60,368 nucleotides of DNA, taken from assembly GCA_964636355.1 (NCBI GenBank), contig CAZWRG010000004.1, positions 1 to 60,368 of the forward strand, in the 5' to 3' direction. How positions within the stretch are numbered: the first letter of the stretch is position 1; each line of letters opens with the position of its first letter. The notes under the pieces were generated by a model. The model ran no database searches. It saw nothing but the letters and a program-made list of their open reading frames with translations, and was not told the origin of the DNA. The position numbers and the translations under genes were made by a program. Shown piece by piece: positions 1 to 60,368 of this stretch. The DNA is from an uncultured Candidatus Saccharibacteria bacterium. GTDB lineage: Bacteria > Patescibacteriota > Saccharimonadia > Saccharimonadales > JAGQNK01.

Positions 1-52
1 CAGGACACCCTGCTTAAAAGGCAGGTGCTCTAACCGGCTGAGCTATGGGCCC
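1..52 (-). tRNA. tRNA-Lys(UUU), 5' portion only (3' part lies left of the window edge)
   Basis: Minus strand reads GGGCCCA TA GCTC AGCCGGTTA GAGC A CCTGC CTTTTAA GCAGG GTGTCCTG. The anticodon loop is CU-UUU-AA. The body is nearly identical to tRNA-Lys(CUU) at 53189. Confidence 0.85.
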
Positions 53-124
53 ATAAATTATATGGGTTTCATCGGTTATCTTATTTTTAATGTTCGCTCT
101 TGTCGTCTTGTTTAGCCGATTAGA

Positions 125-178
125 GCAGGTGCTCGATTGTTATTTTGTAGCTTTGCTACGGGGCTGAGCTATGGGCCC
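125..178 (-). pseudogene. tRNA-Lys 5'-half relic (acceptor 5' strand, D-arm with about 25-nt insertion, anticodon-stem 5' strand; no anticodon loop or T-arm)
   Basis: Minus strand GGGCCCATAGCTCAGCCCC[gtagcaaagctacaaaataacaatc]GAGCACCTGC matches the intact tRNA at 52..1, then diverges. Confidence 0.6.
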
Positions 179-324
179 TCGTCAGCGTGTAACGCTTTGG
201 TAACTAATTTGCTGGCAAAACAAGTTTGCCCAGCAAAAGCAGTTACCAAACCTAGCCGCTTCCTCTCAAAATCCCAAACAGCAGCGAGCTGCTTGGTTTG
301 GTATTTTGGATCATAACTGCAGGG
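179..324 (-). ncRNA. Structured tRNA-leader element, copy A (hairpin 1, AGGA-rich linker, long hairpin 2, ACACGCUGACGA tail)
   Basis: Alignable with the copies at 40320-40470(-) and 53060-53188(+). The stems covary and the apical GCAAACUUGUUUUG is conserved. It abuts the tRNA relic. Confidence 0.5.
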
Positions 325-354
325 AAATTAACTCCTTAAATTATCCTTATTTTT

Positions 355-1842
355 GTGAAAAAGTCAATCATAAAAGCTGAGGATCTATCTATTGCTATAA
401 TTAATGTCGTGAAGCAAAAAATAAGATTACAGCGCACCACTTTAATATCTATCAGTTTAGTGGCGTTTTTAAGCGGATTGCTAATAGGCAGTAAAGTCAG
501 CGGTTTGTGGGTGATGTTTGGTCTGCTAACCATACCAATATTGGCCATATTTCTACATAAAAAATCGCTGTTATTTATTTTGCTAGGAGTAATTTTAGGA
601 TTTGGGCTGGGTATGTGGCGCGGCCAAACGGTCCATAAAGATTTAAGCAAATACCAGAACTTTTATAACCGGTCAGTGGAAGTCAGCGGACGAGTAATTA
701 ACGATCCGGTTTATGATGATCAGGGCCGGCTGGATTTTAGGATTGATGGAGTTAGGGTCAATAACTCTAAGCTCCCGGGGCAAATAAGAATCAAAGCGCG
801 GATTAATGATTTAAGACGCGGCGATAGTGTGGTGGCGTCCGGAAAGCTGCTGGATGGTTTTGGGAACTATCAAGCCTCGATGTATTTTGCGGATGTAGCG
901 GTTAAGGCCAGGTCAAAAAGCCCGATAGAAACCGCCCGGCGGGAGTTTTTTGCGGCTGTTTATAGTGTGCTCCCAGAGCCGCAGGCCAGTTTAGGACTGG
1001 GCTTTTTAGTAGGGCTAAGATCGGCTTTGCCGGAGGAATTTGATGAGCAGCTTAGGATTGCCGGACTGACTCATATTGTAGTGGCTTCCGGTTATAACTT
1101 AACTGTGTTGGTGAGGTTGTCGCGGCGGCTGTTGATGAGGTTTTCAAAATATCAGGCACTGATGGGTTCTTTGGCGCTGATTTTTGGATTTGTGCTGGTA
1201 ACTGGCGCTAGTCCTTCGATGGTTAGAGCTAGTGTGGTGACGGTTTTAAGTTTGCTGGCTTGGTATTATGGCCGCCGCTTCCAACCAGTGTTGATAATTT
1301 TATTAGGGGCGGCGTTAACAGCTGGTTTTAATCCGATATTTATTTGGTATGACCTAGGCTGGTGGCTGTCGTTTTTGGCGTTTAGTGGAGTCTTAATTTT
1401 GGCGCCACTTATCAGCATGCGGTTTTGGGCTGATAAATCACCACCGGTTGTGTTGCAGGTGGCGATAGAAACTTCGGCTGCTCAAATTATGGCCACGCCG
1501 CTGATTGTCTTTACCTTTGGCGATGTTTCATTGGTCGCTCTGTTTGCCAATATCGCTGTTGTGCCACTGATTCCGCTAGCAATGATTGGTACATTTATGG
1601 CCGGCGTTACTTATTTGGCGCTCCCGGCGCTAGCCGCCTGGCTGGCTATCCCGGGCCAAATAATTCTAAGCTATATAGTCAGCGTGACGCAGTTTTTCGC
1701 CTCGCCAACTTGGGCAAAAATAAACATAAGTATTGGCGCAATCGGCTTAGGCTTACTCTATTTAGGGGCACTTATCTTAGTATTGCTGCTGGTTAAAAGA
1801 TCAAAATACAGCCTGGGCAATATTCCGTCAGTAGTAGAATAG
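355..1842 (+). CDS. comEC: ComEC/Rec2-type DNA internalisation channel protein, short form without a C-terminal metallo-beta-lactamase domain
   Basis: 495-aa polytopic membrane ORF with a GTG start. The block GLGFLVGLRSALPEEFDEQLRIAGLTHIVVASGYNLTVL is typical of the ComEC competence domain. Confidence 0.8.
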   Translation: MKKSIIKAEDLSIAIINVVKQKIRLQRTTLISISLVAFLSGLLIGSKVSGLWVMFGLLTIPILAIFLHKKSLLFILLGVILGFGLGMWRGQTVHKDLSKYQNFYNRSVEVSGRVINDPVYDDQGRLDFRIDGVRVNNSKLPGQIRIKARINDLRRGDSVVASGKLLDGFGNYQASMYFADVAVKARSKSPIETARREFFAAVYSVLPEPQASLGLGFLVGLRSALPEEFDEQLRIAGLTHIVVASGYNLTVLVRLSRRLLMRFSKYQALMGSLALIFGFVLVTGASPSMVRASVVTVLSLLAWYYGRRFQPVLIILLGAALTAGFNPIFIWYDLGWWLSFLAFSGVLILAPLISMRFWADKSPPVVLQVAIETSAAQIMATPLIVFTFGDVSLVALFANIAVVPLIPLAMIGTFMAGVTYLALPALAAWLAIPGQIILSYIVSVTQFFASPTWAKINISIGAIGLGLLYLGALILVLLLVKRSKYSLGNIPSVVE

Positions 1843-1912
1843 AAAAATTAAAATAACAGGGGTGATGTGTTATAATTAAATTCAATATAAGTGATTACAA
1901 AATGGAGTTTTT

Positions 1913-2653
1913 GTGGCGGGACATAGCAAATGGTCAAAAATCAAGCGCGGCAAAGCAGTGGAAGATGCTAAACGCGGCGCTATCTTTACTAAATTAGGTA
2001 ATGCCATAGCCGTGGCTGCCAAGGGTGGTGCTGATCCGGATATGAACTTTGCGCTTCGGCTGGCAATTGACCGCGCCAAAGCCGCTAACATGCCAGCGGC
2101 TAATATTCAGCGTTCGATTGATCGCGGTAGCGGCAAACTAGGCGGCGAGCAAATCCAAGAAGTAATGTATGAGGGCTATGGCCCCGGCGGAGTGGCAATC
2201 TTGGTAGAGTGCGCCACGGATAACATCAACCGTACTTATCCAGAGGTGAGGCTGGCTTTTTCTAAACACGGCGGCAGTATCGCCGAAAAAGGGGCCGTGG
2301 CTTTTCAGTTTGAACACAAGGGCATGATTAGGGTGCCGGGCGGCGGTGATGATTTAATGATGCAGGCGCTGGAAGCTGGCGCTGAGGATATGGTTGAGGA
2401 CGGTGATGAATCGATTATCTATACTGAAAAAACCGATCTAGCCAAGGTTCGTGACTCATTAAAAGAAGCTGGTGTTGAAATCCTAGAAGCTGAGCTTACT
2501 TTTGTGCCTAATAACACCGTAGAAGTAACTGATGCAGCAACTGCCGGCAAAATCATGCGAGTTATGGACGCTCTGGAGGATCTGGATGATGTCACCGCTA
2601 CGCACACTAATTTTGATATTTCAGAGGAAATTTTAGCCAAACTGGCAGTTTGA
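1913..2653 (+). CDS. YebC/PmpR family DNA-binding transcriptional regulator
   Basis: N-terminus (M)AGHSKWSKIKRGKAVEDAKRG and the overall 246-aa layout are diagnostic. GTG start preceded by GGAG. Confidence 0.95.
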   Translation: MAGHSKWSKIKRGKAVEDAKRGAIFTKLGNAIAVAAKGGADPDMNFALRLAIDRAKAANMPAANIQRSIDRGSGKLGGEQIQEVMYEGYGPGGVAILVECATDNINRTYPEVRLAFSKHGGSIAEKGAVAFQFEHKGMIRVPGGGDDLMMQALEAGAEDMVEDGDESIIYTEKTDLAKVRDSLKEAGVEILEAELTFVPNNTVEVTDAATAGKIMRVMDALEDLDDVTATHTNFDISEEILAKLAV

Positions 2654-2722
2654 AATATTTTACTTACATAATCGGTTATGCTTAAATGTTATAAAGTTAT
2701 AAATATGAAGGATGAAGTAATT

Positions 2723-3322
2723 ATGACAAATAAATACCTGAAAATTAAAGTATTGGCTATTGCTATGTTGGTTTTTTTGGTAGCTCCACTGTCAGTACAA
2801 GCAGCAGTTGATTCCGGCACTACCACTGTAAATGCTAATCTTGGCTCGACAATTAGCTTAACCACAGCTGGTCCAGTCACCCTAAACGTAACACCAGTAG
2901 CTGGCGGCTCTCAGACCAGCGCCTCGGACACAGTTTCGGTTTCAACCAACAACTCCACTGGGTACAACCTAACCATAGAAAACAGTGATGCCAACACTGG
3001 ATTGGTAAATGGCAGTGATGAAATTGACGCTCACGCCGGAAATTTTGCTTCTCCAAGTGCTCTTGCGAATAATTCCTGGGGTTATGCTGTGGCTGGGACT
3101 GGGTCTTTTGACGGCAGCTACTCGGCTTTGGATAACGTAACAAGCAGCGCAAGTTTATGGGCAGGCATACCAGCTAACGGAGATGGCGACACCATAAAGA
3201 CTACTGCCGACACCGCCTCTGGCGACAATACAACCGTCTGGTTTTCAGTGAAAGCTGATACCTCCAAGCCTAACGGAACCTACACAGATACTGTTACTTA
3301 TACGGCCACAACTAACAACTAG
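2723..3322 (+). CDS. Secreted beta-rich surface protein, WxL-domain-like (paralog of 8636..9271)
   Basis: Signal peptide MTNKYLKIKVLAIAMLVFLVAPLSVQA and Thr/Ser/Asn-rich composition. It shares the blocks GYNLTIE and C-terminal G.Y..TVTYTA with 8636..9271. The ORF runs from 2678, but ATG 2723 follows AGGA. Confidence 0.45.
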   Translation: MTNKYLKIKVLAIAMLVFLVAPLSVQAAVDSGTTTVNANLGSTISLTTAGPVTLNVTPVAGGSQTSASDTVSVSTNNSTGYNLTIENSDANTGLVNGSDEIDAHAGNFASPSALANNSWGYAVAGTGSFDGSYSALDNVTSSASLWAGIPANGDGDTIKTTADTASGDNTTVWFSVKADTSKPNGTYTDTVTYTATTNN

Positions 3323-3388
3323 TTAGTCTCTTACCAATTAACATTAAGTTATAATTCTAAAGTCAGTACATATTAGGTAAGGGGGTTT

Positions 3389-4315
3389 ATGAAAAGATTA
3401 CTGGTGTTAATTGCGGCTGTTTTTGGGGTGGTTGGCTTACTGGCGCCAATTGATAGATCATTAGCGCAGAGTAGTAGCGAAGAAAGAATTACTTTGTCGC
3501 CGGCTATTTCGCGGCCCGAACTAGAGGCTGGGCAGACGGCCGAGGGTAAATTGACGGTTATCAATGACGGCGATGTGCCTTATACGTTTGTTTTGTATGC
3601 CAGGCCTTTTTCTGTAAAAAGCGAGACCTACGAGCCTGATTATACTGAGCTAAATGAACGGACCGAAGCCTATCAATGGGTGCAATTTGAAAAAACTCGA
3701 CTAGATCTGCAGCCGAATCAAAGAACTGAGATTGCCTATACGATGACTGTTCCAGAAAATGCTACGCCAGGTGGGCATTATGCTGTGTTGTTTGCTGAAA
3801 CTCAGCCGCCTGAGGATGATCAGTCAAGCGTAGCTCGTAAAAAAAGAGTCGGCTCGCTTTTGTACATCACTGTCAGCGGCGATCTGGTGCACAATGGCAG
3901 TCTAGCTAGCTGGGAGGTTGATAATTTTCAAACTAAATCTCCGGTAGCAAGCTTAGTTAGAATCGAAAACAGTGGTAATGTGCATTTTGTGGCTAACGCC
4001 TCCGTAACTTACAGCAATTTATTTGGCAAAAAGCAATTTGAACACAATCAGGAAATGATAATTTTGCCAGGCACCACCAGGCGACTTACAATAAACTGGA
4101 ATGAACCACCGCTGTTTGGGATCTACAAAGCTTCGGGCAGTGTTGATTTTTTGGATAAAACTGAAAATCTGGAAGACAAGTGGATAATTTACATCCCAAC
4201 ATCAGTTTTGTGGGCCATTGGCGGCTTGATTGCGGCAATAATTGTTGTGCTGTCAGCCAAACGACATATAAAGAAAAAATCTAACAAAAAAGACTCGGAT
4301 GAGGCGGGGCAATAG
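3389..4315 (+). CDS. Cell-surface protein with two beta-sandwich domains and a C-terminal TM anchor plus Lys-rich tail (DUF916/DUF3324, CscA-like architecture)
   Basis: Signal peptide and a strong SD (AAGGGGG). Motifs seen are TLSPAISRPELEAGQTAEGKLTVINDG and ATPGGHYAVLFAE, plus a second domain with an N.G.N.. pattern. The C-terminus is ...AIGGLIAAIIVVLSAKRHIKKKSNKK. Confidence 0.45.
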   Translation: MKRLLVLIAAVFGVVGLLAPIDRSLAQSSSEERITLSPAISRPELEAGQTAEGKLTVINDGDVPYTFVLYARPFSVKSETYEPDYTELNERTEAYQWVQFEKTRLDLQPNQRTEIAYTMTVPENATPGGHYAVLFAETQPPEDDQSSVARKKRVGSLLYITVSGDLVHNGSLASWEVDNFQTKSPVASLVRIENSGNVHFVANASVTYSNLFGKKQFEHNQEMIILPGTTRRLTINWNEPPLFGIYKASGSVDFLDKTENLEDKWIIYIPTSVLWAIGGLIAAIIVVLSAKRHIKKKSNKKDSDEAGQ

Positions 4316-5096
4316 ATTAATTGTTGGCTTATTAGCAAGTCTTAGCTTGCTGGTAATGATTGGCTTTTTGGTTGGTTCGACGAAGGCTCAAAATAACATC
4401 ATCAGGACAATTTTATGTGATACTAACTCTACGCCGATTGTAACGGTCTTAGATCCGCAGTCTGATAGTCTGGTTGATCAGCCGCTTATAAATGTTAGCG
4501 GTCAAACTGAACAGACAACCCAAATTGACATTTTTGTAAACGATGCCTATTCAAGCTCGGTAGCTGTTGAGCCTAGCGGCAGTTTCGCAGTTAATGTTCC
4601 GCTGGCAAAAGGCAATAACACAATCCGGCTGGACGCATATTTTAGCTGTAACCAAAATAGTGCGTCAGAAGTTTTAATAATAACTTATGAGCCTAAAGTT
4701 CAGCCTTCAGAGGGGGCTGATACGGATACCGATATAGAGTACCAGCCCGATACCACCAGCCAGCATTCAGAACGGCCCATCAATCCGTCCAGCGACCAGC
4801 CAGGCGTCTCCAAAGATGACGGTCTTTACCAAAAAATAAGAGAAAAACTATTTATTCAGCCAGATGATAATCTATCAGGATCTACCTTCAGGCGAGCCGC
4901 CAGCCCAATCATAAACTGGGCTGGAGTGATTACTTTGTTATCTTTGGTGGTGTCACTTGGTTTTCCGGCATTTGCACTAGCCGCCCTAGGCTTAAAAACC
5001 CACAGTACTATCCTAGGGATCAGCTCGGTGAAATTCATTAGAATTATCAGTGTTTTGGCCGGTCTTTTAATTCTGGTAGGACTGTTGATTCTGTAG
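4299..5096 (+). CDS. Membrane-anchored Ig-like-domain surface protein (hypothetical)
   Basis: Signal/anchor MRRGNRLIVGLLASLSLLVMIGFLVGSTKAQ, a beta-rich middle section and two C-terminal TM helices. It overlaps the upstream gene by 17 nt, consistent with an operon. Confidence 0.4.
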   Translation: MRRGNRLIVGLLASLSLLVMIGFLVGSTKAQNNIIRTILCDTNSTPIVTVLDPQSDSLVDQPLINVSGQTEQTTQIDIFVNDAYSSSVAVEPSGSFAVNVPLAKGNNTIRLDAYFSCNQNSASEVLIITYEPKVQPSEGADTDTDIEYQPDTTSQHSERPINPSSDQPGVSKDDGLYQKIREKLFIQPDDNLSGSTFRRAASPIINWAGVITLLSLVVSLGFPAFALAALGLKTHSTILGISSVKFIRIISVLAGLLILVGLLIL

Positions 5097-5110
5097 GATT
5101 CTAGTGTCCA

Positions 5111-5845
5111 TCAAATAGCGATAGCATACTCGCTGGAGACCCAGCTTTTAAAATCACTCCACTTTAGATGTGTCCGAATATCGCCTGAGGCAATTCCCAA
5201 AAAAGCCAGATGAAAATTTACAGTGTGGGGTCCACTGGCGTTATATCCGCCGCCTACTATAAGCCCATTTAGGGCTTGGGTGCCGGCATTGCCAGTAGCT
5301 AAAGAAATTCCATCAAGTTCTAGAGCGCTGCCGGTGGTGTTGAAGAACGACACCAAACAATGCTTAGAAGTATCAATCGTTCCGCCAGCAACCTCAGTGG
5401 TGGCGGCCATGCTCCAACTGCTTAGTCTTTTTCTGACAATCTGCCGATTACCAGTGAAGCCGTCGATATAGTTATCTGTGGTGCCATCATTTGTGAGGTT
5501 TTGAAATATCATTACAATACTGTCGGGCTGAGACAGAGACCCAAAAATTGTATTTGAGCACTGTAGGCTCTGAGTGTTGAACTCCACAGTTGGTTTGTTA
5601 TTGATTGCAGCGGTTGATGATCTGAATATTGGTTGGCTTGTCTCAGTGGCTTGAGTTAGGTGCCGTCCATTGCCGCTGGCATCATTCCAGCTGGCGACTT
5701 TAGCGCCGTTAGCTGGCGGCGTCCAATTAGGATCTCCTGTCCAGTAGGCTGCATGCCAGCCCATGTCACTTATCGGGTTGAACGGAGGTGGTGTGGGGGC
5801 CTCGCCTGGTTTGGCGCCAGCAATAATTGCATTTAATAATGTCAT
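5111..5845 (-). CDS. LamG/concanavalin-A-like lectin domain protein
   Basis: The block VASWNDASGNGRHLTQATETSQPIFRSS...NNKPTVEFN is typical of LamG-type jelly-roll proteins. ATG 5845 overlaps the upstream stop as ATGA, indicating translational coupling. The longer ORF from 5875 is rejected. Confidence 0.55.
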   Translation of the reverse strand: MTLLNAIIAGAKPGEAPTPPPFNPISDMGWHAAYWTGDPNWTPPANGAKVASWNDASGNGRHLTQATETSQPIFRSSTAAINNKPTVEFNTQSLQCSNTIFGSLSQPDSIVMIFQNLTNDGTTDNYIDGFTGNRQIVRKRLSSWSMAATTEVAGGTIDTSKHCLVSFFNTTGSALELDGISLATGNAGTQALNGLIVGGGYNASGPHTVNFHLAFLGIASGDIRTHLKWSDFKSWVSSEYAIAI

Positions 5846-8295
5846 GCTTCTAGGGTGGCTCCGATTAGATCCCACTCGTCAGTCGCTACTTTTATAAGCG
5901 CTGCATCACCTGCTAGGGTCAAGCTTCCGCCGCTTGGCGGGTTTACGGTTACCGCTGAATCTTCGACGATCGTGTAAACGCCAGTGCCAGCCGAACGTAA
6001 GTAGATTTGGGTTCCAACCGGAATCGGATCATCTGAATTATCAGGAACAGTTATGTCACATTCTGTGGCATTTGTTAGGCGTATGTAATCCCAGGCATCG
6101 CTGGTCGCTAGGGTCCGCGCAGAGCCTGATTCGGTTATGACGCTTGGCTTTGGTATCGATGAAGATCCACCGCCACCACCAGAATCTAGCGGCAGAGCGG
6201 TAACTATCCATTCATTGGTAGCTCGCTTATGAAGCATCAGGCTAGCATATTGCCCAGCGGTTTCCAGATTGTTGTCATAAGCATTTAATGTCACTCCGGT
6301 GTCTGGCTGTAGGCTGACTTGTCCTGTGCCGAATTGGTTGATATAGACAACCGAACCAATAGGAAATTCAACAGAAGAATTAGATGGTACAGTTATTGTT
6401 TGCGCAGACAAACTGTTACCCTCAATTGTTACGCTTTGGTCTTCTATCACTAGGGAGTAGGCAGCGTCGGTGACGGTTTTTATGGGGCGTATTGCTCGTA
6501 TGGAACCGGAACCTCTGTTTATTGATATCTGCCCTGGAGCCTCACGCCAAATAATAACATCCATCTGATTTGAGCCATCACCAAGCCCGATCGAAGACGA
6601 TTCAAATTGTGAAAGAAAGCTATTTACAGCTGGGTTGCCTATGGAGAAGTACTGAGCAGTATTAGAGTTGATATTGAAGGTTGGGGCGCCGAAGAAAGAG
6701 CCTATTTCTACGCTTCCGCCTGCTTGTGTCCAGGTCTTTGTAGAGGAGTTCAACGATGTTTCTGCTGAAGCTACCCTTTGTTCTAGAAAAGCGTAATTTC
6801 TGTAGGCTTTACCTATAGGGTCGCCGTTTATTACCGAAAACACATGTTGAGCGATTATATTAGTCAGGCCGCCTGTAGGGTGTACGTGGTCGGTGCTTAA
6901 GGGTGTGCCTTCGGGGTTGGCGGCCGCACTAAAATCACCTAGTGCTACCGAGGCATCGATTAGCCCAACTTCAAGAGCGTCACTTAATTCTCTACCAAGT
7001 GCTGCTTCGGCTCGGCTGAAGACGTTATTTATATAGGGCACCCATAAGGCTATATCACTGGATGTTCGTGTGCGGACCTCTCCAATCAGTGTAGAGACTT
7101 TGGTTATGTACTCTGATGGGTCAGAGACCGATCCATCGTTGGTTCCAGTGGCTACAATAACAAGATCGGGGTCCAGGTTTTCGACTAAATCTAGCCCAAG
7201 CGAGGGGTTGTCGGTGAATCCACTAGATTGAATTCCAGATCTGCCGACTGACCAAACCCTAACGCCCCTAGAAAGCGTGCCGGAATGAAAGTAAATGCCT
7301 TCTAGGATTACAGTTTCACTCCCGCTACATACGGCTGTTAAGTGAATTTGTCGGCTAGAATAAGCAAGTTCATCAGATGTCCACATTAACGACGATTTCT
7401 GGGCGCCAGATGTATCTATGGTTGTAAGTAGGGTGCCGCTCGGGCCTCCATCCCTGACTTCTATCTTGCCACCAAGTGGTTGCCTGGTATATATCACGGT
7501 AATAGCATCGTAGGCATAGGATTGAGACGCAACTTGACCGTTAGACATGGTTACTGAGTAGCCACCAGCTCCGACAGTTGATGATTGAACACCTTCAGCG
7601 GTTGATAATGTTGGTATACCGCCGCCTGCTTTGGCGTAATAGAAACTACCAGCAGTTGAGCGGGTAGCGCCTAGTGGGGTTGTCAGGGGAATTAATTTAT
7701 TGGGCCAAGAGCCAAGTACGGAGATAGAATCTCCGACTACCACAATATCTACAGGGCTAGAAGGCGCATTATTTAGGGCATTAAACCAGTTGTCCAGATA
7801 TTTGGCTCTAAAACCGCTACTTCCAGCAGCGGTTGATTTCGAGACGATATCCCCAAGAGTATAGTCCACATAAGATTTGGTGGCGGCATCAGCGTCGTTG
7901 GTGGTGGTGCCAAGGTTCGTGACCTGGCTGCCGCCCATGTTTAAGTTGCCGCTCATGGTATCGCCAGCTTTTAATAATCGATTGTCTAGTGCCGTTTGAG
8001 TGGCGCTAGAAATGGGTTTATCAACATCAGAGGTATTATCTACATTGTCGAGCCCTACGCTGGATTTGTCGATATCAAGCTCAGAGGCCGGAACCTTACC
8101 GTTACTATCCAGCGACGCATAACCGTTTGGCTGGCCTTTCTCAGATGTTAATTGACCGCCAGCATCACTAATTGCCTCTGGTTTTAGTTTTCCGCCATTC
8201 GGTTCAGAGGAAGTATCAAGAGATACTTCCAAAAATTCGTTGAGGATATCTCCCCATTCATTATCATCGCCACCAGGTTCCGGAAGTCTTGGCAT
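5842..8295 (-). CDS. Phage-tail-fibre-like protein with an internal SGNH/GDSL hydrolase domain and two C-terminal beta-sandwich repeats
   Basis: The N-terminus carries tail-fibre motifs GLDNVDNTSDVDKPISSATQTALDNRL and GDTMSGNLNMGG...AATKSYVD. SGNH blocks are VVVGDSIS, ATGTNDG and DHVHPT. No signal peptide is visible. Confidence 0.6.
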   Translation of the reverse strand: MPRLPEPGGDDNEWGDILNEFLEVSLDTSSEPNGGKLKPEAISDAGGQLTSEKGQPNGYASLDSNGKVPASELDIDKSSVGLDNVDNTSDVDKPISSATQTALDNRLLKAGDTMSGNLNMGGSQVTNLGTTTNDADAATKSYVDYTLGDIVSKSTAAGSSGFRAKYLDNWFNALNNAPSSPVDIVVVGDSISVLGSWPNKLIPLTTPLGATRSTAGSFYYAKAGGGIPTLSTAEGVQSSTVGAGGYSVTMSNGQVASQSYAYDAITVIYTRQPLGGKIEVRDGGPSGTLLTTIDTSGAQKSSLMWTSDELAYSSRQIHLTAVCSGSETVILEGIYFHSGTLSRGVRVWSVGRSGIQSSGFTDNPSLGLDLVENLDPDLVIVATGTNDGSVSDPSEYITKVSTLIGEVRTRTSSDIALWVPYINNVFSRAEAALGRELSDALEVGLIDASVALGDFSAAANPEGTPLSTDHVHPTGGLTNIIAQHVFSVINGDPIGKAYRNYAFLEQRVASAETSLNSSTKTWTQAGGSVEIGSFFGAPTFNINSNTAQYFSIGNPAVNSFLSQFESSSIGLGDGSNQMDVIIWREAPGQISINRGSGSIRAIRPIKTVTDAAYSLVIEDQSVTIEGNSLSAQTITVPSNSSVEFPIGSVVYINQFGTGQVSLQPDTGVTLNAYDNNLETAGQYASLMLHKRATNEWIVTALPLDSGGGGGSSSIPKPSVITESGSARTLATSDAWDYIRLTNATECDITVPDNSDDPIPVGTQIYLRSAGTGVYTIVEDSAVTVNPPSGGSLTLAGDAALIKVATDEWDLIGATLEA

Positions 8296-8369
8296 TTTTG
8301 TTACCTTTAATCATTAGAGGTATTATAACAGATAGAAAGGCGGCTAATAAACAAAACCGTCATCGGCAG

Positions 8370-8591
8370 CTAAAGACCTTTTTTAGGAAGATTTTTTATA
8401 CCTGTGCCGCCAAAAGAATTCCTACCGTAACCAGTGCTACTAACCGGCGGCTTGAAATTATCTTGGGCAAGGTACTTAAGAACACCACTGATTCCAAACA
8501 CAGATAACAGCAGTAGCCCGGAGTGCCGCAAAAACTCTTTACGAGTCATCTTTTTATTTAGAAAATTATTTATTTCTTGTTGCACGCTCAT
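8370..8591 (-). CDS. 73-aa mini-protein: Tat-like signal/anchor (MTRKEFL + Gly/Ser-rich h-region) with a GYG...FGG tail
   Basis: Paralog of 36353..36538, sharing Q.IN..L.K.MTRKEFL.H.G...L...GISGVLK.L and GYG...[FY]GG. It is the first gene of the minus-strand operon 8591..5111. Confidence 0.55.
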   Translation of the reverse strand: MSVQQEINNFLNKKMTRKEFLRHSGLLLLSVFGISGVLKYLAQDNFKPPVSSTGYGRNSFGGTGIKNLPKKGL

Positions 8592-8635
8592 TCTGCTGTC
8601 TGTTATTTAGCTTCCTTTTGTATAATGATACCATA

Positions 8636-9271
8636 ATGCTTATGAAACTGGGGCTAATTGGCAAAAAACACTACATAGCTGGGGCTTTGTTTTTTTGCCT
8701 GTTTTTTATTTTTATTTCGCAGTCTGTTTTAGCTACGCCTTACGGCAGGGGTCTGTATGGCCGCTGCCAGTATGAAACCTGTCAGATTAGTCTAGCGACT
8801 AATGGCGTTGTGGAGCTTCAGATTACACCACTTGAAGGCGGCGCATATACCATAGTTAAAGACGAAGTTGCTGCCATAACCAGTAGTAGCAAGGGTTATA
8901 ATCTGACTATTGAATCAGACTCGGAGACCGATAATACTTTAATTGGCCCTTCGGTGAATATCTCACCGGTCGCCGCCAATCCAACAACGCCAGCTCAACT
9001 CACCGCTAACCAGTGGGGATTTAGGATAGACGGCTTGGCTGGATTTGGGGCTGGCCCGACTGAGGAGGTTGTAAGTGCTCCGTCAAGTAGTCTCACTTTT
9101 GCAGCTTTGCCGCTTAAAAATTCCGGTGCGGTTATCAGAATGTGGCCATCACCCGCACCTGGTCCAGAAGGCGATGTGACCGAAGTGTGGTATGGCGTCA
9201 GAGCCGATTTTGACGTACCAGAGGGTCAGTATTCACGAACCGTAACCTACACCGCTGTAACCATTCCTTAA
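8636..9271 (+). CDS. Secreted beta-rich surface protein, WxL-domain-like (paralog of 2723..3322)
   Basis: The signal peptide ends ...SQSVLA. Blocks are SSKGYNLTIESDSE and C-terminal EGQYSRTVTYTAVTIP. TATAAT at 8621-8626 lies 9 nt before ATG 8636, so the TTG 8618 start is unlikely. Confidence 0.45.
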   Translation: MLMKLGLIGKKHYIAGALFFCLFFIFISQSVLATPYGRGLYGRCQYETCQISLATNGVVELQITPLEGGAYTIVKDEVAAITSSSKGYNLTIESDSETDNTLIGPSVNISPVAANPTTPAQLTANQWGFRIDGLAGFGAGPTEEVVSAPSSSLTFAALPLKNSGAVIRMWPSPAPGPEGDVTEVWYGVRADFDVPEGQYSRTVTYTAVTIP

Positions 9272-9331
9272 TTTCAACTTAATAGCATAAACTTTTTGAC
9301 ATTAACAGTTTACCTATAGTAACATTTTTAT

Positions 9332-10972
9332 ATGTTCAAAGGGTGGGTTAGATTATTTTCAATTGTTAGTGTGTTTTTGCTGGTGTGTAGTCTTTTTATT
9401 CCGGTCCGGGTCTGGGCAGAAGATGAGACCAGCACTAGCAAAATTTTAATTAGCTCAGTAAAAACCGATGGCGGTTCGGGTAGTGAGTTTGTCGAGCTGT
9501 ATAACCCGGGCGATTCATTAATTGATCTGTCTGGCTGGAAATTAGAGTACATCCAAGCATCCTTGGGCTTAACAGAAGATGTTTGTTCGTCGACTACTTG
9601 GTCTAGCGAGCAGCAGATATCAAAATATATTTCTTTAGATTTAGCTGGCCAGAGCATCGCTCCGCTGACTCGTTTGAAATTATTTTTATCGAGCATGAAT
9701 GATGACGCCGCTGGTGCAGTTAGATTATCGCAGTTCAAAAACCAGACTCAGCCAAATCCGGAGCTTATAATTCATGATCTTGTGGGCTGGGGAAGTGACG
9801 CTTTGCCAGCGCCATGTTCAGAACAGCAAGCGGCCAATATACCCAAAGACGCTCAAAAGCTTGAGCGCTGCGTCGATAATCATGGTTACTTTATGGATAC
9901 TAATAACAACCTTCAGGATTTTAAGATTTTAAGTGACGCAGAGGCGCTACCACAGCTTTGTGACGCCGGCCAAGATCCGGCTAATGATCCGGATTGTAGT
10001 GGCGTGGTGGTCAGCGAAGTATTGCCTAATCCTAAAGGCGATGATCAAAATAGCGAGTTTATAGAAATCTTTAATCCCACCGCAGAAACTATCAATCTTA
10101 GCGGCTGCAAATTACAAGTGGAAGGCAGTGCTAACATTTATGAATTTGAGAAGGATGAGGTTATTGAGAGCGGTCAGTTTATAGCGATTTACAGTGAAGT
10201 TTCTGGTCTGAGGCTGCCCAACGCGAGCGGCGGCACAGTGCTGATAATTAGCGGTGGTGTGGAGTATCCGTTTAGTTATCAGCCAGGATTAAAAGATGAT
10301 ATTTCGTGGGCGATGATTGATGAAAAGTGGCAAATGACTGATCGTCCTACGCCGGGATCAACTAACCTTCCGATGAGCCAAAAGCCAAGTCCGAACTCTA
10401 ATAATTCTTCTGGCTTAAAGCCATGCGCCGTCGGGAAATATCGAAACCCTGAGACCAATCGCTGCCGGAATATTGAAACAACTTCTGACTCACTAAAACC
10501 GTGCGCCGAAGGCAAGGAGCGCAATCCGGCGACTAATCGTTGCAGAAGCATTGTTGCTAGTTTATCTTCGTTGGTTCCGTGTCGTGATGGTCAGGTTCGT
10601 AACCCCGAGACCAATCGTTGCAGAAGTGTTTTGTCATCAAGTTCTTCGTTAGTTCCCTGTAAACCAGGTCAGCAGCGCAATCCAGAGACCAATCGTTGTC
10701 GCAAGATTGACTCGGATGGCAGCTCATTAAAACCATGCGCCGAAGGCCAAGAACGAAACCCCGAAACCAATCGTTGCCGTAAAGTTAAGGCTCAGCTAGC
10801 TAGCGCTGATTTTGGGTCAGAGTCAAACAACTCAAGCCCGATTAATTACGGAATATTAGCCGCGGTCGGATCGTTGGTCGCTGGTTATGGAGTTTATGAA
10901 TACAGAAATGATTTTCGAAACAAATGGCGACAAATTCGCAATCACAAATTTTTTAATAGGAGTGGGAGATGA
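9332..10972 (+). CDS. Surface protein with two lamin-tail domains (LTD), five Cys-pair repeats and a C-terminal TM anchor
   Basis: Signal peptide present. LTD signatures are ILISSVKTDGGSGSEFVELYNPGDSLIDLSGWKL and VVSEVLPNPKGDDQNSEFIEIFNPTAETINLSGCKL. The unit L(K/V)PC..G..RNP(E/A)TNRCR occurs five times. Confidence 0.7.
   Translation: MFKGWVRLFSIVSVFLLVCSLFIPVRVWAEDETSTSKILISSVKTDGGSGSEFVELYNPGDSLIDLSGWKLEYIQASLGLTEDVCSSTTWSSEQQISKYISLDLAGQSIAPLTRLKLFLSSMNDDAAGAVRLSQFKNQTQPNPELIIHDLVGWGSDALPAPCSEQQAANIPKDAQKLERCVDNHGYFMDTNNNLQDFKILSDAEALPQLCDAGQDPANDPDCSGVVVSEVLPNPKGDDQNSEFIEIFNPTAETINLSGCKLQVEGSANIYEFEKDEVIESGQFIAIYSEVSGLRLPNASGGTVLIISGGVEYPFSYQPGLKDDISWAMIDEKWQMTDRPTPGSTNLPMSQKPSPNSNNSSGLKPCAVGKYRNPETNRCRNIETTSDSLKPCAEGKERNPATNRCRSIVASLSSLVPCRDGQVRNPETNRCRSVLSSSSSLVPCKPGQQRNPETNRCRKIDSDGSSLKPCAEGQERNPETNRCRKVKAQLASADFGSESNNSSPINYGILAAVGSLVAGYGVYEYRNDFRNKWRQIRNHKFFNRSGR
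10415..10786 (+). repeat. Five in-frame coding repeats of about 75-80 nt (LKPCAxGxxRNPETNRCRxI plus a Ser-rich linker)
   Basis: Read directly. The core ...AACCC(T/C/A)GAGACCAATCG(C/T)TG(C/T)... recurs at regular spacing inside CDS 9332..10972. Confidence 0.9.
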
Positions 10973-13900
10973 AGTATAAACAAAAATTATCTTATCTGAT
11001 TTTGGTGGTCGCGGCAGTAATTGGCGGGCTGTCGATGCTGGCAATTTTGAGCTCTAGCAGCTTGGCGCAGACAGAAGCTGAGTCGTGGTTAGCCGAAGGC
11101 GACCCAAGTTTAGATATCCGCGAGATAAGCCCTAGCTATAGCCCGCCTTACTCGACTAACTACAACACAGATTGTGATACAAGAAGTTTTAATGTAGTTA
11201 TTAGAGAGGCTAGAACTTTCCCCTTGCCTAGACTAACTGAAAAACGACATACCTCTAATTGCGCGGTCATGACAGCCAGGGGTATGGCGGATAGTGAATA
11301 TCTTGACGCGGGAGAGCCAGCCGGTAAGTTTACAGGTATGGCTGGTCGCATAAATCCGATACCAAATTCTTTCACGCTGCTGGCTCTTCATACTCAAATC
11401 AATAGCATTTCACTAAAAGCGACGTTTTTTGAGACTATTGTTCCTGAGGAAAATCTAAATAATGGAGAACTGTATTACAAGGTTCGCAACCCCAGTTCGC
11501 TACTGGCCGCTGATGGCAAAGAATACACTATCAGGCCGAGCTCGTATGCCTTTTCTCGTAATGGTAACTGGATGATAGCCGAGTCAAATGGACTTGGATA
11601 TATCAGAATTAACATTAACACCAAAGAGGTTAGGCCGTTTGGACCAAGAGTTAGTCCTTCTTCAGGCAGTATGAACAAGTATGTGGCTATATCTGAAGAC
11701 GGAAGATTTGCAGCAGTAGCTTTATCTGGCGGAAGATTTAAGGTTTACGATATCGCTGCCTGCGACACTGATCCATCGGTAACTGCTAACTGTCCTCATA
11801 AGGATATCGAACCAGTACTTAAGGAGCAGCTACCTGGGTATTCCTTAAGCTACTATATTCGGTTTGCCTCATCAGAGATGTTGACTTTCGTAGCAAGCGC
11901 CCGAGATCAAGAGGGAGTTCTTCATAAATATCGTGTTCGAATGGCGCCAAGCGGTCACGAGATCAAAAAAGTTAATTATCTGGCGCTTGGCGATAGTTTT
12001 AGCAGTGGCGAGGGAGCTTATGATTACGAACCTGGTACTGATGAACCCGAAAATATGTGTCATTTGAGTCGCAGCAGCTACCCTTATTTAGTGGCTGGAA
12101 ATTTAGGTTTTGATGATTTTAAGAGTGCGGCCTGCAGCGGCGCCAAGTCAAATCACTATTACATAGATGCACAATCAAGGACTCTAGTGCCATCATACAT
12201 ATTGCCAGGTGAAATCGGACAAAGGCAGTACCTAGAAAGACACCACCCAAATGTCGTAACTATTTCTATGATAGGCAATGACATCGGCTTTAGTAATAAA
12301 TTGACAAAATGTATAGCCGGGGCTGATTCATGTTTTCACTTTCGAGAAGACAGGCAAAGTGTCGCGGCTGAGATAGCAGACAAGTTCGACACTTTAGTAA
12401 ATATGTATAAAAACATAAAAGAAAGTGTGAATAACGAGGACATAAAAATCTATGTTTTGGGATATCCGCAGTTGTTTAATCCAGACTTGGATGAGTGCGG
12501 TTTAAATGTCCGGCTTGATAAAGAGGAGCGCAAATTCTCAAGAGGTTTAGTTTCATACCTTAATGCAGTTATAAAAGCCGCCACTCAAAAAGCTGGCGTT
12601 ATGTATATAGATGTTCAGGATGCTTTTGATGGTTATTTGCTTTGCGATCCGGCACAAAAGGCAGTAAACGGGCTTACGGCTGGCGGTGATATGTTAAAGG
12701 TCATCGGCAATGAAAGTTATCATCCCAATTCATTTGGGCATCAGTTATTCGCGGCGGCGCTGGAGGAGCAGTCTTTAGGTCTTTCAATTGAGATGCCGCT
12801 GCCTGATGAAACAAAAACCGCGCCCGGAGAAAACAGTGCTGAATATCAAGAATTGCTTGGTGATGCGCCGTGGGGCAGTAATTTTAAGAGGTTAAAATAT
12901 ACATCTTTAAGTGGTCTAGACCTAGTGGTTCGCGGGAAAAATATGGCTATCAACCAGCTTGATAATTTCATGCCTGATACGCCAGTAGATATTTGGTTCT
13001 ATTCTGAGCCAGTTCATGCCGGTTCATTGCAAAGCGATGAACGGGGCTTTATAAACGGAGAGGTGACAGTGCCTTCGTCCTTGCCGCCAGGCTTTCATAC
13101 TATTCATATAGTGGGCAAAGATTTAGCCAACAAAGAACAAGTGCTATATAAAACGATTTATGTAGCGGCCAGTGAAGAAGATTATGATGGTGACGGAGTT
13201 TTGAACTCCGATGAACAATGTTTAGCGGTTGAACCATCGGGTGAAGATATAGATAGAGACGGTGTTGATGATGCCTGTGATGGAGAGATTACGGACCCGC
13301 CTGCTGACTCCACTCCACCGATAGTCACCGGCATGCCTGAGCGACAGCCAAACAGCGAGGGTTGGTATAACAAAGAGGTTGCTATTAATTGGGATGCTTA
13401 TGATCCCGAGCCAAGTAGCGGGCAGCCATCGCAGCCTGAGCCAACCATTGCCTCTAAAGAAGGCGTGCATATTTATCAAAGCTCTGAAAGCTGCGATCCT
13501 CTGCAGAACTGTTCTACTGGTCAAATTGAAATATCTTTGGATAAAACAGCGCCAGAAATAGTCGATTTAGCCCTAGCTAGTAAAACCAAAAATGAATCAG
13601 TGAAGGTTAACTTAAAGGTAGTAGATACGGTGTCTGGCCCTAGCTCGGCGGAATATTATATCGGTGAAATTGATCCCGGAGTGGGCCAAGGAATTCCACT
13701 AAATATTGAAGAAGGTCAGGAAGACGTAGTGGCTGAGTTTGAGCTGAGCCCAGGGTTACACGTCGTGACTTTTAGAGCTAAAGACAAAGCTGGAAATTGG
13801 AGCAAGGAGAAGCAGCTTGAAGTTGCCATAGAAGGCTCAAGTCAGTTGCGGATAATTGGCGCAGGAGTTGTTTTGCCAGTTTTTCAAGATAATAATTTTC

Positions 13901-14292
13901 GAGGTATCGAGCACTTTCAGATTAACTTAAATACTGCCCAGGATTACTCTGGCCGGCACAATACTTTTAAATTTAAAAGAGAGGCTAGCATACTTTGTCG
14001 TATATTTACGCCCTCTAATGATTGCGGCAAACTAGAGCTGAAAATGACAGCCCTGGAGTGGTTAGTTCCAGCAGGCGACAGCCAAGATCTTATAGTGCAG
14101 GGTATTGGTAGTTTAAGCGCAGACGGACAAAAAACCACATCAAGATTTAGGATGTTTATCAAAAATCGATTGACGATTTTTGATAGTAGAATTTTGCTTC
14201 GGATCTACCACATTAATGACACGCCCCTAACTGACCAGCCGCTAAGCCAAATAGATAGAGAAAACATACTTGGCGGCATTGTTGTCCTGTGA
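10969..14292 (+). CDS. 1107-aa secreted multidomain protein: N-terminal beta-rich region, SGNH/GDSL hydrolase, thrombospondin-type-3-like Ca-binding repeats, Ig-like domains
   Basis: Signal peptide present. SGNH blocks are YLALGDSFSSGEGA, GNDIGFS and SYHPNSFGH. DYDGDGVLNSDEQC...DIDRDGVDDACD are Asp-rich calcium-type repeats. The start overlaps the upstream stop as ATGA. Confidence 0.6.
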   Translation: MKYKQKLSYLILVVAAVIGGLSMLAILSSSSLAQTEAESWLAEGDPSLDIREISPSYSPPYSTNYNTDCDTRSFNVVIREARTFPLPRLTEKRHTSNCAVMTARGMADSEYLDAGEPAGKFTGMAGRINPIPNSFTLLALHTQINSISLKATFFETIVPEENLNNGELYYKVRNPSSLLAADGKEYTIRPSSYAFSRNGNWMIAESNGLGYIRININTKEVRPFGPRVSPSSGSMNKYVAISEDGRFAAVALSGGRFKVYDIAACDTDPSVTANCPHKDIEPVLKEQLPGYSLSYYIRFASSEMLTFVASARDQEGVLHKYRVRMAPSGHEIKKVNYLALGDSFSSGEGAYDYEPGTDEPENMCHLSRSSYPYLVAGNLGFDDFKSAACSGAKSNHYYIDAQSRTLVPSYILPGEIGQRQYLERHHPNVVTISMIGNDIGFSNKLTKCIAGADSCFHFREDRQSVAAEIADKFDTLVNMYKNIKESVNNEDIKIYVLGYPQLFNPDLDECGLNVRLDKEERKFSRGLVSYLNAVIKAATQKAGVMYIDVQDAFDGYLLCDPAQKAVNGLTAGGDMLKVIGNESYHPNSFGHQLFAAALEEQSLGLSIEMPLPDETKTAPGENSAEYQELLGDAPWGSNFKRLKYTSLSGLDLVVRGKNMAINQLDNFMPDTPVDIWFYSEPVHAGSLQSDERGFINGEVTVPSSLPPGFHTIHIVGKDLANKEQVLYKTIYVAASEEDYDGDGVLNSDEQCLAVEPSGEDIDRDGVDDACDGEITDPPADSTPPIVTGMPERQPNSEGWYNKEVAINWDAYDPEPSSGQPSQPEPTIASKEGVHIYQSSESCDPLQNCSTGQIEISLDKTAPEIVDLALASKTKNESVKVNLKVVDTVSGPSSAEYYIGEIDPGVGQGIPLNIEEGQEDVVAEFELSPGLHVVTFRAKDKAGNWSKEKQLEVAIEGSSQLRIIGAGVVLPVFQDNNFRGIEHFQINLNTAQDYSGRHNTFKFKREASILCRIFTPSNDCGKLELKMTALEWLVPAGDSQDLIVQGIGSLSADGQKTTSRFRMFIKNRLTIFDSRILLRIYHINDTPLTDQPLSQIDRENILGGIVVL

Positions 14293-14332
14293 AATTTAAT
14301 GAATTCATAAAATAAGGAGTACACTTAAAGGG

Positions 14333-14887
14333 ATGAAAAAAACAATAAAAAACAACAAACGTATCCTGATTATATTAGGAGTAATAATTATCCTACTGGC
14401 GGCGTGGTTTATTTTTAATGCTTACAACCGCACGCAGGATAAAGCTCGTTTTCAACAAGCCGAAGAGGTCAAAGCTCAGGTTGCGTCAGAGCTAGTTGCT
14501 TATCTTGGAGATAACGTTACGAGTGTTTCAGAGAAGAATGAATGTTTTAATACAGAGCAAGGGCCGTTTGATAATGGAAGGCTCTGGTGTCAAGCAAGCA
14601 CAATTATTCAATTAAATGACAATATTGAATTTATTTCTGTAGGCAGTGTTTTTTTGAAAAGCGATCACGATTTAATAAAAGAGTCACAGTACGGTGGAGA
14701 GGGTGACTGGCTGAATTACACAATTACTTTACATAATGGTATAGGCTGTAATCTAGCGACTATTACAGAGGATGGAAAGTATACGGGTTCCGCTAGGCGT
14801 AATGTTTTGTACGGCAAAAGCAACGCTTCTGTCTCTGTTGCTTGTTCGGATCGGGCTAAGGCAAAACATTATCCTTATTCTGAATAA
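14333..14887 (+). CDS. N-terminally anchored extracytoplasmic four-Cys protein (hypothetical)
   Basis: TM helix RILIILGVIIILLAAWFIF and an SD (AAGGAG region). It shares the FNTE(Q/K) block and Cys spacing with 50519..51145. Confidence 0.4.
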   Translation: MKKTIKNNKRILIILGVIIILLAAWFIFNAYNRTQDKARFQQAEEVKAQVASELVAYLGDNVTSVSEKNECFNTEQGPFDNGRLWCQASTIIQLNDNIEFISVGSVFLKSDHDLIKESQYGGEGDWLNYTITLHNGIGCNLATITEDGKYTGSARRNVLYGKSNASVSVACSDRAKAKHYPYSE

Positions 14888-14920
14888 TTAGCAGAATACC
14901 TTACTGCTATACTTAAAGTT

Positions 14921-15403
14921 ATGAGAATTCTTGGAGTTGATCCGGGTACTGGGTTGCTTGGCTTTGGGGTGATTGATTATCAGCCTGGAGGCAACATTAA
15001 CTTAGTGGACGGCGGAGTTATAAAAACACCAGCTAATTCACCGGACAGCGATCGGCTGTTTACTATTTACAAAGAATTAACCGAGATCATAAAAACCCAT
15101 AAGCCGGATGCAATGTCGGTAGAAAAGCTATTCTTCGCCAAGAACGTTACCACAGCAATGAGCGTCAGTCAGGCACGCGGCGTTGTGCTTTTATGTGGTA
15201 AGCAAAACAGTCTGGATTTGGCTGAATATACGCCCTTACAAATCAAACAAGCTTTGACTGGCTATGGTCGAGCCGAAAAGAAGCAAATTCAAGAAATGGT
15301 TAGAGTGCTTCTAAGGCTCAAAGAAACCCCCAAGCCAGATGACTGCGCTGATGCGCTTGCTGCCGCCATAACCCATTCGATGACCCTCAGATACTCTGGT
15401 TAG
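14921..15403 (+). CDS. ruvC: Holliday junction resolvase RuvC
   Basis: MRILGVDPGTG...EKLFFAKNVTTAMSVSQARGV...ADALAAAI. It is followed by ruvA and ruvB. Confidence 0.93.
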   Translation: MRILGVDPGTGLLGFGVIDYQPGGNINLVDGGVIKTPANSPDSDRLFTIYKELTEIIKTHKPDAMSVEKLFFAKNVTTAMSVSQARGVVLLCGKQNSLDLAEYTPLQIKQALTGYGRAEKKQIQEMVRVLLRLKETPKPDDCADALAAAITHSMTLRYSG

Positions 15404-15440
15404 ACGCCACCGCTTGCGCCCAGAGGGTGGTATACTGGTT

Positions 15441-16019
15441 ATGATGATTGCAACACTTTCTGGAATAGTAAGCGAAAAACTGTCCGATGTCATTGTGTTG
15501 GACGTTGGAGGCGTTGGCTATGGTCTGTTTGTGACGCTTGATGACAACTCCAAAATACTGCTTAATGAGCCAGCCAAGTTTTATATCTATGAGCATATTC
15601 GTGAGCAGTCGCACGATTTATATGGTTTTTCATCGCTAAGCACTAAGCAGTTGTTTGAGCAGTTAATCGGTGTAAAAAACGTTGGTCCGAAGGTTGCTAT
15701 GGCGGTACTTGATATAGGCAACGCTGATACAGTCCGAATTGCGATAGCCAGCGGTGATGTAAAGCTGCTAAAAAGTGCCAAGGGTGTCGGCAAGCGTGCC
15801 GCCGAGCAAATGGTGGTTGAACTTCGGGATAAGGTTGGCGCTCCAGTGGGCGATGCCGCCGAAGATCTGATCAGTCGCGGCGGAATAAATCTAAATGACG
15901 AAGCGATGCAGGCTCTAATGGCGCTTGGTTACACCGAAAGTGATGCAGCAGCAGCGTTGTCCAAGATAGATGAAGCCTTAAGCACCGAAGACCGAATTAA
16001 ACAGGCATTAAAGGGTTAG
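15441..16019 (+). CDS. ruvA: Holliday junction DNA helicase subunit RuvA
   Basis: MMIATLSGIV...; the HhH region is KNVGPKVAMAVL and the C-terminal domain is ALMALGYTESDAAAAL. The ORF extends to 15414, but the canonical N-terminus starts at 15441/15444. Confidence 0.9.
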   Translation: MMIATLSGIVSEKLSDVIVLDVGGVGYGLFVTLDDNSKILLNEPAKFYIYEHIREQSHDLYGFSSLSTKQLFEQLIGVKNVGPKVAMAVLDIGNADTVRIAIASGDVKLLKSAKGVGKRAAEQMVVELRDKVGAPVGDAAEDLISRGGINLNDEAMQALMALGYTESDAAAALSKIDEALSTEDRIKQALKG

Positions 16020-16025
16020 TGAATA

Positions 16026-17066
16026 ATGGCGATTGAGCGAATAATTCATACCACTACAGATGATAACGATCCGGCTGAGGTTGAGCTGGAGATCACGCTG
16101 CGGCCTAAAGATTTTGCAAATTACATTGGTCAGGAGCGTTTAAAGCAAAATCTAAGGTTATCAATTGAGGCAGCTAAAAAGCGCGGCGAACCGTTGGATC
16201 ACATTTTGTTGTTTGGTCCGCCGGGACTTGGTAAGACCACCATGGCCAGCGTGATTGCCAATGAAATGGGCGCCCAAATCAGAGTAACTTCCGGTCCGGC
16301 GATTGAGAGGGCTGGTGATCTGGCTAGCCTGCTAACCAATCTTCAGGACGGCGACATTTTGTTTATCGATGAAATTCATCGGTTGCATCGCAGTGTTGAA
16401 GAAGTTCTGTATAGCGCCATGGAAGATTACAAAATTGATATTATGCTTGGCAAAGGTCCAAGCGCCAGAAGCCTGCGGTTGGACGTGCCTAAATTCACCT
16501 TGATTGGAGCGACAACCAGAACCGGAGCTTTAGCAGCGCCTCTTCGGGATCGGTTTGGCATGATTCACCGCCTGGAGTTTTATAAGCCAGAGGAAATTTC
16601 TAAAATTATCATTCGCGCGGCCGATATTTTAAATAGCAAAATTCATCCTAAGTCTGCAGATTTATTGTCTACTCGAGCCCGCTTAACACCGCGGATCGCT
16701 AACCGATTACTGAAGCGAACTCGTGATTATGCTGACGTAAATGGTGATGGAATCATTGACCAGGAAATAACCACCGCGGCTTTAAACTTGCTGGAGATTG
16801 ATGAGCTGGGGTTGGATGCAGCTGACAGGCATCTTTTGGAGCGAATGATCGAAAATTACAATCAAAATCCGGTGGGGCTAAATACTTTAGCGGCACTTAC
16901 GGGTGATGAGCCAACCACCATTGAAGACTTTTATGAGCCATACTTATTACAAGTGGGATTAATTGAGCGAACCCCGAGGGGTAGGCGAGTGACTGATAAG
17001 GCGTTTAGGCATCTTGGCATCAAGCAGCAAAAAACTAACCGCAATAATCAGACGCCTCTGTTATAA
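16026..17066 (+). CDS. ruvB: Holliday junction DNA helicase RuvB
   Basis: [19 protein letters not shown], Walker [10 protein letters not shown] and [10 protein letters not shown]. Confidence 0.97.
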
Positions 17067-17077
17067 TAATATTTAAT

Positions 17078-17665
17078 ATGCAAAGTATTGACCCCAGCAC
17101 ACTCTCACCGAGCGCCCGTCAGGCATTTAGGTTAATTGAGTTTGATGAAGACGAAAAGCTGCTGCTGGAAATTAGAAAACATCCCTTTGGATTATTTTTA
17201 ATCTACTTAATAGGTACTTTTGTGACGATCTCTATGTTGGTGGTGGCCGTTTTGGTGGTTATGTTCGCCGGCAGTAGCAGCAACTATGGCTATGACGCCT
17301 CATCACTGCAGCTACCAGTTATTTTAATTACCTTTATTTTGGCGGTTTTGTCATTGGTGATGACTGGAGTTGGCAGTTATTTGTATAAAACCAACGTCAT
17401 TTTAGTGACTTCTGACAAGCTAGCACAGCTGCTAAACAGAACAGTTTTTGATCGTAAGATTTCCCAGCTTAGTATTGGCGATGTTCAGGATGTGACTGTG
17501 GTTCAAAAGGGCGTTTTTGCGCATCTATTTAATTATGGAACGTTGGTTATTGAGACAGCCGGAGAGCAAGAGAACTATAATTTCACCTTTGCGCCGAACC
17601 CTTATGAAGCGGCCAAGATTATTGTTGGCGCTCACGAAAGCAACCTTAAGGAATACGGAAACTAG
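17078..17665 (+). CDS. Membrane protein with a bacterial PH (bPH_2/YdbS-YdbT-like) domain
   Basis: EDEKLLLEIRKHPFGLF is followed by two TM helices and a soluble beta-rich C-terminal domain. Confidence 0.55.
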   Translation: MQSIDPSTLSPSARQAFRLIEFDEDEKLLLEIRKHPFGLFLIYLIGTFVTISMLVVAVLVVMFAGSSSNYGYDASSLQLPVILITFILAVLSLVMTGVGSYLYKTNVILVTSDKLAQLLNRTVFDRKISQLSIGDVQDVTVVQKGVFAHLFNYGTLVIETAGEQENYNFTFAPNPYEAAKIIVGAHESNLKEYGN

Positions 17666-17667
17666 CT

Positions 17668-17973
17668 TTATTCAGCAAACGGATTCTGGCGCGCTTCGTT
17701 AAACAGTGTTTGAATCTGAATATTCTGATCTTCTAGCTGAAGCATTTTGTCGGCGGCTTTTTCATCAATTCTTGGCCGCTTAACGGCTTCCATTTTCTCA
17801 ATAATCGCTTCTTCACTAGGCTTACTGGCCGCCAAGCTATTAATCCGAACCAGGAAAAAACAATAAATTAGGGCAAATACGATGATGACTATAAGATTAA
17901 CGTGCTTGGCCAGTAGTCTAAACAGCGGAGATAACTTTTCTGGTAGGTTTTTTAGGTCTATGTTTAAATTCAT
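17668..17973 (-). CDS. Small single-pass membrane protein, last gene of the pilMNO operon (PilP-position, function unknown)
   Basis: 101 aa with TM helix LIVIIVFALIYCFFLV. Its start overlaps the pilO stop by 4 nt. Confidence 0.45.
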   Translation of the reverse strand: MNLNIDLKNLPEKLSPLFRLLAKHVNLIVIIVFALIYCFFLVRINSLAASKPSEEAIIEKMEAVKRPRIDEKAADKMLQLEDQNIQIQTLFNEARQNPFAE

Positions 17974-18590
17974 GGTTTTATAAACACCTTTATTTTCATA
18001 TTGAAACTCAAAATTAAAGGATTGTCAGCGCTAGGCGTAATACTCAGGCTACTAACTTGTGAGGTACGACGATTTGACTCCAGTTCTTTTAGGAAACGAA
18101 TAAGTTCTGGAAAGCCGGAAGAATCAGTGGCGTTTTGGATGATGATCTCCAGTTCGTAAACTCCATTCATGCCTTTGACGGGTTTTACTTGGCTGATAGC
18201 AGTTGATCCTGAGCTGGATTTGTCATCTTTTTTGGCGGTTGATTTTTGGCCTAAGTTTGAGGTTGGGAAAGATATGGTTCTGATTCTGATGTTTGATTTT
18301 TCAGCGAAACGAATGATCTCACGGACGGTCTTGGCCTGATCTTTATCCTGAGGAACAATTTGTTTAGCGATTTTTTCTAGCTCTTCGTACTTAGCGATAT
18401 TGGCTTTGGCTAGCGCAATGTCCTGTTTTTTGTTTTCTATAATTTCATTTTCAAGTTTCAGTTCGTTGAGCTTGTCGTTTTTAGTTGTTAGCATTTTGTT
18501 GCCTACAGCAATCGAAGCCACTGTCAGCCCAGCTAGCAAAATAACCGTACCAATCATCAGATAAAAGAAATTTTTGCTATCTAGTTTCAT
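17970..18590 (-). CDS. pilO: Type IV pilus assembly protein PilO
   Basis: N-terminal TM helix, a coiled coil and a ferredoxin-like C-terminus. It sits after pilN, with a 4-nt overlap. Confidence 0.7.
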   Translation of the reverse strand: MKLDSKNFFYLMIGTVILLAGLTVASIAVGNKMLTTKNDKLNELKLENEIIENKKQDIALAKANIAKYEELEKIAKQIVPQDKDQAKTVREIIRFAEKSNIRIRTISFPTSNLGQKSTAKKDDKSSSGSTAISQVKPVKGMNGVYELEIIIQNATDSSGFPELIRFLKELESNRRTSQVSSLSITPSADNPLILSFNMKIKVFIKP

Positions 18591-19192
18591 GATTCTTTAT
18601 CTCCAGTAGTTAGGAGTAGGAAAGGATTGTTATCTGCTTTGAACAAAGCTCGGTAGTTGGCTGTGCAGCCATATTGATTATCGGTTTGTGAATTTTCATC
18701 GGAGCAGGTGGTGGATACTAAATCGACCCTTTCAAACAACTTATTAGCCGGGTCTTCTAGGTTGACTTGAACTTGAGTTGCGGTTTGATGATCAATAACT
18801 TTGACTTGTAGATTTAGCCCGCCACTCAGCTGCTCAACACTGAGGTTAGCCAGCGATGCTCCGTTAGGCATGACCGCTCCGACTTGTTGCAAGACCTCAG
18901 AAAATAAGACCTGCTGAGACAGCACCTGAGTGGCTAGTTTGAAGCTGTTGCTCATTTCTTCTACTCGTTTTTGAGTTTCTTCGATTTTTAATGTCTTTAG
19001 TTCTTGTTGGCCTTGGTCAACTTGTTGGCTGATTTGCTTAGTGGTTTGGTCTATGTAAAACAGCCCAAATAAAATGACGATTAAAATTCCTGCCAGCCCA
19101 ATTGAAATAGCAACTATCCATTTCAGCAATATCTTGCTGTGCCTGGCGTGCATAATGTTTTGACGGGTTTCTGGTGGCAGTAAGTTTATCAT
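18587..19192 (-). CDS. pilN: Type IV pilus assembly protein PilN
   Basis: The MINLLPPETRQ N-terminal motif followed by a TM helix. It overlaps pilM by 4 nt. Confidence 0.8.
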   Translation of the reverse strand: MINLLPPETRQNIMHARHSKILLKWIVAISIGLAGILIVILFGLFYIDQTTKQISQQVDQGQQELKTLKIEETQKRVEEMSNSFKLATQVLSQQVLFSEVLQQVGAVMPNGASLANLSVEQLSGGLNLQVKVIDHQTATQVQVNLEDPANKLFERVDLVSTTCSDENSQTDNQYGCTANYRALFKADNNPFLLLTTGDKES

Positions 19193-20262
19193 TGCTTGAA
19201 TATTTCCTTAGGGTCCATAAATGATAAGCCGGCAACTGTTACGTACATTGATTTTTCGGTGTTGTTGGGTGGCTGAAGGCCTGCAAAATTAAGCTGTTGC
19301 CAAGGGTCACACATTCTAACAGGCAGCCGGAGTGTGCTGGTTAGGTGTTCTGATAGGCCTGGCATATTTGCGCCGCCGCCCATGGTGACAATTTGCCGGA
19401 TTTTATCATTGGTGGTTGTTCGCTCTTCGTAGTATCTAACCATTCGCCGAATTTCTTTGCTTAGCTGATTGATGATTGGATCCAGGCATTCGGTAATTTC
19501 CTTCTGTTTTTTGCTGAGCCCCAGACCATACTTGGTTTTTATGATGTGTGCTTCTTGCTTGGAGACGTTCAGTTTGCTGGCGATTGCATTAGTGAAGCTA
19601 TCGCCGCCGCCCGGAACGGTCCCGGTTACAATCAGAGTTTTATCATATACAGTTAGATCCGATGACAAAGAGCCAAGGTCGATTAACACCGTCGGAACAT
19701 CACTCTGCTCGGCTTGCACAAACAGCCGGCTGGAGGCCGCGATAGTAGTTTCAATGGCGACTGGTTCTAAGCCAAGCAGCCGAGCGTAGGTTAAGTAAGA
19801 ATCAACGATTTTTCGAGGAGCGGCCACAACCAATAATTCGATTCCTTTATCAGTATTTGAAATAATTGAATAATCAACATACAGCTCATCGATTGGCATA
19901 GGAACATACTGTTCAGTTTCCAGCCGCACAGCGTCCGGAATGTCTTTTTTCTTCATCTTGGGCAGCGTCATGGTGCGGTTGAATGCCCGGTTGGCTGGAA
20001 TCGCCAAAGCCACCCGCCGAGTGGTTATTTGACCGACCAATCTTTTTTTAAATAGTTCATTAGTCGCTTTAGCCAGCGCTTCAGGGTCAATGATTATGCC
20101 GTCTTTTATAGCCTCTGGCTGGAAGTTCGCCACTCCATAGCCAACAACCCGTTTTTTGTTGTTCTGGCTGACCGTCTGCATGACCTTAAGATTATTAAAG
20201 CCAATATCTAGGCCAAACAAAGGCTTGTCGTGGTAAAGAAGATTTTCAGGATCTGTTTTCAT
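19189..20262 (-). CDS. pilM: Type IV pilus assembly ATPase-like protein PilM
   Basis: Actin-like fold motifs FGLDIGFNNLKV and TMGGGANMPGL; 357 aa. Confidence 0.88.
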   Translation of the reverse strand: MKTDPENLLYHDKPLFGLDIGFNNLKVMQTVSQNNKKRVVGYGVANFQPEAIKDGIIIDPEALAKATNELFKKRLVGQITTRRVALAIPANRAFNRTMTLPKMKKKDIPDAVRLETEQYVPMPIDELYVDYSIISNTDKGIELLVVAAPRKIVDSYLTYARLLGLEPVAIETTIAASSRLFVQAEQSDVPTVLIDLGSLSSDLTVYDKTLIVTGTVPGGGDSFTNAIASKLNVSKQEAHIIKTKYGLGLSKKQKEITECLDPIINQLSKEIRRMVRYYEERTTTNDKIRQIVTMGGGANMPGLSEHLTSTLRLPVRMCDPWQQLNFAGLQPPNNTEKSMYVTVAGLSFMDPKEIFKQ

Positions 20263-20346
20263 ATTCGCCCACCAAAGCGTAAGCTTTATCTTTAATACTA
20301 TATCATAGGCTCTAGTGATTGCGGTTATGTATAATAGAGTTTAAGT

Positions 20347-20739
20347 ATGCTCAAGAAACAGGCTGGCTTTACTCTTGTTGAATTGGCGGTTGCTATCGTT
20401 GTAATCGGTATAGTGGGCGCCAGTATAACCTCTTTGTATCTTGGTATTCAGCAGCGTCAGATGGCTAATGGCTACAAGGAAAGTGCGCTTCGGGCGGCCC
20501 ATACCAAGATCGAATCACTTAGAAACAGAAATTATAATAACTTGGTGGTTGGCGAAGATATAGATTTTACGAGCGAACTGCCCGACGAATTGCCGTCAAA
20601 TAAAAATGCTGTAGCGGCGGTGTCCGAGCCAAGTCCAGGGTTGAAGCGGGTTGACGTTACAGTTAGTTACGAATTTGAGGGTCGAGATCGGACGGTTAAA
20701 CTCAGTTCATTAATTGGCGTGATTGGTATAACTCAATGA
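20347..20739 (+). CDS. Minor (pseudo)pilin with a prepilin N-terminal methylation motif
   Basis: KKQAG/FTLVELAVAIVVIGIV class III signal. Confidence 0.8.
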   Translation: MLKKQAGFTLVELAVAIVVIGIVGASITSLYLGIQQRQMANGYKESALRAAHTKIESLRNRNYNNLVVGEDIDFTSELPDELPSNKNAVAAVSEPSPGLKRVDVTVSYEFEGRDRTVKLSSLIGVIGITQ

Positions 20740-21404
20740 AAAAACTTCACAGCCACGGGTTTACACTTACAGAAGTACTAATCACCCTTGTAGTTACCAG
20801 CATTGTAATGACAGTGTTGTTGGCGCTGGTGATGAACGGCATTGTAAATTACGGTCGCGCAGAGGCCAGGGCAAGTTTACAGGCCGAGGTTCAAACCGCC
20901 CTGGATATAGTCAGCACCGACATTCGATTGTCGGGTTCCGTTGATCAAAATAATCGCTGGCCCGATGAGCATGCACCTGACGCGCCGGCAGATTTGTTTA
21001 GCTGGGAGTCGAATAATCATCAGGTAATCTTAGCGACGGCTGCCGAAGATAGTCAAAGAAATATTTTATTTGCTGATCCGGCGCAATATATAAGCCACAA
21101 AAATAACACGATTTATTTTGTGAGTGATGGGGTTTTATTCAAGCGAGTATTGGCCTCTGATGCAGATGGTAATTCTGCTTTAACTTCATGTCCGGCTGAT
21201 CAGTCAAACCCAGAATGTCCGGCCGATAAAGCTATGCTGCATAACGTCACTGACTTTCAGGTCAGGTATTTTGACAGCGAAGACAATCAAGTTGCGGCGC
21301 CTAATGCCCGCTCCGTAGAGATTGAGCTTGCGGCCACAATTAAGAAGTATGGTCATGACATAAAAATCAATCATATAGCAAGGACGGTGTTTAGAAATGA
21401 CTAA
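20736..21404 (+). CDS. Minor pilin (PilW-like) with a prepilin N-terminal motif
   Basis: HSHG/FTLTEVLITLVVTSIV. It is overlap-coupled to the flanking pilin genes. Confidence 0.75.
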   Translation: MKKLHSHGFTLTEVLITLVVTSIVMTVLLALVMNGIVNYGRAEARASLQAEVQTALDIVSTDIRLSGSVDQNNRWPDEHAPDAPADLFSWESNNHQVILATAAEDSQRNILFADPAQYISHKNNTIYFVSDGVLFKRVLASDADGNSALTSCPADQSNPECPADKAMLHNVTDFQVRYFDSEDNQVAAPNARSVEIELAATIKKYGHDIKINHIARTVFRND

Positions 21405-22809
21405 TGTAAACACAAAAGTAAAAAATCAGCATGGCGTAATTGTTCCAACGCTACTGATAATTGCCGTGGCATTTATGGTTATTGGCACGGCGTTGCTTAG
21501 CTTTGTGCTGAGCCAATCAACTGTCACGGCGGTCAATGTTTATGGCACCAATGCGCTGATGGTAGCTGAGGCTGGAGTTGAGCAAAGTTTATACGAGCTC
21601 AATAATGATTCAGATTTTGAGGGTTTTAGTGATAATCAGGAATTCATCAATGACCCTGATCAAGGCTATGCGGTTTATCGCTCTTCAATTGCTGATGCTC
21701 CGGATGGCGAAGCCAAGATTATAACTTCGATTGCTGAAGTTTATCGCAAAGTCGGCGACGAACAGCCAATCAGCACCAGAGCAATAAAGGCGACGGTTGT
21801 TGGCACTGGTTCGCCTGGCTATTCAGTTCACACTGGTCCTGGCGGCTTGCTGCTCAGCGGCAGTGCCAATATTTCAAACTCTGATGTGTATGTTAATGGA
21901 TATATTCAGCTTAGCGGGGCCGCCAAAATTGGAACCCATAGCAACCCCGTCGAGGTTAAAGTGGCGAACCAGCGTTGCCCGTCTGGCAATAATCCGGGGC
22001 CAACCTATCCTTCGGTTTGCAGCATAGGCGAGCCAATATCGTTAGCTCATAGCACTAATATTTTTGGAACTGTGTGCGCGACTGGTCAAGTCAGCGTAGG
22101 TCCAAATAATAACATTAGCGGCGGTAGCAGCGGGCTAGGGTTGCAGCCCGGCTGTGTGGCGCCGCCTGTTTCGCCTCCAGGTTATAATCGTGCGGCGCAC
22201 ATTTCCAGAGTTACGACAACCGGCTCTGGTAACAGTAATTCTTATGTTTGTAATAATTGGCCGTTTGAGCGCACCTGGCCAGCTGATTTGTCGCTAACTG
22301 GCAATGTTAATATCGGTGGAAGTTGCGATATTGCTATCAGCGGCGATGTTTATATAACTGGTAATTTAAATATTGGCGGCGCAGCTCGTATTCGAGTGGA
22401 TGATTCGGTGGGCGCTGAGCGGCCGACAATAATCGTTGACGGAAATATAGACGTGGGCGGTTCAGCTCAAATTATTGCAAATTCACAGGGAACAGGTATT
22501 CATTTTATTAGCTTTAAGACCAATGCCGGCTGTAACCCAAACTGCACTAACCTAACTGGCAATGAGCTTAAGAATTCTCAGAATCTATTAACTGTTGATG
22601 TCGGCGGCGCCGTCAATTTGCCGGGAATAATCTTCCAATCATATTGGGGCAGGGTTAGATTAGCCGGCAGTGGTAACTTAGGCTCGGCAATCGGCCAAAC
22701 AGTTGACCTTAACGGCGCTGGAACAGTTACTTTTGGTACAGCTTTGTCATCTGGCGAGAGCACTTGGAGCATCACCAGCTATCAACAAATATTCACCGAT
22801 GAATTATAA
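21397..22809 (+). CDS. Large PilX-N-like minor pilin / putative pilus-tip protein with beta-helix-like Gly/Asn repeats
   Basis: Hydrophobic N-terminal helix GVIVPTLLIIAVAFMVIGTALL, then repeats such as GSANISNSDVYVNGYIQLSGAAKIG and GNVNIGGSCDIAISGDVYITGNLNIGG. Confidence 0.55.
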   Translation: MTNVNTKVKNQHGVIVPTLLIIAVAFMVIGTALLSFVLSQSTVTAVNVYGTNALMVAEAGVEQSLYELNNDSDFEGFSDNQEFINDPDQGYAVYRSSIADAPDGEAKIITSIAEVYRKVGDEQPISTRAIKATVVGTGSPGYSVHTGPGGLLLSGSANISNSDVYVNGYIQLSGAAKIGTHSNPVEVKVANQRCPSGNNPGPTYPSVCSIGEPISLAHSTNIFGTVCATGQVSVGPNNNISGGSSGLGLQPGCVAPPVSPPGYNRAAHISRVTTTGSGNSNSYVCNNWPFERTWPADLSLTGNVNIGGSCDIAISGDVYITGNLNIGGAARIRVDDSVGAERPTIIVDGNIDVGGSAQIIANSQGTGIHFISFKTNAGCNPNCTNLTGNELKNSQNLLTVDVGGAVNLPGIIFQSYWGRVRLAGSGNLGSAIGQTVDLNGAGTVTFGTALSSGESTWSITSYQQIFTDEL

Positions 22810-22922
22810 AAGGCTTATAAAACTGAGCAGGTGGCTGGCGGGTTATTGATTGCCTGGTTTAAAGCTGGGCTTTATAAGCTTGGTAACTTATCTGTATTTG
22901 GATGATAATTTTATGTGGAAAT

Positions 22923-22954
22923 AAAAACCGGCTGATTTTTCAGCCGGTTTTTTT
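22923..22954. terminator. Bidirectional rho-independent terminator between convergent 21397..22809 and pilA
   Basis: AAAAACCGGCTGA-TTTT-TCAGCCGGTTTTTTT: a perfect stem flanked by an A-run and a T-run. Confidence 0.85.
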
Positions 22955-22970
22955 AAGGACCTTACTAAGA

Positions 22971-23420
22971 TTAGTTTAGAGCGGTCTTTACGTAGTCGTC
23001 TGCGTCTTCCAGTACGGCTGTAAGCGTGTACTTAGTACAGTCAACACCCTCGTTATTACAAGCCTCATCATCATCGCCAGTAACAGCATATGAATAAGCG
23101 TTAGCGGTTCGAGTGGCTACTATAGTGTTGTTGTCACCTCTAGGATCTTGCAGGGCACCTTCGTCGAGTCCCTTCATGAACTCACTTCGCCAAGATTCAG
23201 TGTTGAGGTTGTCCAGAGTTGGATAACGACCTTCTTGAGCGAAGTAGGCTTCTACTTGGCCATGGATTGCTTTGATGTCGGTTTCACGTTCGGTGTTTCT
23301 AGCGCGACGCTGAATACCAGTGAAAGTTGTTATTACCAATGCAGCCAAAATACCGATGACCACAATGACAATTAGAAGTTCTACAATTGTAAAACCTTGT
23401 TGTTTGGTTTTAAGAGTCAT
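22971..23420 (-). CDS. pilA: Major type IV pilin PilA
   Basis: MTLKTKQQG/FTIVELLIVIVVIGILAAL, 149 aa. It has a strong SD (AAGGAGGG) and its own promoter. Confidence 0.9.
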   Translation of the reverse strand: MTLKTKQQGFTIVELLIVIVVIGILAALVITTFTGIQRRARNTERETDIKAIHGQVEAYFAQEGRYPTLDNLNTESWRSEFMKGLDEGALQDPRGDNNTIVATRTANAYSYAVTGDDDEACNNEGVDCTKYTLTAVLEDADDYVKTALN

Positions 23421-23493
23421 AAGGGACCCACCCTCCTTATTATTTTGTAACTTTTTACTGTTGATTCCCCGCGAAAGCGGGTATCTGACATCG

Positions 23494-23521
23494 ATTATAG
23501 CCTTAAGCGGTATATTTGCAA
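23494..23521 (-). promoter_or_regulatory. Sigma-70-type promoter of pilA
   Basis: Minus strand reads TTGCAA, a 16-nt spacer, then TATAAT. A 5'-UTR hairpin CCCGCTTTCGCGGG follows. Confidence 0.6.
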
Positions 23522-23530
23522 GAATTTTAA

Positions 23531-24742
23531 CTATTCAATTTCGGTACTTAAGGAGGAGATTGGGCCCATAACACTGGCGGCAATCAGACCGACCATACCA
23601 CCCAAAACCACGATCATTAGCGGCTCGATCAGCGAACTAAGTCCATCAATGGTGGCTTCAACCTCTTCTTCATAGAAGTCGGCAACTTTAATTAAAATCG
23701 TGTCAATTTGCCCAGTCTCCTCGCCGATTGCCAGCATTTGGGCAACAATCGGCGGGAAGTGCTTACTGGTGCTTAGAGGTTCGCTTAGTTGTTTGCCGTT
23801 TTTGACCTGTTTAGCCACTTCTTTTAGCTCTTCTTCGATGACTTTATTGCCAATGGCGCCGCCAGTGACTCTCAGAGCATCTAAAACCGACACGCCGGAA
23901 GACATTAGTGAAGCAAAAGTTCTGGCAAAGCGGGCAATCGCAATTTTGACGATCAGATGTTTAATGATCGGGATTTTAAGCAGCAGTGAGTGAAATTTAT
24001 ACTTCCCGGAAGGTGTTCTTATATAGCGGCGAATCAGATAAATCGCTCCAAACAGTACCACGAAAATTATAACCGCGTTTTGCTGCATGAAGTCGCTGAT
24101 GCCAAGCATTATTTCGGTGTAAATTGGCAGGCTGGCATCCTCGCCGCCCATGTCTTTAATAATGGCGCCAAGCTTAGGAATGACAAACATCATAATTCCA
24201 AAAAAGGCTAAAATTGTGATGCCAAAAATCACTGTTGGATACATTGAGGCGCTTTTAATTTTTTTGCGCATGGTGGCTTCTTGTTCTACCTGGTTGGCTA
24301 GTCTTTTAAGGATTTCATCCAAGATTCCGCCTGCTTCGCCAGCGTGAACCATATTAACGTAAGTTTCAGAAAAAACATTGGGATATTTGGCGATGGCATC
24401 GCCCAGCGCCATGCCGCCTTCGATATCTTTGGTGACTCCGCCAACGACCTGTTTGAAATATTTGCTATCGGTTTGCTCCTGGAGTGTTGAAAGCCCGCGG
24501 GTCAATGGGACACCTGCCGATATCATAGTTGATAACTGACGGGTAAAAATCACCAGATCTTTATGTTTTACTTTTTTACCGCGCTTTAGTTTGCTGCTGC
24601 TGGTTTTGTTATCGACTTTTATAACTACCGGTTTGGCTCCTTGTTTGGCTAAAATCGCAATCAGAGCTTCACGGCTGGCTGCTTCGGCCGAGCCTTGAAT
24701 GGTTTTTCCTTCTTGAGTGGTGGCGGTGTAAGTAAATCTCAT
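23531..24742 (-). CDS. pilC: Type IV pilus platform protein PilC (GspF family)
   Basis: 403 aa with duplicated T2SSF domains (FTRQLSTMISAGVPL and FARTFASLMSSGVSVLDAL). Confidence 0.93.
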   Translation of the reverse strand: MRFTYTATTQEGKTIQGSAEAASREALIAILAKQGAKPVVIKVDNKTSSSKLKRGKKVKHKDLVIFTRQLSTMISAGVPLTRGLSTLQEQTDSKYFKQVVGGVTKDIEGGMALGDAIAKYPNVFSETYVNMVHAGEAGGILDEILKRLANQVEQEATMRKKIKSASMYPTVIFGITILAFFGIMMFVIPKLGAIIKDMGGEDASLPIYTEIMLGISDFMQQNAVIIFVVLFGAIYLIRRYIRTPSGKYKFHSLLLKIPIIKHLIVKIAIARFARTFASLMSSGVSVLDALRVTGGAIGNKVIEEELKEVAKQVKNGKQLSEPLSTSKHFPPIVAQMLAIGEETGQIDTILIKVADFYEEEVEATIDGLSSLIEPLMIVVLGGMVGLIAASVMGPISSLSTEIE

Positions 24743-24748
24743 AATTTT

Positions 24749-26563
24749 TTATTTATCGGCGGTTACGCGCAGTATTTCCTCTAGCGTGGTTTGTCCGCGG
24801 AGGGCTTTTATGAATCCATCAATCTGCATAGTTATCATACCTTCTTTTATGGCTTGAGTTTGGATAACTTCACTGGTGCCGCTGGTAACAATAAGTTTTT
24901 GAATGTCCGGAGAGTTGTACAGCACTTCATAAATTCCCATTCGGCCTTTGTAGCCGATGTTTCCGCAGTTTTCGCAGCCACCGTCGCGAGCTTTATAGAG
25001 CTTGGTTATTTTGGTTTCGGTGGTTGAGAGTTTACTGATGTCAACCTTGCCTTTCCCGGCGTTGGCTTTGCCGATACCGCCTTCCAGGGCTTGTTTTTCG
25101 AGGTCGTGAAGTCGTTTCATGACATGAGTATCATCAGTTTTGAAAATCTCGGCTATTTGCTTGAGGTTGGCCGGATCAGGGGTAACTTCTTCGCGGCAAT
25201 CAACACACAGTCGCCGAACAAGTCGTTGTCCAACCACGGCTCTGACAGTGCTGGCAATCAAAAACGGCTCAATTGCCATATCTAAAAGCCTGGGCAAGCA
25301 AGTGGCGGCGTTGTTAGTGTGCAGGGTGGCAAAAACCAAGTGGCCGGTTAGGGCTGCTTGAACACCCAGCCCGGCGGTTTCTGAATCACGAATCTCACCA
25401 ACCATAATAATATTTGGGTCCTGACGGAGCAGAGCGCGAAGGCCAGCCGCAAAAGTCATGCCAGCTTTGGGATTAACTTGAGTTTGATTGGCGCCCTGAA
25501 TTTTGTATTCAACTGGATCCTCAATTGTCGAGATGTTAACACTGGGCTTATTTAAAATGCTAAGCGCGCTAAAAAGACTGGTTGATTTGCCTGATCCTGT
25601 TGGTCCAGTGACTAAAATCATACCGTGCGGTTGGGCAATGGCGTTATTAATGGCCTCTAATGAATGACCCCAATAGCCGAGTTCTTCCAAGCTGGCGGCC
25701 TTGCTTGATTCATCCAATATACGCATAACCACTTTTTCACCTTCGGCGATTGGCAGAGTAGAAACACGCAGTGCGTAAACTGCCGAGCCAATCTGAATCT
25801 TGAATCGTCCATCTTGCGGCGCTCGACGTTCATCAATCTTTAAGTTAGCCAGGATTTTGATTCGTGAAATCAGAGCGTTATGAACTTTTTTAGGAAGTTT
25901 ATTGGCTTCTCTTAGCACGCCGTCAACCCGGTAGCGAACAGAAGTATAAGCCTCGCGGGGTTCAATGTGGATGTCGCTGGCGCTGCTTCTGATTGCATAC
26001 TCGATTAATAAATTTACGGTCTGGGCAATTGGCGAATCTTCGGCCAGGTCTTCTTCATCGATGTCCTCATCGGCCTCTGAATCTTCCATGTCTTCGGCGG
26101 TCACTACTTTTGTCAGATCGCTGCTAACTCCATCACGGTATTGATCAAGCGCGGCCTGAATATTGGTATTTGTTGCGACGTGAATTTTAATCTGTTCTCC
26201 CAGTTGTTTTTGCAGGAAGTTTACGGCCTGGATATCGTCCGGATCGGCCATCGCTAGCAGTTTGGTGCCATCCTCCTCGACGCCAAATAACACCACGCTA
26301 TATTGCTTGGCGATTCGCTCCGGAATCAGTTTTAGAATCTCGCGTTTTATTTCTTTGGCGTTTATCTCTATAAACGGAACGTCGATTTCCTCGGAGTAGA
26401 GCTTGGTTAATTCTTTCTCAGAGATGATGCCGTTTATGACCACCAAATCCTGCAGCGGTTTTTTCTCGGCCTTTTCTTGCTCACGCAAATTAGTTAGCTG
26501 TTCGGCCTTTATTTTATTGGCTGCGGTAAGCAGTTTCTCCACCAATGAATCTGATATTCGCAT
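24749..26563 (-). CDS. pilB: Type IV pilus assembly ATPase PilB (GspE family) with an N-terminal T2SSE_N domain
   Basis: Walker A GPTGSGKST, Asp box, MVGEIRD, and a tetracysteine motif CVDC...CENCG; 604 aa. Confidence 0.95.
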   Translation of the reverse strand: MRISDSLVEKLLTAANKIKAEQLTNLREQEKAEKKPLQDLVVINGIISEKELTKLYSEEIDVPFIEINAKEIKREILKLIPERIAKQYSVVLFGVEEDGTKLLAMADPDDIQAVNFLQKQLGEQIKIHVATNTNIQAALDQYRDGVSSDLTKVVTAEDMEDSEADEDIDEEDLAEDSPIAQTVNLLIEYAIRSSASDIHIEPREAYTSVRYRVDGVLREANKLPKKVHNALISRIKILANLKIDERRAPQDGRFKIQIGSAVYALRVSTLPIAEGEKVVMRILDESSKAASLEELGYWGHSLEAINNAIAQPHGMILVTGPTGSGKSTSLFSALSILNKPSVNISTIEDPVEYKIQGANQTQVNPKAGMTFAAGLRALLRQDPNIIMVGEIRDSETAGLGVQAALTGHLVFATLHTNNAATCLPRLLDMAIEPFLIASTVRAVVGQRLVRRLCVDCREEVTPDPANLKQIAEIFKTDDTHVMKRLHDLEKQALEGGIGKANAGKGKVDISKLSTTETKITKLYKARDGGCENCGNIGYKGRMGIYEVLYNSPDIQKLIVTSGTSEVIQTQAIKEGMITMQIDGFIKALRGQTTLEEILRVTADK

Positions 26564-26684
26564 AGTTGCTATACATTATAGGTAAGCCATAAGCAAAATA
26601 AAACTAGATAATATTTTATAAGGCAAACATCCACGGTGATTTTGATATAATAGATAAGAAGTAACTCGTGGAAGGGGTATAAAT

Positions 26685-27722
26685 ATGGCTGCTAAGAAAG
26701 AACCGAAGACTGAGGGTGCGCCAGAAGGCAAAGTCAAAGCCTTAAGCCTGGCAATGGATACCATTGAAAAGCAATTTGGCAAAGGCTCAATTATGAAGCT
26801 TGGAGAGGCTCATAAAACAGTGGTCGAGACGATCCCGACCGGCTCTTTAAGTTTGGATATCGCTCTGGGTGGCGGCTTGCCAAAGGGCAGGATCATTGAA
26901 ATTTATGGCCCGGAAAGTTCTGGTAAAACCACGCTTAGTTTGCATGCCATCGCGGCTGTTCAGAAGCAGGGCGGCACAGCCGCGTTTATCGATGCTGAGC
27001 ACGCTCTCGACCCGGCTTATGCCAAGCGGATTGGTGTTGATACCGATAACCTGCTAATTTCGCAGCCAGATAATGGCGAACAGGCTCTGGAGATTGCCGA
27101 GACTTTGGTTCGCTCCAGCGCGGTGGATTTGGTGGTCGTTGACTCAGTGGCCGCCCTGGTGCCGCGAGCTGAAATTGAGGGCGATATGGGTGACAGCCTG
27201 CCCGGACTTCAGGCCAGATTAATGAGCCAGGCGCTTCGTAAGCTGACTGGTGTGATTTCACGTTCTAAAACCACCGTTATTTTTATTAACCAGATTCGTA
27301 TGAAGATTGGGGTGATGTTTGGCAATCCAGAAACCACCACTGGTGGAAACGCCCTAAAGTTTTATGCCAGCGCGCGTATGGACATTCGTCGTATTTCTCA
27401 GATCAAACAAGGCGATGACATCATTGGTAATCGCACACGCGTAAAGGTGGTCAAAAACAAAATCGCGCCGCCATTTAGGGTGGCTGAGTTTGACATTATG
27501 TATAACGAAGGCATCAGCAAGACCGGTGATGTGCTGGATCTAGCAACCGAGCGGGGAATTGTTGAAAAATCCGGCGCTTGGTTTAGTTATAACGATGCCA
27601 AAATTGGTCAAGGCCGCGAAGCCACCAAAACCTATCTAAAAGAAAATCCAAAAGTTCTAGAAGAAATCGAAAAGAAAGTCCGCGAAGCCGAAGCCACAGA
27701 TAGAGCAGAAAAGGAAAAATAA
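26685..27722 (+). CDS. recA: Recombinase RecA
   Basis: [19 protein letters not shown] and [29 protein letters not shown]. Confidence 0.98.
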
Positions 27723-27946
27723 TGCTTGAGAAGCCTGATTTTGAAAGAAATTTTGGTGCTTTTCCTGTAGAAACCTGGGACGCCTTTCAGGCAATAGGTA
27801 GAAAATTGTCTGATATGCCGCCACCTTCCCATGGGCAGAATCCCGAAGATCATGGCGACGGCAGTGGTGACCGCGAACCCCGCAAGCCATTGCCTAGGGC
27901 TCCTCTGTCGGGAGCTGCTGTATTAGAGCTAACGATTACAGATTAG
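27722..27946 (+). CDS. 74-aa hypothetical acidic/Pro-Gly-rich protein wedged between recA and recX
   Basis: Its ATG overlaps the recA stop (TAATG) and it fills most of the recA-recX spacer. I recognise no motif. Confidence 0.3.
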   Translation: MLEKPDFERNFGAFPVETWDAFQAIGRKLSDMPPPSHGQNPEDHGDGSGDREPRKPLPRAPLSGAAVLELTITD

Positions 27947-27953
27947 GTAGATC

Positions 27954-28553
27954 TTGAGAATTACGGCTATCAAACAGCAGGTTAAGCGACAGGATCGTTT
28001 TTCTATTTATGTTGACCAGAAATATTTATTCTCATTTTCGCAAAACGAGCTTTTAAATTCGGGCCTAAAGGTCGGGCAAGAATTAACAGAAGAACAATTA
28101 GACAGCCTAAAAAATTCGGCAGTTATTGACAAGGCTTATGACAGAGCGCTTAATTTAATCTCTCACCGGCCACGGAGCGAGTGGGAAATCCGCGATTATC
28201 TAAAAAGAAAAGACCTAGATAATCCAGAAATAGACGTAGTTATAAATAAGTTACGGGACAGGGGCTATTTGGATGACGCCGATTTTGCTCGGCGCTGGGT
28301 AGCTACCAGGCGGCTTTTAAAATCAACTAGCAAACGCCGGCTGATGCAGGAACTTCGGCAGAAAAGAATTTCTGATGACATAATTAGTCAGGTTATAGAA
28401 GAGGATGAAACTGACGAACGCCAGGTTTTAAGAGAGCTGATAGAGCGAAAGCGCCGCCAAACCAAATACCAAGACAAGCTAAAGCTAATGCAATTTTTAG
28501 CTCGCCAAGGCTACAATTATGATGATATAAAAAGTGTTTTGGAAGAAGACTAG
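27954..28553 (+). CDS. recX: RecA regulator RecX
   Basis: Three-repeat helical protein (DKAYDRALNLISHRPRSEWEIRDYL, RRWVATR). It sits downstream of recA and uses a TTG start. Confidence 0.85.
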   Translation: MRITAIKQQVKRQDRFSIYVDQKYLFSFSQNELLNSGLKVGQELTEEQLDSLKNSAVIDKAYDRALNLISHRPRSEWEIRDYLKRKDLDNPEIDVVINKLRDRGYLDDADFARRWVATRRLLKSTSKRRLMQELRQKRISDDIISQVIEEDETDERQVLRELIERKRRQTKYQDKLKLMQFLARQGYNYDDIKSVLEED

Positions 28554-28709
28554 CCCATTATCCCCACCAACTTCCTCTCTACCTTTTGAGTCAGCAAAAA
28601 ATTATAACATAAAATAACCCATCCTGAGGTCAGACCTCAGGAAACAAACTCGACATGTCCTCGGCAATTACTCGACAAACCAACCTATTAACCATCATCC
28701 GGGTAGCCA

Positions 28710-29012
28710 TAAAGCCTGACCCAACAGTTATGCAGCGACTGTGTCGCTGCACAGTTTAGTCCCAGGCTCTAAAAGCTCCTGATAGACGAGTGTCAAAGCC
28801 ACAATAATAGTCCAAGGACTTGTTTGAAGTTGGAATATGCCAGTAGCATATTCTAACTGAGTTGTTCTTGGCATTGTGGTCTTTGACAATGAGGCTATAA
28901 CGAGCTTTTAGTCGCCTGTCAGTTTTTGGCATACCTTTTTGCTGAATCAAAAAGGTATGAGGGATGGATCCGCTGGAAGCGGGCTACCGAAATGTTTTTG
29001 GTCAAACTCAAT
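28710..29012 (+). ncRNA. rnpB: Highly structured RNA, candidate RNase P RNA
   Basis: The 5' end AAAGCCUGACCCAACAGU resembles E. coli M1 GAAGCUGACCAGACAGU. A P3-like hairpin lies at 28731-28751. UAGUCCCAGGCU (28757-) can pair with GGGCUA (28981-86), leaving a bulged U as in P4. Nested helices are 28769-78/28902-11 and GUCAAAGCCACAAU/AUUGUGGUCUUUGAC. UGACC pairs with GGUCA (28717/29000). There is no credible ORF in the 460-bp gap. Confidence 0.45.
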
Positions 29013-29543
29013 CTAACTGGCCGGGGCTGTAACCGGCGCGCTGCCTTTTGTTGGGGTAGGTGTGAGAATTTCGTTAATAATGATTTTTTTGTTAGTGATC
29101 TCAACGATGTTACTGCGATCAATGCTGAGCTGTCCTGAACTCAGGCTTTTGAGCAGACTTTGCCCGACGTAAAGTTTCTGAATATAAAATGTAGATGATT
29201 CGGCTGCCCAGTCAGTCACTTTGCCAACCTTGGTTTTTCCCACAGTTACCACCTGTTTGCCGACTAGCTGAAAGCCAATTTCCAATGTTTCTTTTAGCCT
29301 GATCAGCTCCTCTGGATCGCTTAAGGCGTCGTGGTCATTAACAACATAGCCTTGCGGCAAAATATCCCTGATATCTTGAGTTAGTAAAATCGGCATTCGT
29401 TTGTCTAACTTATCTTCGCAGTAAAATCCCTCAATTTTGAGATTATTAGGATTAATTACCGGCTCCAAAGCTGTGGCTATTTGGCCGCCGGTTCTTAGCG
29501 ACATAACAGGTCGATTTAGTAAATTCTCTCGTAATTGCAGCAT
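29013..29543 (-). CDS. PRC-barrel domain protein
   Basis: MLQLRENLLNRPVMSLRTGGQIATALEPVINPNNLKIEGFYCED, plus a second PRC-like repeat. The ORF extends to 29615, but that would overlap the tsaE start. Confidence 0.5.
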   Translation of the reverse strand: MLQLRENLLNRPVMSLRTGGQIATALEPVINPNNLKIEGFYCEDKLDKRMPILLTQDIRDILPQGYVVNDHDALSDPEELIRLKETLEIGFQLVGKQVVTVGKTKVGKVTDWAAESSTFYIQKLYVGQSLLKSLSSGQLSIDRSNIVEITNKKIIINEILTPTPTKGSAPVTAPAS

Positions 29544-29603
29544 AATACTAATCAGTATAGCGCACCTTATGGGTGGACATCTGTGAATTAGTCGGTCAAA
29601 ATA

Positions 29604-30065
29604 GTGAAAATGCAAATCCAGACAACAAAGGCTATAGAAACGGAGCAGATCGGCGAAGCGCTGGGCAGAAATCTTCGCGGCGGTGAGGTTATTGAGCTTG
29701 TTGGGGATCTAGGAAGTGGCAAAACTACCTTTACCAGAGGCTTAGCGAGGGGGGTTGGCAGCTTGGATAATGTCTCAAGCCCAACTTTTACAATCAGTAA
29801 AGTCTATAAATCCAAGCCGCTGCAGATTCATCATTTTGATTTATATAGGCTACAGGAGGCCGGGCTTATCGAGCACGAACTGGCTGAAATAGCTGATGAT
29901 GATAATTCGGTTATTGTCGTGGAATGGGCTGAAGTAGCGGCTCATGTTTTGCCCAAAAAGCGGCTAATAATTAATTTTAGTCATACCGGCGAAGATCAGC
30001 GAACCCTAAATTTTTCGTTCTCAAAAAACCTGGAATATCTTGTAAAAAACCTGCCAGGCACCTAG
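29604..30065 (+). CDS. tsaE: tRNA t6A biosynthesis ATPase TsaE
   Basis: GDLGSGKTTFTRGLARG...SPTFT...HFDLYR. The start is GTG 29604 or ATG 29610. Confidence 0.9.
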   Translation: MKMQIQTTKAIETEQIGEALGRNLRGGEVIELVGDLGSGKTTFTRGLARGVGSLDNVSSPTFTISKVYKSKPLQIHHFDLYRLQEAGLIEHELAEIADDDNSVIVVEWAEVAAHVLPKKRLIINFSHTGEDQRTLNFSFSKNLEYLVKNLPGT

Positions 30066-30076
30066 AATCAAGACAA

Positions 30077-30469
30077 ATGTTAATACTGACAATTCGCACT
30101 GATAAACCAGAATCTGAACTGGGTCTTTATGATGGACAGACGCAGCTTAACTATCATAAATGGGCGGCTCATCGGCAGCTGGCAGAAACCATTCACTCCA
30201 AAATTAACGAGCTACTCAAAAATCAGAGCAAACAATTAAGCCAGCTGGAAGGCATTGTTTTTTACAGTGGTCCAGGTAGTTTTACGGGGCTTAGAATTGG
30301 CGCGAGTGTAGCCAATACACTGGCCTATAGTCTGGATGTACCGATTATTGGCACTTCAGGAGATGGTTGGCTAAAAGACGGCACCCAAAAATTACAATCC
30401 GGCCAAAACGATAAAATTATTCTGCCAAAGTACGGCCAACCAGCCGCCACAACCCAGCCCAAGAAATAG
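30077..30469 (+). CDS. tsaB: tRNA t6A biosynthesis protein TsaB, short (130 aa) form
   Basis: SGPGSFTGLRIGASVANTLAYSLDVPIIG. It follows tsaE. Confidence 0.8.
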   Translation: MLILTIRTDKPESELGLYDGQTQLNYHKWAAHRQLAETIHSKINELLKNQSKQLSQLEGIVFYSGPGSFTGLRIGASVANTLAYSLDVPIIGTSGDGWLKDGTQKLQSGQNDKIILPKYGQPAATTQPKK

Positions 30470-30498
30470 GCAGTCCGAGACCAAATTAGTTCATTAGA

Positions 30499-30527
30499 TT
30501 GTCGTGGGCGGTAAAAAACCGTATAAT
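30499..30527 (+). promoter_or_regulatory. Consensus-like sigma-70 promoter about 210 nt upstream of rny
   Basis: TTGTCG, a 17-nt spacer, then TATAAT. Confidence 0.6.
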
Positions 30528-30745
30528 TAAAATTACGAACTTATGCACATCATTTTGGGAGCAAAGTCCGTTACTTATAACATTGATTTTCTGAAGTGTT
30601 AACTAGCGACTAATGAAGACTGTCAAATGCAAAATCCTGAGTGGCGCAGTGAGCAATCAGATTGCATAGCATAAAGATTTTTGTGCGGGATGATAGTGAT
30701 TGTCGCATCAAAACAACACTTTAGACTGATAGAAAGGCAAAAATT

Positions 30746-32260
30746 ATGGATCCAATAACCCTACTGGTGGCAGTGGCGGCTGTGGCTTTTGGTTTTGGCG
30801 CAAACCAGGTCATCACAAAAAACAAAATCGGCTCGGCCGAAGAGGCTGCCGAAAAAGAACTTAAAAAAGCTAAAAAAGAAGCTGATAAGGCCCTCAGCGA
30901 GGCTCGGGAAGAGGCTGCTCAGTTAGCCGAACAGGCTCGAAAAGACGAGGCGGCAAGGCGCAAAGAAATTAAGGAAATTGAACAGCGCTTAATTGATCGT
31001 CAGGAAAGCCTGGATAAAAAGCTCGACGACTTAGATGTTCGGACTGAGAAACTTCGTAAAAGCGAGGCTGAAGTTGAGCAGCTCAAAGATGAAATCCGTG
31101 AAATACGGGTTCGTCAGCAAGAGAAATTAGAGAAAGTCGCCAAGCTTACTAAAACCGAAGCAGCTGAAAAGCTTATGAAAATGACCGAGCGTGACATCAG
31201 AAACGATTTGACTGGCCTGGTTTCTAAACTTCAGACTGAAGCCAAAGATTTGGCCGAGGAGAAGGCTGGAGCGATCATTGTTGAGGCAATGGAGCGAATG
31301 GCCAGCGAAGTTACCGCCGAGCGAACTGTCACCGCGGTTAAATTAGAAGACGAAGAAATGAAAGGCCGCATCATCGGTAAAGAAGGCCGCAATATTCAGG
31401 CCTTGCAGCGCGCTACCGGCGTGGACATTATGGTTGACGACACACCCGGCATGATTATCTTAAGCTCGTTTGATCCGATTCGCCGAGAGATTGCTAGGCA
31501 GGCTCTGGAGATGTTGCTCAAAGACGGTCGTGTTCACCCTGGCCGAATTGAAGAAATCGTTGAAAAAGCTCAAAAGAACGTCGCCAAAGATGTTATGCGA
31601 GCCGGCGAGGATGCAGCCCGTGAGGTTGGCGTAATTGGTATTCCTAAAGAAGTCCTGCAGCTGCTTGGTGAGCTCAAGTTCCGCACCAGTTATGGCCAGA
31701 ATGTTCTAAAACACAGCACTGAAATGGCTCACATTGCTGGAATTATTGCCGAAGAAGTTGGCGCTAATGTAAAAATCGCCAAATACGCGGCGTTGGTTCA
31801 TGATCTTGGCAAGGCACTGACTCACAAAATGGAAGGCAAGCACCATCATATTAGTGGTGAAATGCTGCGTAAATACGGCGCCCCGGAAGAGGTCGCTTTG
31901 GCTGCCGAGCAGCACCATGATGACGTTGAGGCTACTACTACCGAGGCTCTGATTGTTCGAGTGGTTGATGCCATCAGCGCCGCCAGGCCGGGAGCTCGTA
32001 ATATCTCTGCCGAGAACTTTGCAGAGCGCATGAAAGAGCTGGAAAACGTGGCCAATAGTTTTGACGGTATCGAGAAGTCCTATGCCATCAGCGCCGGCCG
32101 TGAAGTTCGAGTGTTTGTGAGGCCTGGTCAAGTAGATGATTTGACGGCTATTAAGCTAGCCCGCGATATCGCCACCAAGATCGAGTCCACCATGCAATAT
32201 CCCGGCACAATCAAGGTGAATGTTATCCGCGAAACCCGCGCTATAGAATTCGCCAAGTAG
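30746..32260 (+). CDS. rny: Ribonuclease Y
   Basis: N-terminal TM helix, a long E/K coiled coil, a KH domain (GRIIGKEGRNIQAL) and an HD domain (LVHDLGK...HH). Confidence 0.97.
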   Translation: MDPITLLVAVAAVAFGFGANQVITKNKIGSAEEAAEKELKKAKKEADKALSEAREEAAQLAEQARKDEAARRKEIKEIEQRLIDRQESLDKKLDDLDVRTEKLRKSEAEVEQLKDEIREIRVRQQEKLEKVAKLTKTEAAEKLMKMTERDIRNDLTGLVSKLQTEAKDLAEEKAGAIIVEAMERMASEVTAERTVTAVKLEDEEMKGRIIGKEGRNIQALQRATGVDIMVDDTPGMIILSSFDPIRREIARQALEMLLKDGRVHPGRIEEIVEKAQKNVAKDVMRAGEDAAREVGVIGIPKEVLQLLGELKFRTSYGQNVLKHSTEMAHIAGIIAEEVGANVKIAKYAALVHDLGKALTHKMEGKHHHISGEMLRKYGAPEEVALAAEQHHDDVEATTTEALIVRVVDAISAARPGARNISAENFAERMKELENVANSFDGIEKSYAISAGREVRVFVRPGQVDDLTAIKLARDIATKIESTMQYPGTIKVNVIRETRAIEFAK

Positions 32261-32266
32261 CAGATC

Positions 32267-32602
32267 ATGAAAAATTCTCTATCTGAAATTCAAAAACAGA
32301 TTGATGATATCCTCCAGGACTATGAAAAGCCTTACTGGAGCCCCTTATCCAATGTCGCTAGATTATCAGAAGAAGTTGGTGAGGTTGCTCGCATAATAAA
32401 TCATCGTTATGGAGATAAGCCTAAGAAAACCTCTGAAGAGGATGATGATTTAGAAGATGAGCTGGCTGATGTTTTATGGACAGTCATTTGTCTTGCTAAC
32501 CAAGAGGGAATTAATCTCGATCGTGGCATTCAAAGAGCAATTGATAAACTGCTGGTAAGAGATAAGAATCGGTTCAAGAAAAAGACCCTAAAAGGCGATT
32601 AG
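32267..32602 (+). CDS. MazG-like nucleotide pyrophosphohydrolase
   Basis: LSEEVGEVARII...ELADVLWTVICLANQEGINL. Confidence 0.8.
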   Translation: MKNSLSEIQKQIDDILQDYEKPYWSPLSNVARLSEEVGEVARIINHRYGDKPKKTSEEDDDLEDELADVLWTVICLANQEGINLDRGIQRAIDKLLVRDKNRFKKKTLKGD

Positions 32603-33258
32603 TTATTGCCAAACGTTGCCATCATGTAGCCAAAGGTTCTTAGTAGTAGTTTTAGAATGTAGAGGCTCAGGGCAACGCCGAGCACCGCGCCAATTAGCCA
32701 CAAAAAAGAATCATATTCAGTGCTGACAGTTGCCCAAAGAACGGCTTTTTTGGAAAGACTTGGCACAATCCAGCCAATGAATAATCCTAAGAAGCCCGCT
32801 AGTCCCACCAGCGCTGCAAAGAAAGCTGTGTAGCGCGAAATGATGCGATGTTTATGGCCTTTCCTGTGTGCTTCGGGCGCCACGTCATCAAGCGAGGCGT
32901 TATCTTCTCTGGCTTGCAGCGCCAAACTTCTGGCCAGCCACACAAACGCGTAGCTGATGCTACCAACTATCATCCAAAAAGCCGAAACTGTCGCTGTGCC
33001 AAGCCCAAGGTTGGCTTGATAAATTATTAGCGTCAGGTTTTCGTCCATCAGCGCCTGGCTGTCCACTGCCTCCAGTCCACTACCTCTGGTAAACAGCTCA
33101 ATAAACACTCGATAATTAAGCGCCGCTAAAACAACCACCGCAATAGTTAGATAAAGTATGACTTCCTCTTTGCTGGGGATTAAAAAGTCTTTGGCCTGCC
33201 CAAAAGTCGACTCATTGTGCGAATAAGTTATAGCCATATTTAAAGCTAGTATAGCCAA
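32599..33258 (-). CDS. Polytopic membrane protein (hypothetical)
   Basis: 219 aa with 4-5 predicted TM helices. I recognise no motif. Confidence 0.4.
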   Translation of the reverse strand: MAILALNMAITYSHNESTFGQAKDFLIPSKEEVILYLTIAVVVLAALNYRVFIELFTRGSGLEAVDSQALMDENLTLIIYQANLGLGTATVSAFWMIVGSISYAFVWLARSLALQAREDNASLDDVAPEAHRKGHKHRIISRYTAFFAALVGLAGFLGLFIGWIVPSLSKKAVLWATVSTEYDSFLWLIGAVLGVALSLYILKLLLRTFGYMMATFGNN

Positions 33259-33326
33259 AATAATTTAGCCAGCAAACAATCATGTCCATGCCTGAGGTGT
33301 AAAAATAGTATAAAATAGAGCGCAAG

Positions 33327-34103
33327 ATGAATATTTTGTATATCGGTGATGTGATGGGGCGGCCGGGGATTGATGTTGTAGCGCAGGTATTGCCAGACCT
33401 TAAAAAGAGTCGGGCAATTGATTTGGTGATTGCTCAGGGCGAAAACGTTACCGAAGGCCGCGGCATGTCGTTTGAGGATATGCAGGAGCTTAGATCATAC
33501 GGAGTAGATTTTTTCACCGGCGGTAATCACAGCTTTTTTAGAGAGAGTGTTTTGGCCGATGAGCATCCTGTGATCCGTCCGGCCAATTACCCAGCAGACA
33601 GTCCGGGCGTTGGACATAAAATAATAAAAAGCGCTAATTGCAGCGTTTTAATGGTGAGCCTGCTAGGCAAGATTGTTGGCAAAGATTCAGAAAAGCCGGT
33701 CAAAAATCCTTTGCAAACCATAGATGAAATTCTTGAAAAGGAAAAAGCAGAGATCACGATTGTGAATTTTCACGGAGATTACAGCAGCGAAAAGCGGGTG
33801 ATTGGGCAGTATTTGGATGGTCGGGCGACGGCCGTGCTGGGTGATCACTGGCATGTACCAACAGCCGATGCCATGATTTTGCCTGGCGGCACGGCTCATA
33901 TGACTGATGTGGGTATGTGTGGCAGTTTACATTCCTCATTAGGTGTAAAAACAGATATCATCGTAAGCCGGTGGAAAGACGGCAAAGTTCGCCGCAACGA
34001 GCTAGAAACCGAGGGAACCATGCAATTTAACGCCGCATTAATTACTGCAAACTCCAGTGGCCTAGCTGATTCAATCGAACACATCCAAATAATTACAGAG
34101 TAG
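33327..34103 (+). CDS. YmdB-like metallophosphoesterase (TIGR00282 family, 2',3'-cyclic-nucleotide phosphodiesterase)
   Basis: MNILYIGDVMGRPG...AQGENVTEGRG...GGNH...NFHGD. Confidence 0.85.
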   Translation: MNILYIGDVMGRPGIDVVAQVLPDLKKSRAIDLVIAQGENVTEGRGMSFEDMQELRSYGVDFFTGGNHSFFRESVLADEHPVIRPANYPADSPGVGHKIIKSANCSVLMVSLLGKIVGKDSEKPVKNPLQTIDEILEKEKAEITIVNFHGDYSSEKRVIGQYLDGRATAVLGDHWHVPTADAMILPGGTAHMTDVGMCGSLHSSLGVKTDIIVSRWKDGKVRRNELETEGTMQFNAALITANSSGLADSIEHIQIITE

Positions 34104-34164
34104 TTTTACTGGATTTTTAGGTCCGAATGGGCTATAATCTCCCTGTTAAATCATTTTATCATCC

Positions 34165-34241
34165 CGGGGATTGGCGCAGTTGGCTAGCGCGCGCGGTTTG
34201 GGACCGCGAGGTCGGAGGTTCGAGTCCTCTATCCCCGACCA
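34165..34241 (+). tRNA. tRNA-Pro(UGG), CCA encoded
   Basis: CGGGGAT/ATCCCCG acceptor, anticodon loop TT-TGG-GA, T-loop TTCGAGT. It is preceded by TATAAT (34133-38) and CCCTGTT. Confidence 0.95.
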
Positions 34242-34250
34242 TTAAAATTT

Positions 34251-34276
34251 ACCTCTGCTTACAGAGGTGTTTTTAT
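34251..34276 (+). terminator. Rho-independent terminator after tRNA-Pro
   Basis: CCTCTG-CTTA-CAGAGG followed by TGTTTTTATTT. Confidence 0.8.
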
Positions 34277-34354
34277 TTATTAGAATGTTGATTGTGCGAC
34301 ATAGATAACGCTACTGCTTGCGTTTTATATGTTAAGTCGCCTATCATTCATGTT

Positions 34355-34885
34355 ATGAGTATAGAGGCAGATAAGAATATTGAGAGATATTCCTATAATA
34401 GATATGACCGTGAAGATGCAAATAGGTTTTGTCTACTCGGTGTAATGGGTTACCAATCTGATGATCCGCAGTTATCAGAAAAACGGGATCAATTATTAAG
34501 AGCACTGCAAGATGAATGGCGATATGATGGTCAAACTAAGCAGGTGCTTGAGTGTACTATGGGCAACTGTGATGTAACGGTAACGGAAGATATTGCACAG
34601 GGTACAAGAAAGCAAGAAGGTAATTGTCTGGCAGCAAACTACTGTATTAAGCAAGCCTTTGAAGCGGTAAAAGGTGACGATGGAGTGGAAGCTGGCAGAG
34701 CACGTTACAGGAAGTTAATGGATACTTGCGAAGGTCATGCAGGTAAATATAGTGCAGGTAATTTTTGTCCCAAAATAGATTGCGGATTATCTGCTGGAGT
34801 GAGTATTGATATGGTTCCTGGAACAGCCGGAGAGTGCATAGTCGAAATTAGAAGCTCGCAAGGAAAATTATTCGACGCCCTTTAG
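34355..34885 (+). CDS. Cys-rich cytoplasmic orphan protein (hypothetical)
   Basis: 176 aa from ATG 34355 (the ORF is open from TTG 34292). It has no signal peptide and 10 Cys, including ECTMGNCDVTV. The gene is AT-richer than its neighbours. Confidence 0.4.
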   Translation: MSIEADKNIERYSYNRYDREDANRFCLLGVMGYQSDDPQLSEKRDQLLRALQDEWRYDGQTKQVLECTMGNCDVTVTEDIAQGTRKQEGNCLAANYCIKQAFEAVKGDDGVEAGRARYRKLMDTCEGHAGKYSAGNFCPKIDCGLSAGVSIDMVPGTAGECIVEIRSSQGKLFDAL

Positions 34886-34928
34886 TATAGCTTGTGCTTA
34901 TTGTCAGAACTGATGATATGATTGCCTG

Positions 34929-35936
34929 ATGGAAGCTGTTTACTTTCTTTTTGGACTTTTGGCAATCGTCGGTGTACCGGTGTTGTTTGTTGCAGGAATG
35001 ATAAGGCCATCTCGCTTTGATCGTATTTTCAAGGATGGTGCTACGCGGACTCAGGTCACGTTATTTTCAGTAGCAGCATTTATAGTTTTTATTACTGGTT
35101 CCATGATCACAGAACCGGCTAGCGTTCGCCAAGCGCGGTTAAGCGAACAACGTCAAAGTAGCTTATCTCAGCCAGCAGAAACAACGAATACAAACGATTA
35201 CTTTAACGATTCTCATACTCCAAAGCCAGAAGTAACCGATCTGGAAGAGCCAGTTGTTAGCGACTCGTACAAGGAGCGACATTACTGGCATAAAGTCGTG
35301 CGGGTTGTTGATGGCGATACGGTGCGGATTATGATCGATGGCAAAGACGAAAGCGTGCGCATTATTGGCATTAATGCACCAGAGAGCACGTCGAAGACGG
35401 AGTGTTTTGGTAGCAACGCCACAAACAAGGCTAAAGAAATCTTACAGACTGGCTGGGTTCAGCTAGAAAGAGACAATACCCAGCCGGATCGAGATAAATA
35501 CAATCGCCTGCTTAGATATATATGGGCGGGAGATGGTTCAGTTGATCTTGGCTATACCATGATCCACGGCGGCTATGCACATGAGTACACTTACCGTGTG
35601 CCGCACAATAAACAAGAATTATACAGGGCTGCACAGCATGAGGCCGAGTCAGCCACAAGGGGTCTGTGGGCTAAAGATACCTGTAATGGGCAAAAGGTTG
35701 CTGCTAGCACAAAGCCTAGCACACCGAAGGTTACAGTTAGCCCGCCAGTAGCGACTAGCCCTAAACCGCAATCTTCGAGTTCTCGGCCTGCACCAACGTC
35801 GGGCGTGGTTAAAAAGAGCAAAAGTGACATCTGTCACGCTCCAGGTACTACGTATTACAATCGAACCAAAAATTATACCGCCTACAACAGCCTACAGGCT
35901 TGCTTGAACTCTGGTGGTCGACTACCCAAGAGGTAG
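34929..35936 (+). CDS. Membrane-anchored thermonuclease (SNase family) with a Pro/Ser linker and a small Cys-containing C-terminal domain
   Basis: VVRVVDGDTVRIMIDGKDESVRIIGINAPES...RLLRYIW...GYAHEY. The N-terminus has TM helices. Confidence 0.8.
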   Translation: MEAVYFLFGLLAIVGVPVLFVAGMIRPSRFDRIFKDGATRTQVTLFSVAAFIVFITGSMITEPASVRQARLSEQRQSSLSQPAETTNTNDYFNDSHTPKPEVTDLEEPVVSDSYKERHYWHKVVRVVDGDTVRIMIDGKDESVRIIGINAPESTSKTECFGSNATNKAKEILQTGWVQLERDNTQPDRDKYNRLLRYIWAGDGSVDLGYTMIHGGYAHEYTYRVPHNKQELYRAAQHEAESATRGLWAKDTCNGQKVAASTKPSTPKVTVSPPVATSPKPQSSSSRPAPTSGVVKKSKSDICHAPGTTYYNRTKNYTAYNSLQACLNSGGRLPKR

Positions 35937-35944
35937 GTTTTTAT

Positions 35945-36253
35945 TTAAGATTCGTTGTTGTTGGGTTTTTTGGTGAGTTTATAGAGCGATGTGACGCCAG
36001 CAATGATTAAGATAGCTGAGAAAAGAAAAGTTAAGGCTTGGCCAGTGTTTATCAGGCTGCCGTTGCCGCCAGACTCCTCGTTTTCATCATCGGTTGCTGC
36101 GGCGCAAACTTCTCCTTGGCTGTAATCGCCGGCACCGTAGGTTCCACAGTCATACTGATTGGCGCTAACTCTGGCGGTTAGGGCAAATATACAGAGCAGA
36201 GTCAGTAAAATCAGGCTGATATTTCGGGTTTTCCTAAGTATGTTTTGAAACAT
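35945..36253 (-). CDS. Small secreted protein with an LPXTG-like sorting signal (LINTG + TM + basic tail)
   Basis: The signal peptide ends ...ARVSA. The C-terminus is SLINTGQALTFLFSAILIIAGVTSLYKLTKKPNN. Confidence 0.55.
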   Translation of the reverse strand: MFQNILRKTRNISLILLTLLCIFALTARVSANQYDCGTYGAGDYSQGEVCAAATDDENEESGGNGSLINTGQALTFLFSAILIIAGVTSLYKLTKKPNNNES

Positions 36254-36352
36254 GTCAAAAATAATTATAGCAGCTAAAAGTCAGATATTTACAAATAATC
36301 ATAAGCACTCTACAATAAGAAGCGTAAACCTAATAAAACAAAACAGGTCAAA

Positions 36353-36538
36353 ATGAAAGATCAAATAAACGCCCTACTGGTCAAAGAGATGACCCGTAAA
36401 GAATTTTTGCAACACATTGGCTCAGCAATGTTGATCATGCTGGGAATCAGTGGTGTTCTAAAAACTCTAACTTCACTAAACGCCGGCAAATCCCAAAAGA
36501 GTGAAATGGGATATGGTGTCAGCCCGTACGGCGGCTAA
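36353..36538 (+). CDS. 61-aa mini-protein: Tat-like signal/anchor (MTRKEFL) with a GYG...YGG tail
   Basis: Paralog of 8370..8591. It lies 80 nt upstream of tatA. Confidence 0.55.
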   Translation: MKDQINALLVKEMTRKEFLQHIGSAMLIMLGISGVLKTLTSLNAGKSQKSEMGYGVSPYGG

Positions 36539-36617
36539 TTATAAATTACAACGATCTTGCGGCTCTTTGGGTTAGGGCTTATGCTATAATTTGAACTGAC
36601 ACAACAAGGAGAAGAAA

Positions 36618-36812
36618 ATGTTTGGATTAGGTATGGGCGAACTCATTATAATTTTGGTTATCTTGTTGCTGCTTTTTGGAAGCACCAAGTTGCCAAAGCT
36701 GGCCAAGAGTATTGGCGAGTCAGCCGGTGAGTTGCAAAAGGGTTTTGACGGAGCAAGAAACAGCACTTCAAAAACTACCACCAAGAATTCAAAAAGCAAA
36801 AAAGACGCTTAA
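36618..36812 (+). CDS. tatA: Twin-arginine translocase subunit TatA/E
   Basis: MFGLGMGELIIILVILLLLFGSTKLPKLAKSIGES. It has an SD (AAGGAG) and an extended -10 (TGCTATAAT) upstream. Confidence 0.92.
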   Translation: MFGLGMGELIIILVILLLLFGSTKLPKLAKSIGESAGELQKGFDGARNSTSKTTTKNSKSKKDA

Positions 36813-36827
36813 TAAAGGAGGCTGATA

Positions 36828-37904
36828 ATGGCGCCGGCAGAACGTCAGCTCTCGTTCGCTGAGCACATACGGGAACTGCGTGGCCGCGTGATGTGGTCAC
36901 TGGCTTTTGTTGTGATTGGCGCTGGAGTTGGCTATGCACTGCACGACACTCTCTTGGCGATTTTGCAGCAGCCACTCCACGAAAAGCTGTACTACACCAC
37001 TCCTACCGGCGCGTTTAGCTTTATTATAAAAATCTGTACGGTTTTTGGATTTTTGGTAGCCCTGCCGGTGGCTATTTATCATATTTTTGCGTTTTTTGGT
37101 CCGCTGATTAAGGCGCGCACTAAAAAACAATTTATCTCTTACGTGTTGGCGTCGTTTTTGCTGGCTAGCGCCGGAATTGCCTTCGCATATTTTATTAGCT
37201 TGCCGGCGGCCTTAAACTTTTTGGTAAATTTTGGCAGTGACAAAGGCAGTATGGCGGCGCTGATCACCGCTAACGAGTATTTTAATTTTGTCCTGGCCTA
37301 CATTGCTGGTTACGCGGTGCTGTTTCAATTGCCGCTAATCATGGCGTTTATAAATAGAGTAAAGCCCTTGCCGCCAAAGAAAATGCTGAGCGGAACCCGC
37401 TACGTGATACTGGGTAGTTTTATCGTTGCGGCGATTATCACCCCAACGCCCGATCCGTTTAATCAGTTCATAATGGCTGGGCCAATAATTTTGCTGTATT
37501 TTGCATCGATTGTGATGATTATGTTCATAAATATGAGAGCTCGGCGCCGGCTCAGAAAAGCCGGTGAAGTGGTGCCGCACATTGAGCCGCGGACTATCGA
37601 GGCAATCTTGGATTCGTTGCCGACTCAGCCCAAGCCAGCAAGTGACATTCCATTGTTTGCGCCGCAAATTATCCCTGAACCAGCGCCAATTAGCCCAGTG
37701 CCAGCAAAACCAGCTGCTATCAAGCGGCAGCAGCCACGCCTGGTTTCAGATATGGTAGCCCAGCCAGCCAAACGCCCGGCCATGAACTCCACCCAACGGC
37801 GAGTGATCAGGCAAATCCAAGCTCAGCCTCGGCCAATGAATTTAAATCCTAATATTCGAGTGATATCCGATTTTATCCCCGCCACTAACCGATTATCTAC
37901 ATAA
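36828..37904 (+). CDS. tatC: Twin-arginine translocase subunit TatC with a roughly 110-aa Pro/Ala/Gln-rich C-terminal extension
   Basis: SFAEHIRELRGRV and a six-TM core ending near aa 245, followed by a low-complexity tail to aa 358. Confidence 0.9.
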   Translation: MAPAERQLSFAEHIRELRGRVMWSLAFVVIGAGVGYALHDTLLAILQQPLHEKLYYTTPTGAFSFIIKICTVFGFLVALPVAIYHIFAFFGPLIKARTKKQFISYVLASFLLASAGIAFAYFISLPAALNFLVNFGSDKGSMAALITANEYFNFVLAYIAGYAVLFQLPLIMAFINRVKPLPPKKMLSGTRYVILGSFIVAAIITPTPDPFNQFIMAGPIILLYFASIVMIMFINMRARRRLRKAGEVVPHIEPRTIEAILDSLPTQPKPASDIPLFAPQIIPEPAPISPVPAKPAAIKRQQPRLVSDMVAQPAKRPAMNSTQRRVIRQIQAQPRPMNLNPNIRVISDFIPATNRLST

Positions 37905-37936
37905 AACCCCTAACAAGACAGGTCTAAACTGATAAA

Positions 37937-38599
37937 ATGACACCTATGATTAATCCGCTGCTGGCCATTGGTGGGGTTGGAGTTATTTTGTTGATTTCGG
38001 AAATTTCCTGGAAGGTCAGCCACATCAAAAAACCAGAAATATATCGTAAGTTTGTGCATATTCTGACTGGTGTTTACATCTCCCTATGGCCGCTGTTTCT
38101 AAGCTTGGCCTGGATTCAAGCCTTAAGTATCCTTATGTTTTTGGTGGTTCTTGCCTCTAAACGGTTCAATATTTTTGGATCAATTCATGAAGTTACCCGC
38201 ACAACCTACGGCGAAATTATGTTTCCGCTGGGCGTGTTGGTGGCGGCGACTTTTGCCCAGTCGGGCTGGGTTTATATGGCAGCGGTGTTGCATTTAAGTT
38301 TGGCTGATGGCTTGGCGGCGCTTATTGGAGTAAGGTTTATGAAAAACTTTAGCTACAAAGTGTTTGGTCACACCAAGACCATCATTGGAACGGCGACTTT
38401 TTTTGTTGTGTCGATGTTTATTGTCGCTGGAGTGATGCTGCTTGACCCCTTGCCTTATGGCCAGAATGCCCAGTTTGCAATTATTATTGTGCCGCTTCTA
38501 ACTACTGTCATTGAAAATTTTGCTAGTTATGGAACTGACAATTTATTTGTGCCGCTGGCGGTTATTTTTATCCTGGACTCAATGAGAATTGTGGCTTAA
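37937..38599 (+). CDS. Polytopic membrane protein, polyprenol/phytol-kinase-like (CTP-transferase 1 superfamily)
   Basis: Seven-TM layout with KFVHILTG and LADGLAALIG blocks. The family assignment is tentative. Confidence 0.4.
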   Translation: MTPMINPLLAIGGVGVILLISEISWKVSHIKKPEIYRKFVHILTGVYISLWPLFLSLAWIQALSILMFLVVLASKRFNIFGSIHEVTRTTYGEIMFPLGVLVAATFAQSGWVYMAAVLHLSLADGLAALIGVRFMKNFSYKVFGHTKTIIGTATFFVVSMFIVAGVMLLDPLPYGQNAQFAIIIVPLLTTVIENFASYGTDNLFVPLAVIFILDSMRIVA

Positions 38600-38627
38600 C
38601 AGGGTAAAATGGCGTATAATATAAAGT

Positions 38628-39173
38628 ATGAAATTAGTAAAAAAGACCAGACAACATTTAGAAGATTATTTAAGAGAGTTCGTTTACGGTGGAATTGACG
38701 GCGCAGTTACTACTTTTGCGGTGGTGGCTGGTGCAACCGGAGCGCGGTTTGACGTAAAAGTTTTGTTGGTTCTTGGGTTCGCGAACTTAATCGCCGATGG
38801 ATTCTCGATGGGTGTCGGATCGTATCTATCGACAAAATCGGAGCAGGAATTAATGGTAAAGCGCGGCGAATCAATCAAGGACGAACCATCGCCGGTGATC
38901 AACGGCGCGACAACTTACGTGTCATTTATTTTAGTTGGTTTGGTGCCGCTGTTATCCTACACAATTGATTCTATTTTTGGGCTTGGGTTGGAGAACTTGT
39001 TTGCCATTGCTATAGCTCTTACCTCGCTGGCATTCATTGGAATTGGCTTGCTAAAAAGTCGAATATCGCGCTCAAATGTACTGCGTTCGGTAGCTGAAAC
39101 ATTAGTGCTGGGTGCTATCGCTGCTAGCCTGGCCTACATCTTGGGTGACGTATTAGAACGACTGATTTCTTAG
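38628..39173 (+). CDS. VIT1/CCC1 family Fe/Mn transporter
   Basis: REFVYGGIDGAVTTFAVVAG...ADGFSMGVGSYLS. Confidence 0.75.
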   Translation: MKLVKKTRQHLEDYLREFVYGGIDGAVTTFAVVAGATGARFDVKVLLVLGFANLIADGFSMGVGSYLSTKSEQELMVKRGESIKDEPSPVINGATTYVSFILVGLVPLLSYTIDSIFGLGLENLFAIAIALTSLAFIGIGLLKSRISRSNVLRSVAETLVLGAIAASLAYILGDVLERLIS

Positions 39174-39263
39174 GCGTTTAACGAGCTGCCTTGCTATTAA
39201 TCCTCAAAAGGCCTATACTAAAAAGTACTAAAGAAATTATAGTACTTCAGGAAGGGGTTATTT

Positions 39264-40202
39264 ATGAGGGCAGCGCAAATTAGTGAATACGGTGACGCTT
39301 CAGTCATCAAAATTAATGAGATTGAAAAGCCGCAGGCTGGCGATGGTCAGGTGGTGGTTGAGGTTTATGCCAGTAGTATAAATCCATTTGATACCACAAT
39401 TCGGGCGGGTTATATGAAAGACATGATTCCCCTTGAGTTTCCGGTCACTTTAGGTGGCGATATTGCTGGCGTGGTCAGCGAAATTGGCCCGGGTGTTGAG
39501 GGATTTAATGCTGGCGATAAGGTCTATGGCCAAGCAAATGCGGTAGCAGGTAACAGCGGAGCTTTCGCTGAATTTGCCGCCACTTCCGCTGGGCAGCTGG
39601 CGAAAATGCCGGAAAGTTTAGATTTTACCGAAGCGGCCTCGCTTCCGCTGGTAGCGGTCAGTGCTTGGCAAGGAATTGTTCAGCATATTGATCTGCAGTC
39701 TGGCCAGAAAATATTCATTCATGGCGGCGCAGGTGGAATTGGCACGATAGCTATTCAGATTGCCAAAAACCTCGGCGCTTATGTTGCTACCACAGCCACT
39801 GGCGAAGGTATAGATTACGTAAAACAGCTCGGCGCGGATGAAGTTATTGATTATAAGGTCCAGAATTTTGCAGAAGTGCTCCGCGACTACAACGCTGTGT
39901 TTGAACTGGCTGGCGGTTCGGAATTTGATAAAACCCTGACAGTCTTAAAAACTGGCGGAATTGGTGTGTCGATGATTGCGCAGGCCGACGAAGCCAGAGT
40001 AGCTGAACTAGGTGTTAGGGCAATATCTCAAAGTACAAAAGTAACTACCGAGGCATTAGAGCAGGTGTCAAAATTAGTCGAAGCCGGGGTTATAAAACCG
40101 CAGGTGGATAAAACCTTTAATTTAGACCAAGCTCAGGAAGCTTTTAAGGCCCGCGAATCTGGCATGGTTCAGGGTAAAATAGTCCTAAAAATTAAAGAAT
40201 AA
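39264..40202 (+). CDS. NADPH:quinone oxidoreductase / zinc-type alcohol dehydrogenase-like (MDR superfamily)
   Basis: GDGQVVVEVYASSINPFD...GGDIAGVV...IHGGAGGIGT...GKIVL. Confidence 0.85.
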   Translation: MRAAQISEYGDASVIKINEIEKPQAGDGQVVVEVYASSINPFDTTIRAGYMKDMIPLEFPVTLGGDIAGVVSEIGPGVEGFNAGDKVYGQANAVAGNSGAFAEFAATSAGQLAKMPESLDFTEAASLPLVAVSAWQGIVQHIDLQSGQKIFIHGGAGGIGTIAIQIAKNLGAYVATTATGEGIDYVKQLGADEVIDYKVQNFAEVLRDYNAVFELAGGSEFDKTLTVLKTGGIGVSMIAQADEARVAELGVRAISQSTKVTTEALEQVSKLVEAGVIKPQVDKTFNLDQAQEAFKARESGMVQGKIVLKIKE

Positions 40203-40241
40203 ATAAAAATGACCTCCTAAAAAGGTCACCTATAAATATTC

Positions 40242-40319
40242 TGGGGCGAGTGATGGGATTCAAACCCACGATCTTCTGTGCCACAAACAGACGCTTTAAT
40301 CCGCTAAGCTACACCCGCC
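40242..40319 (-). tRNA. tRNA-His(GUG) with encoded G-1 and CCA
   Basis: Minus strand G-GCGGGTG...anticodon loop TT-GTG-GC...CACTCGC-C-CCA. The T-loop TTTGAAT has U at position 56. Confidence 0.93.
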
Positions 40320-40470
40320 GCGTCACCGTGTAATGGTTAGGTGGCTATTTCGCCAACAAAACGAGTTTGCTTGGCAAAATTACCCACCTATCCAAGCCGG
40401 CTCCTTTTCCGATGTCCAAACAGCAACAAGTTGCTTGGTTTGGTCACCGGCGTTCGGCTACTGAACAGGG
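40320..40470 (-). ncRNA. Structured tRNA-leader element, copy B
   Basis: Same architecture as copies A and C. Hairpin 1 is CCAAACCAAGCAA-CUUG-UUGCUGUUUGG. Hairpin 2 has apex GCAAACUCGUUUUG. The tail ACACGGUGACG abuts tRNA-His. Confidence 0.55.
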
Positions 40471-40473
40471 GTG

Positions 40474-40502
40474 ATTATAGTACAAATTGAGAAAAATTCC
40501 AA
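40474..40502 (-). promoter_or_regulatory. Sigma-70-type promoter driving leader B and tRNA-His
   Basis: Minus strand reads TTGGAA, a 17-nt spacer, TATAAT, then the GC-rich discriminator CACCCCTGTTCAG. Confidence 0.65.
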
Positions 40503-40508
40503 CCATAA

Positions 40509-41003
40509 TTACTCTACTACCAAAAAACCTTCTGACTCATCTCTGTAGTGATGGACTAAATAGTGGCAGTTGTGACATAGCCATATCAGATTAGCGAGGT
40601 CGTTATTTGATCGGTCCTTGTCTTTGTGGTGAACCGCCAGAATTCGCTGGTCACTTGTTAGGCATTTAGAGCAGTTTCGTGCAAGTTTGGAGCGCAATAG
40701 TCGCTGCCGATAGGATGATTCGCCATTTACCCAATTTTTATGGTTTTTGCCAGTGTAAAGCTCGGAGTTCCGCCATTTTGTTTGGCAAGATTTACCGCAA
40801 AAGAATAATTTACTCTTAGATCTTTGCTGGTCAGTCAGCGTTTTGTAAATTCTCTTACCGCACACATGACAAGAACAATACATACCTGTTCGTTGGCCAT
40901 GATGCTGGCATGCCTTAGAGCAAAACCTCCCCCAGCCTTTTAATAAACGGTTAGGTTTGACGTAGAAACTTTTTGAGCATGTTTCACACGATACGTGGGG
41001 CAT
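40509..41003 (-). CDS. HNH endonuclease with duplicated CxxC...CxxxC zinc-ribbon modules
   Basis: AVHHKDKDRSNNDLANLIWLCHNCHYLVHH. Two modules match C..C.K..Y...FC.K.CQ. Confidence 0.8.
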   Translation of the reverse strand: MPHVSCETCSKSFYVKPNRLLKGWGRFCSKACQHHGQRTGMYCSCHVCGKRIYKTLTDQQRSKSKLFFCGKSCQTKWRNSELYTGKNHKNWVNGESSYRQRLLRSKLARNCSKCLTSDQRILAVHHKDKDRSNNDLANLIWLCHNCHYLVHHYRDESEGFLVVE

Positions 41004-41203
41004 ACCACAAGTTTATGTTATCTATACTAACAGGGTCAAGCAGTAGTTTCTGGGCAAGCAAAATTGGTTAAGTGCTTTATACGCTTAATACAAGCTCGGC
41101 GCCGATAACCAGGGCGCCTAAAAAGGCTGCGCCTTTCCAAAAATTTCTGCGGGCTTCTTTTTCCTGTGGTGACTTCTCTGACATAATTCTATTTTATCAA
41201 AAA

Positions 41204-41695
41204 CTAAACCTTAAAATCGATGGTTTTAGTGATTTTGCGCATAGTGCCATCACCACTGGGGAACATGTCTATTAGGGATACAGAGTTTATGATTCGCTTT
41301 TCACCTGGTTTTAATGAGCCGGATTTTTGCTTTGTGCTATGGGGCTCATAGCCTTTTCCTTGATACTCGGGTGAGTTATAAACTACACCGATTTCCTTTA
41401 GCCAATTATAAATTTTGGAATAAAATTCCATTAGTTCAGGCGATTTTTTGACTCTCATCACAGGAATATTATGATCTGGCCCAAACAAAGCCTCTTCTTT
41501 AGCTTCGACTTCAAATGCTGGCGTGCTGGCGGCTACCTGGGAAAGCTCCTCGGCAAGTTCCTGGCCATTTTTTGAAGTAGCAAAAACTCCGCCATAAGTT
41601 ATGTGCAAAGGGGAGTTCGCAAAATGAAACTCGTAACCTTCCGGTTTGGGCTCTAAGAGCGAGCAGATTGTCCACTTTTGCGTAAATTTTTCCAT
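41204..41695 (-). CDS. 2H-phosphoesterase superfamily protein (LigT/2'-5' RNA ligase-like)
   Basis: Two H-x-(T/S) motifs at the expected spacing: PLHITYGG and YEPHSTKQ. Confidence 0.5.
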   Translation of the reverse strand: MEKFTQKWTICSLLEPKPEGYEFHFANSPLHITYGGVFATSKNGQELAEELSQVAASTPAFEVEAKEEALFGPDHNIPVMRVKKSPELMEFYSKIYNWLKEIGVVYNSPEYQGKGYEPHSTKQKSGSLKPGEKRIINSVSLIDMFPSGDGTMRKITKTIDFKV

Positions 41696-41722
41696 AATTT
41701 TAGTTTATCAAACCCAGCAGTA

Positions 41723-42313
41723 TTATTTAGCTCGCTGATTTAGCCAATCTGGAATGTTTGAAAATCTAATCTCTGGCCAACTGCTTATCTCTTCTTCGGT
41801 GACATCATAAATTGCCTGGTAGGCTGGCTCAACGCTTCCATGCAGCGCGCGAGAATAATCCAGCTCTAGCTTCGCTGCTACTTCACGCAGAGTTTTTTCG
41901 TTTGGAGCTTCAATCTCCACAAAACCCGGAATCCACGGCCAAGTATCCAGCTCGATTTCCACTTTTCCCAGGCGCCAACTCTCACGTTTGGTTTCCTGGC
42001 AGGACTTAACCCTAAGACCTATTGATTTCAGAAAACTACAAGTCGTATCAAAATCATCAACCGCCACAGTTACTTCTTTGGTTCCTTGCAGGCTGCGATC
42101 GTCAAGTTGCTTGTAGCTAAGAGTTACTTTATCTCCTTCATTGCGGACTCTGACCCAGCCGCCTATTTTTTGGAGTCGGCCGTCTTCATAGTCAAAAACC
42201 GCGCGGGTCATCAAGCGTTCTGGTGTGATAAGTGTTGCTCCGCAGACTTTAAGCTTTTGACGTATATCATCGTGACTTACATCAAGCCACTTAGCCTCAA
42301 TCTCTGTTTTCAT
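41723..42313 (-). CDS. CYTH-domain protein (triphosphate tunnel metalloenzyme / class IV adenylate cyclase-like)
   Basis: N-terminal EIEAKW (ExExK) motif, the alternating charged beta-strand pattern of the tunnel fold, and ...VEIELDTWPWIPGFVEIE. Confidence 0.75.
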   Translation of the reverse strand: MKTEIEAKWLDVSHDDIRQKLKVCGATLITPERLMTRAVFDYEDGRLQKIGGWVRVRNEGDKVTLSYKQLDDRSLQGTKEVTVAVDDFDTTCSFLKSIGLRVKSCQETKRESWRLGKVEIELDTWPWIPGFVEIEAPNEKTLREVAAKLELDYSRALHGSVEPAYQAIYDVTEEEISSWPEIRFSNIPDWLNQRAK

Positions 42314-42370
42314 ATCTCAACTATAGCAAAATAGACACCCGGTTGGTGTCTATTGGATAATTTCTTGCAA

Positions 42371-42447
42371 TGGTACCCCGGGTAGGACTCGAACCTACGA
42401 CCTAATGGTTAGAACCCACTTGCTCTAATCCACTGAGCTACCGGGGC
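42371..42447 (-). tRNA. tRNA-Arg(UCU), CCA encoded
   Basis: Minus strand GCCCCGG TA GCTC AGTGGATTA GAGC A AGTGG GT-TCT-AA CCATT ... TTCGAGT ... CCGGGGT A CCA. Confidence 0.9.
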
Positions 42448-42514
42448 ATACCACTGGCGTATTTTAACAGAAAAACATGCAATTTAACAGAGATATGTTA
42501 TGATAGACTGCGTT

Positions 42515-42589
42515 GCGGGTGTGGTATAACGTTTATTACTCCTGCCTTCCAAGCAGGCAACGCGGGTTAGACTCCCGCCACCCGCACCA
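42515..42589 (+). tRNA. tRNA-Gly(UCC) with a non-canonical D-loop and T-loop, CCA encoded
   Basis: GCGGGTG/CACCCGC acceptor and anticodon loop CT-TCC-AA. The D-loop AACGTTTA has no GG. The T-loop is TTAGACT (A at 56). The variable loop is 4 nt. Confidence 0.75.
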
Positions 42590-42599
42590 TTAGGATTCC

Positions 42600-42854
42600 A
42601 TGAAACAATACGCGAAAGTAATATTTGCTTACCTCATTATTATTGTCGGAATTGGGTTAGTTGCTGAATTTTTCTTTTTTGGCGGTGCTCATCCTGACTG
42701 TGCAGTAAATGATAGTGTCGGACCCTGTGAATTTGCTCCGAGAGTATCAGAGTATATCTATTTTGCCTCGGTAATTTTACTCCCATTATTTACAGCACAT
42801 CTCTTGTATATTTTTGTAAAAAATAAAAATCTCGCTAATGAATGCTTAATCTAA
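42600..42854 (+). CDS. 84-aa two-TM membrane protein (hypothetical)
   Basis: It starts 10 nt after tRNA-Gly, with AGGA 4 nt upstream. It has two hydrophobic helices and a Cys pair. Confidence 0.35.
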   Translation: MKQYAKVIFAYLIIIVGIGLVAEFFFFGGAHPDCAVNDSVGPCEFAPRVSEYIYFASVILLPLFTAHLLYIFVKNKNLANECLI

Positions 42855-42958
42855 TAGATTACCCGACAAATCGAAAAGCCTAATTATGTTTTGTAGCCTA
42901 ATATCGCCAACCTTTTCAATAGCAGATGCTTGATTTGCTTCAACTATCCTGCACCAAA

Positions 42959-42983
42959 GAAATCCCTTCCTGGGGATTTTTTA
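42959..42983 (+). terminator. Rho-independent terminator
   Basis: AATCCC-TTCCTG-GGGATT followed by TTTTTAT. Confidence 0.7.
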
Positions 42984-43052
42984 TTTGTGAAATTTTTTAT
43001 ATATCTAAAAGCTAACACACTTATAATTACAAAATATAAAGGAGATTAAGTT

Positions 43053-43397
43053 ATGCGAATGAGATATATAGCGGTAAATCTACTTAATTTGTTCTTGGCA
43101 ATAGTCGAGGGAGTTTTGGCTCTGAGGTTTCTTTTGAAGCTGTTTGGCGCCAATGCCAATAATGGATTTGTCAGTTGGGTGTATGAGATGAGCGGTGTAT
43201 TGCTCGATCCATTTAGGGGGATTTTCCCGGCGAGAGTTTTTGAAAACAGATATGTTCTAGAGTTTTCAACACTGTTCGCAATGCTGATGTACGCCATAAT
43301 TGGTCTGGTTTTGATGTTTATCATTAGAGCGGTTACGGCAGCCGTAACAGATGATGAGCTGGTGGATTCTAAGACCGTCAGACGCAAGCGCCGTTAG
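43053..43397 (+). CDS. YggT/Ycf19 family membrane protein
   Basis: LRFLLKLFGANANNGFVSWVYEMSGVLLDPFRGIFP. It has an SD (AAGGAG). The mirror ORF on the minus strand is rejected. Confidence 0.6.
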   Translation: MRMRYIAVNLLNLFLAIVEGVLALRFLLKLFGANANNGFVSWVYEMSGVLLDPFRGIFPARVFENRYVLEFSTLFAMLMYAIIGLVLMFIIRAVTAAVTDDELVDSKTVRRKRR

Positions 43398-43428
43398 TAA
43401 GAAAATATCTTCTTGCTATACTTAGGGC

Positions 43429-44010
43429 GTGAAACTCCGAACTTTTAATAATATCCTCAGTCTTCTGGTAGTGATTCTTTGTTTATACGTGATTGGCGCG
43501 CCGTTTGTGCCGAACATAACTTTTTGGTGGAATAAATCAGTTATAAAAAAATCTTCACCACTTGTTATGGCCGCTGAAAACCCAAGCCAGCCAGAGGTTA
43601 TACCTACAGAAAACACCCTTGTCATACCGCGCATAAATATGCAGCAAGTTATTCGTGGCGGTAATCGATGGCAGGGCTTGAAGCGCGGTGTTTGGCAAAA
43701 TTCGACAGCCGCCACGCCAGATGAAGGTTTGAACACGGTACTTTTGGGGCATCGCTTTACTTATGATGGGCCGGCGGTTTTTTATCATTTAGATAAGGTC
43801 AGGCTTGGCGATCAAATTATAGTTTATTGGGACCAAAAGAAATATCAATACGCGGTTGATAAAATTATAGAAGTGCCGCCCAGCGCGGTTGAAATCGAGC
43901 AAAAGGATGTAGGCAGGGAAATGCTGACAATTTATACCTGCACGCCACTAATTACCGCTAAAAATCGGCTGGTTATTCAAGCAATACCCATAAACGGAGA
44001 GGGCACATAA
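43429..44010 (+). CDS. Sortase family transpeptidase
   Basis: N-terminal anchor. It has His (LLGHRFTY), Cys (LTIYTCTP) and a downstream Arg (KNRLVIQA). Confidence 0.8.
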   Translation: MKLRTFNNILSLLVVILCLYVIGAPFVPNITFWWNKSVIKKSSPLVMAAENPSQPEVIPTENTLVIPRINMQQVIRGGNRWQGLKRGVWQNSTAATPDEGLNTVLLGHRFTYDGPAVFYHLDKVRLGDQIIVYWDQKKYQYAVDKIIEVPPSAVEIEQKDVGREMLTIYTCTPLITAKNRLVIQAIPINGEGT

Positions 44011-44011
44011 C

Positions 44012-44122
44012 ATGAAAGAATGGCAACGCAGTGTGTTATTAATTTTGCTGCTGATAGCAGTTATTGGGCTGATAATTTACACCCGCCAGGCTTCGGACGC
44101 TAGCCTGACAGAGGCTTTATAG
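44012..44122 (+). CDS. 36-aa single-TM mini-protein (hypothetical)
   Basis: ATG lies 1 nt after the sortase stop: MKEWQRSVLLILLLIAVIGLIIYTRQASDASLTEAL. It is below the ORF-track cutoff and has no further support. Confidence 0.25.
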   Translation: MKEWQRSVLLILLLIAVIGLIIYTRQASDASLTEAL

Positions 44123-45637
44123 ATCCTGAGTGATTGTAATTTTCGCGCCGACCGAGTTTAGCCGATCGGCTAAATCCTCGTAACCACGATTGATAGAATA
44201 AACATTTCTGAGCATCGAAAGACCGTTGGCCGCCAGCATCCCAATCAACAGCAGAACAGCTGGACGCAGGGCCGGCGGGCAAACTATGTCTGCAGCGCTA
44301 AATTTGGTTGGCCCGTCAATATAAGCCCGGTGCGGGTCGGCCAAAGTTACATTGGCGCCAAGCTTGCGTAGCTCGGTATAGTACAAAGCTCGCTCCTCGT
44401 AAACCCAGTCGTGGATTAAGGTTCGGCCTTTAGCAACAGCGGCAATCGGCACAAAATACGGCAAGTTATCGATGTTCAGCCCGGGATATGGCCGAGCGTA
44501 AATTTTTTCAGTTAGAGCAGTTAATTTGCCATTATGTTTGTGAATTGTGATGTCAGCCAGATTAGTGAACCCGTTGTTGGCTCGGTACTTTTCGCTAACT
44601 TTAAATTCCAGCCCCATTTTTTTAAGCTTTAATAGCTCCAGCTCCAGAAAGTCAATTGGTGCTCTGGTGATGGTTAGTTTGGAGTTGGTAGTTACTGCCG
44701 CAGCAATGAAAGTCATTGACTCGATTGGGTCCTCGGAAGGATAAAAAGTAACATTCTTTTTGATGTCTTTTACGCCGCGAATTCGCAACGTGCTGGTGCC
44801 GATTCCGTCAATTTTGACGCCTAATTTCTTTAGGAAAAAGCACAAATCCTGAACCATATAATTAGCGCTGGCCATCTTGATGGTCACTTCATGATCAAAT
44901 CGAGCCGCCGCCATTATGACGTTTTCGGTGGTGGTGTCGCCTGATTCGTATAGAATTATTTCGTCTGGCTTCTTTTTGTTGACCTTGACATGATAATGCC
45001 CAACCTTAGCGACGATATCAACGCCAAATTCCTCTAGAGCATACAAGTGCGGTTGAACTGTGCGAGTGCCTAGTTTACAGCCCCCGGCATAAGGAATTTT
45101 AAATTCATCAAAAATGTGGATCAGCGGACCCAACATCATCAGGACCGACCGGGTTTTGCGAGCCGATTGTTTATCCATGCTATCAAGCGAGAGTTTTTCC
45201 GGCGGCTTGATTTCAAGGTCATTACCGGCTAGCCATTTCACAGAAACGCCGATGCTGACCAAGACTTCAATTATGCGATTGACCTCCTCGATTCGGGGCA
45301 TGCGCTTTAACCTGGTAGTGCCTTTATTTAAAAGCGCCGCAAACAACAGACAAACCGCCGCATTTTTGGAAACTCGGGTTTCAATGGAGCCTTTTAGTTC
45401 GTGGCCGCCTTCGATTCTTAAATTAACAGCCGATCCAGAAATGCTAATCAGCGGCTTTTTGAGCACGTCGCTAATTCGGCCCAATGTCTCCAGGCTTAGA
45501 TTTTGTTTGCCATGTTCAATTCGATTAACGGCTGACTGACTGGTGCCAAGTTTGCGTGCGAACTCGGCTTGAGTCATGCCTCTATCTTGTCTTATTTGAG
45601 TTATTAAGTGGCCTATTTTCTCATTCGTTGTTGACAT
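44117..45637 (-). CDS. murA: XRE-type HTH domain fused to UDP-N-acetylglucosamine 1-carboxyvinyltransferase (MurA)
   Basis: aa 1-65 carry IRQDRGMTQAEFARKLGTSQSAVNRIEHGKQNLSLETL. The remainder is a MurA/EPSP fold with the active-site loop PYAGGCKLGTRTVQPH. Confidence 0.85.
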   Translation of the reverse strand: MSTTNEKIGHLITQIRQDRGMTQAEFARKLGTSQSAVNRIEHGKQNLSLETLGRISDVLKKPLISISGSAVNLRIEGGHELKGSIETRVSKNAAVCLLFAALLNKGTTRLKRMPRIEEVNRIIEVLVSIGVSVKWLAGNDLEIKPPEKLSLDSMDKQSARKTRSVLMMLGPLIHIFDEFKIPYAGGCKLGTRTVQPHLYALEEFGVDIVAKVGHYHVKVNKKKPDEIILYESGDTTTENVIMAAARFDHEVTIKMASANYMVQDLCFFLKKLGVKIDGIGTSTLRIRGVKDIKKNVTFYPSEDPIESMTFIAAAVTTNSKLTITRAPIDFLELELLKLKKMGLEFKVSEKYRANNGFTNLADITIHKHNGKLTALTEKIYARPYPGLNIDNLPYFVPIAAVAKGRTLIHDWVYEERALYYTELRKLGANVTLADPHRAYIDGPTKFSAADIVCPPALRPAVLLLIGMLAANGLSMLRNVYSINRGYEDLADRLNSVGAKITITQDL

Positions 45638-45768
45638 GTTGGCAATAACTATACTCCAGATGATATAAAACTTGCAAATATTTTGGGTCTTACGACTACA
45701 CTGTTATTATACATTAATAGAGTTTTTAAACACGTCTATTTATTTAGATAAGCTGATCGGAGAGGGAA

Positions 45769-47046
45769 ATGGCTGAGGATAAAATTGCTGATTTGATTAA
45801 AGCTGAGGAGCGCCGACAGCGCGAGGGTCTGGAATTAATTCCATCTGAAAACTACGTAACTCGTGCTGTGTTGGAGGCCATGGGAAGCATCTTTACCAAC
45901 AAATACTCCGAAGGCTATCCCTACAAGAGATATTATGGCGGCCAGGAAAACACCGATAAGGTAGAAGAATTGGCGATTGAGCGGGCCAAGCAACTGTTTG
46001 GCTGTGACCACGCCAATGTCCAGCCGCACTCTGGGGCTCAGGCTAACGAAGCGGTTTATCATGCCTGGCTTGAGCCCGGCGATACAGTGCTGGCTATGGA
46101 TTTAAGTCACGGCGGCCATCTTACTCATGGTCATCCAGTGACAGTTTTAGCCAAGCAGTACAACTTCATTCGCTATAAAATGAAGAATATTGACACCGGC
46201 GAGATCGATTATGACGGTCTGCGAGATCTAGCTATCAAGCACAAACCTAAAATTATTCTGGCTGGTTTTAGCGCCTATCCGCGGGAGCTAGACTATGCCA
46301 AATTTGCGGAGATCGGTAATGAAGTGGGCGCTATGTTGATGGCTGATATGGCTCACATTGCTGGGCTGATCGCCGGCAAGGCTGCCAAAAACCCCTTTGA
46401 CTATGGTTTTCATGTAGTGACCACCACAACCCACAAAACACTTCGTGGTCCGCGTGGCGGCATGATTTTAAGTCGAGGCACGGTTAGTAATCCGTTGAAA
46501 AAAGTCGAAAAAACTTTGGATAATCTGCCAACTTTAATTGACCGAACAGTGTTCCCGGGTGTTCAGGGCGGTCCCCATATGCATGTTATTGCTGCCAAGG
46601 CGGTGGCTTTTGGCGAGGCGCTGAGTCCAGAGTTTCAGGACTACGCAGCTCAGGTTATTAAAAATGCCGAGGCTTTGAGCCAGGCTGTATTAGACAAAGG
46701 TTTTCGTCTGATTACTGGGGGTACAGATAATCATTTACTGCTTGCCGATGTTTACAAACCGTTCGGGATCGACGGTAAAGTTGCAGAAGAAGCTTTGGAT
46801 GCAATTGGGTTGACTCTTAACAAGAATGCAATCGCCGATGATCCGTTGCCGCCATTCCGGCCGAGTGGTATTCGGTTTGGCACTCCGGCAATTACTACTC
46901 GCGGTCTAAAAGAAGATGACATGGCTAAAATTGCAGATTGGATGCACCAGGCAATAACTAATCACGAAGATGCGACATTGTTGCAAAAATTACGTGAAGA
47001 AGTTACTGAATTTGCCCTAAAGTTTCCTCTGCCCAGTGATTCTTAG
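45769..47046 (+). CDS. glyA: Serine hydroxymethyltransferase
   Basis: LELIPSENY...YSEGYPYKRYYGG...TTTTHKTLRGPRGG. Confidence 0.98.
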   Translation: MAEDKIADLIKAEERRQREGLELIPSENYVTRAVLEAMGSIFTNKYSEGYPYKRYYGGQENTDKVEELAIERAKQLFGCDHANVQPHSGAQANEAVYHAWLEPGDTVLAMDLSHGGHLTHGHPVTVLAKQYNFIRYKMKNIDTGEIDYDGLRDLAIKHKPKIILAGFSAYPRELDYAKFAEIGNEVGAMLMADMAHIAGLIAGKAAKNPFDYGFHVVTTTTHKTLRGPRGGMILSRGTVSNPLKKVEKTLDNLPTLIDRTVFPGVQGGPHMHVIAAKAVAFGEALSPEFQDYAAQVIKNAEALSQAVLDKGFRLITGGTDNHLLLADVYKPFGIDGKVAEEALDAIGLTLNKNAIADDPLPPFRPSGIRFGTPAITTRGLKEDDMAKIADWMHQAITNHEDATLLQKLREEVTEFALKFPLPSDS

Positions 47047-48101
47047 CCGATGAATTCTGGTTCTTGCTGAAGGGTGATTCCAAATTTTTCAGATACCGAA
47101 CGAATGATTTTGTCTCTAAATTGCAACAAATTCGCAGTTTGTTGAGCTGATTTATTAACGATTACCAGGTTCTGATAAGGCCAAGTTGCAATTCCAAGCT
47201 CCGGATCTTCATAAGCGCTAAAACCAGCCTGTTCAACCAGCCAACCAGCAGATATTTTGACCTGCCCGTTATCTAAAAACCACCTTGGTGGCTGCGACCA
47301 ACCCGTTGGCGGATTTTTTATATTGGGGTGACTTTCAGCGATTTTATCAAATACTTGCTTATCAACGACCGGGTTTTGGAAAAAAGAGCCAGTATTAGGT
47401 ATAACGCTTGGGTCTGGAAGTTTTCTTTCCCTGACTTTGGTGACGACTCCCCTTAAAGTGGCAATATTGATGTTGGTTATATTGTTGGCCTCTATGTAGG
47501 CTTGAATATCTCTGTAATATGGTGGCTGGGCAGCTTGTTTTCCAAGCCTCATGGTTAGGCTCGTAATAAAAAATCTTCCCTTATCAGTCGTTTTAAATCG
47601 GCTGGTTCGATAGCCAAACTCGCAGTCCGAAGCAGCTAGAGTGACAAGCTGTCTGGTCTTTAGATCATAGGCTTCGATTGTTACTAGAACGTCAGATAAT
47701 TGAACTCCGTAGGCACCGATATTCTGCACTGGCGCAGCACCGGCTGTTCCAGGGATTTTAGACAAAAGCTCAATTCCGCCCAATCCCTGGCTCACTGAAC
47801 GCTCAACGACACTATCCCAATTTTCGCCGCCTCCGACGCTCAGATAAGTAGTTTCCTCATCAAATTCTTTGGTCTCATAACCGGTTATTTGATTGACCAA
47901 CACCAGCCCTTGGTAACCCACGTCGCCCCAAATAATATTGCTTCCGCCGCCAATCATCATAACCGGAAGTTGCCGATCTTCGGCCCACTTAATAGCTTCG
48001 GCAATCTGATTTCTGTCAGATATTTTTAATAAGTATCTTGCAACGCCGCCAAGCCGCATGGTTGAGAAATCTTTTAGCGACACATTTTCCTGAATGTCCA
48101 T
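47043..48101 (-). CDS. murB: UDP-N-acetylenolpyruvoylglucosamine reductase
   Basis: FSTMRLGG...GGGSNI...GTAGAAPVQNIGAYG...GSFFQNP. Confidence 0.92.
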   Translation of the reverse strand: MDIQENVSLKDFSTMRLGGVARYLLKISDRNQIAEAIKWAEDRQLPVMMIGGGSNIIWGDVGYQGLVLVNQITGYETKEFDEETTYLSVGGGENWDSVVERSVSQGLGGIELLSKIPGTAGAAPVQNIGAYGVQLSDVLVTIEAYDLKTRQLVTLAASDCEFGYRTSRFKTTDKGRFFITSLTMRLGKQAAQPPYYRDIQAYIEANNITNINIATLRGVVTKVRERKLPDPSVIPNTGSFFQNPVVDKQVFDKIAESHPNIKNPPTGWSQPPRWFLDNGQVKISAGWLVEQAGFSAYEDPELGIATWPYQNLVIVNKSAQQTANLLQFRDKIIRSVSEKFGITLQQEPEFIG

Positions 48102-48180
48102 ATAAATTAAGTATCAGTTATAGGCCAGCAACTTGCAAGGGCTTGCATGCTAAACCGAGCAGCGGTAACATGGTACAGCA

Positions 48181-48744
48181 ATGGGAGATACATCTAACAC
48201 CGAATTTCCATATAAATCACTAGGCATTTGGCTTCGGCGCATGCGTCTAAAGAGGCAAGAAAGCCTGGCCGAGGTTTCAGGAGCCGTCGAGATAGACGTT
48301 TCCAGCCTGGCTGATATGGAAAAGGGAGCGCGCCGTCCCTCAGAGGACATTTTAATGCTGTTAATTAGCTACTTCTCTATATCTGAAGAAGAGTCAGTGA
48401 AGCTGTGGGAGCTTGCTGGCTATGAGCCGCTAAAGGAAATGCCGTCTGCAGATTCTATAAAAGATGTTGGAGCTGACATTATGGTTCAGCCGGTTATTGT
48501 AGTGCCAATGGAAGCCAGAATTGTTTACACCGATCAAGCCAACATTGAAGCCAATAAATACGGTGTAACAATTAATTTCCTGCAAAATAGCGGAGCGCAG
48601 GGCAAGTCAGTACCGGTTTCAAGAGTGGGTATGAGCCGCGATCACGCCGAAACGTTACTTAAAATCTTGCAAAAAGAACTCCAGTCCAAGCAGCTACCAT
48701 CTCCAAAAGAAAAGCCCGACGAAAACAACAGCGCAGCGAATTAG
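48181..48744 (+). CDS. XRE-family HTH protein with a DUF3467-like C-terminal domain
   Basis: LRRMRLKRQESLAEVSGAVEIDVSSLADMEKGARRPS. The C-terminus is YGVTINFLQ...VSRVGMSRDHAETLLKIL. Confidence 0.55.
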   Translation: MGDTSNTEFPYKSLGIWLRRMRLKRQESLAEVSGAVEIDVSSLADMEKGARRPSEDILMLLISYFSISEEESVKLWELAGYEPLKEMPSADSIKDVGADIMVQPVIVVPMEARIVYTDQANIEANKYGVTINFLQNSGAQGKSVPVSRVGMSRDHAETLLKILQKELQSKQLPSPKEKPDENNSAAN

Positions 48745-48786
48745 ATTGCTTTTAAGCAATAATAGGTTAAAATAACAGAGTTGTAC

Positions 48787-48863
48787 GCACCGGTAGCTCA
48801 GCGGATTAGAGCATCTGTCTTCGGAACAGAGGGTCGGGGGTTCGAATCCCTCCCGGTGTACCA
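48787..48863 (+). tRNA. tRNA-Arg(UCG), CCA encoded
   Basis: GCACCGG TA GCTC AGCGGATTA GAGC ... anticodon loop CT-TCG-GA ... TTCGAAT ... CCGGTGT A CCA. Confidence 0.93.
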
Positions 48864-48915
48864 GAGTGAAATTACAGAAAGAGATTGGAAGCTATTTCAA
48901 TCTCTTTTTTGTTGG
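48856..48915 (+). repeat. Direct repeat, left copy (last 8 nt of tRNA-Arg plus its terminator)
   Basis: GTGTACCAGAGTGAAATTAC... has its first 20 nt identical, and the rest about 80% identical, to 49715-49775. It contains the terminator GAGATTGGAAGCTATTTCAATCTC-TTTTTT. Confidence 0.85.
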
Positions 48916-48984
48916 CCTATTTCCGCCACTTTAAATTGGGCTTGAATCTCGTTTGGTGTTTAGCACACCATAGGAAGCGGAAAT

Positions 48985-49623
48985 CTATAATTTAATATGA
49001 ATAGTCTTTATGTTTGGGTCTGGTTTATAGAAACTGACACGTGTTTCTTGTACTTGACCGTCCACGGTCTTTACAGCAACTTCGCACGATACTGTGCATT
49101 CTACACATTTACCACCAACCCAAGCTAACACATTAGACATTGTGCCTTCGTCTGGTTTTTCTTGACTATTTTTTGCAGCCCATTCTTGTCCAGCTTGGTA
49201 AGCAGAGCTACCAGATTCGCAATCATCAAGCTTCTTGCCGCCAGGACAGACATCAGAAAGCTTATAGGTATGAGCAAATCCTGTTTGTTCTAATCTTGTT
49301 TGCTGTCGCTTCGCTTCAAGTGCTGTCAATGCTTCATCGCCTTCACGGTGAGCTTCAAGCCACTCTTGTAGTTCAAAACCTTCACGCATTCTAGCCATTG
49401 TTGAGCTGCCAATACGAAATACTGGTCTACTTTGCGAATCTACATAATCGGTACCGTGTGTATAATAGGCTCCTGGCTGGTAGTATGTGCCGTCGCCACG
49501 TGGCATTGCAGGGGTTTGTAGCATATCGTGTACAGCCGAAGGACCGTGCATAGGGTCTTCAATAGCTTGTTCAGGATTTATTGGGTCCCAAATAGTCTGG
49601 TCCCAAGGATTATACTCACTCAT
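48985..49623 (-). CDS. 212-aa orphan protein, sole cargo of the repeat-bracketed islet
   Basis: No signal peptide. The C-terminus is Cys-rich (KCVECTVSCEVAVKTVDG). Its own TGGTATAAT lies 9 nt upstream of the ATG. Confidence 0.5.
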   Translation of the reverse strand: MSEYNPWDQTIWDPINPEQAIEDPMHGPSAVHDMLQTPAMPRGDGTYYQPGAYYTHGTDYVDSQSRPVFRIGSSTMARMREGFELQEWLEAHREGDEALTALEAKRQQTRLEQTGFAHTYKLSDVCPGGKKLDDCESGSSAYQAGQEWAAKNSQEKPDEGTMSNVLAWVGGKCVECTVSCEVAVKTVDGQVQETRVSFYKPDPNIKTIHIKL

Positions 49624-49692
49624 AGGTTACATATTATACCATACTATTAACTATTAAGCTATACTTTCAGTATAATATAATGTGTTGATGAT

Positions 49693-49775
49693 AGTTTGAA
49701 CTTCCTTTACTGCCGTGTACCAGAGTGAAATTACGGATAGAGATTGAAGCCCATTTCAATTTCTTTTTTATTTGG
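49693..49775 (+). repeat. Direct repeat, right copy: degenerate tRNA-Arg 3' end (T-arm/acceptor relic) plus a terminator copy
   Basis: GTTTGAACTTCCTTTACTGCCGTGTACCA compares with tRNA GTTCGAATCCCTCCCGGTGTACCA. GAGTGAAATTACGGATAGAGATTGAAGCCCATTTCAATTTCTTTTTT follows. Confidence 0.8.
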
Positions 49776-49827
49776 TTTTGTCTTCGTATTTATAACGCGA
49801 GCTTGAAAATTACAGATATAAGCTTGG

Positions 49828-50363
49828 TCAATCTTTTGTTATGCTAAACCTCAAATGTGTTTCGTCGGCATATGCCGAAGTATCGAGCCTTTTGAGTTTA
49901 ATCTTTTCCCCGAGCCCGGCAAATAATGAAATGCCCTCGCCAAGTAATAGTGGTTCTATGTCCAGCACAATTTCGTCAACCAGCCCAAGTTTCAAGCATT
50001 GACGTGAAATGCTGCCGCCTAACAGGGAAACGCTTTTATCACCCGCAGCAGCCTTGGCAGCCTCAACGGCTTTTCTGATATCATCAACCACAAAATTATA
50101 GGTAATGCCGTCTTTTTCTATTGGCTCGCGTGCCTCGTGAGTCATCAAATAAACTGGAACTTTTAAAGCACCGCCATACGGTACGCCATCATCTTCAATC
50201 GTATTGGTTTTGTTTGCGCCGCCCACTATAGCGCCGATTTCGGCCTAACTACTGCGTAGTCTTCATCTACGGCTTCTAAATCCTGAATCCAGCTCATATC
50301 ACCATCAACACCGGCCATATAGCCATCGAGCGTTATTGTTGCGTGTATAAAAACTTTCCTTAT
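49828..50363 (-). pseudogene. RibD_C/dihydrofolate-reductase-like family gene, disrupted (ATA in place of ATG plus a frameshift near 50245)
   Basis: The upstream frame reads (I)RKVFIHATITLDGYMAGVDGDMSWIQDLEAVDEDYAVV then a stop. The next frame continues AEIGAIVGGANKTNT... to the end of ORF 49828..50226. Confidence 0.65.
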
Positions 50364-50518
50364 AAGGTTTGTCTATCCTTTAATTTATAAAGTAATTGTA
50401 TCTAAGCCAATTCATAAATAGTAGCCTTAGACCCCGATTGCTGACGTGTGCCAACCTGAGGCCAGGATAGATTTTACTAAATACTGGTATTTAAGTTTTT
50501 GTGATACTATCATTTTAA

Positions 50519-51145
50519 ATGAAAAAATCTAGACAATTCACACAAAAGAAACGGATTATGCTTATAGGGTTCGGCATTTTAGTGGTGATTATAATTTTGG
50601 CCGTCGCGCTTGGTGGGATTAATAAAGTAAGACAGATTTATTATGGGCATATTACCCGCGAGGCCTACAGTAAGGAATATAAAAATCTGCAGTCTGCACT
50701 CGAACATTTAGGGCTTATTGAAGATAAGAATATTAAATCCACCTGTAATATTGACGAGGTTGCGACTGATGGGTTTAACACCGAGAAGGTTTTGCTATGC
50801 GGTGTTAACACGCAGAGTCATGTAGTCATAACTGAGCCAAATAAAGAAGAAGTTAAAAACGCTGCAAAAGAACTAGATGAGCTTGTGGCCAAAAACAATG
50901 GTAGGCTTCAGACAAATATCGATACAACCTTCAGTAAATATGTGACCGACATTTCAAACGGTATCGATTATCATCCTGATTTTGGGGCAGTTTTTGTAAG
51001 GGACGATTATCTTTGTGCAATTAGTTTCAATGTGGCTTATGCAAACCCCAGCCCGCCCGCCTACTTAGTTCAATTTGGCTGTAACTCACCGCGTGTCAGC
51101 CAAGACGACACATATTTGTTGCCGGCAGCAAAAAGTAGTTTGTAG
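50519..51145 (+). CDS. N-terminally anchored extracytoplasmic four-Cys protein (hypothetical; distant paralog of 14333..14887)
   Basis: TM helix IMLIGFGILVVIIILAVAL, with the FNTEK block and paired Cys. Confidence 0.4.
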   Translation: MKKSRQFTQKKRIMLIGFGILVVIIILAVALGGINKVRQIYYGHITREAYSKEYKNLQSALEHLGLIEDKNIKSTCNIDEVATDGFNTEKVLLCGVNTQSHVVITEPNKEEVKNAAKELDELVAKNNGRLQTNIDTTFSKYVTDISNGIDYHPDFGAVFVRDDYLCAISFNVAYANPSPPAYLVQFGCNSPRVSQDDTYLLPAAKSSL

Positions 51146-51273
51146 CAAATAAACAAAGTTCATCATGTCTTTTATTCTAGAGGTCTTTTCACTGGCTGCA
51201 AATGAGTTAAATAAACGTAAGGGTTCAGATAATTACACTGGTGAGGCTGACTAATTGGTATAATAAGCGGCAT

Positions 51274-53028
51274 ATGCAGGAAAATATAAAACGCTTTGCT
51301 TCAATTGAGGCCACTGAGGCTGCGCTCCGAGCTTATGTACCGGTTGTTAAGGAAATAACCGGCAAAGACATTACTTTGCAGCGCATGGAGCCATTAATGG
51401 CAGCGCTTGGTAACCCACAGAATAAACTGAAAATTGTTCACATAGCCGGCACATCCGGTAAAACATCAACTGCATATTATATTGCAAAAATGTTGCAAAG
51501 ACAGGGAAGAAAAGTTGGCTTAACTGTTTCACCGCACATCGATAGTGTAACCGAAAGAGTGCAAATAAACTCTTCTCCAATCAGCGAATGGGAGTTCACA
51601 GATGCGCTTGGTGAATTCTGGGATATTATTGAATCGGTTAGTCCGCAGCCATCGTATTTTGAACTGCTGGCGGCTTTTGCATATTGGTATTTTGAAAAAG
51701 TTGGTGTTGATATTGCAGTTGTAGAAACTGGTTTTGGGGGACTGCACGATGGTACAAATGTAGCCAATAATTCTAACAAAATCTGCGCTATTACAGATAT
51801 CGGGCTCGATCATACGCAGATATTAGGCGAGAGTTTAGATTTAATTGCTGCTCAAAAAGTCGGGATTGTTCATCCCAAAAATACGCTAATTACTTATCAC
51901 CAGTCAGAACAAATTGATGAAATATTTCGTGGACATGCAATGGCAGTTTCAGCGGAGATTTTATTTCAAAATCAAGCTGATTTATTTAGTCGCTACACCA
52001 ACTCTGGGCTTCTGGAGCTCCCAGCGTATCAACAGAGGAATTGGCTACTTGCCAGAATGGTTTGCGAAACCGTTGCAAAAATACACAATCTTGACTTAGA
52101 TGATCAATCAATTCAGGCAAGTTTATCGGTTGATATTCCTGGCCGTATGGACACGCAGACTGTAGACGACCAGATAATTATTATGGACGGGGCGCATAAC
52201 GAACAGAAGAATAATGCTTTTATAGATAGCTTTCAGCAGAAATTCCCTGATCAAAAAGTTCCGCTATTGGTTAGTTTTAAGCAAGATAAAGAGTATCTAA
52301 AGATTCTTCCTTTGCTACGTCAGATTTCAGATGAAATTATCGTGACTTCTTTTGAGGCATTGCAGGATTTACCGGTTAAATCTCAGGATGTGTCGACTTT
52401 AGCTAAAGCGGCTAGGGAGTCCGGCTTTAAATCGGTAATTGAAATAGCGGATAGTCGAGCCGCGTACCAAAAACTTCTTGAAATATCTAACGGCTTAGCG
52501 GTGATTACCGGGTCATTTTACTTGATAGCTCTAGCTAGGTTATACGCACGGCAAAAAGTTGTGCGGGCTATTGCGGCAATTGATGATAATTATGGACTGG
52601 CCGATGACCACGGTATTCCTTGGAGTTTGCCTCTTGATCGCCGCTATACTAAAGAAAAAACCATGGGCGGCGCGCTGCTTATGGGATATAACACCTACAT
52701 AGAATTTGAATCTCCGCTGACAGGGCGGAGAAATTTAGTACTGGTTGATGAAACGCAAGTTTTGCGGGATGGTTTCGAGCCGATTAGAAGTGTAGAGGAA
52801 TTTTTTAAAGAACCGCCGGCCAACCTATGGCTTTTTGGCGGTGCTGGGGCGTTTAGGGAAACACTCGAATATGCTGATGAGCTTTATTTGACGAGAGTTA
52901 AGGGTGATTTTGATTGCACTAAGTTTTTCCCGCCGTTTGAAAAAGATTTTGCATTAGCGTCCAGTAGCAAATCATACACCGAAAACGGAATCAGATTTCA
53001 ATTTGAAATCTGGCGCAGAAAACATTGA
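51274..53028 (+). CDS. folC: Folylpolyglutamate/dihydrofolate synthase (FolC) fused to dihydrofolate reductase (DHFR)
   Basis: Mur-ligase P-loop HIAGTSGKTST. From about aa 445 it reads VVRAIAAIDDNYGLADDHGIPWSLPLDRRYTKEKT...LMGYNTY...LFGGAGAF...LYLTRVKGDFDCTKFFP. TGGTATAAT lies 9 nt before ATG 51274. Confidence 0.85.
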   Translation: MQENIKRFASIEATEAALRAYVPVVKEITGKDITLQRMEPLMAALGNPQNKLKIVHIAGTSGKTSTAYYIAKMLQRQGRKVGLTVSPHIDSVTERVQINSSPISEWEFTDALGEFWDIIESVSPQPSYFELLAAFAYWYFEKVGVDIAVVETGFGGLHDGTNVANNSNKICAITDIGLDHTQILGESLDLIAAQKVGIVHPKNTLITYHQSEQIDEIFRGHAMAVSAEILFQNQADLFSRYTNSGLLELPAYQQRNWLLARMVCETVAKIHNLDLDDQSIQASLSVDIPGRMDTQTVDDQIIIMDGAHNEQKNNAFIDSFQQKFPDQKVPLLVSFKQDKEYLKILPLLRQISDEIIVTSFEALQDLPVKSQDVSTLAKAARESGFKSVIEIADSRAAYQKLLEISNGLAVITGSFYLIALARLYARQKVVRAIAAIDDNYGLADDHGIPWSLPLDRRYTKEKTMGGALLMGYNTYIEFESPLTGRRNLVLVDETQVLRDGFEPIRSVEEFFKEPPANLWLFGGAGAFRETLEYADELYLTRVKGDFDCTKFFPPFEKDFALASSSKSYTENGIRFQFEIWRRKH

Positions 53029-53053
53029 AAAAAACAACAAGTTCTGCTAAAAT
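53025..53053 (+). promoter_or_regulatory. Sigma-70-type promoter driving leader C and tRNA-Lys(CUU)
   Basis: TTGAAA, a 17-nt spacer, TAAAAT, then the discriminator CCCCCTGTTGCAG. The -35 box overlaps the folC stop. Confidence 0.65.
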
Positions 53054-53059
53054 CCCCCT

Positions 53060-53188
53060 GTTGCAGCCAACCAAATTTGCGAGAGGATTCGCAAATTTGA
53101 GAGGAGATGGCTTGTCTTGGGTAGATAGTTCTGCCGAGCAAACTTGTTTTGTCGGCAGAACAGCTACCCAAACATCACACATCGACGA
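53060..53188 (+). ncRNA. Structured tRNA-leader element, copy C
   Basis: Hairpin 1 is CAAATTTGCGA-GAGGAT-TCGCAAATTTG. The linker is AGAGGAGATGGCT. Hairpin 2 is TTGGGTAG..TCTGCCGA-GCAAACTTGTTTTG-TCGGCAGA..CTACCCAA. The tail ACACATCGACGA abuts the tRNA. Confidence 0.6.
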
Positions 53189-53265
53189 GGGTCATTAGCT
53201 CAGCTGGTTAGAGCACCTGCCTCTTAAGCAGGGTGTCCTGGGTTCGAGCCCCAGATGACCCTCCA
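53189..53265 (+). tRNA. tRNA-Lys(CUU), CCA encoded
   Basis: GGGTCAT/ATGACCC acceptor, anticodon loop CT-CTT-AA, T-loop TTCGAGC. Confidence 0.95.
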
Positions 53266-53304
53266 TACTTGTAATATTAGATCCTTTGTGTTATTGTATA
53301 CATC

Positions 53305-53604
53305 ATGAAACCTGAATTTGAAAAATATCGTGGTGAACGCAAGACACCAAAAGAAATTACAGCTGCTCGTTTACCTGCTGATTTGAAGGCTGAAGCGGAG
53401 CTTATTGCAGCGGCAGAAGACGATTCATTAACTGGATTGCTTATTGAGGGCATTGCTAGAGTTATTGAAGACCGTCGTAGTGATCCAGATTACTCCAGTA
53501 GTATTCGTCTATCATTAGAAGCCCAAGCCCAAGACCTAGAGACTCAGCTGGCAGCTACACAAAAATTGCTGGGAAACTTCACGGCAGAGCCAGGCCAAGC
53601 CTAA
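53305..53604 (+). CDS. 99-aa hypothetical protein, possibly ribbon-helix-helix
   Basis: ITAARLPADLKAEAELIAAAEDDSLTGLLIEGIARVIE fits a beta-alpha-alpha pattern. There is no partner toxin gene nearby. Confidence 0.35.
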   Translation: MKPEFEKYRGERKTPKEITAARLPADLKAEAELIAAAEDDSLTGLLIEGIARVIEDRRSDPDYSSSIRLSLEAQAQDLETQLAATQKLLGNFTAEPGQA

Positions 53605-53650
53605 TTCTAGTTGCGATAACATCCACGATAGCCCTCCAAGAAAAAATCGT

Positions 53651-53669
53651 CCGCTGGGGCGGTTTTTTT
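53651..53669 (+). terminator. Rho-independent terminator
   Basis: CCGC-TGGG-GCGG followed by TTTTTTTG. Confidence 0.7.
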
Positions 53670-53725
53670 GTTTCCGTTAGGTAGTTAATAGGTGATATAA
53701 TTAACGTACTTAAGGAGCGAAAGTT

Positions 53726-54133
53726 ATGATTGAAGTCTCGGTAACGGTTAATGCCTCGACAGAAGAGGTGTGGCAAAAATATACCAGTCTGGAGGGGGTT
53801 CAGTACTGGTCGTTTGCAAGTGACGACTGGGCGGCTGAAGGTCTGGAGAATAATCTTGAGGTAGGCGGCAGCTTTAAAAATCGTAACTTTGCAAAAGATG
53901 GATCGATGGAATTCATACTTAGTGGTCGCTATACTGAGGTGATGCCGGAGGAAAGATTAGCTTACACACTTGATGACGGACGCAAGGTAGAAGTCGATTT
54001 TATTGGACAGCCTGGATCAACTGTATTGCGTCAGCGTTTCGATCCAGAAACATTCAATTCTGAGGAAAAGCAAAAACAAGGTTGGCAAGCCTACCTTGAT
54101 AACTTCAAAAAATACGTCGAATCCAGCTCTTAG
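53726..54133 (+). CDS. SRPBCC/AHSA1-domain protein
   Basis: VNASTEEVWQKYTSLEGVQYW...GGSF...RLAYTL. TGATATAAT and AAGGAG lie upstream. Confidence 0.75.
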   Translation: MIEVSVTVNASTEEVWQKYTSLEGVQYWSFASDDWAAEGLENNLEVGGSFKNRNFAKDGSMEFILSGRYTEVMPEERLAYTLDDGRKVEVDFIGQPGSTVLRQRFDPETFNSEEKQKQGWQAYLDNFKKYVESSS

Positions 54134-54206
54134 CAGCTAGCGTTTAGCTATTATATTTTTGGAGACGGCACATTTTTCGGCTATACTGCCGGTAGAGTTT
54201 TCGCTT

Positions 54207-54872
54207 ATGGCTAAACAAAAAACATCTAAAACCACGGCTCCAAAATCCCGCAGTCAAAAGCCAATCTTAGCTAACCCAACCGTTCAGGTTGTGCTAGCGG
54301 CATTATTGTTCGTGGGCTCGGTTATAGCCTCTCGAAGTGCTGACATGACCGCCTGGGAGACAAAACTCTTTTTGAATATTTATAATTGGCCGGACTTTTT
54401 GCTACCAGTTTTCTTAGTTATAACTCAATTTGGAAGTGTCTACGCCCTAGGTATGTTGTTGCTGTTTTATTTTGTGGCAAAGCGTTACCATATCGTGCTT
54501 AGAATGTTGATGTCTGGACTGCTGGCTTATCTGTTATCCGGATTTGCTAAAGATATGTGGGGGAGGCTTAGGCCGCATGATTTTCTGCTCGATATAATTA
54601 GCCGTGATTATATTGTGCGCGGCCCTGGTTTTCCGTCTGGGCACACTGCTTTGGCGGTTGCCTTGGCGCTGACAATTGGTCATTATTTGCCTCGTAAATA
54701 TCGGTGGAGCGTACCAGTTATTATTTTAGGAGTGGCTTTGTCGCGAATCTATTTGGGTGTCCACGCACCGCTTGATATCATTGGTGGCTTCGCGATTGGT
54801 TGGTTTAGTTACGCGCTTTTTCGTCATGTTCGCTTACAAGACATTAGTTATGCTCGCCGTCACAAAAAATAA
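54207..54872 (+). CDS. PAP2-family phosphatase (membrane)
   Basis: KDMWGRLRP, PSGH and SRIYLGVHAPLD motifs. ATG 54207 is preferred over TTG 54159. Confidence 0.88.
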   Translation: MAKQKTSKTTAPKSRSQKPILANPTVQVVLAALLFVGSVIASRSADMTAWETKLFLNIYNWPDFLLPVFLVITQFGSVYALGMLLLFYFVAKRYHIVLRMLMSGLLAYLLSGFAKDMWGRLRPHDFLLDIISRDYIVRGPGFPSGHTALAVALALTIGHYLPRKYRWSVPVIILGVALSRIYLGVHAPLDIIGGFAIGWFSYALFRHVRLQDISYARRHKK

Positions 54873-54892
54873 ACTGTGCTAACATAGGGAGC

Positions 54893-55606
54893 ATGAATCT
54901 TAGGCCCCAATCTTTAGTTCGCCGCATAACGCTTTATCTGGGTTTGGCGATTGCTGCAATGGTGATCGTGCACTTGATATTGCAGTATTTGAACATGGAT
55001 GTTTTTTATCAGCAGAACGGTCCGGTTTACGAGCTGTCTAATCGGTTTGATCTGGATGATGAATCAAGTGTGCCAACTTGGTTTTCGCAAGTTTTGTTTT
55101 TGCTGATTAGCGCCAGTGCATTTTTGGCGTCGATTATGGAATCGTCTTTGCCGCGGCGCAATATATGGCGGCTGATCGCACTTGGTACGCTGATATTTTC
55201 AATCGATGAAATTGCGACGCTGCACGAATTTACACTGCAAACGGTCCACGTGCTGTTCTTTGGCGAGTCCAGCCCAACCGGACTTTCCAATGCCTGGCTG
55301 TTATTATTGCCATTTGTGCTGGCTATTGGGCTGTGGCTTATCTGGCAAATTGCCCGGCATTTTCCTCGCAAGATGATTATTCAATTTGCACTGGCTGGTT
55401 CGGTTTTTATATTTGGGGCTGTGTTTGTCGATATTTTGGCCAGCACTGTGGCCAGGGACACATTTTTAAACCAGGGAATTATAGTCGCTGTTGAGGAAAC
55501 GTTTGAGCTGGTCGCTAGCTTGATAGTGCTTTATGCGATTTTGCGCTACATCGAGACAGAGAACCACGCCAAGCTCTCTAAGGCGTGGTCACAAATTAAG
55601 GCTTAG
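54893..55606 (+). CDS. Polytopic membrane protein (hypothetical)
   Basis: 237 aa with about 6 TM helices. I recognise no motif. Confidence 0.4.
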   Translation: MNLRPQSLVRRITLYLGLAIAAMVIVHLILQYLNMDVFYQQNGPVYELSNRFDLDDESSVPTWFSQVLFLLISASAFLASIMESSLPRRNIWRLIALGTLIFSIDEIATLHEFTLQTVHVLFFGESSPTGLSNAWLLLLPFVLAIGLWLIWQIARHFPRKMIIQFALAGSVFIFGAVFVDILASTVARDTFLNQGIIVAVEETFELVASLIVLYAILRYIETENHAKLSKAWSQIKA

Positions 55607-55616
55607 ATAAATAAAA

Positions 55617-55647
55617 TAACCGCTACTAGTGCTGCAGCGGTTATTTA
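55617..55647. terminator. Bidirectional terminator between convergent genes
   Basis: TAACCGCT-...-AGCGGTTA stem flanked by an A-run and TTT. Confidence 0.7.
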
Positions 55648-55671
55648 AGTTTTAGATAAAACTAATTTGGA

Positions 55672-56283
55672 TTACGATCGAGCTTCGCCAACTGCATCGG
55701 TGTTAAAGTTAACGCCAACAGTGTATGCTTGCCAGGCTTTTTTGGCGGCATCAGATAAGTTTTCAGCTTTTTCAACCCATTCTTTAACAGTAGCTTCACC
55801 AATGACAACTTTTTGGCCACGGTTAACTTCTGGGGAGTTGGCGGCGCGGGTGATGTTGGTTTCGGCGAACAAAATCTGGGCTTCAGATAAGTTTACGTTA
55901 TTGGTCAGGCCGTAGGTTTGCACTGCTTTTCGGGCCATCAAAGAGTATGAATCGCCAGCTTGAGCAGTGTATTCGAAGCTGTTGGCAGCTGATGACTGTT
56001 CATTATTTTCTTCTGCTGGCTGCTCTTGATCTTTCTCTTGCTTGTTTTCCTCAGCTTTTTCGTCGGTTTTTGCTTCTTCTTTTGCTTCTTCTTTTGGCTC
56101 TTCTTCTTTATTTTCAGCGGCTTGCTTGTTTTTGTTTCGCTGATCTTCGGCTTTTTGCTCTTGGCCTTGGTTATTGTTTTGGTCGTTAGCGTTAGAGTTG
56201 TTATTTGAGGCCAGCGCGATTGCCGCTACAGCCGCCACAATAAAAACGATTATTGCTAAGTTAGATTTGTTAGGTAGTTTCAT
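55672..56283 (-). CDS. N-terminally anchored protein with a Glu/Lys/Asn/Gln low-complexity spacer and a LysM-like C-terminal domain
   Basis: TM helix LAIIVFIVAAVAAIALA. EYTAQAGDSYSLMARKAV resembles the start of a LysM domain. Confidence 0.4.
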   Translation of the reverse strand: MKLPNKSNLAIIVFIVAAVAAIALASNNNSNANDQNNNQGQEQKAEDQRNKNKQAAENKEEEPKEEAKEEAKTDEKAEENKQEKDQEQPAEENNEQSSAANSFEYTAQAGDSYSLMARKAVQTYGLTNNVNLSEAQILFAETNITRAANSPEVNRGQKVVIGEATVKEWVEKAENLSDAAKKAWQAYTVGVNFNTDAVGEARS

Positions 56284-56428
56284 AAAGGTAGCCCTCTCTT
56301 TTGCCCACCATTAATTACGATGACCAAATAATAACATTACTTATGCTTAGTGGCAACAAATTGCTTTAGCTAGAATGTTGTAAATTATTGGGAAATATCG
56401 ACGGTTTTTGCTAATCTGTTAAACAGAT

Positions 56429-57241
56429 ATGAAAATTTTAAATGGCAAGGAACTAGCCGAGTTTATTAAAGAGCGGCAGGCTAAGCAAGTCAGAGGCTTG
56501 CGGCAGGCCGACGGCATAAATCCAGCCCTAGCAATCATCCAATGCGTTGACGATCCGGTGATCAACACCTATGTTCGTTTAAAAAAACAATACGGCGCCG
56601 ATATTGGGATTGATGTCAGGCATTACATTGTCAATCAGCCCGAGATACCAAAGCTCATCGAAGAATTAAATAATGATAATCAGATTCATGGCATCATTGT
56701 TCAGCTTCCGGTTCAGGATAAATCGCAGACTGATTTTTTGGTCGGTTTAGTTGCGCCAAGTAAAGACGTCGATGCACTTGGGCCAAATCCAGAGTTCGAA
56801 CCAGCCACGCCAATGGCCATTATGTGGCTGCTGTCTGGCTATAATATTGAACTTCGCGGCAAAAAAATATTGCTAATCGGCAGAGGTAAATTAGTTGGCG
56901 GGCCACTGGAGAGTATTCTCAAAAACTCTGGGCATGATGTAATTGTTGCAGATAGGAACACGCCTGATCTTAAAGGCGAAGCGCTCAAGGCTGATGTCAT
57001 CATCACAGCTGCCGGCAGTCCGGCAATACTATTCTCAGACATGGTAAAACAGGGTGCTGTGGTGGTTGATGCTGGCGTAGCGTCTGAAGACGGCAAAACA
57101 GTCGGCGATGTCGCTCCAGAGCTTTATGAAAGAGACGATCTAACAATAACACCAGTCAAAGGCGGGGTGGGCCCGTTGACGGTTTGCGCGCTGTTTGAGA
57201 ATGTAATCCGCTCAGCCAGAAAGGTGGCCGGTGAGCGTTAG
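56429..57241 (+). CDS. folD: Bifunctional methylene-THF dehydrogenase/methenyl-THF cyclohydrolase
   Basis: YVRLKKQ...HGIIVQLP...GRGKLVGGPL...PVKGGVGPLT. Confidence 0.95.
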   Translation: MKILNGKELAEFIKERQAKQVRGLRQADGINPALAIIQCVDDPVINTYVRLKKQYGADIGIDVRHYIVNQPEIPKLIEELNNDNQIHGIIVQLPVQDKSQTDFLVGLVAPSKDVDALGPNPEFEPATPMAIMWLLSGYNIELRGKKILLIGRGKLVGGPLESILKNSGHDVIVADRNTPDLKGEALKADVIITAAGSPAILFSDMVKQGAVVVDAGVASEDGKTVGDVAPELYERDDLTITPVKGGVGPLTVCALFENVIRSARKVAGER

Positions 57242-57800
57242 CATTGAGCATGACCCATTAAATCTAGAGGCCAGATTGCGAAATCTAGGCATCGTTCAGT
57301 CTATGGAGCCAAGCCAGCTCGCATCAGGGGTAATTGCTAACACCAAGGTTGACGCCGATGTAATCCTGCCCGGATTGCCAGAGTTTGATCAAACTGTTGA
57401 TGGTCTTTGCGAATTAGCAGAAGAATTTAAGCCTGACTTACTGGTTCCAATGCCAAGCGGCGCCGATCGTTTCGTGGAGGCTATGAGTTATGAAATGGAT
57501 ATCCCTTATGTAGCTCTTCGCAAGCAAGCTGGCAAATTAATTTTACAAAATCCTTATTATAACTGCCTGATGCTGCGCGGTAAAAGCAGAATCTTACTGG
57601 TAGATGATGTATACACCTCTGGATCAACCATAAAGAAAGCTCTCGCGGTAAAGGAACTCGTGGGCAAATCGATCCTTGGTGCAGTTGTTATTTGGGATCG
57701 AAGCGAAGAAAAGCCTAAAGAAACTCCCGTTCCACTAAAATCACTGATCCACCGTCACGTCCCATATATGACTGATGTTCCCAAGGTACCCAAAACATGA
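57231..57800 (+). CDS. Phosphoribosyltransferase-fold protein (type I PRTase)
   Basis: PRPP loop RILLVDDVYTSGSTIKKA. GTG start overlapping the folD end. Confidence 0.65.
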   Translation: MSVSIEHDPLNLEARLRNLGIVQSMEPSQLASGVIANTKVDADVILPGLPEFDQTVDGLCELAEEFKPDLLVPMPSGADRFVEAMSYEMDIPYVALRKQAGKLILQNPYYNCLMLRGKSRILLVDDVYTSGSTIKKALAVKELVGKSILGAVVIWDRSEEKPKETPVPLKSLIHRHVPYMTDVPKVPKT

Positions 57801-58444
57801 AAATTGGGGTTTTTGATTCGGGAGTGGGCGGCAAATCTGTTGCTTTAGCTATACAGAAGCAGCTGCCAGGTCACCAAGTGGTATTTAGAAATGATGTCAA
57901 GAATGTACCTTATGGCAACAAGACTCCACAGGAATTATTAGAGCTAGTTTTGCCAATTTTAAAAGATTTACAATCGAGCGTTGATGTCATTGTAATAGCC
58001 TGTAACACCGTAAGTACTACGTTAATTAGTAAGCTAAGAGAGCTTTTAGATGTGCCACTGATAGCTATTGAGCCAATGGTCAAACCCGCCTGCGAAACAA
58101 CAAAAAGCAAGGTCATTGCAGTTTGTGCCACACCGACCACCCTTAAGAGTAAACGCTATAATGAACTGAAGTCTCTTTACGGCGCAGGAATAAAAATTCT
58201 GGAGCCTGATTGCAGCGACTGGTCGTTCATGATTGAGTCAAATTCAGTGGATCACCACAAAATTAATAACCGCATTACCGAAGTATGCCAGCTCGGAGCG
58301 GATGTAATTGTCCTGGCTTGCACTCATTATCACTGGATCGAAGATGAAATTAAGCAAATTGCTGATAAATACAGTACAGAGGTGATTCAGCCGGAGCAGG
58401 CAATAATCAGACAGCTCAAGAGAGTTCTGCGACAGCTTGGATGA
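57797..58444 (+). CDS. murI: Glutamate racemase (short form)
   Basis: IGVFDSGVGG, IACNTVS and LACTHYH. Confidence 0.78.
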   Translation: MKIGVFDSGVGGKSVALAIQKQLPGHQVVFRNDVKNVPYGNKTPQELLELVLPILKDLQSSVDVIVIACNTVSTTLISKLRELLDVPLIAIEPMVKPACETTKSKVIAVCATPTTLKSKRYNELKSLYGAGIKILEPDCSDWSFMIESNSVDHHKINNRITEVCQLGADVIVLACTHYHWIEDEIKQIADKYSTEVIQPEQAIIRQLKRVLRQLG

Positions 58445-59723
58445 ACTTTTCAGCCCTGTCTTTATAATTTTTGAACATACCAAAACTCGCACAGCCGGTA
58501 GAGAGCAATACTACATCGCCCTCTTCAGTCAAGGCTTGAGCCTTGTTGACTATTTCTTCCATATTGTTGCCGCCGTCGGAAAAGTCGTGGTAGCCGATTG
58601 ATCGTAGTGCTTGTTGGATTTTTATAGCAGTGTTGCCAATTGTAAGAACATGTTTTACGTTGGATTTCTTGACTGCCGAGGCGAGCTCGCCAAAGTCCGC
58701 ACCCTTGTCCGAGCCGCCTAAAATCATAATCTTAGGCTGCTTGATAGCTTCCATGGCTACGATTGCTGTTTCCGGAGTGGTTCCAAATGAATCGTCGTAA
58801 TATTTTACAGATCTAACCTCACGCACTAGCTCCAGGCGATGTTCCAGCCCGGTAAAGCTTGTTAATACCTGCCGGCAGGCATCCGCATCCTGAACTATCT
58901 GCCACACGGCAGTTACAGCGGCGCAGACGTTTTGCCAGTTATGCTTGCCGAGTAATTTCAGCTCGTCGGTGCGGCAAATCACCTGATTACTTATCATGAT
59001 GGAATCATCTTTTATATAAGCTCCGGGCGGCTGGTAATAGGGGATTAGATCGCCGCCAGATTCTTTGGCTATATCCTTAGAAACAGAATTTTCACTGTAA
59101 TAAATTGCGACATCGTCGCTTTTTTGCCATTTGAATAACTGCTTTTTGGCCTTGATGTACTCGTCCATATCGGTATGCCAGTCCAAATGTTCAGGCACTA
59201 CCATTAAACAAACTGCGATCTTGGGTGAACTTTTTAAATCAATCAGCTGAAAATTAGCTAGTTCCAGTACTACCCAGTCATCTGGCTGGATGTTATCTTT
59301 CAGCATTTTAAGCGGCGGCGTGCCGATATTTCCACCCAGATGCACTTTATATCCGGCAGCTTCCAGAATTTTGGCAATTAAAGTAGAGGTCGTACCTTTG
59401 CCTTTAGTGCCAGTGACACCGATTATATTTCTGGTCGGGCAGGCCTTTAAAAACTCATTTGTATTACTCCAGACTTTATCAAGAATATCTGTAGCATTTG
59501 GATTGGCTTCGACTATTTTATTGGGGTGCAAGATAGGGGTCCGAATTAGTAGGTCAAATCGGTCCAGGTTTTTTAAAGCATCTTCACCCAATTGGCTTTT
59601 TACGCCTGCTGGCACTTCGGTATTTGCATTAGAATCGCAAATAGTAATTTCGTTGTCCGGCGTATTCCAGTACTCATAAGAGGACTTACCTTGGCCAGCA
59701 AAACCCAAAATAGCAATTTTCAT
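58416..59723 (-). CDS. murD: UDP-N-acetylmuramoyl-L-alanine--D-glutamate ligase
   Basis: GVTGTKGKGTTSTL and GLEHRLE, with a Mur-ligase C-terminal domain. Confidence 0.9.
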   Translation of the reverse strand: MKIAILGFAGQGKSSYEYWNTPDNEITICDSNANTEVPAGVKSQLGEDALKNLDRFDLLIRTPILHPNKIVEANPNATDILDKVWSNTNEFLKACPTRNIIGVTGTKGKGTTSTLIAKILEAAGYKVHLGGNIGTPPLKMLKDNIQPDDWVVLELANFQLIDLKSSPKIAVCLMVVPEHLDWHTDMDEYIKAKKQLFKWQKSDDVAIYYSENSVSKDIAKESGGDLIPYYQPPGAYIKDDSIMISNQVICRTDELKLLGKHNWQNVCAAVTAVWQIVQDADACRQVLTSFTGLEHRLELVREVRSVKYYDDSFGTTPETAIVAMEAIKQPKIMILGGSDKGADFGELASAVKKSNVKHVLTIGNTAIKIQQALRSIGYHDFSDGGNNMEEIVNKAQALTEEGDVVLLSTGCASFGMFKNYKDRAEKFIQAVAELS

Positions 59724-59755
59724 ATCTAAATAATACCTTACCTAGGTGGTATTTC

Positions 59756-60127
59756 TTAAGCGGCTAGTTCTTTTTTGACCATTTCGGCCACCTGGCGAGG
59801 TGTCATTTCGGCTTTAACAATAAACCGGCGAACGTCAAGCTTTTTAATAATATCTGGGGCCTCTTGCTCTCCCATATTGGTTAGGACGATTACTTTGATG
59901 CGCTTGCCCCAGTCCGTTGCTCGCATTTTTTCCAGCATCTCATCACCATTCATCTCTGGCATCATCAGATCAACTAGCATAATATCTGGTTTCATTTCTT
60001 CAGCCAGGGCTAGCCCAAGTTTACCGTTTTCGGCAGTTTCTACATCGTAGCCCTCTGCCTCAAACTTGATGCGGTACATCTGTGATATTGCTTGGTCGTC
60101 TTCTATAATTGCAATTTTGGTAGCCAT
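59756..60127 (-). CDS. Stand-alone response-regulator receiver (CheY-like) protein
   Basis: IAIIEDD...IMLVDLMMPEMNGDEML...VLTN...KA. Confidence 0.88.
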   Translation of the reverse strand: MATKIAIIEDDQAISQMYRIKFEAEGYDVETAENGKLGLALAEEMKPDIMLVDLMMPEMNGDEMLEKMRATDWGKRIKVIVLTNMGEQEAPDIIKKLDVRRFIVKAEMTPRQVAEMVKKELAA

Positions 60128-60149
60128 ATTAATATCCTATCATTAGTCG

Positions 60150-60368
60150 CTATTTTATTATATCTTTTACGATTTCTACCACCTGAGCCGGCGTATGATG
60201 AGCCTTAACGATATATCTATCAACATTCAAAAAACGAAGCCCATGCGGCGCTTCGTCTTTGCTCAAGTTGGTTAGTACTACCACCCTAATATTAGCTCCC
60301 CAATCTGTTTGCCTGAGTTTTTCCAGCATCTCGTCACCATTCATCTCTGGCATCATCAGATCAAGCAG
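60150..60368 (-). CDS. Second stand-alone receiver-domain protein (N-terminus beyond the window edge)
   Basis: LLDLMMPEMNGDEMLEKLRQTDWGANIRVVVLTN. It is a tandem paralog of 59756..60127. Confidence 0.8.
   Translation of the reverse strand: MLDLMMPEMNGDEMLEKLRQTDWGANIRVVVLTNLSKDEAPHGLRFLNVDRYIVKAHHTPAQVVEIVKDIIK

Follow-up and report, generated by a model that had tools for sequence, protein, structure and literature searches.

The DNA analysed here, referred to below as the window, is a stretch of 60,368 nucleotides from an uncultured Candidatus Saccharibacteria bacterium (contig CAZWRG010000004.1 of assembly GCA_964636355.1). The genome (termed G000) comprises 853 kb in 21 contigs and is 99.55% complete by marker genes. 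On the minus strand of the window, the tRNA-His gene is preceded by a promoter and by a two-hairpin element that extends to the tRNA itself. This element is termed the leader, and the leader at tRNA-His is copy B. The features of the locus and of two sister copies in the window are as follows.

40497–40502, minus strand: −35-like hexamer TTGGAA (consensus scan and sequence)
40474–40479, minus strand: −10 hexamer TATAAT, with a 17-nt spacer to the −35 (consensus scan)
40464–40473, minus strand: CACCCCTGTT, a discriminator/start region common to tRNA promoters of this genome (pattern search)
40409–40450, minus strand: hairpin P1, type I, with a CUUG tetraloop, a CA bulge and a 6-bp basal extension CCGGUG/CAUCGG (fold)
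40401–40408, minus strand: purine linker AAAAGGAG, in which A5, G6, G7 and A8 are conserved at 95–96%
40320–40404, minus strand: P2 domain, 85 nt (covariance models and covariation)
40357–40370, minus strand: apex GCAAACUCGUUUUG, a CUUG-type loop (CUCG in copy B) closed by three invariant A-U pairs (conservation and loop covariation)
40320–40324, minus strand: 3′ tail GACGC (consensus G-A-C-G-N, first four positions conserved at 92–98%)
40242–40319, minus strand: tRNA-His(GUG) with encoded G-1 (40319) and encoded CCA (ARAGORN at 40318–40242; Rfam)
40207–40231, minus strand: terminator-like hairpin and T run that closes the leader-tRNA-His transcription unit (sequence scan)
53025–53188, plus strand: sister copy with promoter, type II P1 (loop GAGGAU), P2 and tail GACGA, adjoining tRNA-Lys(CUU) at 53189 (99.3 bits)
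179–324, minus strand: sister copy with type I P1, adjoining a 17-nt tRNA-Lys 5′ fragment (98.3 bits)

The promoter TTGGAA-17-TATAAT (40502->40474, minus strand), which a sequence-only reading of this DNA had assigned to copy B, is present and is the sole sigma-70-like candidate within positions 40100–40700. Transcription would start at about 40467–40465. The signature TATAAT-N2-5-CCTGTT has two matches in the window, each 5′ of a tRNA, where shuffles give 0.08; it is also found 5′ of many tRNAs genome-wide and upstream of about half of the leader copies (43 of 84). A scan of positions 40100–40700 displays no terminator between the leader and tRNA-His.

Window positions 40509–42313 of the minus strand encode an HNH_3-like nuclease (a weak match, 21.8 bits), a 2H protein (2′-5′ RNA ligase superfamily) and a CYTH protein, and these genes sit between tRNA-His and a tRNA-Arg/tRNA-Gly pair. 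The last bases of tRNA-Arg(UCG) together with its terminator hairpin (48856–48913) are repeated 859 bp downstream at 49715–49772 with 86% identity, which resembles the att-like junctions of a small insertion at the 3′ end of the tRNA. At positions 10411–10777 there are five tandem copies of a 78-nt unit, with 62–80% identity over the 55-nt block compared; this is probably a coding repeat.

The order of parts previously proposed for the element, i.e. hairpin 1, AGGAG linker, hairpin 2 and conserved apex, is found complete in the sequence. The 148-nt leader of copy B has a folding energy of −60.5 kcal/mol (z = −5.1), and 0 of 200 shuffles fold as well. The two other window copies that had been cited both exist and fold alike (z = −5.6 and −5.8). 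The P1 core of copy B is CCAAAC(CA)AGCAA-CUUG-UUGCU-GUUUGG (40443–40416, minus strand). Its P2 domain scores 98.1 bits with covariance model R1 and 92.7 bits with model R2. At the base of P2 the linker residues A-A-G-G-A (40406–40402) are opposite the 3′ tail and form a non-canonical stack, A.C, A.G, G-C, G.A, A.G. Above the stack are a 4-bp stem (40398–40401 with 40325–40328), an internal loop of GCUU (40394–40397) and AUUACA (40329–40334), a helix of about 10 bp (40383–40393 with 40335–40344), a variable internal loop, and the distal helix with the apex. The P2 stems read GGAUAGGUGGG/CCACCUAACC and UUUUGCCAAG/UUGGCGAAA.

Two of the earlier statements need revision. Hairpin 2 had been given as roughly 55 nt; the hairpin is there, but the domain (40404–40320) measures 85 nt when the outer stem of 4 bp, which covaries, and the non-canonical G.A/G-C stack are counted. 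The element had also been said to end exactly at G-1 of tRNA-His. It does adjoin G-1 (40319), but the tail reads UUACACGGUGACGC, with a single extra C (40320) after GACG. Once cut off by RNase P, the leader would end in the GACGC at 40320–40324.

At least seven leader copies are present in this genome. The further copies are 5′ of three tRNA-Met(CAU) genes, one of these a variant, and a divergent one is 5′ of tRNA-Asp. Among 61 genomes of the same order, 20 are leader-positive with 1–19 copies each and two-thirds have no detectable copy, where the 61-genome counts given here and below include an unpublished genome (G039) that is leader-negative, CsrA-negative, Y1-negative and RNase P-positive and whose sequence was not used. 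A class-wide sample of 151 genomes has eight positives, all within the order of the window and none in other orders, and one family has the leader in 0 of 24 genomes; these searches were pre-filtered so that only some candidates were scored, and as at least one divergent copy (in G005) was missed, a leader not found is not the same as a leader absent. A strict pattern of the leader matches 105 metagenome stretches, which come from samples of soil, rhizosphere, mat and groundwater. The strict pattern has 0 matches in viral contigs and a phage origin was rejected on this basis.

Searches of Rfam 15 at gathering thresholds returned tRNAs only, and at E-values up to 10 positions 40200–40560 gave two chance-level matches (12.6 and 11.6 bits). 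No published description of the element was found in Rfam 15 or by literature keyword searches. The leader is rated here as a new class of structured RNA, an undescribed folded module of about 140 nt that adjoins the predicted RNase P site of many tRNAs and of tmRNA in one bacterial order. Copy B is a member of a lineage-restricted modular family composed of P1 (of either type), a purine linker and a 90-nt P2 rod.

Six copies from this genome share one consensus fold, with double changes at 16 of its 27 pairs. When 34 copies from 20 genomes are aligned with the model, 94.8% of cells form a pair, compared with 72.9% in column shuffles and 28–45% in slid-partner controls; both partners have changed in 22 of the 27 pairs, and none of 500 shuffles attains any of the observed values, all counts being drawn from related, non-independent genomes. 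As model-based alignments lean towards the model, 30 copies were also aligned with MAFFT alone. Folded with RNAalifold, this structure-blind alignment recovers that fold, and 22 of its 28 pairs are doubly changed. The leader covariation is among the strongest obtainable for an orphan RNA. The sequence-only reading had staked its structural claim on covariation among more homologs, and with these the covariation is overwhelming. Stem mismatches are strand-biased, G.U being found 104 times and A.C 24 times, thus the hairpin is read on the transcribed strand.

The consensus starts with RRARAGGA, a 4-bp stem, the internal loop GCUU/AUYACA and a 10-bp helix, and continues with a variable internal loop, an 8-bp helix, the apex CAAA-YUYR-U-UUUG and the tail G-A-C-G-N. 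Apex positions A47–A49 and U55–U57 are conserved at 95–100%. Positions 1 and 4 of the apex loop covary (C-G in 64 copies, U-A in 16), and such pairing covariation is as in CUUG-type tetraloops. Linker position 4 covaries with position −1 (G.A 44, A.C 16, G-C 7, A-U 7), linker A5 is opposite G(−2) in 77 of 85 copies, and in one copy (L032) the entire linker/tail segment is Watson-Crick. Thus a stack R.N, A.G, G-C, G.A, A.G reaches the predicted cleavage site. When the leader is compared with a kink-turn, conserved tandem G.A pairs are found, but the 3-nt bulge is lacking since G6 is paired with C(−3). P1 displays two interchangeable types among the 85 copies: type I is CCAAACCAAGCA...UGCUGUUUGG and type II has the invariant loop GAGAGGAUUC.

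Two candidate roles for the conserved parts were rejected. GGA in the P1 loop and in the linker prompted consideration of a CsrB/RsmZ-type sponge; CsrA (PF02599) is found in 0 of 61 genomes by a search that was positive in E. coli, B. subtilis and T. maritima. A micro-ORF behind AGGAG has no in-register start codon in 31 of 85 copies, and the remaining frames are 1–72 codons long, most often three, with no conserved frame or peptide.

The position of the leader relative to the next element is highly regular. In 65 of the 85 genome copies this element is a tRNA recognised by ARAGORN. The tRNA starts at the base next to the leader end in 57 of the 65 and one base later in five, and among the latter are all four tRNA-His cases, where the leader stops before G-1. 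Bacterial RNase P cuts the tRNA-His precursor before G-1. The other 20 copies include three next to tRNAs cut by contig ends, about nine next to tRNA 5′ parts with insertions and two next to tmRNA. Position 1 of tmRNA is adjoined exactly in both of these (L030 and L049, from two genomes; Rfam 62.7 and 101 bits). In all, a tRNA or tmRNA is downstream in about 79 of 85 copies. Among metagenome matches a tRNA follows 60 of 77 that are non-coding, and it starts at +1 in 54 of the 60. These are the 3′ boundaries predicted for an RNase P-processed leader, and the exact register to the predicted cleavage site is kept in more than 110 copies from genomes and metagenomes. The common denominator of the junctions is the predicted RNase P cleavage site. 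Three observations make the link to RNase P stronger than in the sequence-only reading: tRNAs of over 20 anticodons have the leader end at +1, at tRNA-His it stops ahead of G-1, and in two genomes it adjoins tmRNA, which is also an RNase P substrate. That reading, i.e. a promoter and a two-hairpin RNA fused to tRNA-His and removed by RNase P, is supported, with transcription, cleavage and stability of the fragment as its predicted parts.

The tRNAs next to leaders are unevenly represented. tRNA-Met(CAU) is over-represented (22 of 65), and its leader is the copy most often kept in single-copy genomes. The leader is found between two tRNAs in six cases, and four genomes from three families have retained the arrangement Thr(CGU)-leader-Gly(CCC). 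A 3′ feature that would set the leader-linked tRNAs apart was rejected, as CCA is encoded by all 36 tRNA genes.

RNase P RNA is found in 59 of the 61 genomes searched, this genome included, with or without the leader. In this genome the RNA (G000:C1:10721–11240) is 520 nt long, compared with a model of 367 positions; in relatives it is 318–705 nt, and the spread in length points to variable insertions across the order. A leader that replaces RNase P or needs a special form of it was rejected, since the RNA is present in nearly all of these genomes and its length is unrelated to leader presence. A related proposal is a new class of self-cleaving ribozyme, by which the tRNA 5′ end would be freed without RNase P. 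The only point in its favor is that conserved unpaired nucleotides cluster by the junction, but the general presence of RNase P RNA and a fold of two plain hairpins, with no junction or pseudoknot, make it highly improbable. Known self-cleaving ribozymes (hammerhead, twister, HDV-like, hatchet and pistol) show no match at E-values up to 10, and the motif CUGANGA is found in one window copy only. In addition, self-cleavage would normally leave a 5′-OH on the tRNA (Ender et al. 2021, PMC7897497).

Copies in front of different tRNAs can be closely related to each other. In G001, P2 domains that are 96–98% identical are 5′ of Pro, Leu, initiator-like and two Ser tRNAs. Near-identical copies before different tRNAs (90–91% identity) are also present in G003 and G012, and in G012 the copies at tmRNA and at initiator-Met have 90% identity. 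Nearest-neighbour leader copies have the same tRNA type in only 8 of 84 cases. The block of identity has sharp ends, from a (T)GCAGCC motif about 12 nt 5′ of P1 to exactly −1. In one copy the same P2 is joined to the other P1 type, and at one locus a decayed copy is directly upstream of a fresh one. Two well-scoring leaders of G012 (L017:1483–1590 and L042:1501–1589) are inverted and directly behind a TACAAT..CCCCTGTT promoter, thus the antisense would be transcribed ahead of a tRNA. Leader copies are dispensable and recombine as modules. The recombining, dispensable, multi-copy nature of the element goes beyond the sequence-only reading.

Such properties may also be those of a hitch-hiking repeat of little or no benefit to the host, which would spread among tRNA leaders by recombination or insertion. 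It would be tolerated because RNase P removes the leader and because the autonomous fold spares tRNA folding. The patchy distribution (20 of 61 genomes, 0 of 24 in one family, copy number 0–19), the near-identical copies before different tRNAs, the sharp block ends with swapped P1 modules, the fresh copy piled on a decayed one, the two inverted copies and fast loss at an orthologous locus (see below) all fit this proposal, and Y1 transposase genes are present in 3 of 3 genomes with fresh copies. It is nevertheless improbable. The invariant loops and continuing compensatory change over many families indicate long-term selection on the RNA and more than recent copying, to which the strand bias in G.U tolerance can be added. 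Orientation and junction are too exact for a repeat to which any leader site would be equally harmless, and the Thr(CGU)-leader-Gly(CCC) arrangement has been kept across families. Further, no mobilising enzyme (Y1, RT or HNH) tracks the leader.

With respect to these enzymes, a REP/RAYT or IS200/IS605 repeat was rejected, as PF01797 (Y1) is found in 6 of 20 leader-positive genomes vs 13 of 41 leader-negative ones and is absent from leader-positive G000 and G006. Y1 enzymes may have taken part in the recent spread in G001, G003 and G012. Retroelement-borne spread was rejected because PF00078 has no match in G001, G003 and G012, the genomes with copies 90–98% identical. Elsewhere, G006 has three PF00078 matches on two contigs, and this genome has one match with an in-frame stop, a RVT_1 reverse-transcriptase match at G000:C5:41209–41817 with a single in-frame TGA. 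The HNH gene upstream of copy B was rejected as a driver, since with this query no homologue was found in the leader-rich relatives G001, G003, G006 and G012.

Other repeated sequences occur next to leaders and tRNAs. At window positions 53–178 (minus strand), a leader copy is followed by the 17-nt tRNA-Lys 5′ fragment, then about 110 nt, then an intact tRNA-Lys(UUU) at the window edge; the stretch of about 110 nt contains a degenerate D/anticodon-arm remnant and a TATAAT. The arrangement of leader and tRNA-Lys fragment is also present in another genus (L053 of G001) and thus is not a fresh accident. At L066, L077, L116, L118, L127, L133, L168 and L173 a conserved insert that starts with GUGAGAAAUGCCAGUGGCAUUUCGCAAGG..GGAA is found 3′ of leaders. 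It lies between a partial tRNA 5′ copy, interrupted within its D arm, its anticodon arm or its T stem, and the full tRNA 100–200 nt further on, and is apparently a small element whose insertion duplicates the 5′ part of the tRNA. Many leaderless tRNAs genome-wide are preceded by a look-alike of their own 5′ half and about 100 nt, e.g. at C3:40005, C14:3575, C7:28280, C6:32200, C6:6716 and C2:56059.

A second repeat family of about 75 nt consists of AAGGGAAAAGAGCAGCC, a variable hairpin and CGCGAUGAGAAAAACCG-N-AGGUUUGUCUCAU. Examples are G000:C8:33736–33810 (L001:437–511) and G000:C5:5018–5091(−). It has 2–9 copies in G000, G001, G002, G005 and G006, mostly 5′ of protein-coding genes, with one copy inside the variant tRNA-Met leader, and it has no Rfam match.

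The way the helix reaches the tRNA raises the proposal of a gate in cis, where the basal stack and stem would sequester positions −1 to −9 and RNase P would cut only with the base open. A protein or ligand at the conserved loops would set the equilibrium. The gate would regulate the supply of CAU-anticodon tRNAs (initiator, elongator and Ile2), of other tRNAs and of tmRNA, and would be the natural counterpart of a synthetic RNase P riboswitch. This is the main rival to the explanation preferred below; it is rather unlikely, but several observations are in line with it. The helix extends to −1 by weak G.A, A.G and G-C pairs, which are suited to a switchable clamp, and the register to the cleavage site is exact. 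The enrichment of tRNA-Met(CAU) and the retention of CAU copies in single-copy genomes would be expected of a gate. Ender et al. 2021 (PMC7897497) report that RNase P cleaves less when the proximal leader is masked, and argue that the bases from −1 to at least −4 ought to be unpaired. A helix up to the cleavage site should by this account slow RNase P, which fits gating at least as well as it fits a released RNA.

An orthologous tRNA-Met locus with the same promoter is of interest in this context. The leader is intact in G006. In G005 it is shortened such that the junction-proximal part is kept and the apex lost, as a gate might require. G002 has an unrelated spacer at this locus and G004 only 26 nt, and such orthologous loci without a leader count against a gate. 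A rod-like P2 with an invariant distal apex is unnecessary for mere masking, and the link to tRNA identity is loose, as indicated by the nearest-neighbour comparison. There is also no evident alternative fold or expression platform. The only candidate alternative pairing, an attenuator-like one between the 5′ strands of P1 and P2, is complementary in the consensus but is lost where P2 covaries, and was rejected.

At the level of sequence comparison, the family with its fold and covariation, the junction rule, the turnover and the spread are established. From these we infer transcription, RNase P cleavage, stability and any trans action of the leader. The explanation preferred here, which is held tentatively, is that the leader is co-transcribed with its substrate and cut by RNase P, and that the released two-hairpin RNA is the functional product. 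The module and tRNA-His would be transcribed together from a promoter of the stable-RNA type, and the module would fold independently. RNase P would cut exactly 3′ of the conserved GACGN tail to give a product of about 147 nt, with its last five nucleotides clamped to the linker by the G.A/G-C stack atop the covarying stem. P1 would cap the 5′ side, and the overall shape is expected to resist exonucleases. Selection would act on the released RNA and not on the tRNA, and the downstream tRNA or tmRNA would be a 3′-end processing signal. The released leader would probably belong, as its RNA component, to a complex by which the invariant apex, the GCUU/AUYACA loop and the GGA motifs are recognised. 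New copies would arise, and be homogenised, by recombination between leaders.

The clamp at the 3′ end (position 4/−1, A5-G(−2) and L032) and the lack of tRNA specificity support the released RNA. The common fold with its covariation and strand bias, the junctions at tRNAs and at tmRNA, the wide presence of RNase P RNA and the six copies between two tRNAs also count in its favor. Copy number is free, i.e. 0–19 per genome, and this fits a multi-copy RNA gene and not a per-gene regulator. Among the counter-points, the frequency of tRNA-Met(CAU) hints at a role tied to particular tRNAs, and the tandem of an old and a new copy together with the inverted copies resembles the behaviour of a repeat element. 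Since most relatives have no detectable copy, and orthologous copies decay or vanish within one genus, any trans function would be accessory.

Bacterial tRNA 5′ leaders are usually treated as short, unconserved and discarded. It is possible, with considerable doubt, that a new class of bacterial RNA is defined here by its physical fusion to RNase P substrates, in one of two versions: (a) the first natural leader to gate RNase P, or (b) an RNA that uses tRNAs as a 3′-end signal and colonises tRNA genes. Should either be true, tRNA 5′ leaders in reduced genomes would be a functional compartment and not a disposable spacer. A functional released RNA would mean that Saccharibacteria-like epibionts have a new, abundant small RNA whose production keeps pace with tRNA synthesis. 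With gating of RNase P, the leader would be the first natural element to control how tRNA 5′ ends mature. If selfish, it would display a new way of hiding, within a leader which the host has to cut off in any case. The covariance model built here allows annotation of the leader in metagenomes.

Several known systems can be compared with the leader, which belongs to none of them. In its working it would be closest to RNAs with a 3′ end set by RNase P, such as MALAT1 with mascRNA, and to sRNAs from tRNA precursors; in form it is like the synthetic RNase P riboswitch, and in shape like Stem I of the T-box. In the synthetic RNase P riboswitch (Ender et al. 2021, PMC7897497) a 5′-leader hairpin pairs nucleotides upstream of +1; the riboswitch was engineered around a theophylline aptamer, and that report cites no natural example. 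The leader hairpin likewise pairs the bases just 5′ of +1, but no ligand pocket or switching fold was found in it.

The T-box has in common with the leader a rod of about 90 nt with basal G.A pairs, conserved internal loops and a conserved apex, and it is also modular with a variable copy number per genome. Unlike the T-box, the leader is 5′ of tRNA or tmRNA and not of aminoacyl-tRNA synthetase or amino-acid genes, and it has no terminator/antiterminator, no T-box sequence and no Rfam match. A T-box leader was rejected on the basis of the missing Rfam match, the lack of a terminator before the tRNA and the type of downstream element. REP/BIME-RAYT repeats and IS200/IS605 ends are similar in being multi-copy structured repeats with conserved stems and near-identical copies within a genome. 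In contrast to these, the leader is fixed in orientation, joins RNase P sites exactly, accepts G.U much more readily than A.C, and is uncorrelated with Y1.

In E. coli the 3′ETS-leuZ and metZWV spacers are sRNAs derived from tRNA precursors. These resemble the leader in that by-products of tRNA operon processing act as RNAs themselves. They are single-locus, short and weakly structured and come from 3′ or internal spacers, whereas the leader is a conserved, covarying 5′ module of about 140 nt before many tRNAs and tmRNA. In vertebrates, RNase P makes the 3′ end of MALAT1 and MEN-beta at a tRNA-like structure (mascRNA in the case of MALAT1), and local structure protects this end. The leader, which is 125–150 nt long, multi-copy and bacterial, has no homology to these RNAs; its downstream element is a genuine, used tRNA or tmRNA, and its clamp is a G.A/G-C stack where that of MALAT1 is a triple helix. 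The likeness is that in both an upstream RNA would obtain an exact 3′ end from RNase P at a tRNA-shaped element, and that the new 3′ end would at once be held in structure.

Follow-up and report, generated by a model that had tools for sequence, protein, structure and literature searches.

Bacterial tRNA 5′ leaders are generally regarded as disposable, and an elaborately folded, conserved leader on nearly all tRNA identities and on tmRNA would point to control or assistance at the RNase P step. Is such a leader encoded in the genome of an uncultured Candidatus Saccharibacteria bacterium? The question is raised by the window, the whole 60,368-nt stretch of DNA analysed here, in which an earlier note had described three promoter-equipped elements fused to the 5′ ends of tRNA genes. 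We relocated all three, each in the orientation of its tRNA. Copy C (53054–53188, plus strand) adjoins the start of tRNA-Lys(CUU) at 53189, copy B (40320–40473, minus strand) adjoins G-1 of tRNA-His, and copy A (179–339, minus strand) adjoins a 17-nt 5′ fragment of tRNA-Lys.

Three leader copies in the window

A pattern search with the apex and tail gave three matches in the window versus 0.00 expected. A covariance model (R1), run with filters off, retrieved only three copies in the 60 kb, at 100, 94.8 and 91.8 bits; the next-best score, 14.9 bits, came from the antisense of the copies themselves. The MFE z-scores of the three copies are −5.9, −5.6 and −4.7, and the leader is present at three of the seven tRNAs in the window.

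In copy C, all of whose parts lie on the plus strand, the 5′ segment CCCCCTGTTGCAGCCAAC (53054–53071) contains the discriminator/start region and a recurrent GCAGCC motif. It leads into hairpin 1 (53072–53099), here in its form 1, with an 11-bp stem CAAAUUUGCGA/UCGCAAAUUUG and a GAGGAU hexaloop. A purine linker, AGAGGA (53100–53105), whose AGGA is conserved at 90% or above, connects it to hairpin 2 (53106–53183), which consists of helix P2a (GAUG/CAUC), an internal loop (GCU / UCACA), helices P2b and P2c, and the apex GCAAACUUGUUUUG. The unpaired tail GACGA (53184–53188) ends directly before position +1 of tRNA-Lys(CUU) (53189–53265, CCA encoded), the RNA that carries this leader.

The two minus-strand copies contain form 2 of hairpin 1. 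In copy B, an outer stem CCGGUG/CAUCGG surrounds CCAAAC-CA-AGCAA-CUUG-UUGCU-GUUUGG (40409–40450), hairpin 2 (40325–40401) has P2a GCCG/CGGU and the apex GCAAACUCGUUUUG, and the tail GACGC (40320–40324) adjoins G-1 (40319) of tRNA-His (40242–40318). The inner part of hairpin 1 in copy A (267–309) is almost the same as that of copy B and is followed by hairpin 2 (184–260; P2a AGCG/CGCU) and the tail GACGA (179–183). Downstream of copy A, the stretch 53–178 holds the 17-nt tRNA-Lys 5′ fragment (178–162) and then a structured insert with its own TATAAT. This stretch had been taken for a tRNA-Lys(UUU) relic; it is degenerate, as supposed, but it is a tandem tRNA copy with a conserved structured insert, homologous in two other loci (L071 and L076). 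The intact tRNA-Lys(UUU), which runs off the end of the window (1–52, minus strand), has a separate short promoter and has lost its fusion to leader A.

Just upstream of each copy, on the correct strand, lies a sigma-70-like site scoring 10/12: TTGAAA-17-TAAAAT with TG before the −10 for copy C (53025–53053, plus strand), TTGGAA-17-TATAAT for copy B (40474–40502, minus strand), and TTGACT-16-GATAAT for copy A (340–367, minus strand). The description as promoter-equipped is correct within the window, but the promoter does not belong to the conserved and copied unit. Promoter and CCC(C)TGTT start are also found at leaderless tRNAs, and both fall outside the copied block; like the promoter, the start, previously counted as a part of the element, is a generic feature of tRNA promoters. 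The suggestion of a mobile promoter cassette is not favoured because the promoter lies outside the copied block.

Fold and novelty of the leader RNA

The leader fold is strongly supported. From 5′ to 3′ it comprises hairpin 1, an AGGAG linker, a 78-nt bulged hairpin 2, and five unpaired nucleotides, GACGN. In the alignment, 93.2% of cells are paired, compared with 26–44% in controls with the partners slid, double changes are found at 23 of 28 pairs, and the covariation score is 0.603 versus 0.187 in shuffles. Form 1 of hairpin 1 has its 11-bp stem in 38 stems (those kept after demanding at least six consecutive pairs), with the GAGGAU loop and covariation at pairs 3–10; form 2 is an alternative hairpin seen in 27 copies, with a loop devoid of GGA. 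G·U and A·C occur in the leader helices at a ratio of 73:27, which indicates that the structure is one of RNA with the sense of the tRNA.

The covarying stems reported for hairpin 2 are borne out, but its closing helix, the covarying 4-bp P2a around which the conserved unpaired nucleotides cluster, had been overlooked. The conserved tail described as ACAC-N2-YGACG is partly paired: its GACG end is unpaired, but its variable bases form the 3′ strand of P2a. The apex, said to be invariant, is only near-invariant across the family (AAAY-UU-RUUU, with Y and R covarying).

Additional interactions were considered and rejected. A pseudoknot between tail and apex (GACGA with UUGUU) is contradicted by apex variants with A at the pairing position, most of which retain the tail C. 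Pairing of the apex with the T-loop, or of the hairpin-1 loop GGAUUC with GAAUCC, fails because T-loops vary without a matching change (judged by eye, without a count). A pairing between the 5′ GCAGCC and GGCU of the loop would involve partners too conserved for a test, and the motif is missing from copy A. The AUG of a small ORF after AGGAG is merely one version of the covarying P2a strand, and the tandem G·A signature of a K-turn or loop E is absent from the GCU/UYACA loop. A riboswitch check found no alternative pairing with covariation support.

Rfam 15 searched with the whole window at gathering score returned tRNAs only; positions 52950–53300 searched at E up to 10 returned tRNA and otherwise chance-level matches, and 19 related loci yielded only tRNA, one tmRNA and one group I intron. 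The literature searched contained no description of a conserved structured pre-tRNA leader of this kind. On both counts, the earlier statement that no tRNA 5′-leader RNA of this form had been described stands, and we regard the elements as a new family of structured segments that make up the 5′ part of RNase P substrate precursors in Saccharibacteria. Its distinction from T-boxes also holds: there is no RF00230 match and no U-tract terminator after hairpin 2, and the downstream gene is a tRNA. Like the T-box leaders of Gram-positive-type bacteria, it is a structured, tRNA-related leader RNA. T-boxes, however, precede aminoacyl-tRNA synthetase or amino-acid genes, bind tRNA in trans, and contain a specifier loop, T-box sequence and terminator/antiterminator, none of which is present in the Saccharibacteria leader.

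A leader family at tRNA and tmRNA 5′ ends

Searching related genomes with the covariance model, as the earlier note had advised, identified more than 100 further copies in Saccharibacteria/Patescibacteria MAGs and metagenomes; with the strong covariation, these homologues uphold the proposal of a functional two-hairpin RNA family. The genome scan contributed 75 distinct copies, and R1 gave 85 matches in 601 kb of loci. A metagenome scan for which the loop of hairpin 1 and the linker were the sole anchors gave 25 loci, 23 of them with the full leader. Viral contigs gave no real leader match, only one of the wrong length, taken as chance.

All 65 copies beside a called tRNA share its orientation. 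Position +1 is adjoined exactly by 56 of 63, and the His copies adjoin G-1. Two copies have a tail 3 nt longer (GACGACGN) that still adjoins the tRNA, and reduced leaders keep the tail beside the tRNA. As to which identities carry the leader, a point left to be settled, we count 31 anticodon species and 18 amino acids among the sampled tRNAs. At least one tmRNA gene has a variant leader in which hairpin 1 and the AGGAG linker are followed by a different long hairpin and by GACGA adjoining G+1.

Only about half of the sampled tRNAs, like the three of seven in the window, have a leader, which is therefore not required for maturation. Another tRNA lies within 300 nt upstream of 3/65 leader-bearing tRNAs versus 11/49 leaderless ones. 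Comparison of tRNAs with and without leader revealed no difference in the +1 base, discriminator or encoded CCA.

Within a genome the leader copies are homogenised, presumably through duplication or gene conversion. In one MAG, four leaders before Pro, Met, Leu and Arg tRNAs are 89–100% identical, and the identical block stops at tRNA +1. Paralogue alignment places the unit edges at ..TGCAGCC (5′) and ..CGACGN (3′). Locus L019 has the same hairpin 2 with a different hairpin 1, indicating that modules recombine, and tandem, truncated and orphan copies occur. Scores of 93–104 bits are retained by leaders whose tRNA copy is degenerate and by two orphan leaders, and the differences between copy A and L071 are compensatory.

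Possible roles at the RNase P step

The roles listed in the earlier note cannot be narrowed by computation alone. Our preferred reading, held tentatively and at somewhat less than even confidence, is that the leader acts in cis, as a part of the precursor that RNase P removes and that provides a platform for recognition or gating. It meets the criteria for the leader of an RNase P substrate by ending at the mature 5′ end with at least four unpaired nucleotides before the site, but transcription from the upstream promoter, cleavage and the role in cis are all inferred, without direct evidence of transcription or cleavage. Indexed RNA runs shared only tRNA words, and their reads on the locus cover the tRNA alone and come from other organisms. 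One compost metatranscriptome contig contains a related hairpin 1; it also reaches 158 nt upstream of hairpin 1, so it neither establishes a start site nor rules out DNA.

Under the preferred reading, the leader would be co-transcribed with its tRNA; it folds into a fixed-geometry hairpin 1, the AGGAG linker and the long bulged hairpin 2. Because exactly five unpaired nucleotides (GACGN) precede the RNase P bond, the whole segment would be released in one piece. The conserved loops and purine strands around the 4-bp closing helix may act as a docking or gating platform for the RNase P holoenzyme or a dedicated protein (no binding partner has been identified), and this platform could set the manner or speed of promoter-proximal tRNA and tmRNA maturation. 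Duplication or gene conversion would keep the copies alike within a genome.

The leader resembles ordinary bacterial pre-tRNA leaders in lying between promoter and tRNA +1, in leaving few unpaired nucleotides before the cut, and in its presumed removal by RNase P. Ordinary leaders, however, are short or idiosyncratic and are not known to be conserved between tRNAs, whereas here one ~130-nt fold with conserved loops recurs at 18 tRNA identities and tmRNA in many MAGs. RNase P requires positions of about −1 to −4 to be unpaired (PMC7897497). In a synthetic RNase P riboswitch, a structured leader likewise sits directly 5′ of the tRNA; the accessibility of the last 4–5 leader nucleotides decides cleavage, and a hairpin nearer than roughly −1 to −4 gates it (PMC7897497). 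That device, the only case of leader-based control at the RNase P step known so far, is man-made and theophylline-dependent, whereas no ligand, alternative fold or switching has been demonstrated for the Saccharibacteria leader. A natural counterpart, in which a protein or small ligand binds the core (AGGAG linker, 4-bp P2a, GCU/UYACA loop and GACGN tail) and controls the accessibility of the five nucleotides, is a speculative and rather improbable version. If it is true, post-transcriptional control of maturation would extend in Saccharibacteria to between a third and a half of the tRNAs, and to tmRNA. RNase P RNAs of the Candidate Phyla Radiation (CPR) are reduced; the UGG motif that binds CCA is missing from two thirds of them (PMC8172020). 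Occurring in this group, the leader could explain substrate recognition or coordination of tRNA supply in a minimal cell.

The intact leaders on degenerate tRNA copies, the orphan leaders and the compensatory changes between copy A and L071 count against a role in cis, fitting a function independent of the tRNA. They would suit a trans-acting, multi-copy small RNA for which RNase P merely sets the exact 3′ end, leaving a free ~130-nt RNA whose GGA/AGGAG motifs and apex bind or titrate a protein or the 30S subunit. The number of copies per genome (at least 15 in one MAG) also suits this possibility, which we consider unlikely but worth retaining, as do the two exposed AGGA motifs, in the GAGGAU hexaloop and the linker. 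Form-1 leaders have both motifs and form-2 leaders only one, the loop of form 2 (27 copies) being without GGA. The different hairpin 2 of the tmRNA leader and the retention of nothing but the tail in reduced leaders likewise tell against it, and there are no stability data. A tblastn search for CsrA, Hfq and RnpA found no match in the Saccharibacteria loci, but the 0.8 Mb searched included no whole genomes and is an uninformative sample. CsrB/RsmZ-type sponges similarly combine GGA in a hairpin loop with GGA in a flanking single strand; the leader differs in having two motifs only, in one hairpin-1 form without the motif, and in the lack of an identified CsrA in that sample. In E. coli, 3′ETS-leuZ is a piece of a tRNA precursor freed by tRNA-processing nucleases, and the leader could act in trans in the same way. 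RNAs of that type are single, species-specific spacer fragments acting by base pairing, unlike this multi-copy, structurally conserved 5′ module.

We give little credence to a merely tolerated, selfish repeat that spreads from one RNase P substrate gene to the next and whose structure is kept for its own propagation. The near-identical copies at four different tRNAs of one MAG, with edges at GCAGCC and tRNA +1, are what such a repeat would leave, as are the tandem, truncated and orphan copies, the recombined modules of L019, and tRNAs that have the leader in some genomes and lack it in others. The copied block begins close to the transcript start and ends at the RNase P site, so an RNA intermediate is possible; it is not excluded that the unit copies itself in this way between RNase P substrates, with the transcript start and the RNase P cut as its ends. 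However, gene conversion among existing leaders accounts for the same block edges, conserved loops and fixed helix lengths over many MAGs suggest host-level selection, and the viral contigs lack real matches. No transposase or reverse transcriptase lies nearby. A simple MITE, which the earlier note had named as a possible refutation, and an IS-derived repeat were rejected: the unit ends are not inverted repeats (by eye) and no target-site duplication is apparent at the flanks in the paralogue alignment. REP/BIME, Correia/NEMIS, ERIC and MITE families share the many copies per genome, hairpins, within-genome homogenisation and truncated copies, but the leader differs from them in its lack of terminal inverted repeats, its fixed orientation and position relative to an RNA-processing site, its RNA-strand-specific covariation, and its loops conserved across genera.

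A self-cleaving ribozyme generating the tRNA 5′ end itself would accommodate the conserved unpaired nucleotides around P2a beside the junction and the exact distance to it, but is very improbable: no Rfam match to known classes (hammerhead, twister, pistol, hatchet, HDV-like, hairpin) appeared even with permissive filters, there is no multi-helix junction or supported pseudoknot, self-cleavage would give a 5′-OH tRNA, deletion variants retain the junction, and leaderless tRNAs of the same genomes must use RNase P, whose RNA CPR genomes encode. Scarcely any weight can be given to a DNA-level element (a REP/BIME-like palindrome, attC-like folded recombination site or protein-binding inverted repeat): hairpin 2 is a long imperfect inverted repeat with a nearly palindromic apex, but the excess of G·U over A·C favours one transcribed strand, all copies beside called tRNAs are tRNA-oriented and mostly end at −1, and the conserved single-stranded purine segments have no symmetric partner.

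The covariance model is ready for use: it can annotate more than 100 intergenic regions that had lacked an explanation, and it can locate the 5′ ends of tRNA and tmRNA genes missed by standard tools.

Distribution of the leader

Three copies of the leader lie in the window, as the earlier note proposed; tRNA calls by ARAGORN and Rfam and pattern matches place them before tRNA genes on the same strand. Copy C (53054–53188, + strand) stops at the base preceding tRNA-Lys(CUU), which begins at 53189. Copy B (40320–40473, − strand) ends before G−1 (40319) of tRNA-His, and copy A (179–339, − strand) before a 17-nt fragment that repeats the first bases of tRNA-Lys(UUU) exactly; the intact gene begins anew 126 nt farther along, at 52. 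The window holds six complete tRNAs and one cut by its start. A pattern spanning the apex and tail of the leader matches three times, with 0.00 matches expected, and the copies fold far better than their shuffles (z-scores −5.9, −5.6, and −4.7). With filters off, the covariance model R1 recovers only these copies (100, 94.8, and 91.8 bits); the next match, at 14.9 bits, is the antisense of the copies themselves. No Rfam 15 family matches the elements even at E up to 10, so the known family allowed for in the earlier note was not found. Two reading frames flank the copies: a 595-aa ORF (51241–53028, + strand), in which Mur-ligase (FolC-like) domains are fused to a dihydrofolate reductase domain at the C terminus, stops at the beginning of the copy C promoter, and a 164-aa ORF (40509–41003, − strand), whose weak match to HNH_3 endonuclease (E 1.4e-4) falls below the Pfam cut-off, sits immediately upstream of the copy B promoter.

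Searching 185,579 species genomes once for the apex and tail pattern yielded 88 loci, of which ~73 have a 50- or 51-nt match and belong to Saccharibacteria, Saccharimonadales, or Patescibacteria MAGs; the rest, of other match lengths and from other phyla, were rejected as chance matches. R1 was built on A2, an alignment of the 92-nt 3′ domain from 75 distinct copies. Over 601 kb of loci it gave 85 matches, about a dozen of them missed by the pattern, supplying the further homologues on which the earlier note had made its case depend. Because this set had been selected by apex and tail, a single metagenome scan was anchored only on the hairpin-1 loop and linker; 23 of its 25 loci contain a full leader (53–107 bits). 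A scan of viral contigs gave one match only, of the wrong length. At least 15 leaders come from one MAG, SMAG_U12547 (DATHJH01 contigs; loci L005, L013, L015, L019, L050, L054, L059, L065, L067, L071, L084, L085, and L086), labelled 'Candidatus Limnocylindria', a label or bin that is probably wrong for these contigs.

Fold and covariation

The leader constitutes a genuine RNA family, widespread and with strong covariation. Standard pairs fill 93.2% of the paired cells in A2, versus 26–44% when the 3′ partners are slid by 1–3 columns, and both partners vary in 23 of the 28 pairs, bearing out the covarying stems of the earlier note. The covariation score is 0.603, versus 0.187 ± 0.008 in column shuffles, a control that yields no probability; the slid control preserves relatedness and is equally clear. 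Paired columns contain 73 G·U versus 27 A·C combinations, indicating selected structure on the tRNA sense strand, that is, in RNA.

Hairpin 2 is closed by P2a, a 4-bp helix whose central two pairs each take four or five standard pair types (for example, CG 32, UA 23, AU 7, GC 7). This covariation explains the 'N2-Y' inside the tail, which the earlier note had described as conserved: the tail is present, but those positions belong to P2a, which had been overlooked. Next comes an asymmetric internal loop in which a 5′ GCU faces a 3′ UYACA; conservation reaches at least 90% throughout GCU and at several UYACA positions. Above it stand P2b (11 bp) and P2c (9 bp), separated by a small internal loop, and then the apical AAAC-UU-GUUU. 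The apex keeps a conserved form but is not invariant, as had been thought, since its Y and R covary and the independently ascertained set contains AAAU-UU-AUUU, AAAU-UA-AUUU, and AAAC-UA-GUUU. The Y/R covariation fits a CUUG-type loop, in which the first and last bases pair.

Hairpin 1 occurs in two forms. Form 1 has an 11-bp stem with a GAGGAU hexaloop, conserved closing pairs, and covariation at pairs 3–10 (38 stems kept, each with at least 6 consecutive pairs), and form 2 has an outer stem enclosing AAAC-CA-(5-bp hairpin)-GUUU. Regular expressions sorted 82 copies into form 1 (35), form 2 (27), both (6), and unclassified (14).

Junctions, promoters, and copying

The last leader base directly precedes +1 in 56 of the 63 copies that adjoin an ARAGORN tRNA. 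Three are offset by one, His copies with encoded G−1 among them; two have a tail 3 nt longer (GACGACGN) that still abuts the tRNA; and in two the ARAGORN start is 2 nt earlier than in the abutting cases. The final base is A in 32, C in 23, U in 7, and G in 1. Across loci and window, 65 of 114 tRNAs carry a leader, a share biased upward by selection of the loci on leaders; they span 31 anticodon species and 18 amino acids, with no Cys or Asn tRNA among the 65. CCA is encoded in all tRNAs sampled, and neither the +1 base nor the discriminator differs between tRNAs with and without a leader. Leader-bearing tRNAs mostly stand alone, another tRNA lying within 300 nt upstream in 3/65 cases versus 11/49 for leaderless ones. 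At L055 (4120–4341, − strand), a group I intron (Rfam, 63.4 bits) splits the anticodon loop of a leader-bearing tRNA-Met, which accounts for the missing ARAGORN call.

The family extends beyond tRNA. In metagenome locus L098, a tmRNA (1772–2166, − strand; Rfam, 68.8 bits; missed by ARAGORN) is preceded by hairpin 1 of form 1, UGAGAGGAG, a different long hairpin, and GACGA abutting G+1. Maturation of tmRNA also proceeds through RNase P, so the common denominator is an RNase P cleavage site and not tRNA identity: the family is tied to this site, where cleavage is inferred, in tRNAs and tmRNA. Reduced leaders also occur: in L014 hairpin 1 runs straight into GACGA, L042 has a short hairpin 2, and L040 and L043 retain only ACAC-NN-YGACGN.

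The earlier note had counted the promoter as part of the unit. A sigma-70-like site (10/12 matches) does lie directly upstream of each window copy on the correct strand, but leaderless tRNAs too have a −10 box with CC(C/T)CTGTT after it (Pro in the window, where it is all that is shared, as noted earlier; His, Thr, Leu, and Gly in the loci), and this arrangement lies within 120 nt of only 20/82 leaders. In SMAG_U12547, the leaders of four tRNAs (Pro, Met, Leu, and Arg) share 89–100% identity in variable columns; the identical block runs from TGCAGCC, just 5′ of hairpin 1, to the last leader base, and in one of these leaders hairpin 1 is of the alternative form. The promoter is thus a generic tRNA promoter outside the element, and the copied or converted unit is the leader itself, modular and by inference transcribed. 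The signature TAnAAT, 1–3 nt, CC(C/T)CTGTT, a generic feature of stable-RNA promoters here, is found upstream of tRNA-Pro (34133–34147, + strand) and at many loci, at tRNAs with and without a leader; CTGTTA(T/A)AAT doubles as an extended −10. The signature may represent a discriminator or start-site motif, rich in GC, that characterizes these genomes. The divergent, leaderless tRNA-Arg(UCU) (−) and tRNA-Gly(UCC) (+) at 42371–42589 are 67 nt apart, a gap that must contain both promoters.

Leader presence for one tRNA species differs between genomes; Pro(UGG), Arg(UCU), and Gly(UCC) are leaderless in the window and leader-bearing elsewhere. About a dozen leaders, copy A included, are followed by a partial 5′ tRNA copy (17 to ~53 nt), an insert of 90–170 nt with its own −10 box, and then the intact tRNA. 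The 'relic' reported after copy A does have the 17-nt tRNA-Lys(UUU) start but is really a degenerate copy with a structured insertion (53–178, − strand): bases 1–17, a D-loop hairpin insertion, bases 23–32, and a divergent part in which a new TATAAT lies 5 nt upstream of the intact tRNA. This arrangement is kept in two other MAGs (L071, L076), for both of the Lys isoacceptors; there the insert is homologous and one hairpin carries a compensatory change; L071 repeats the order of leader, Lys relic, and tRNA, and its leader differs from copy A by compensatory changes in P2a, P2b, and P2c.

Proposed role, rivals, and a second motif

All testable features of an RNase P substrate leader are met, with cleavage itself inferred. 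RNase P requires a few unpaired leader nucleotides, at about −1 to −4, and also touches the leader with its protein subunit; a hairpin nearer than about −4 gates cleavage in a synthetic device that responds to theophylline (PMC7897497). Such an RNase P riboswitch is the closest functional analogue, described in that paper only as a synthetic construct. CPR genomes encode reduced forms of RNase P RNA, two thirds without the CCA-binding UGG motif (PMC8172020). The leader would be co-transcribed with the tRNA and removed in one piece by RNase P. Its invariant 5-nt spacer, conserved purine strands and internal loop around P2a, fixed helix lengths, and conserved loops have the look of a recognition surface and favour a role in cis. 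Our tentative reading, held with a little less than even confidence and inferred as to function, is a platform that acts in cis, by docking or gating, when the 5′ ends of promoter-proximal RNase P substrates are matured.

A multi-copy small RNA acting in trans, its 3′ end made by RNase P, remains possible but doubtful. The main argument for such tRNA-independent function is the existence of intact but detached leaders: those set before degenerate tRNA copies, copy A and L071 among them, and two orphans without a downstream tRNA, at L041 (2875–2966, − strand) and L073 (7169–7260, − strand). At L073 an inverted copy of the promoter signature (AACAGGGGTAATTGTATCA) immediately follows the tail, suggesting from sequence a rearranged junction. 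RNA-seq reads on the locus cover only the tRNA and come from other species, and one metatranscriptome contig includes a related hairpin 1 but continues for 158 nt on the upstream side of that hairpin. A repeat that is selfish and merely tolerated, possibly copied via RNA, is unlikely. A self-cleaving ribozyme and a DNA-level palindrome are both very improbable; against the latter stands the G·U excess, which points to RNA of the tRNA sense strand. The defining features of a T-box, known ribozymes, a MITE, and REP-type repeats were tested and are absent, in line with the earlier exclusion of a T-box and disposing of the MITE it had entertained. The family has no Rfam 15 match, and in searches of full-text literature, excluding subscription-only papers, no account turned up of any tRNA leader in Saccharibacteria or Patescibacteria that is both structured and conserved.

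At L086 (5241–5331, − strand), a weak leader-like match (38 bits, hairpin 1 form 2) has a tRNA in reverse complement after it and is probably a copy that has been rearranged or is decaying. A second recurrent structured motif of ~100 nt, without an Rfam match, was found on the + strand at L001:1093–1215, L029:4019–4131, L031:1468–1585, L056:7498–7600, and L082:6830–6940, and at reverse-strand positions L035 2633, L056 3136, L062 1894, and L063 4218. It reads GG|UGAGAA, a 5-bp hairpin, UUCGCAAGG, a hairpin whose apex (A)AACUUGUU(U) resembles that of the leader, and GGG|CAAGUCC. The motif either interrupts degenerate tandem tRNA copies, in the T-loop or the D-loop, or separates a tRNA fragment from the intact tRNA that follows; it may be an insertion element that targets tRNAs, or else an RNA that resembles tRNA.
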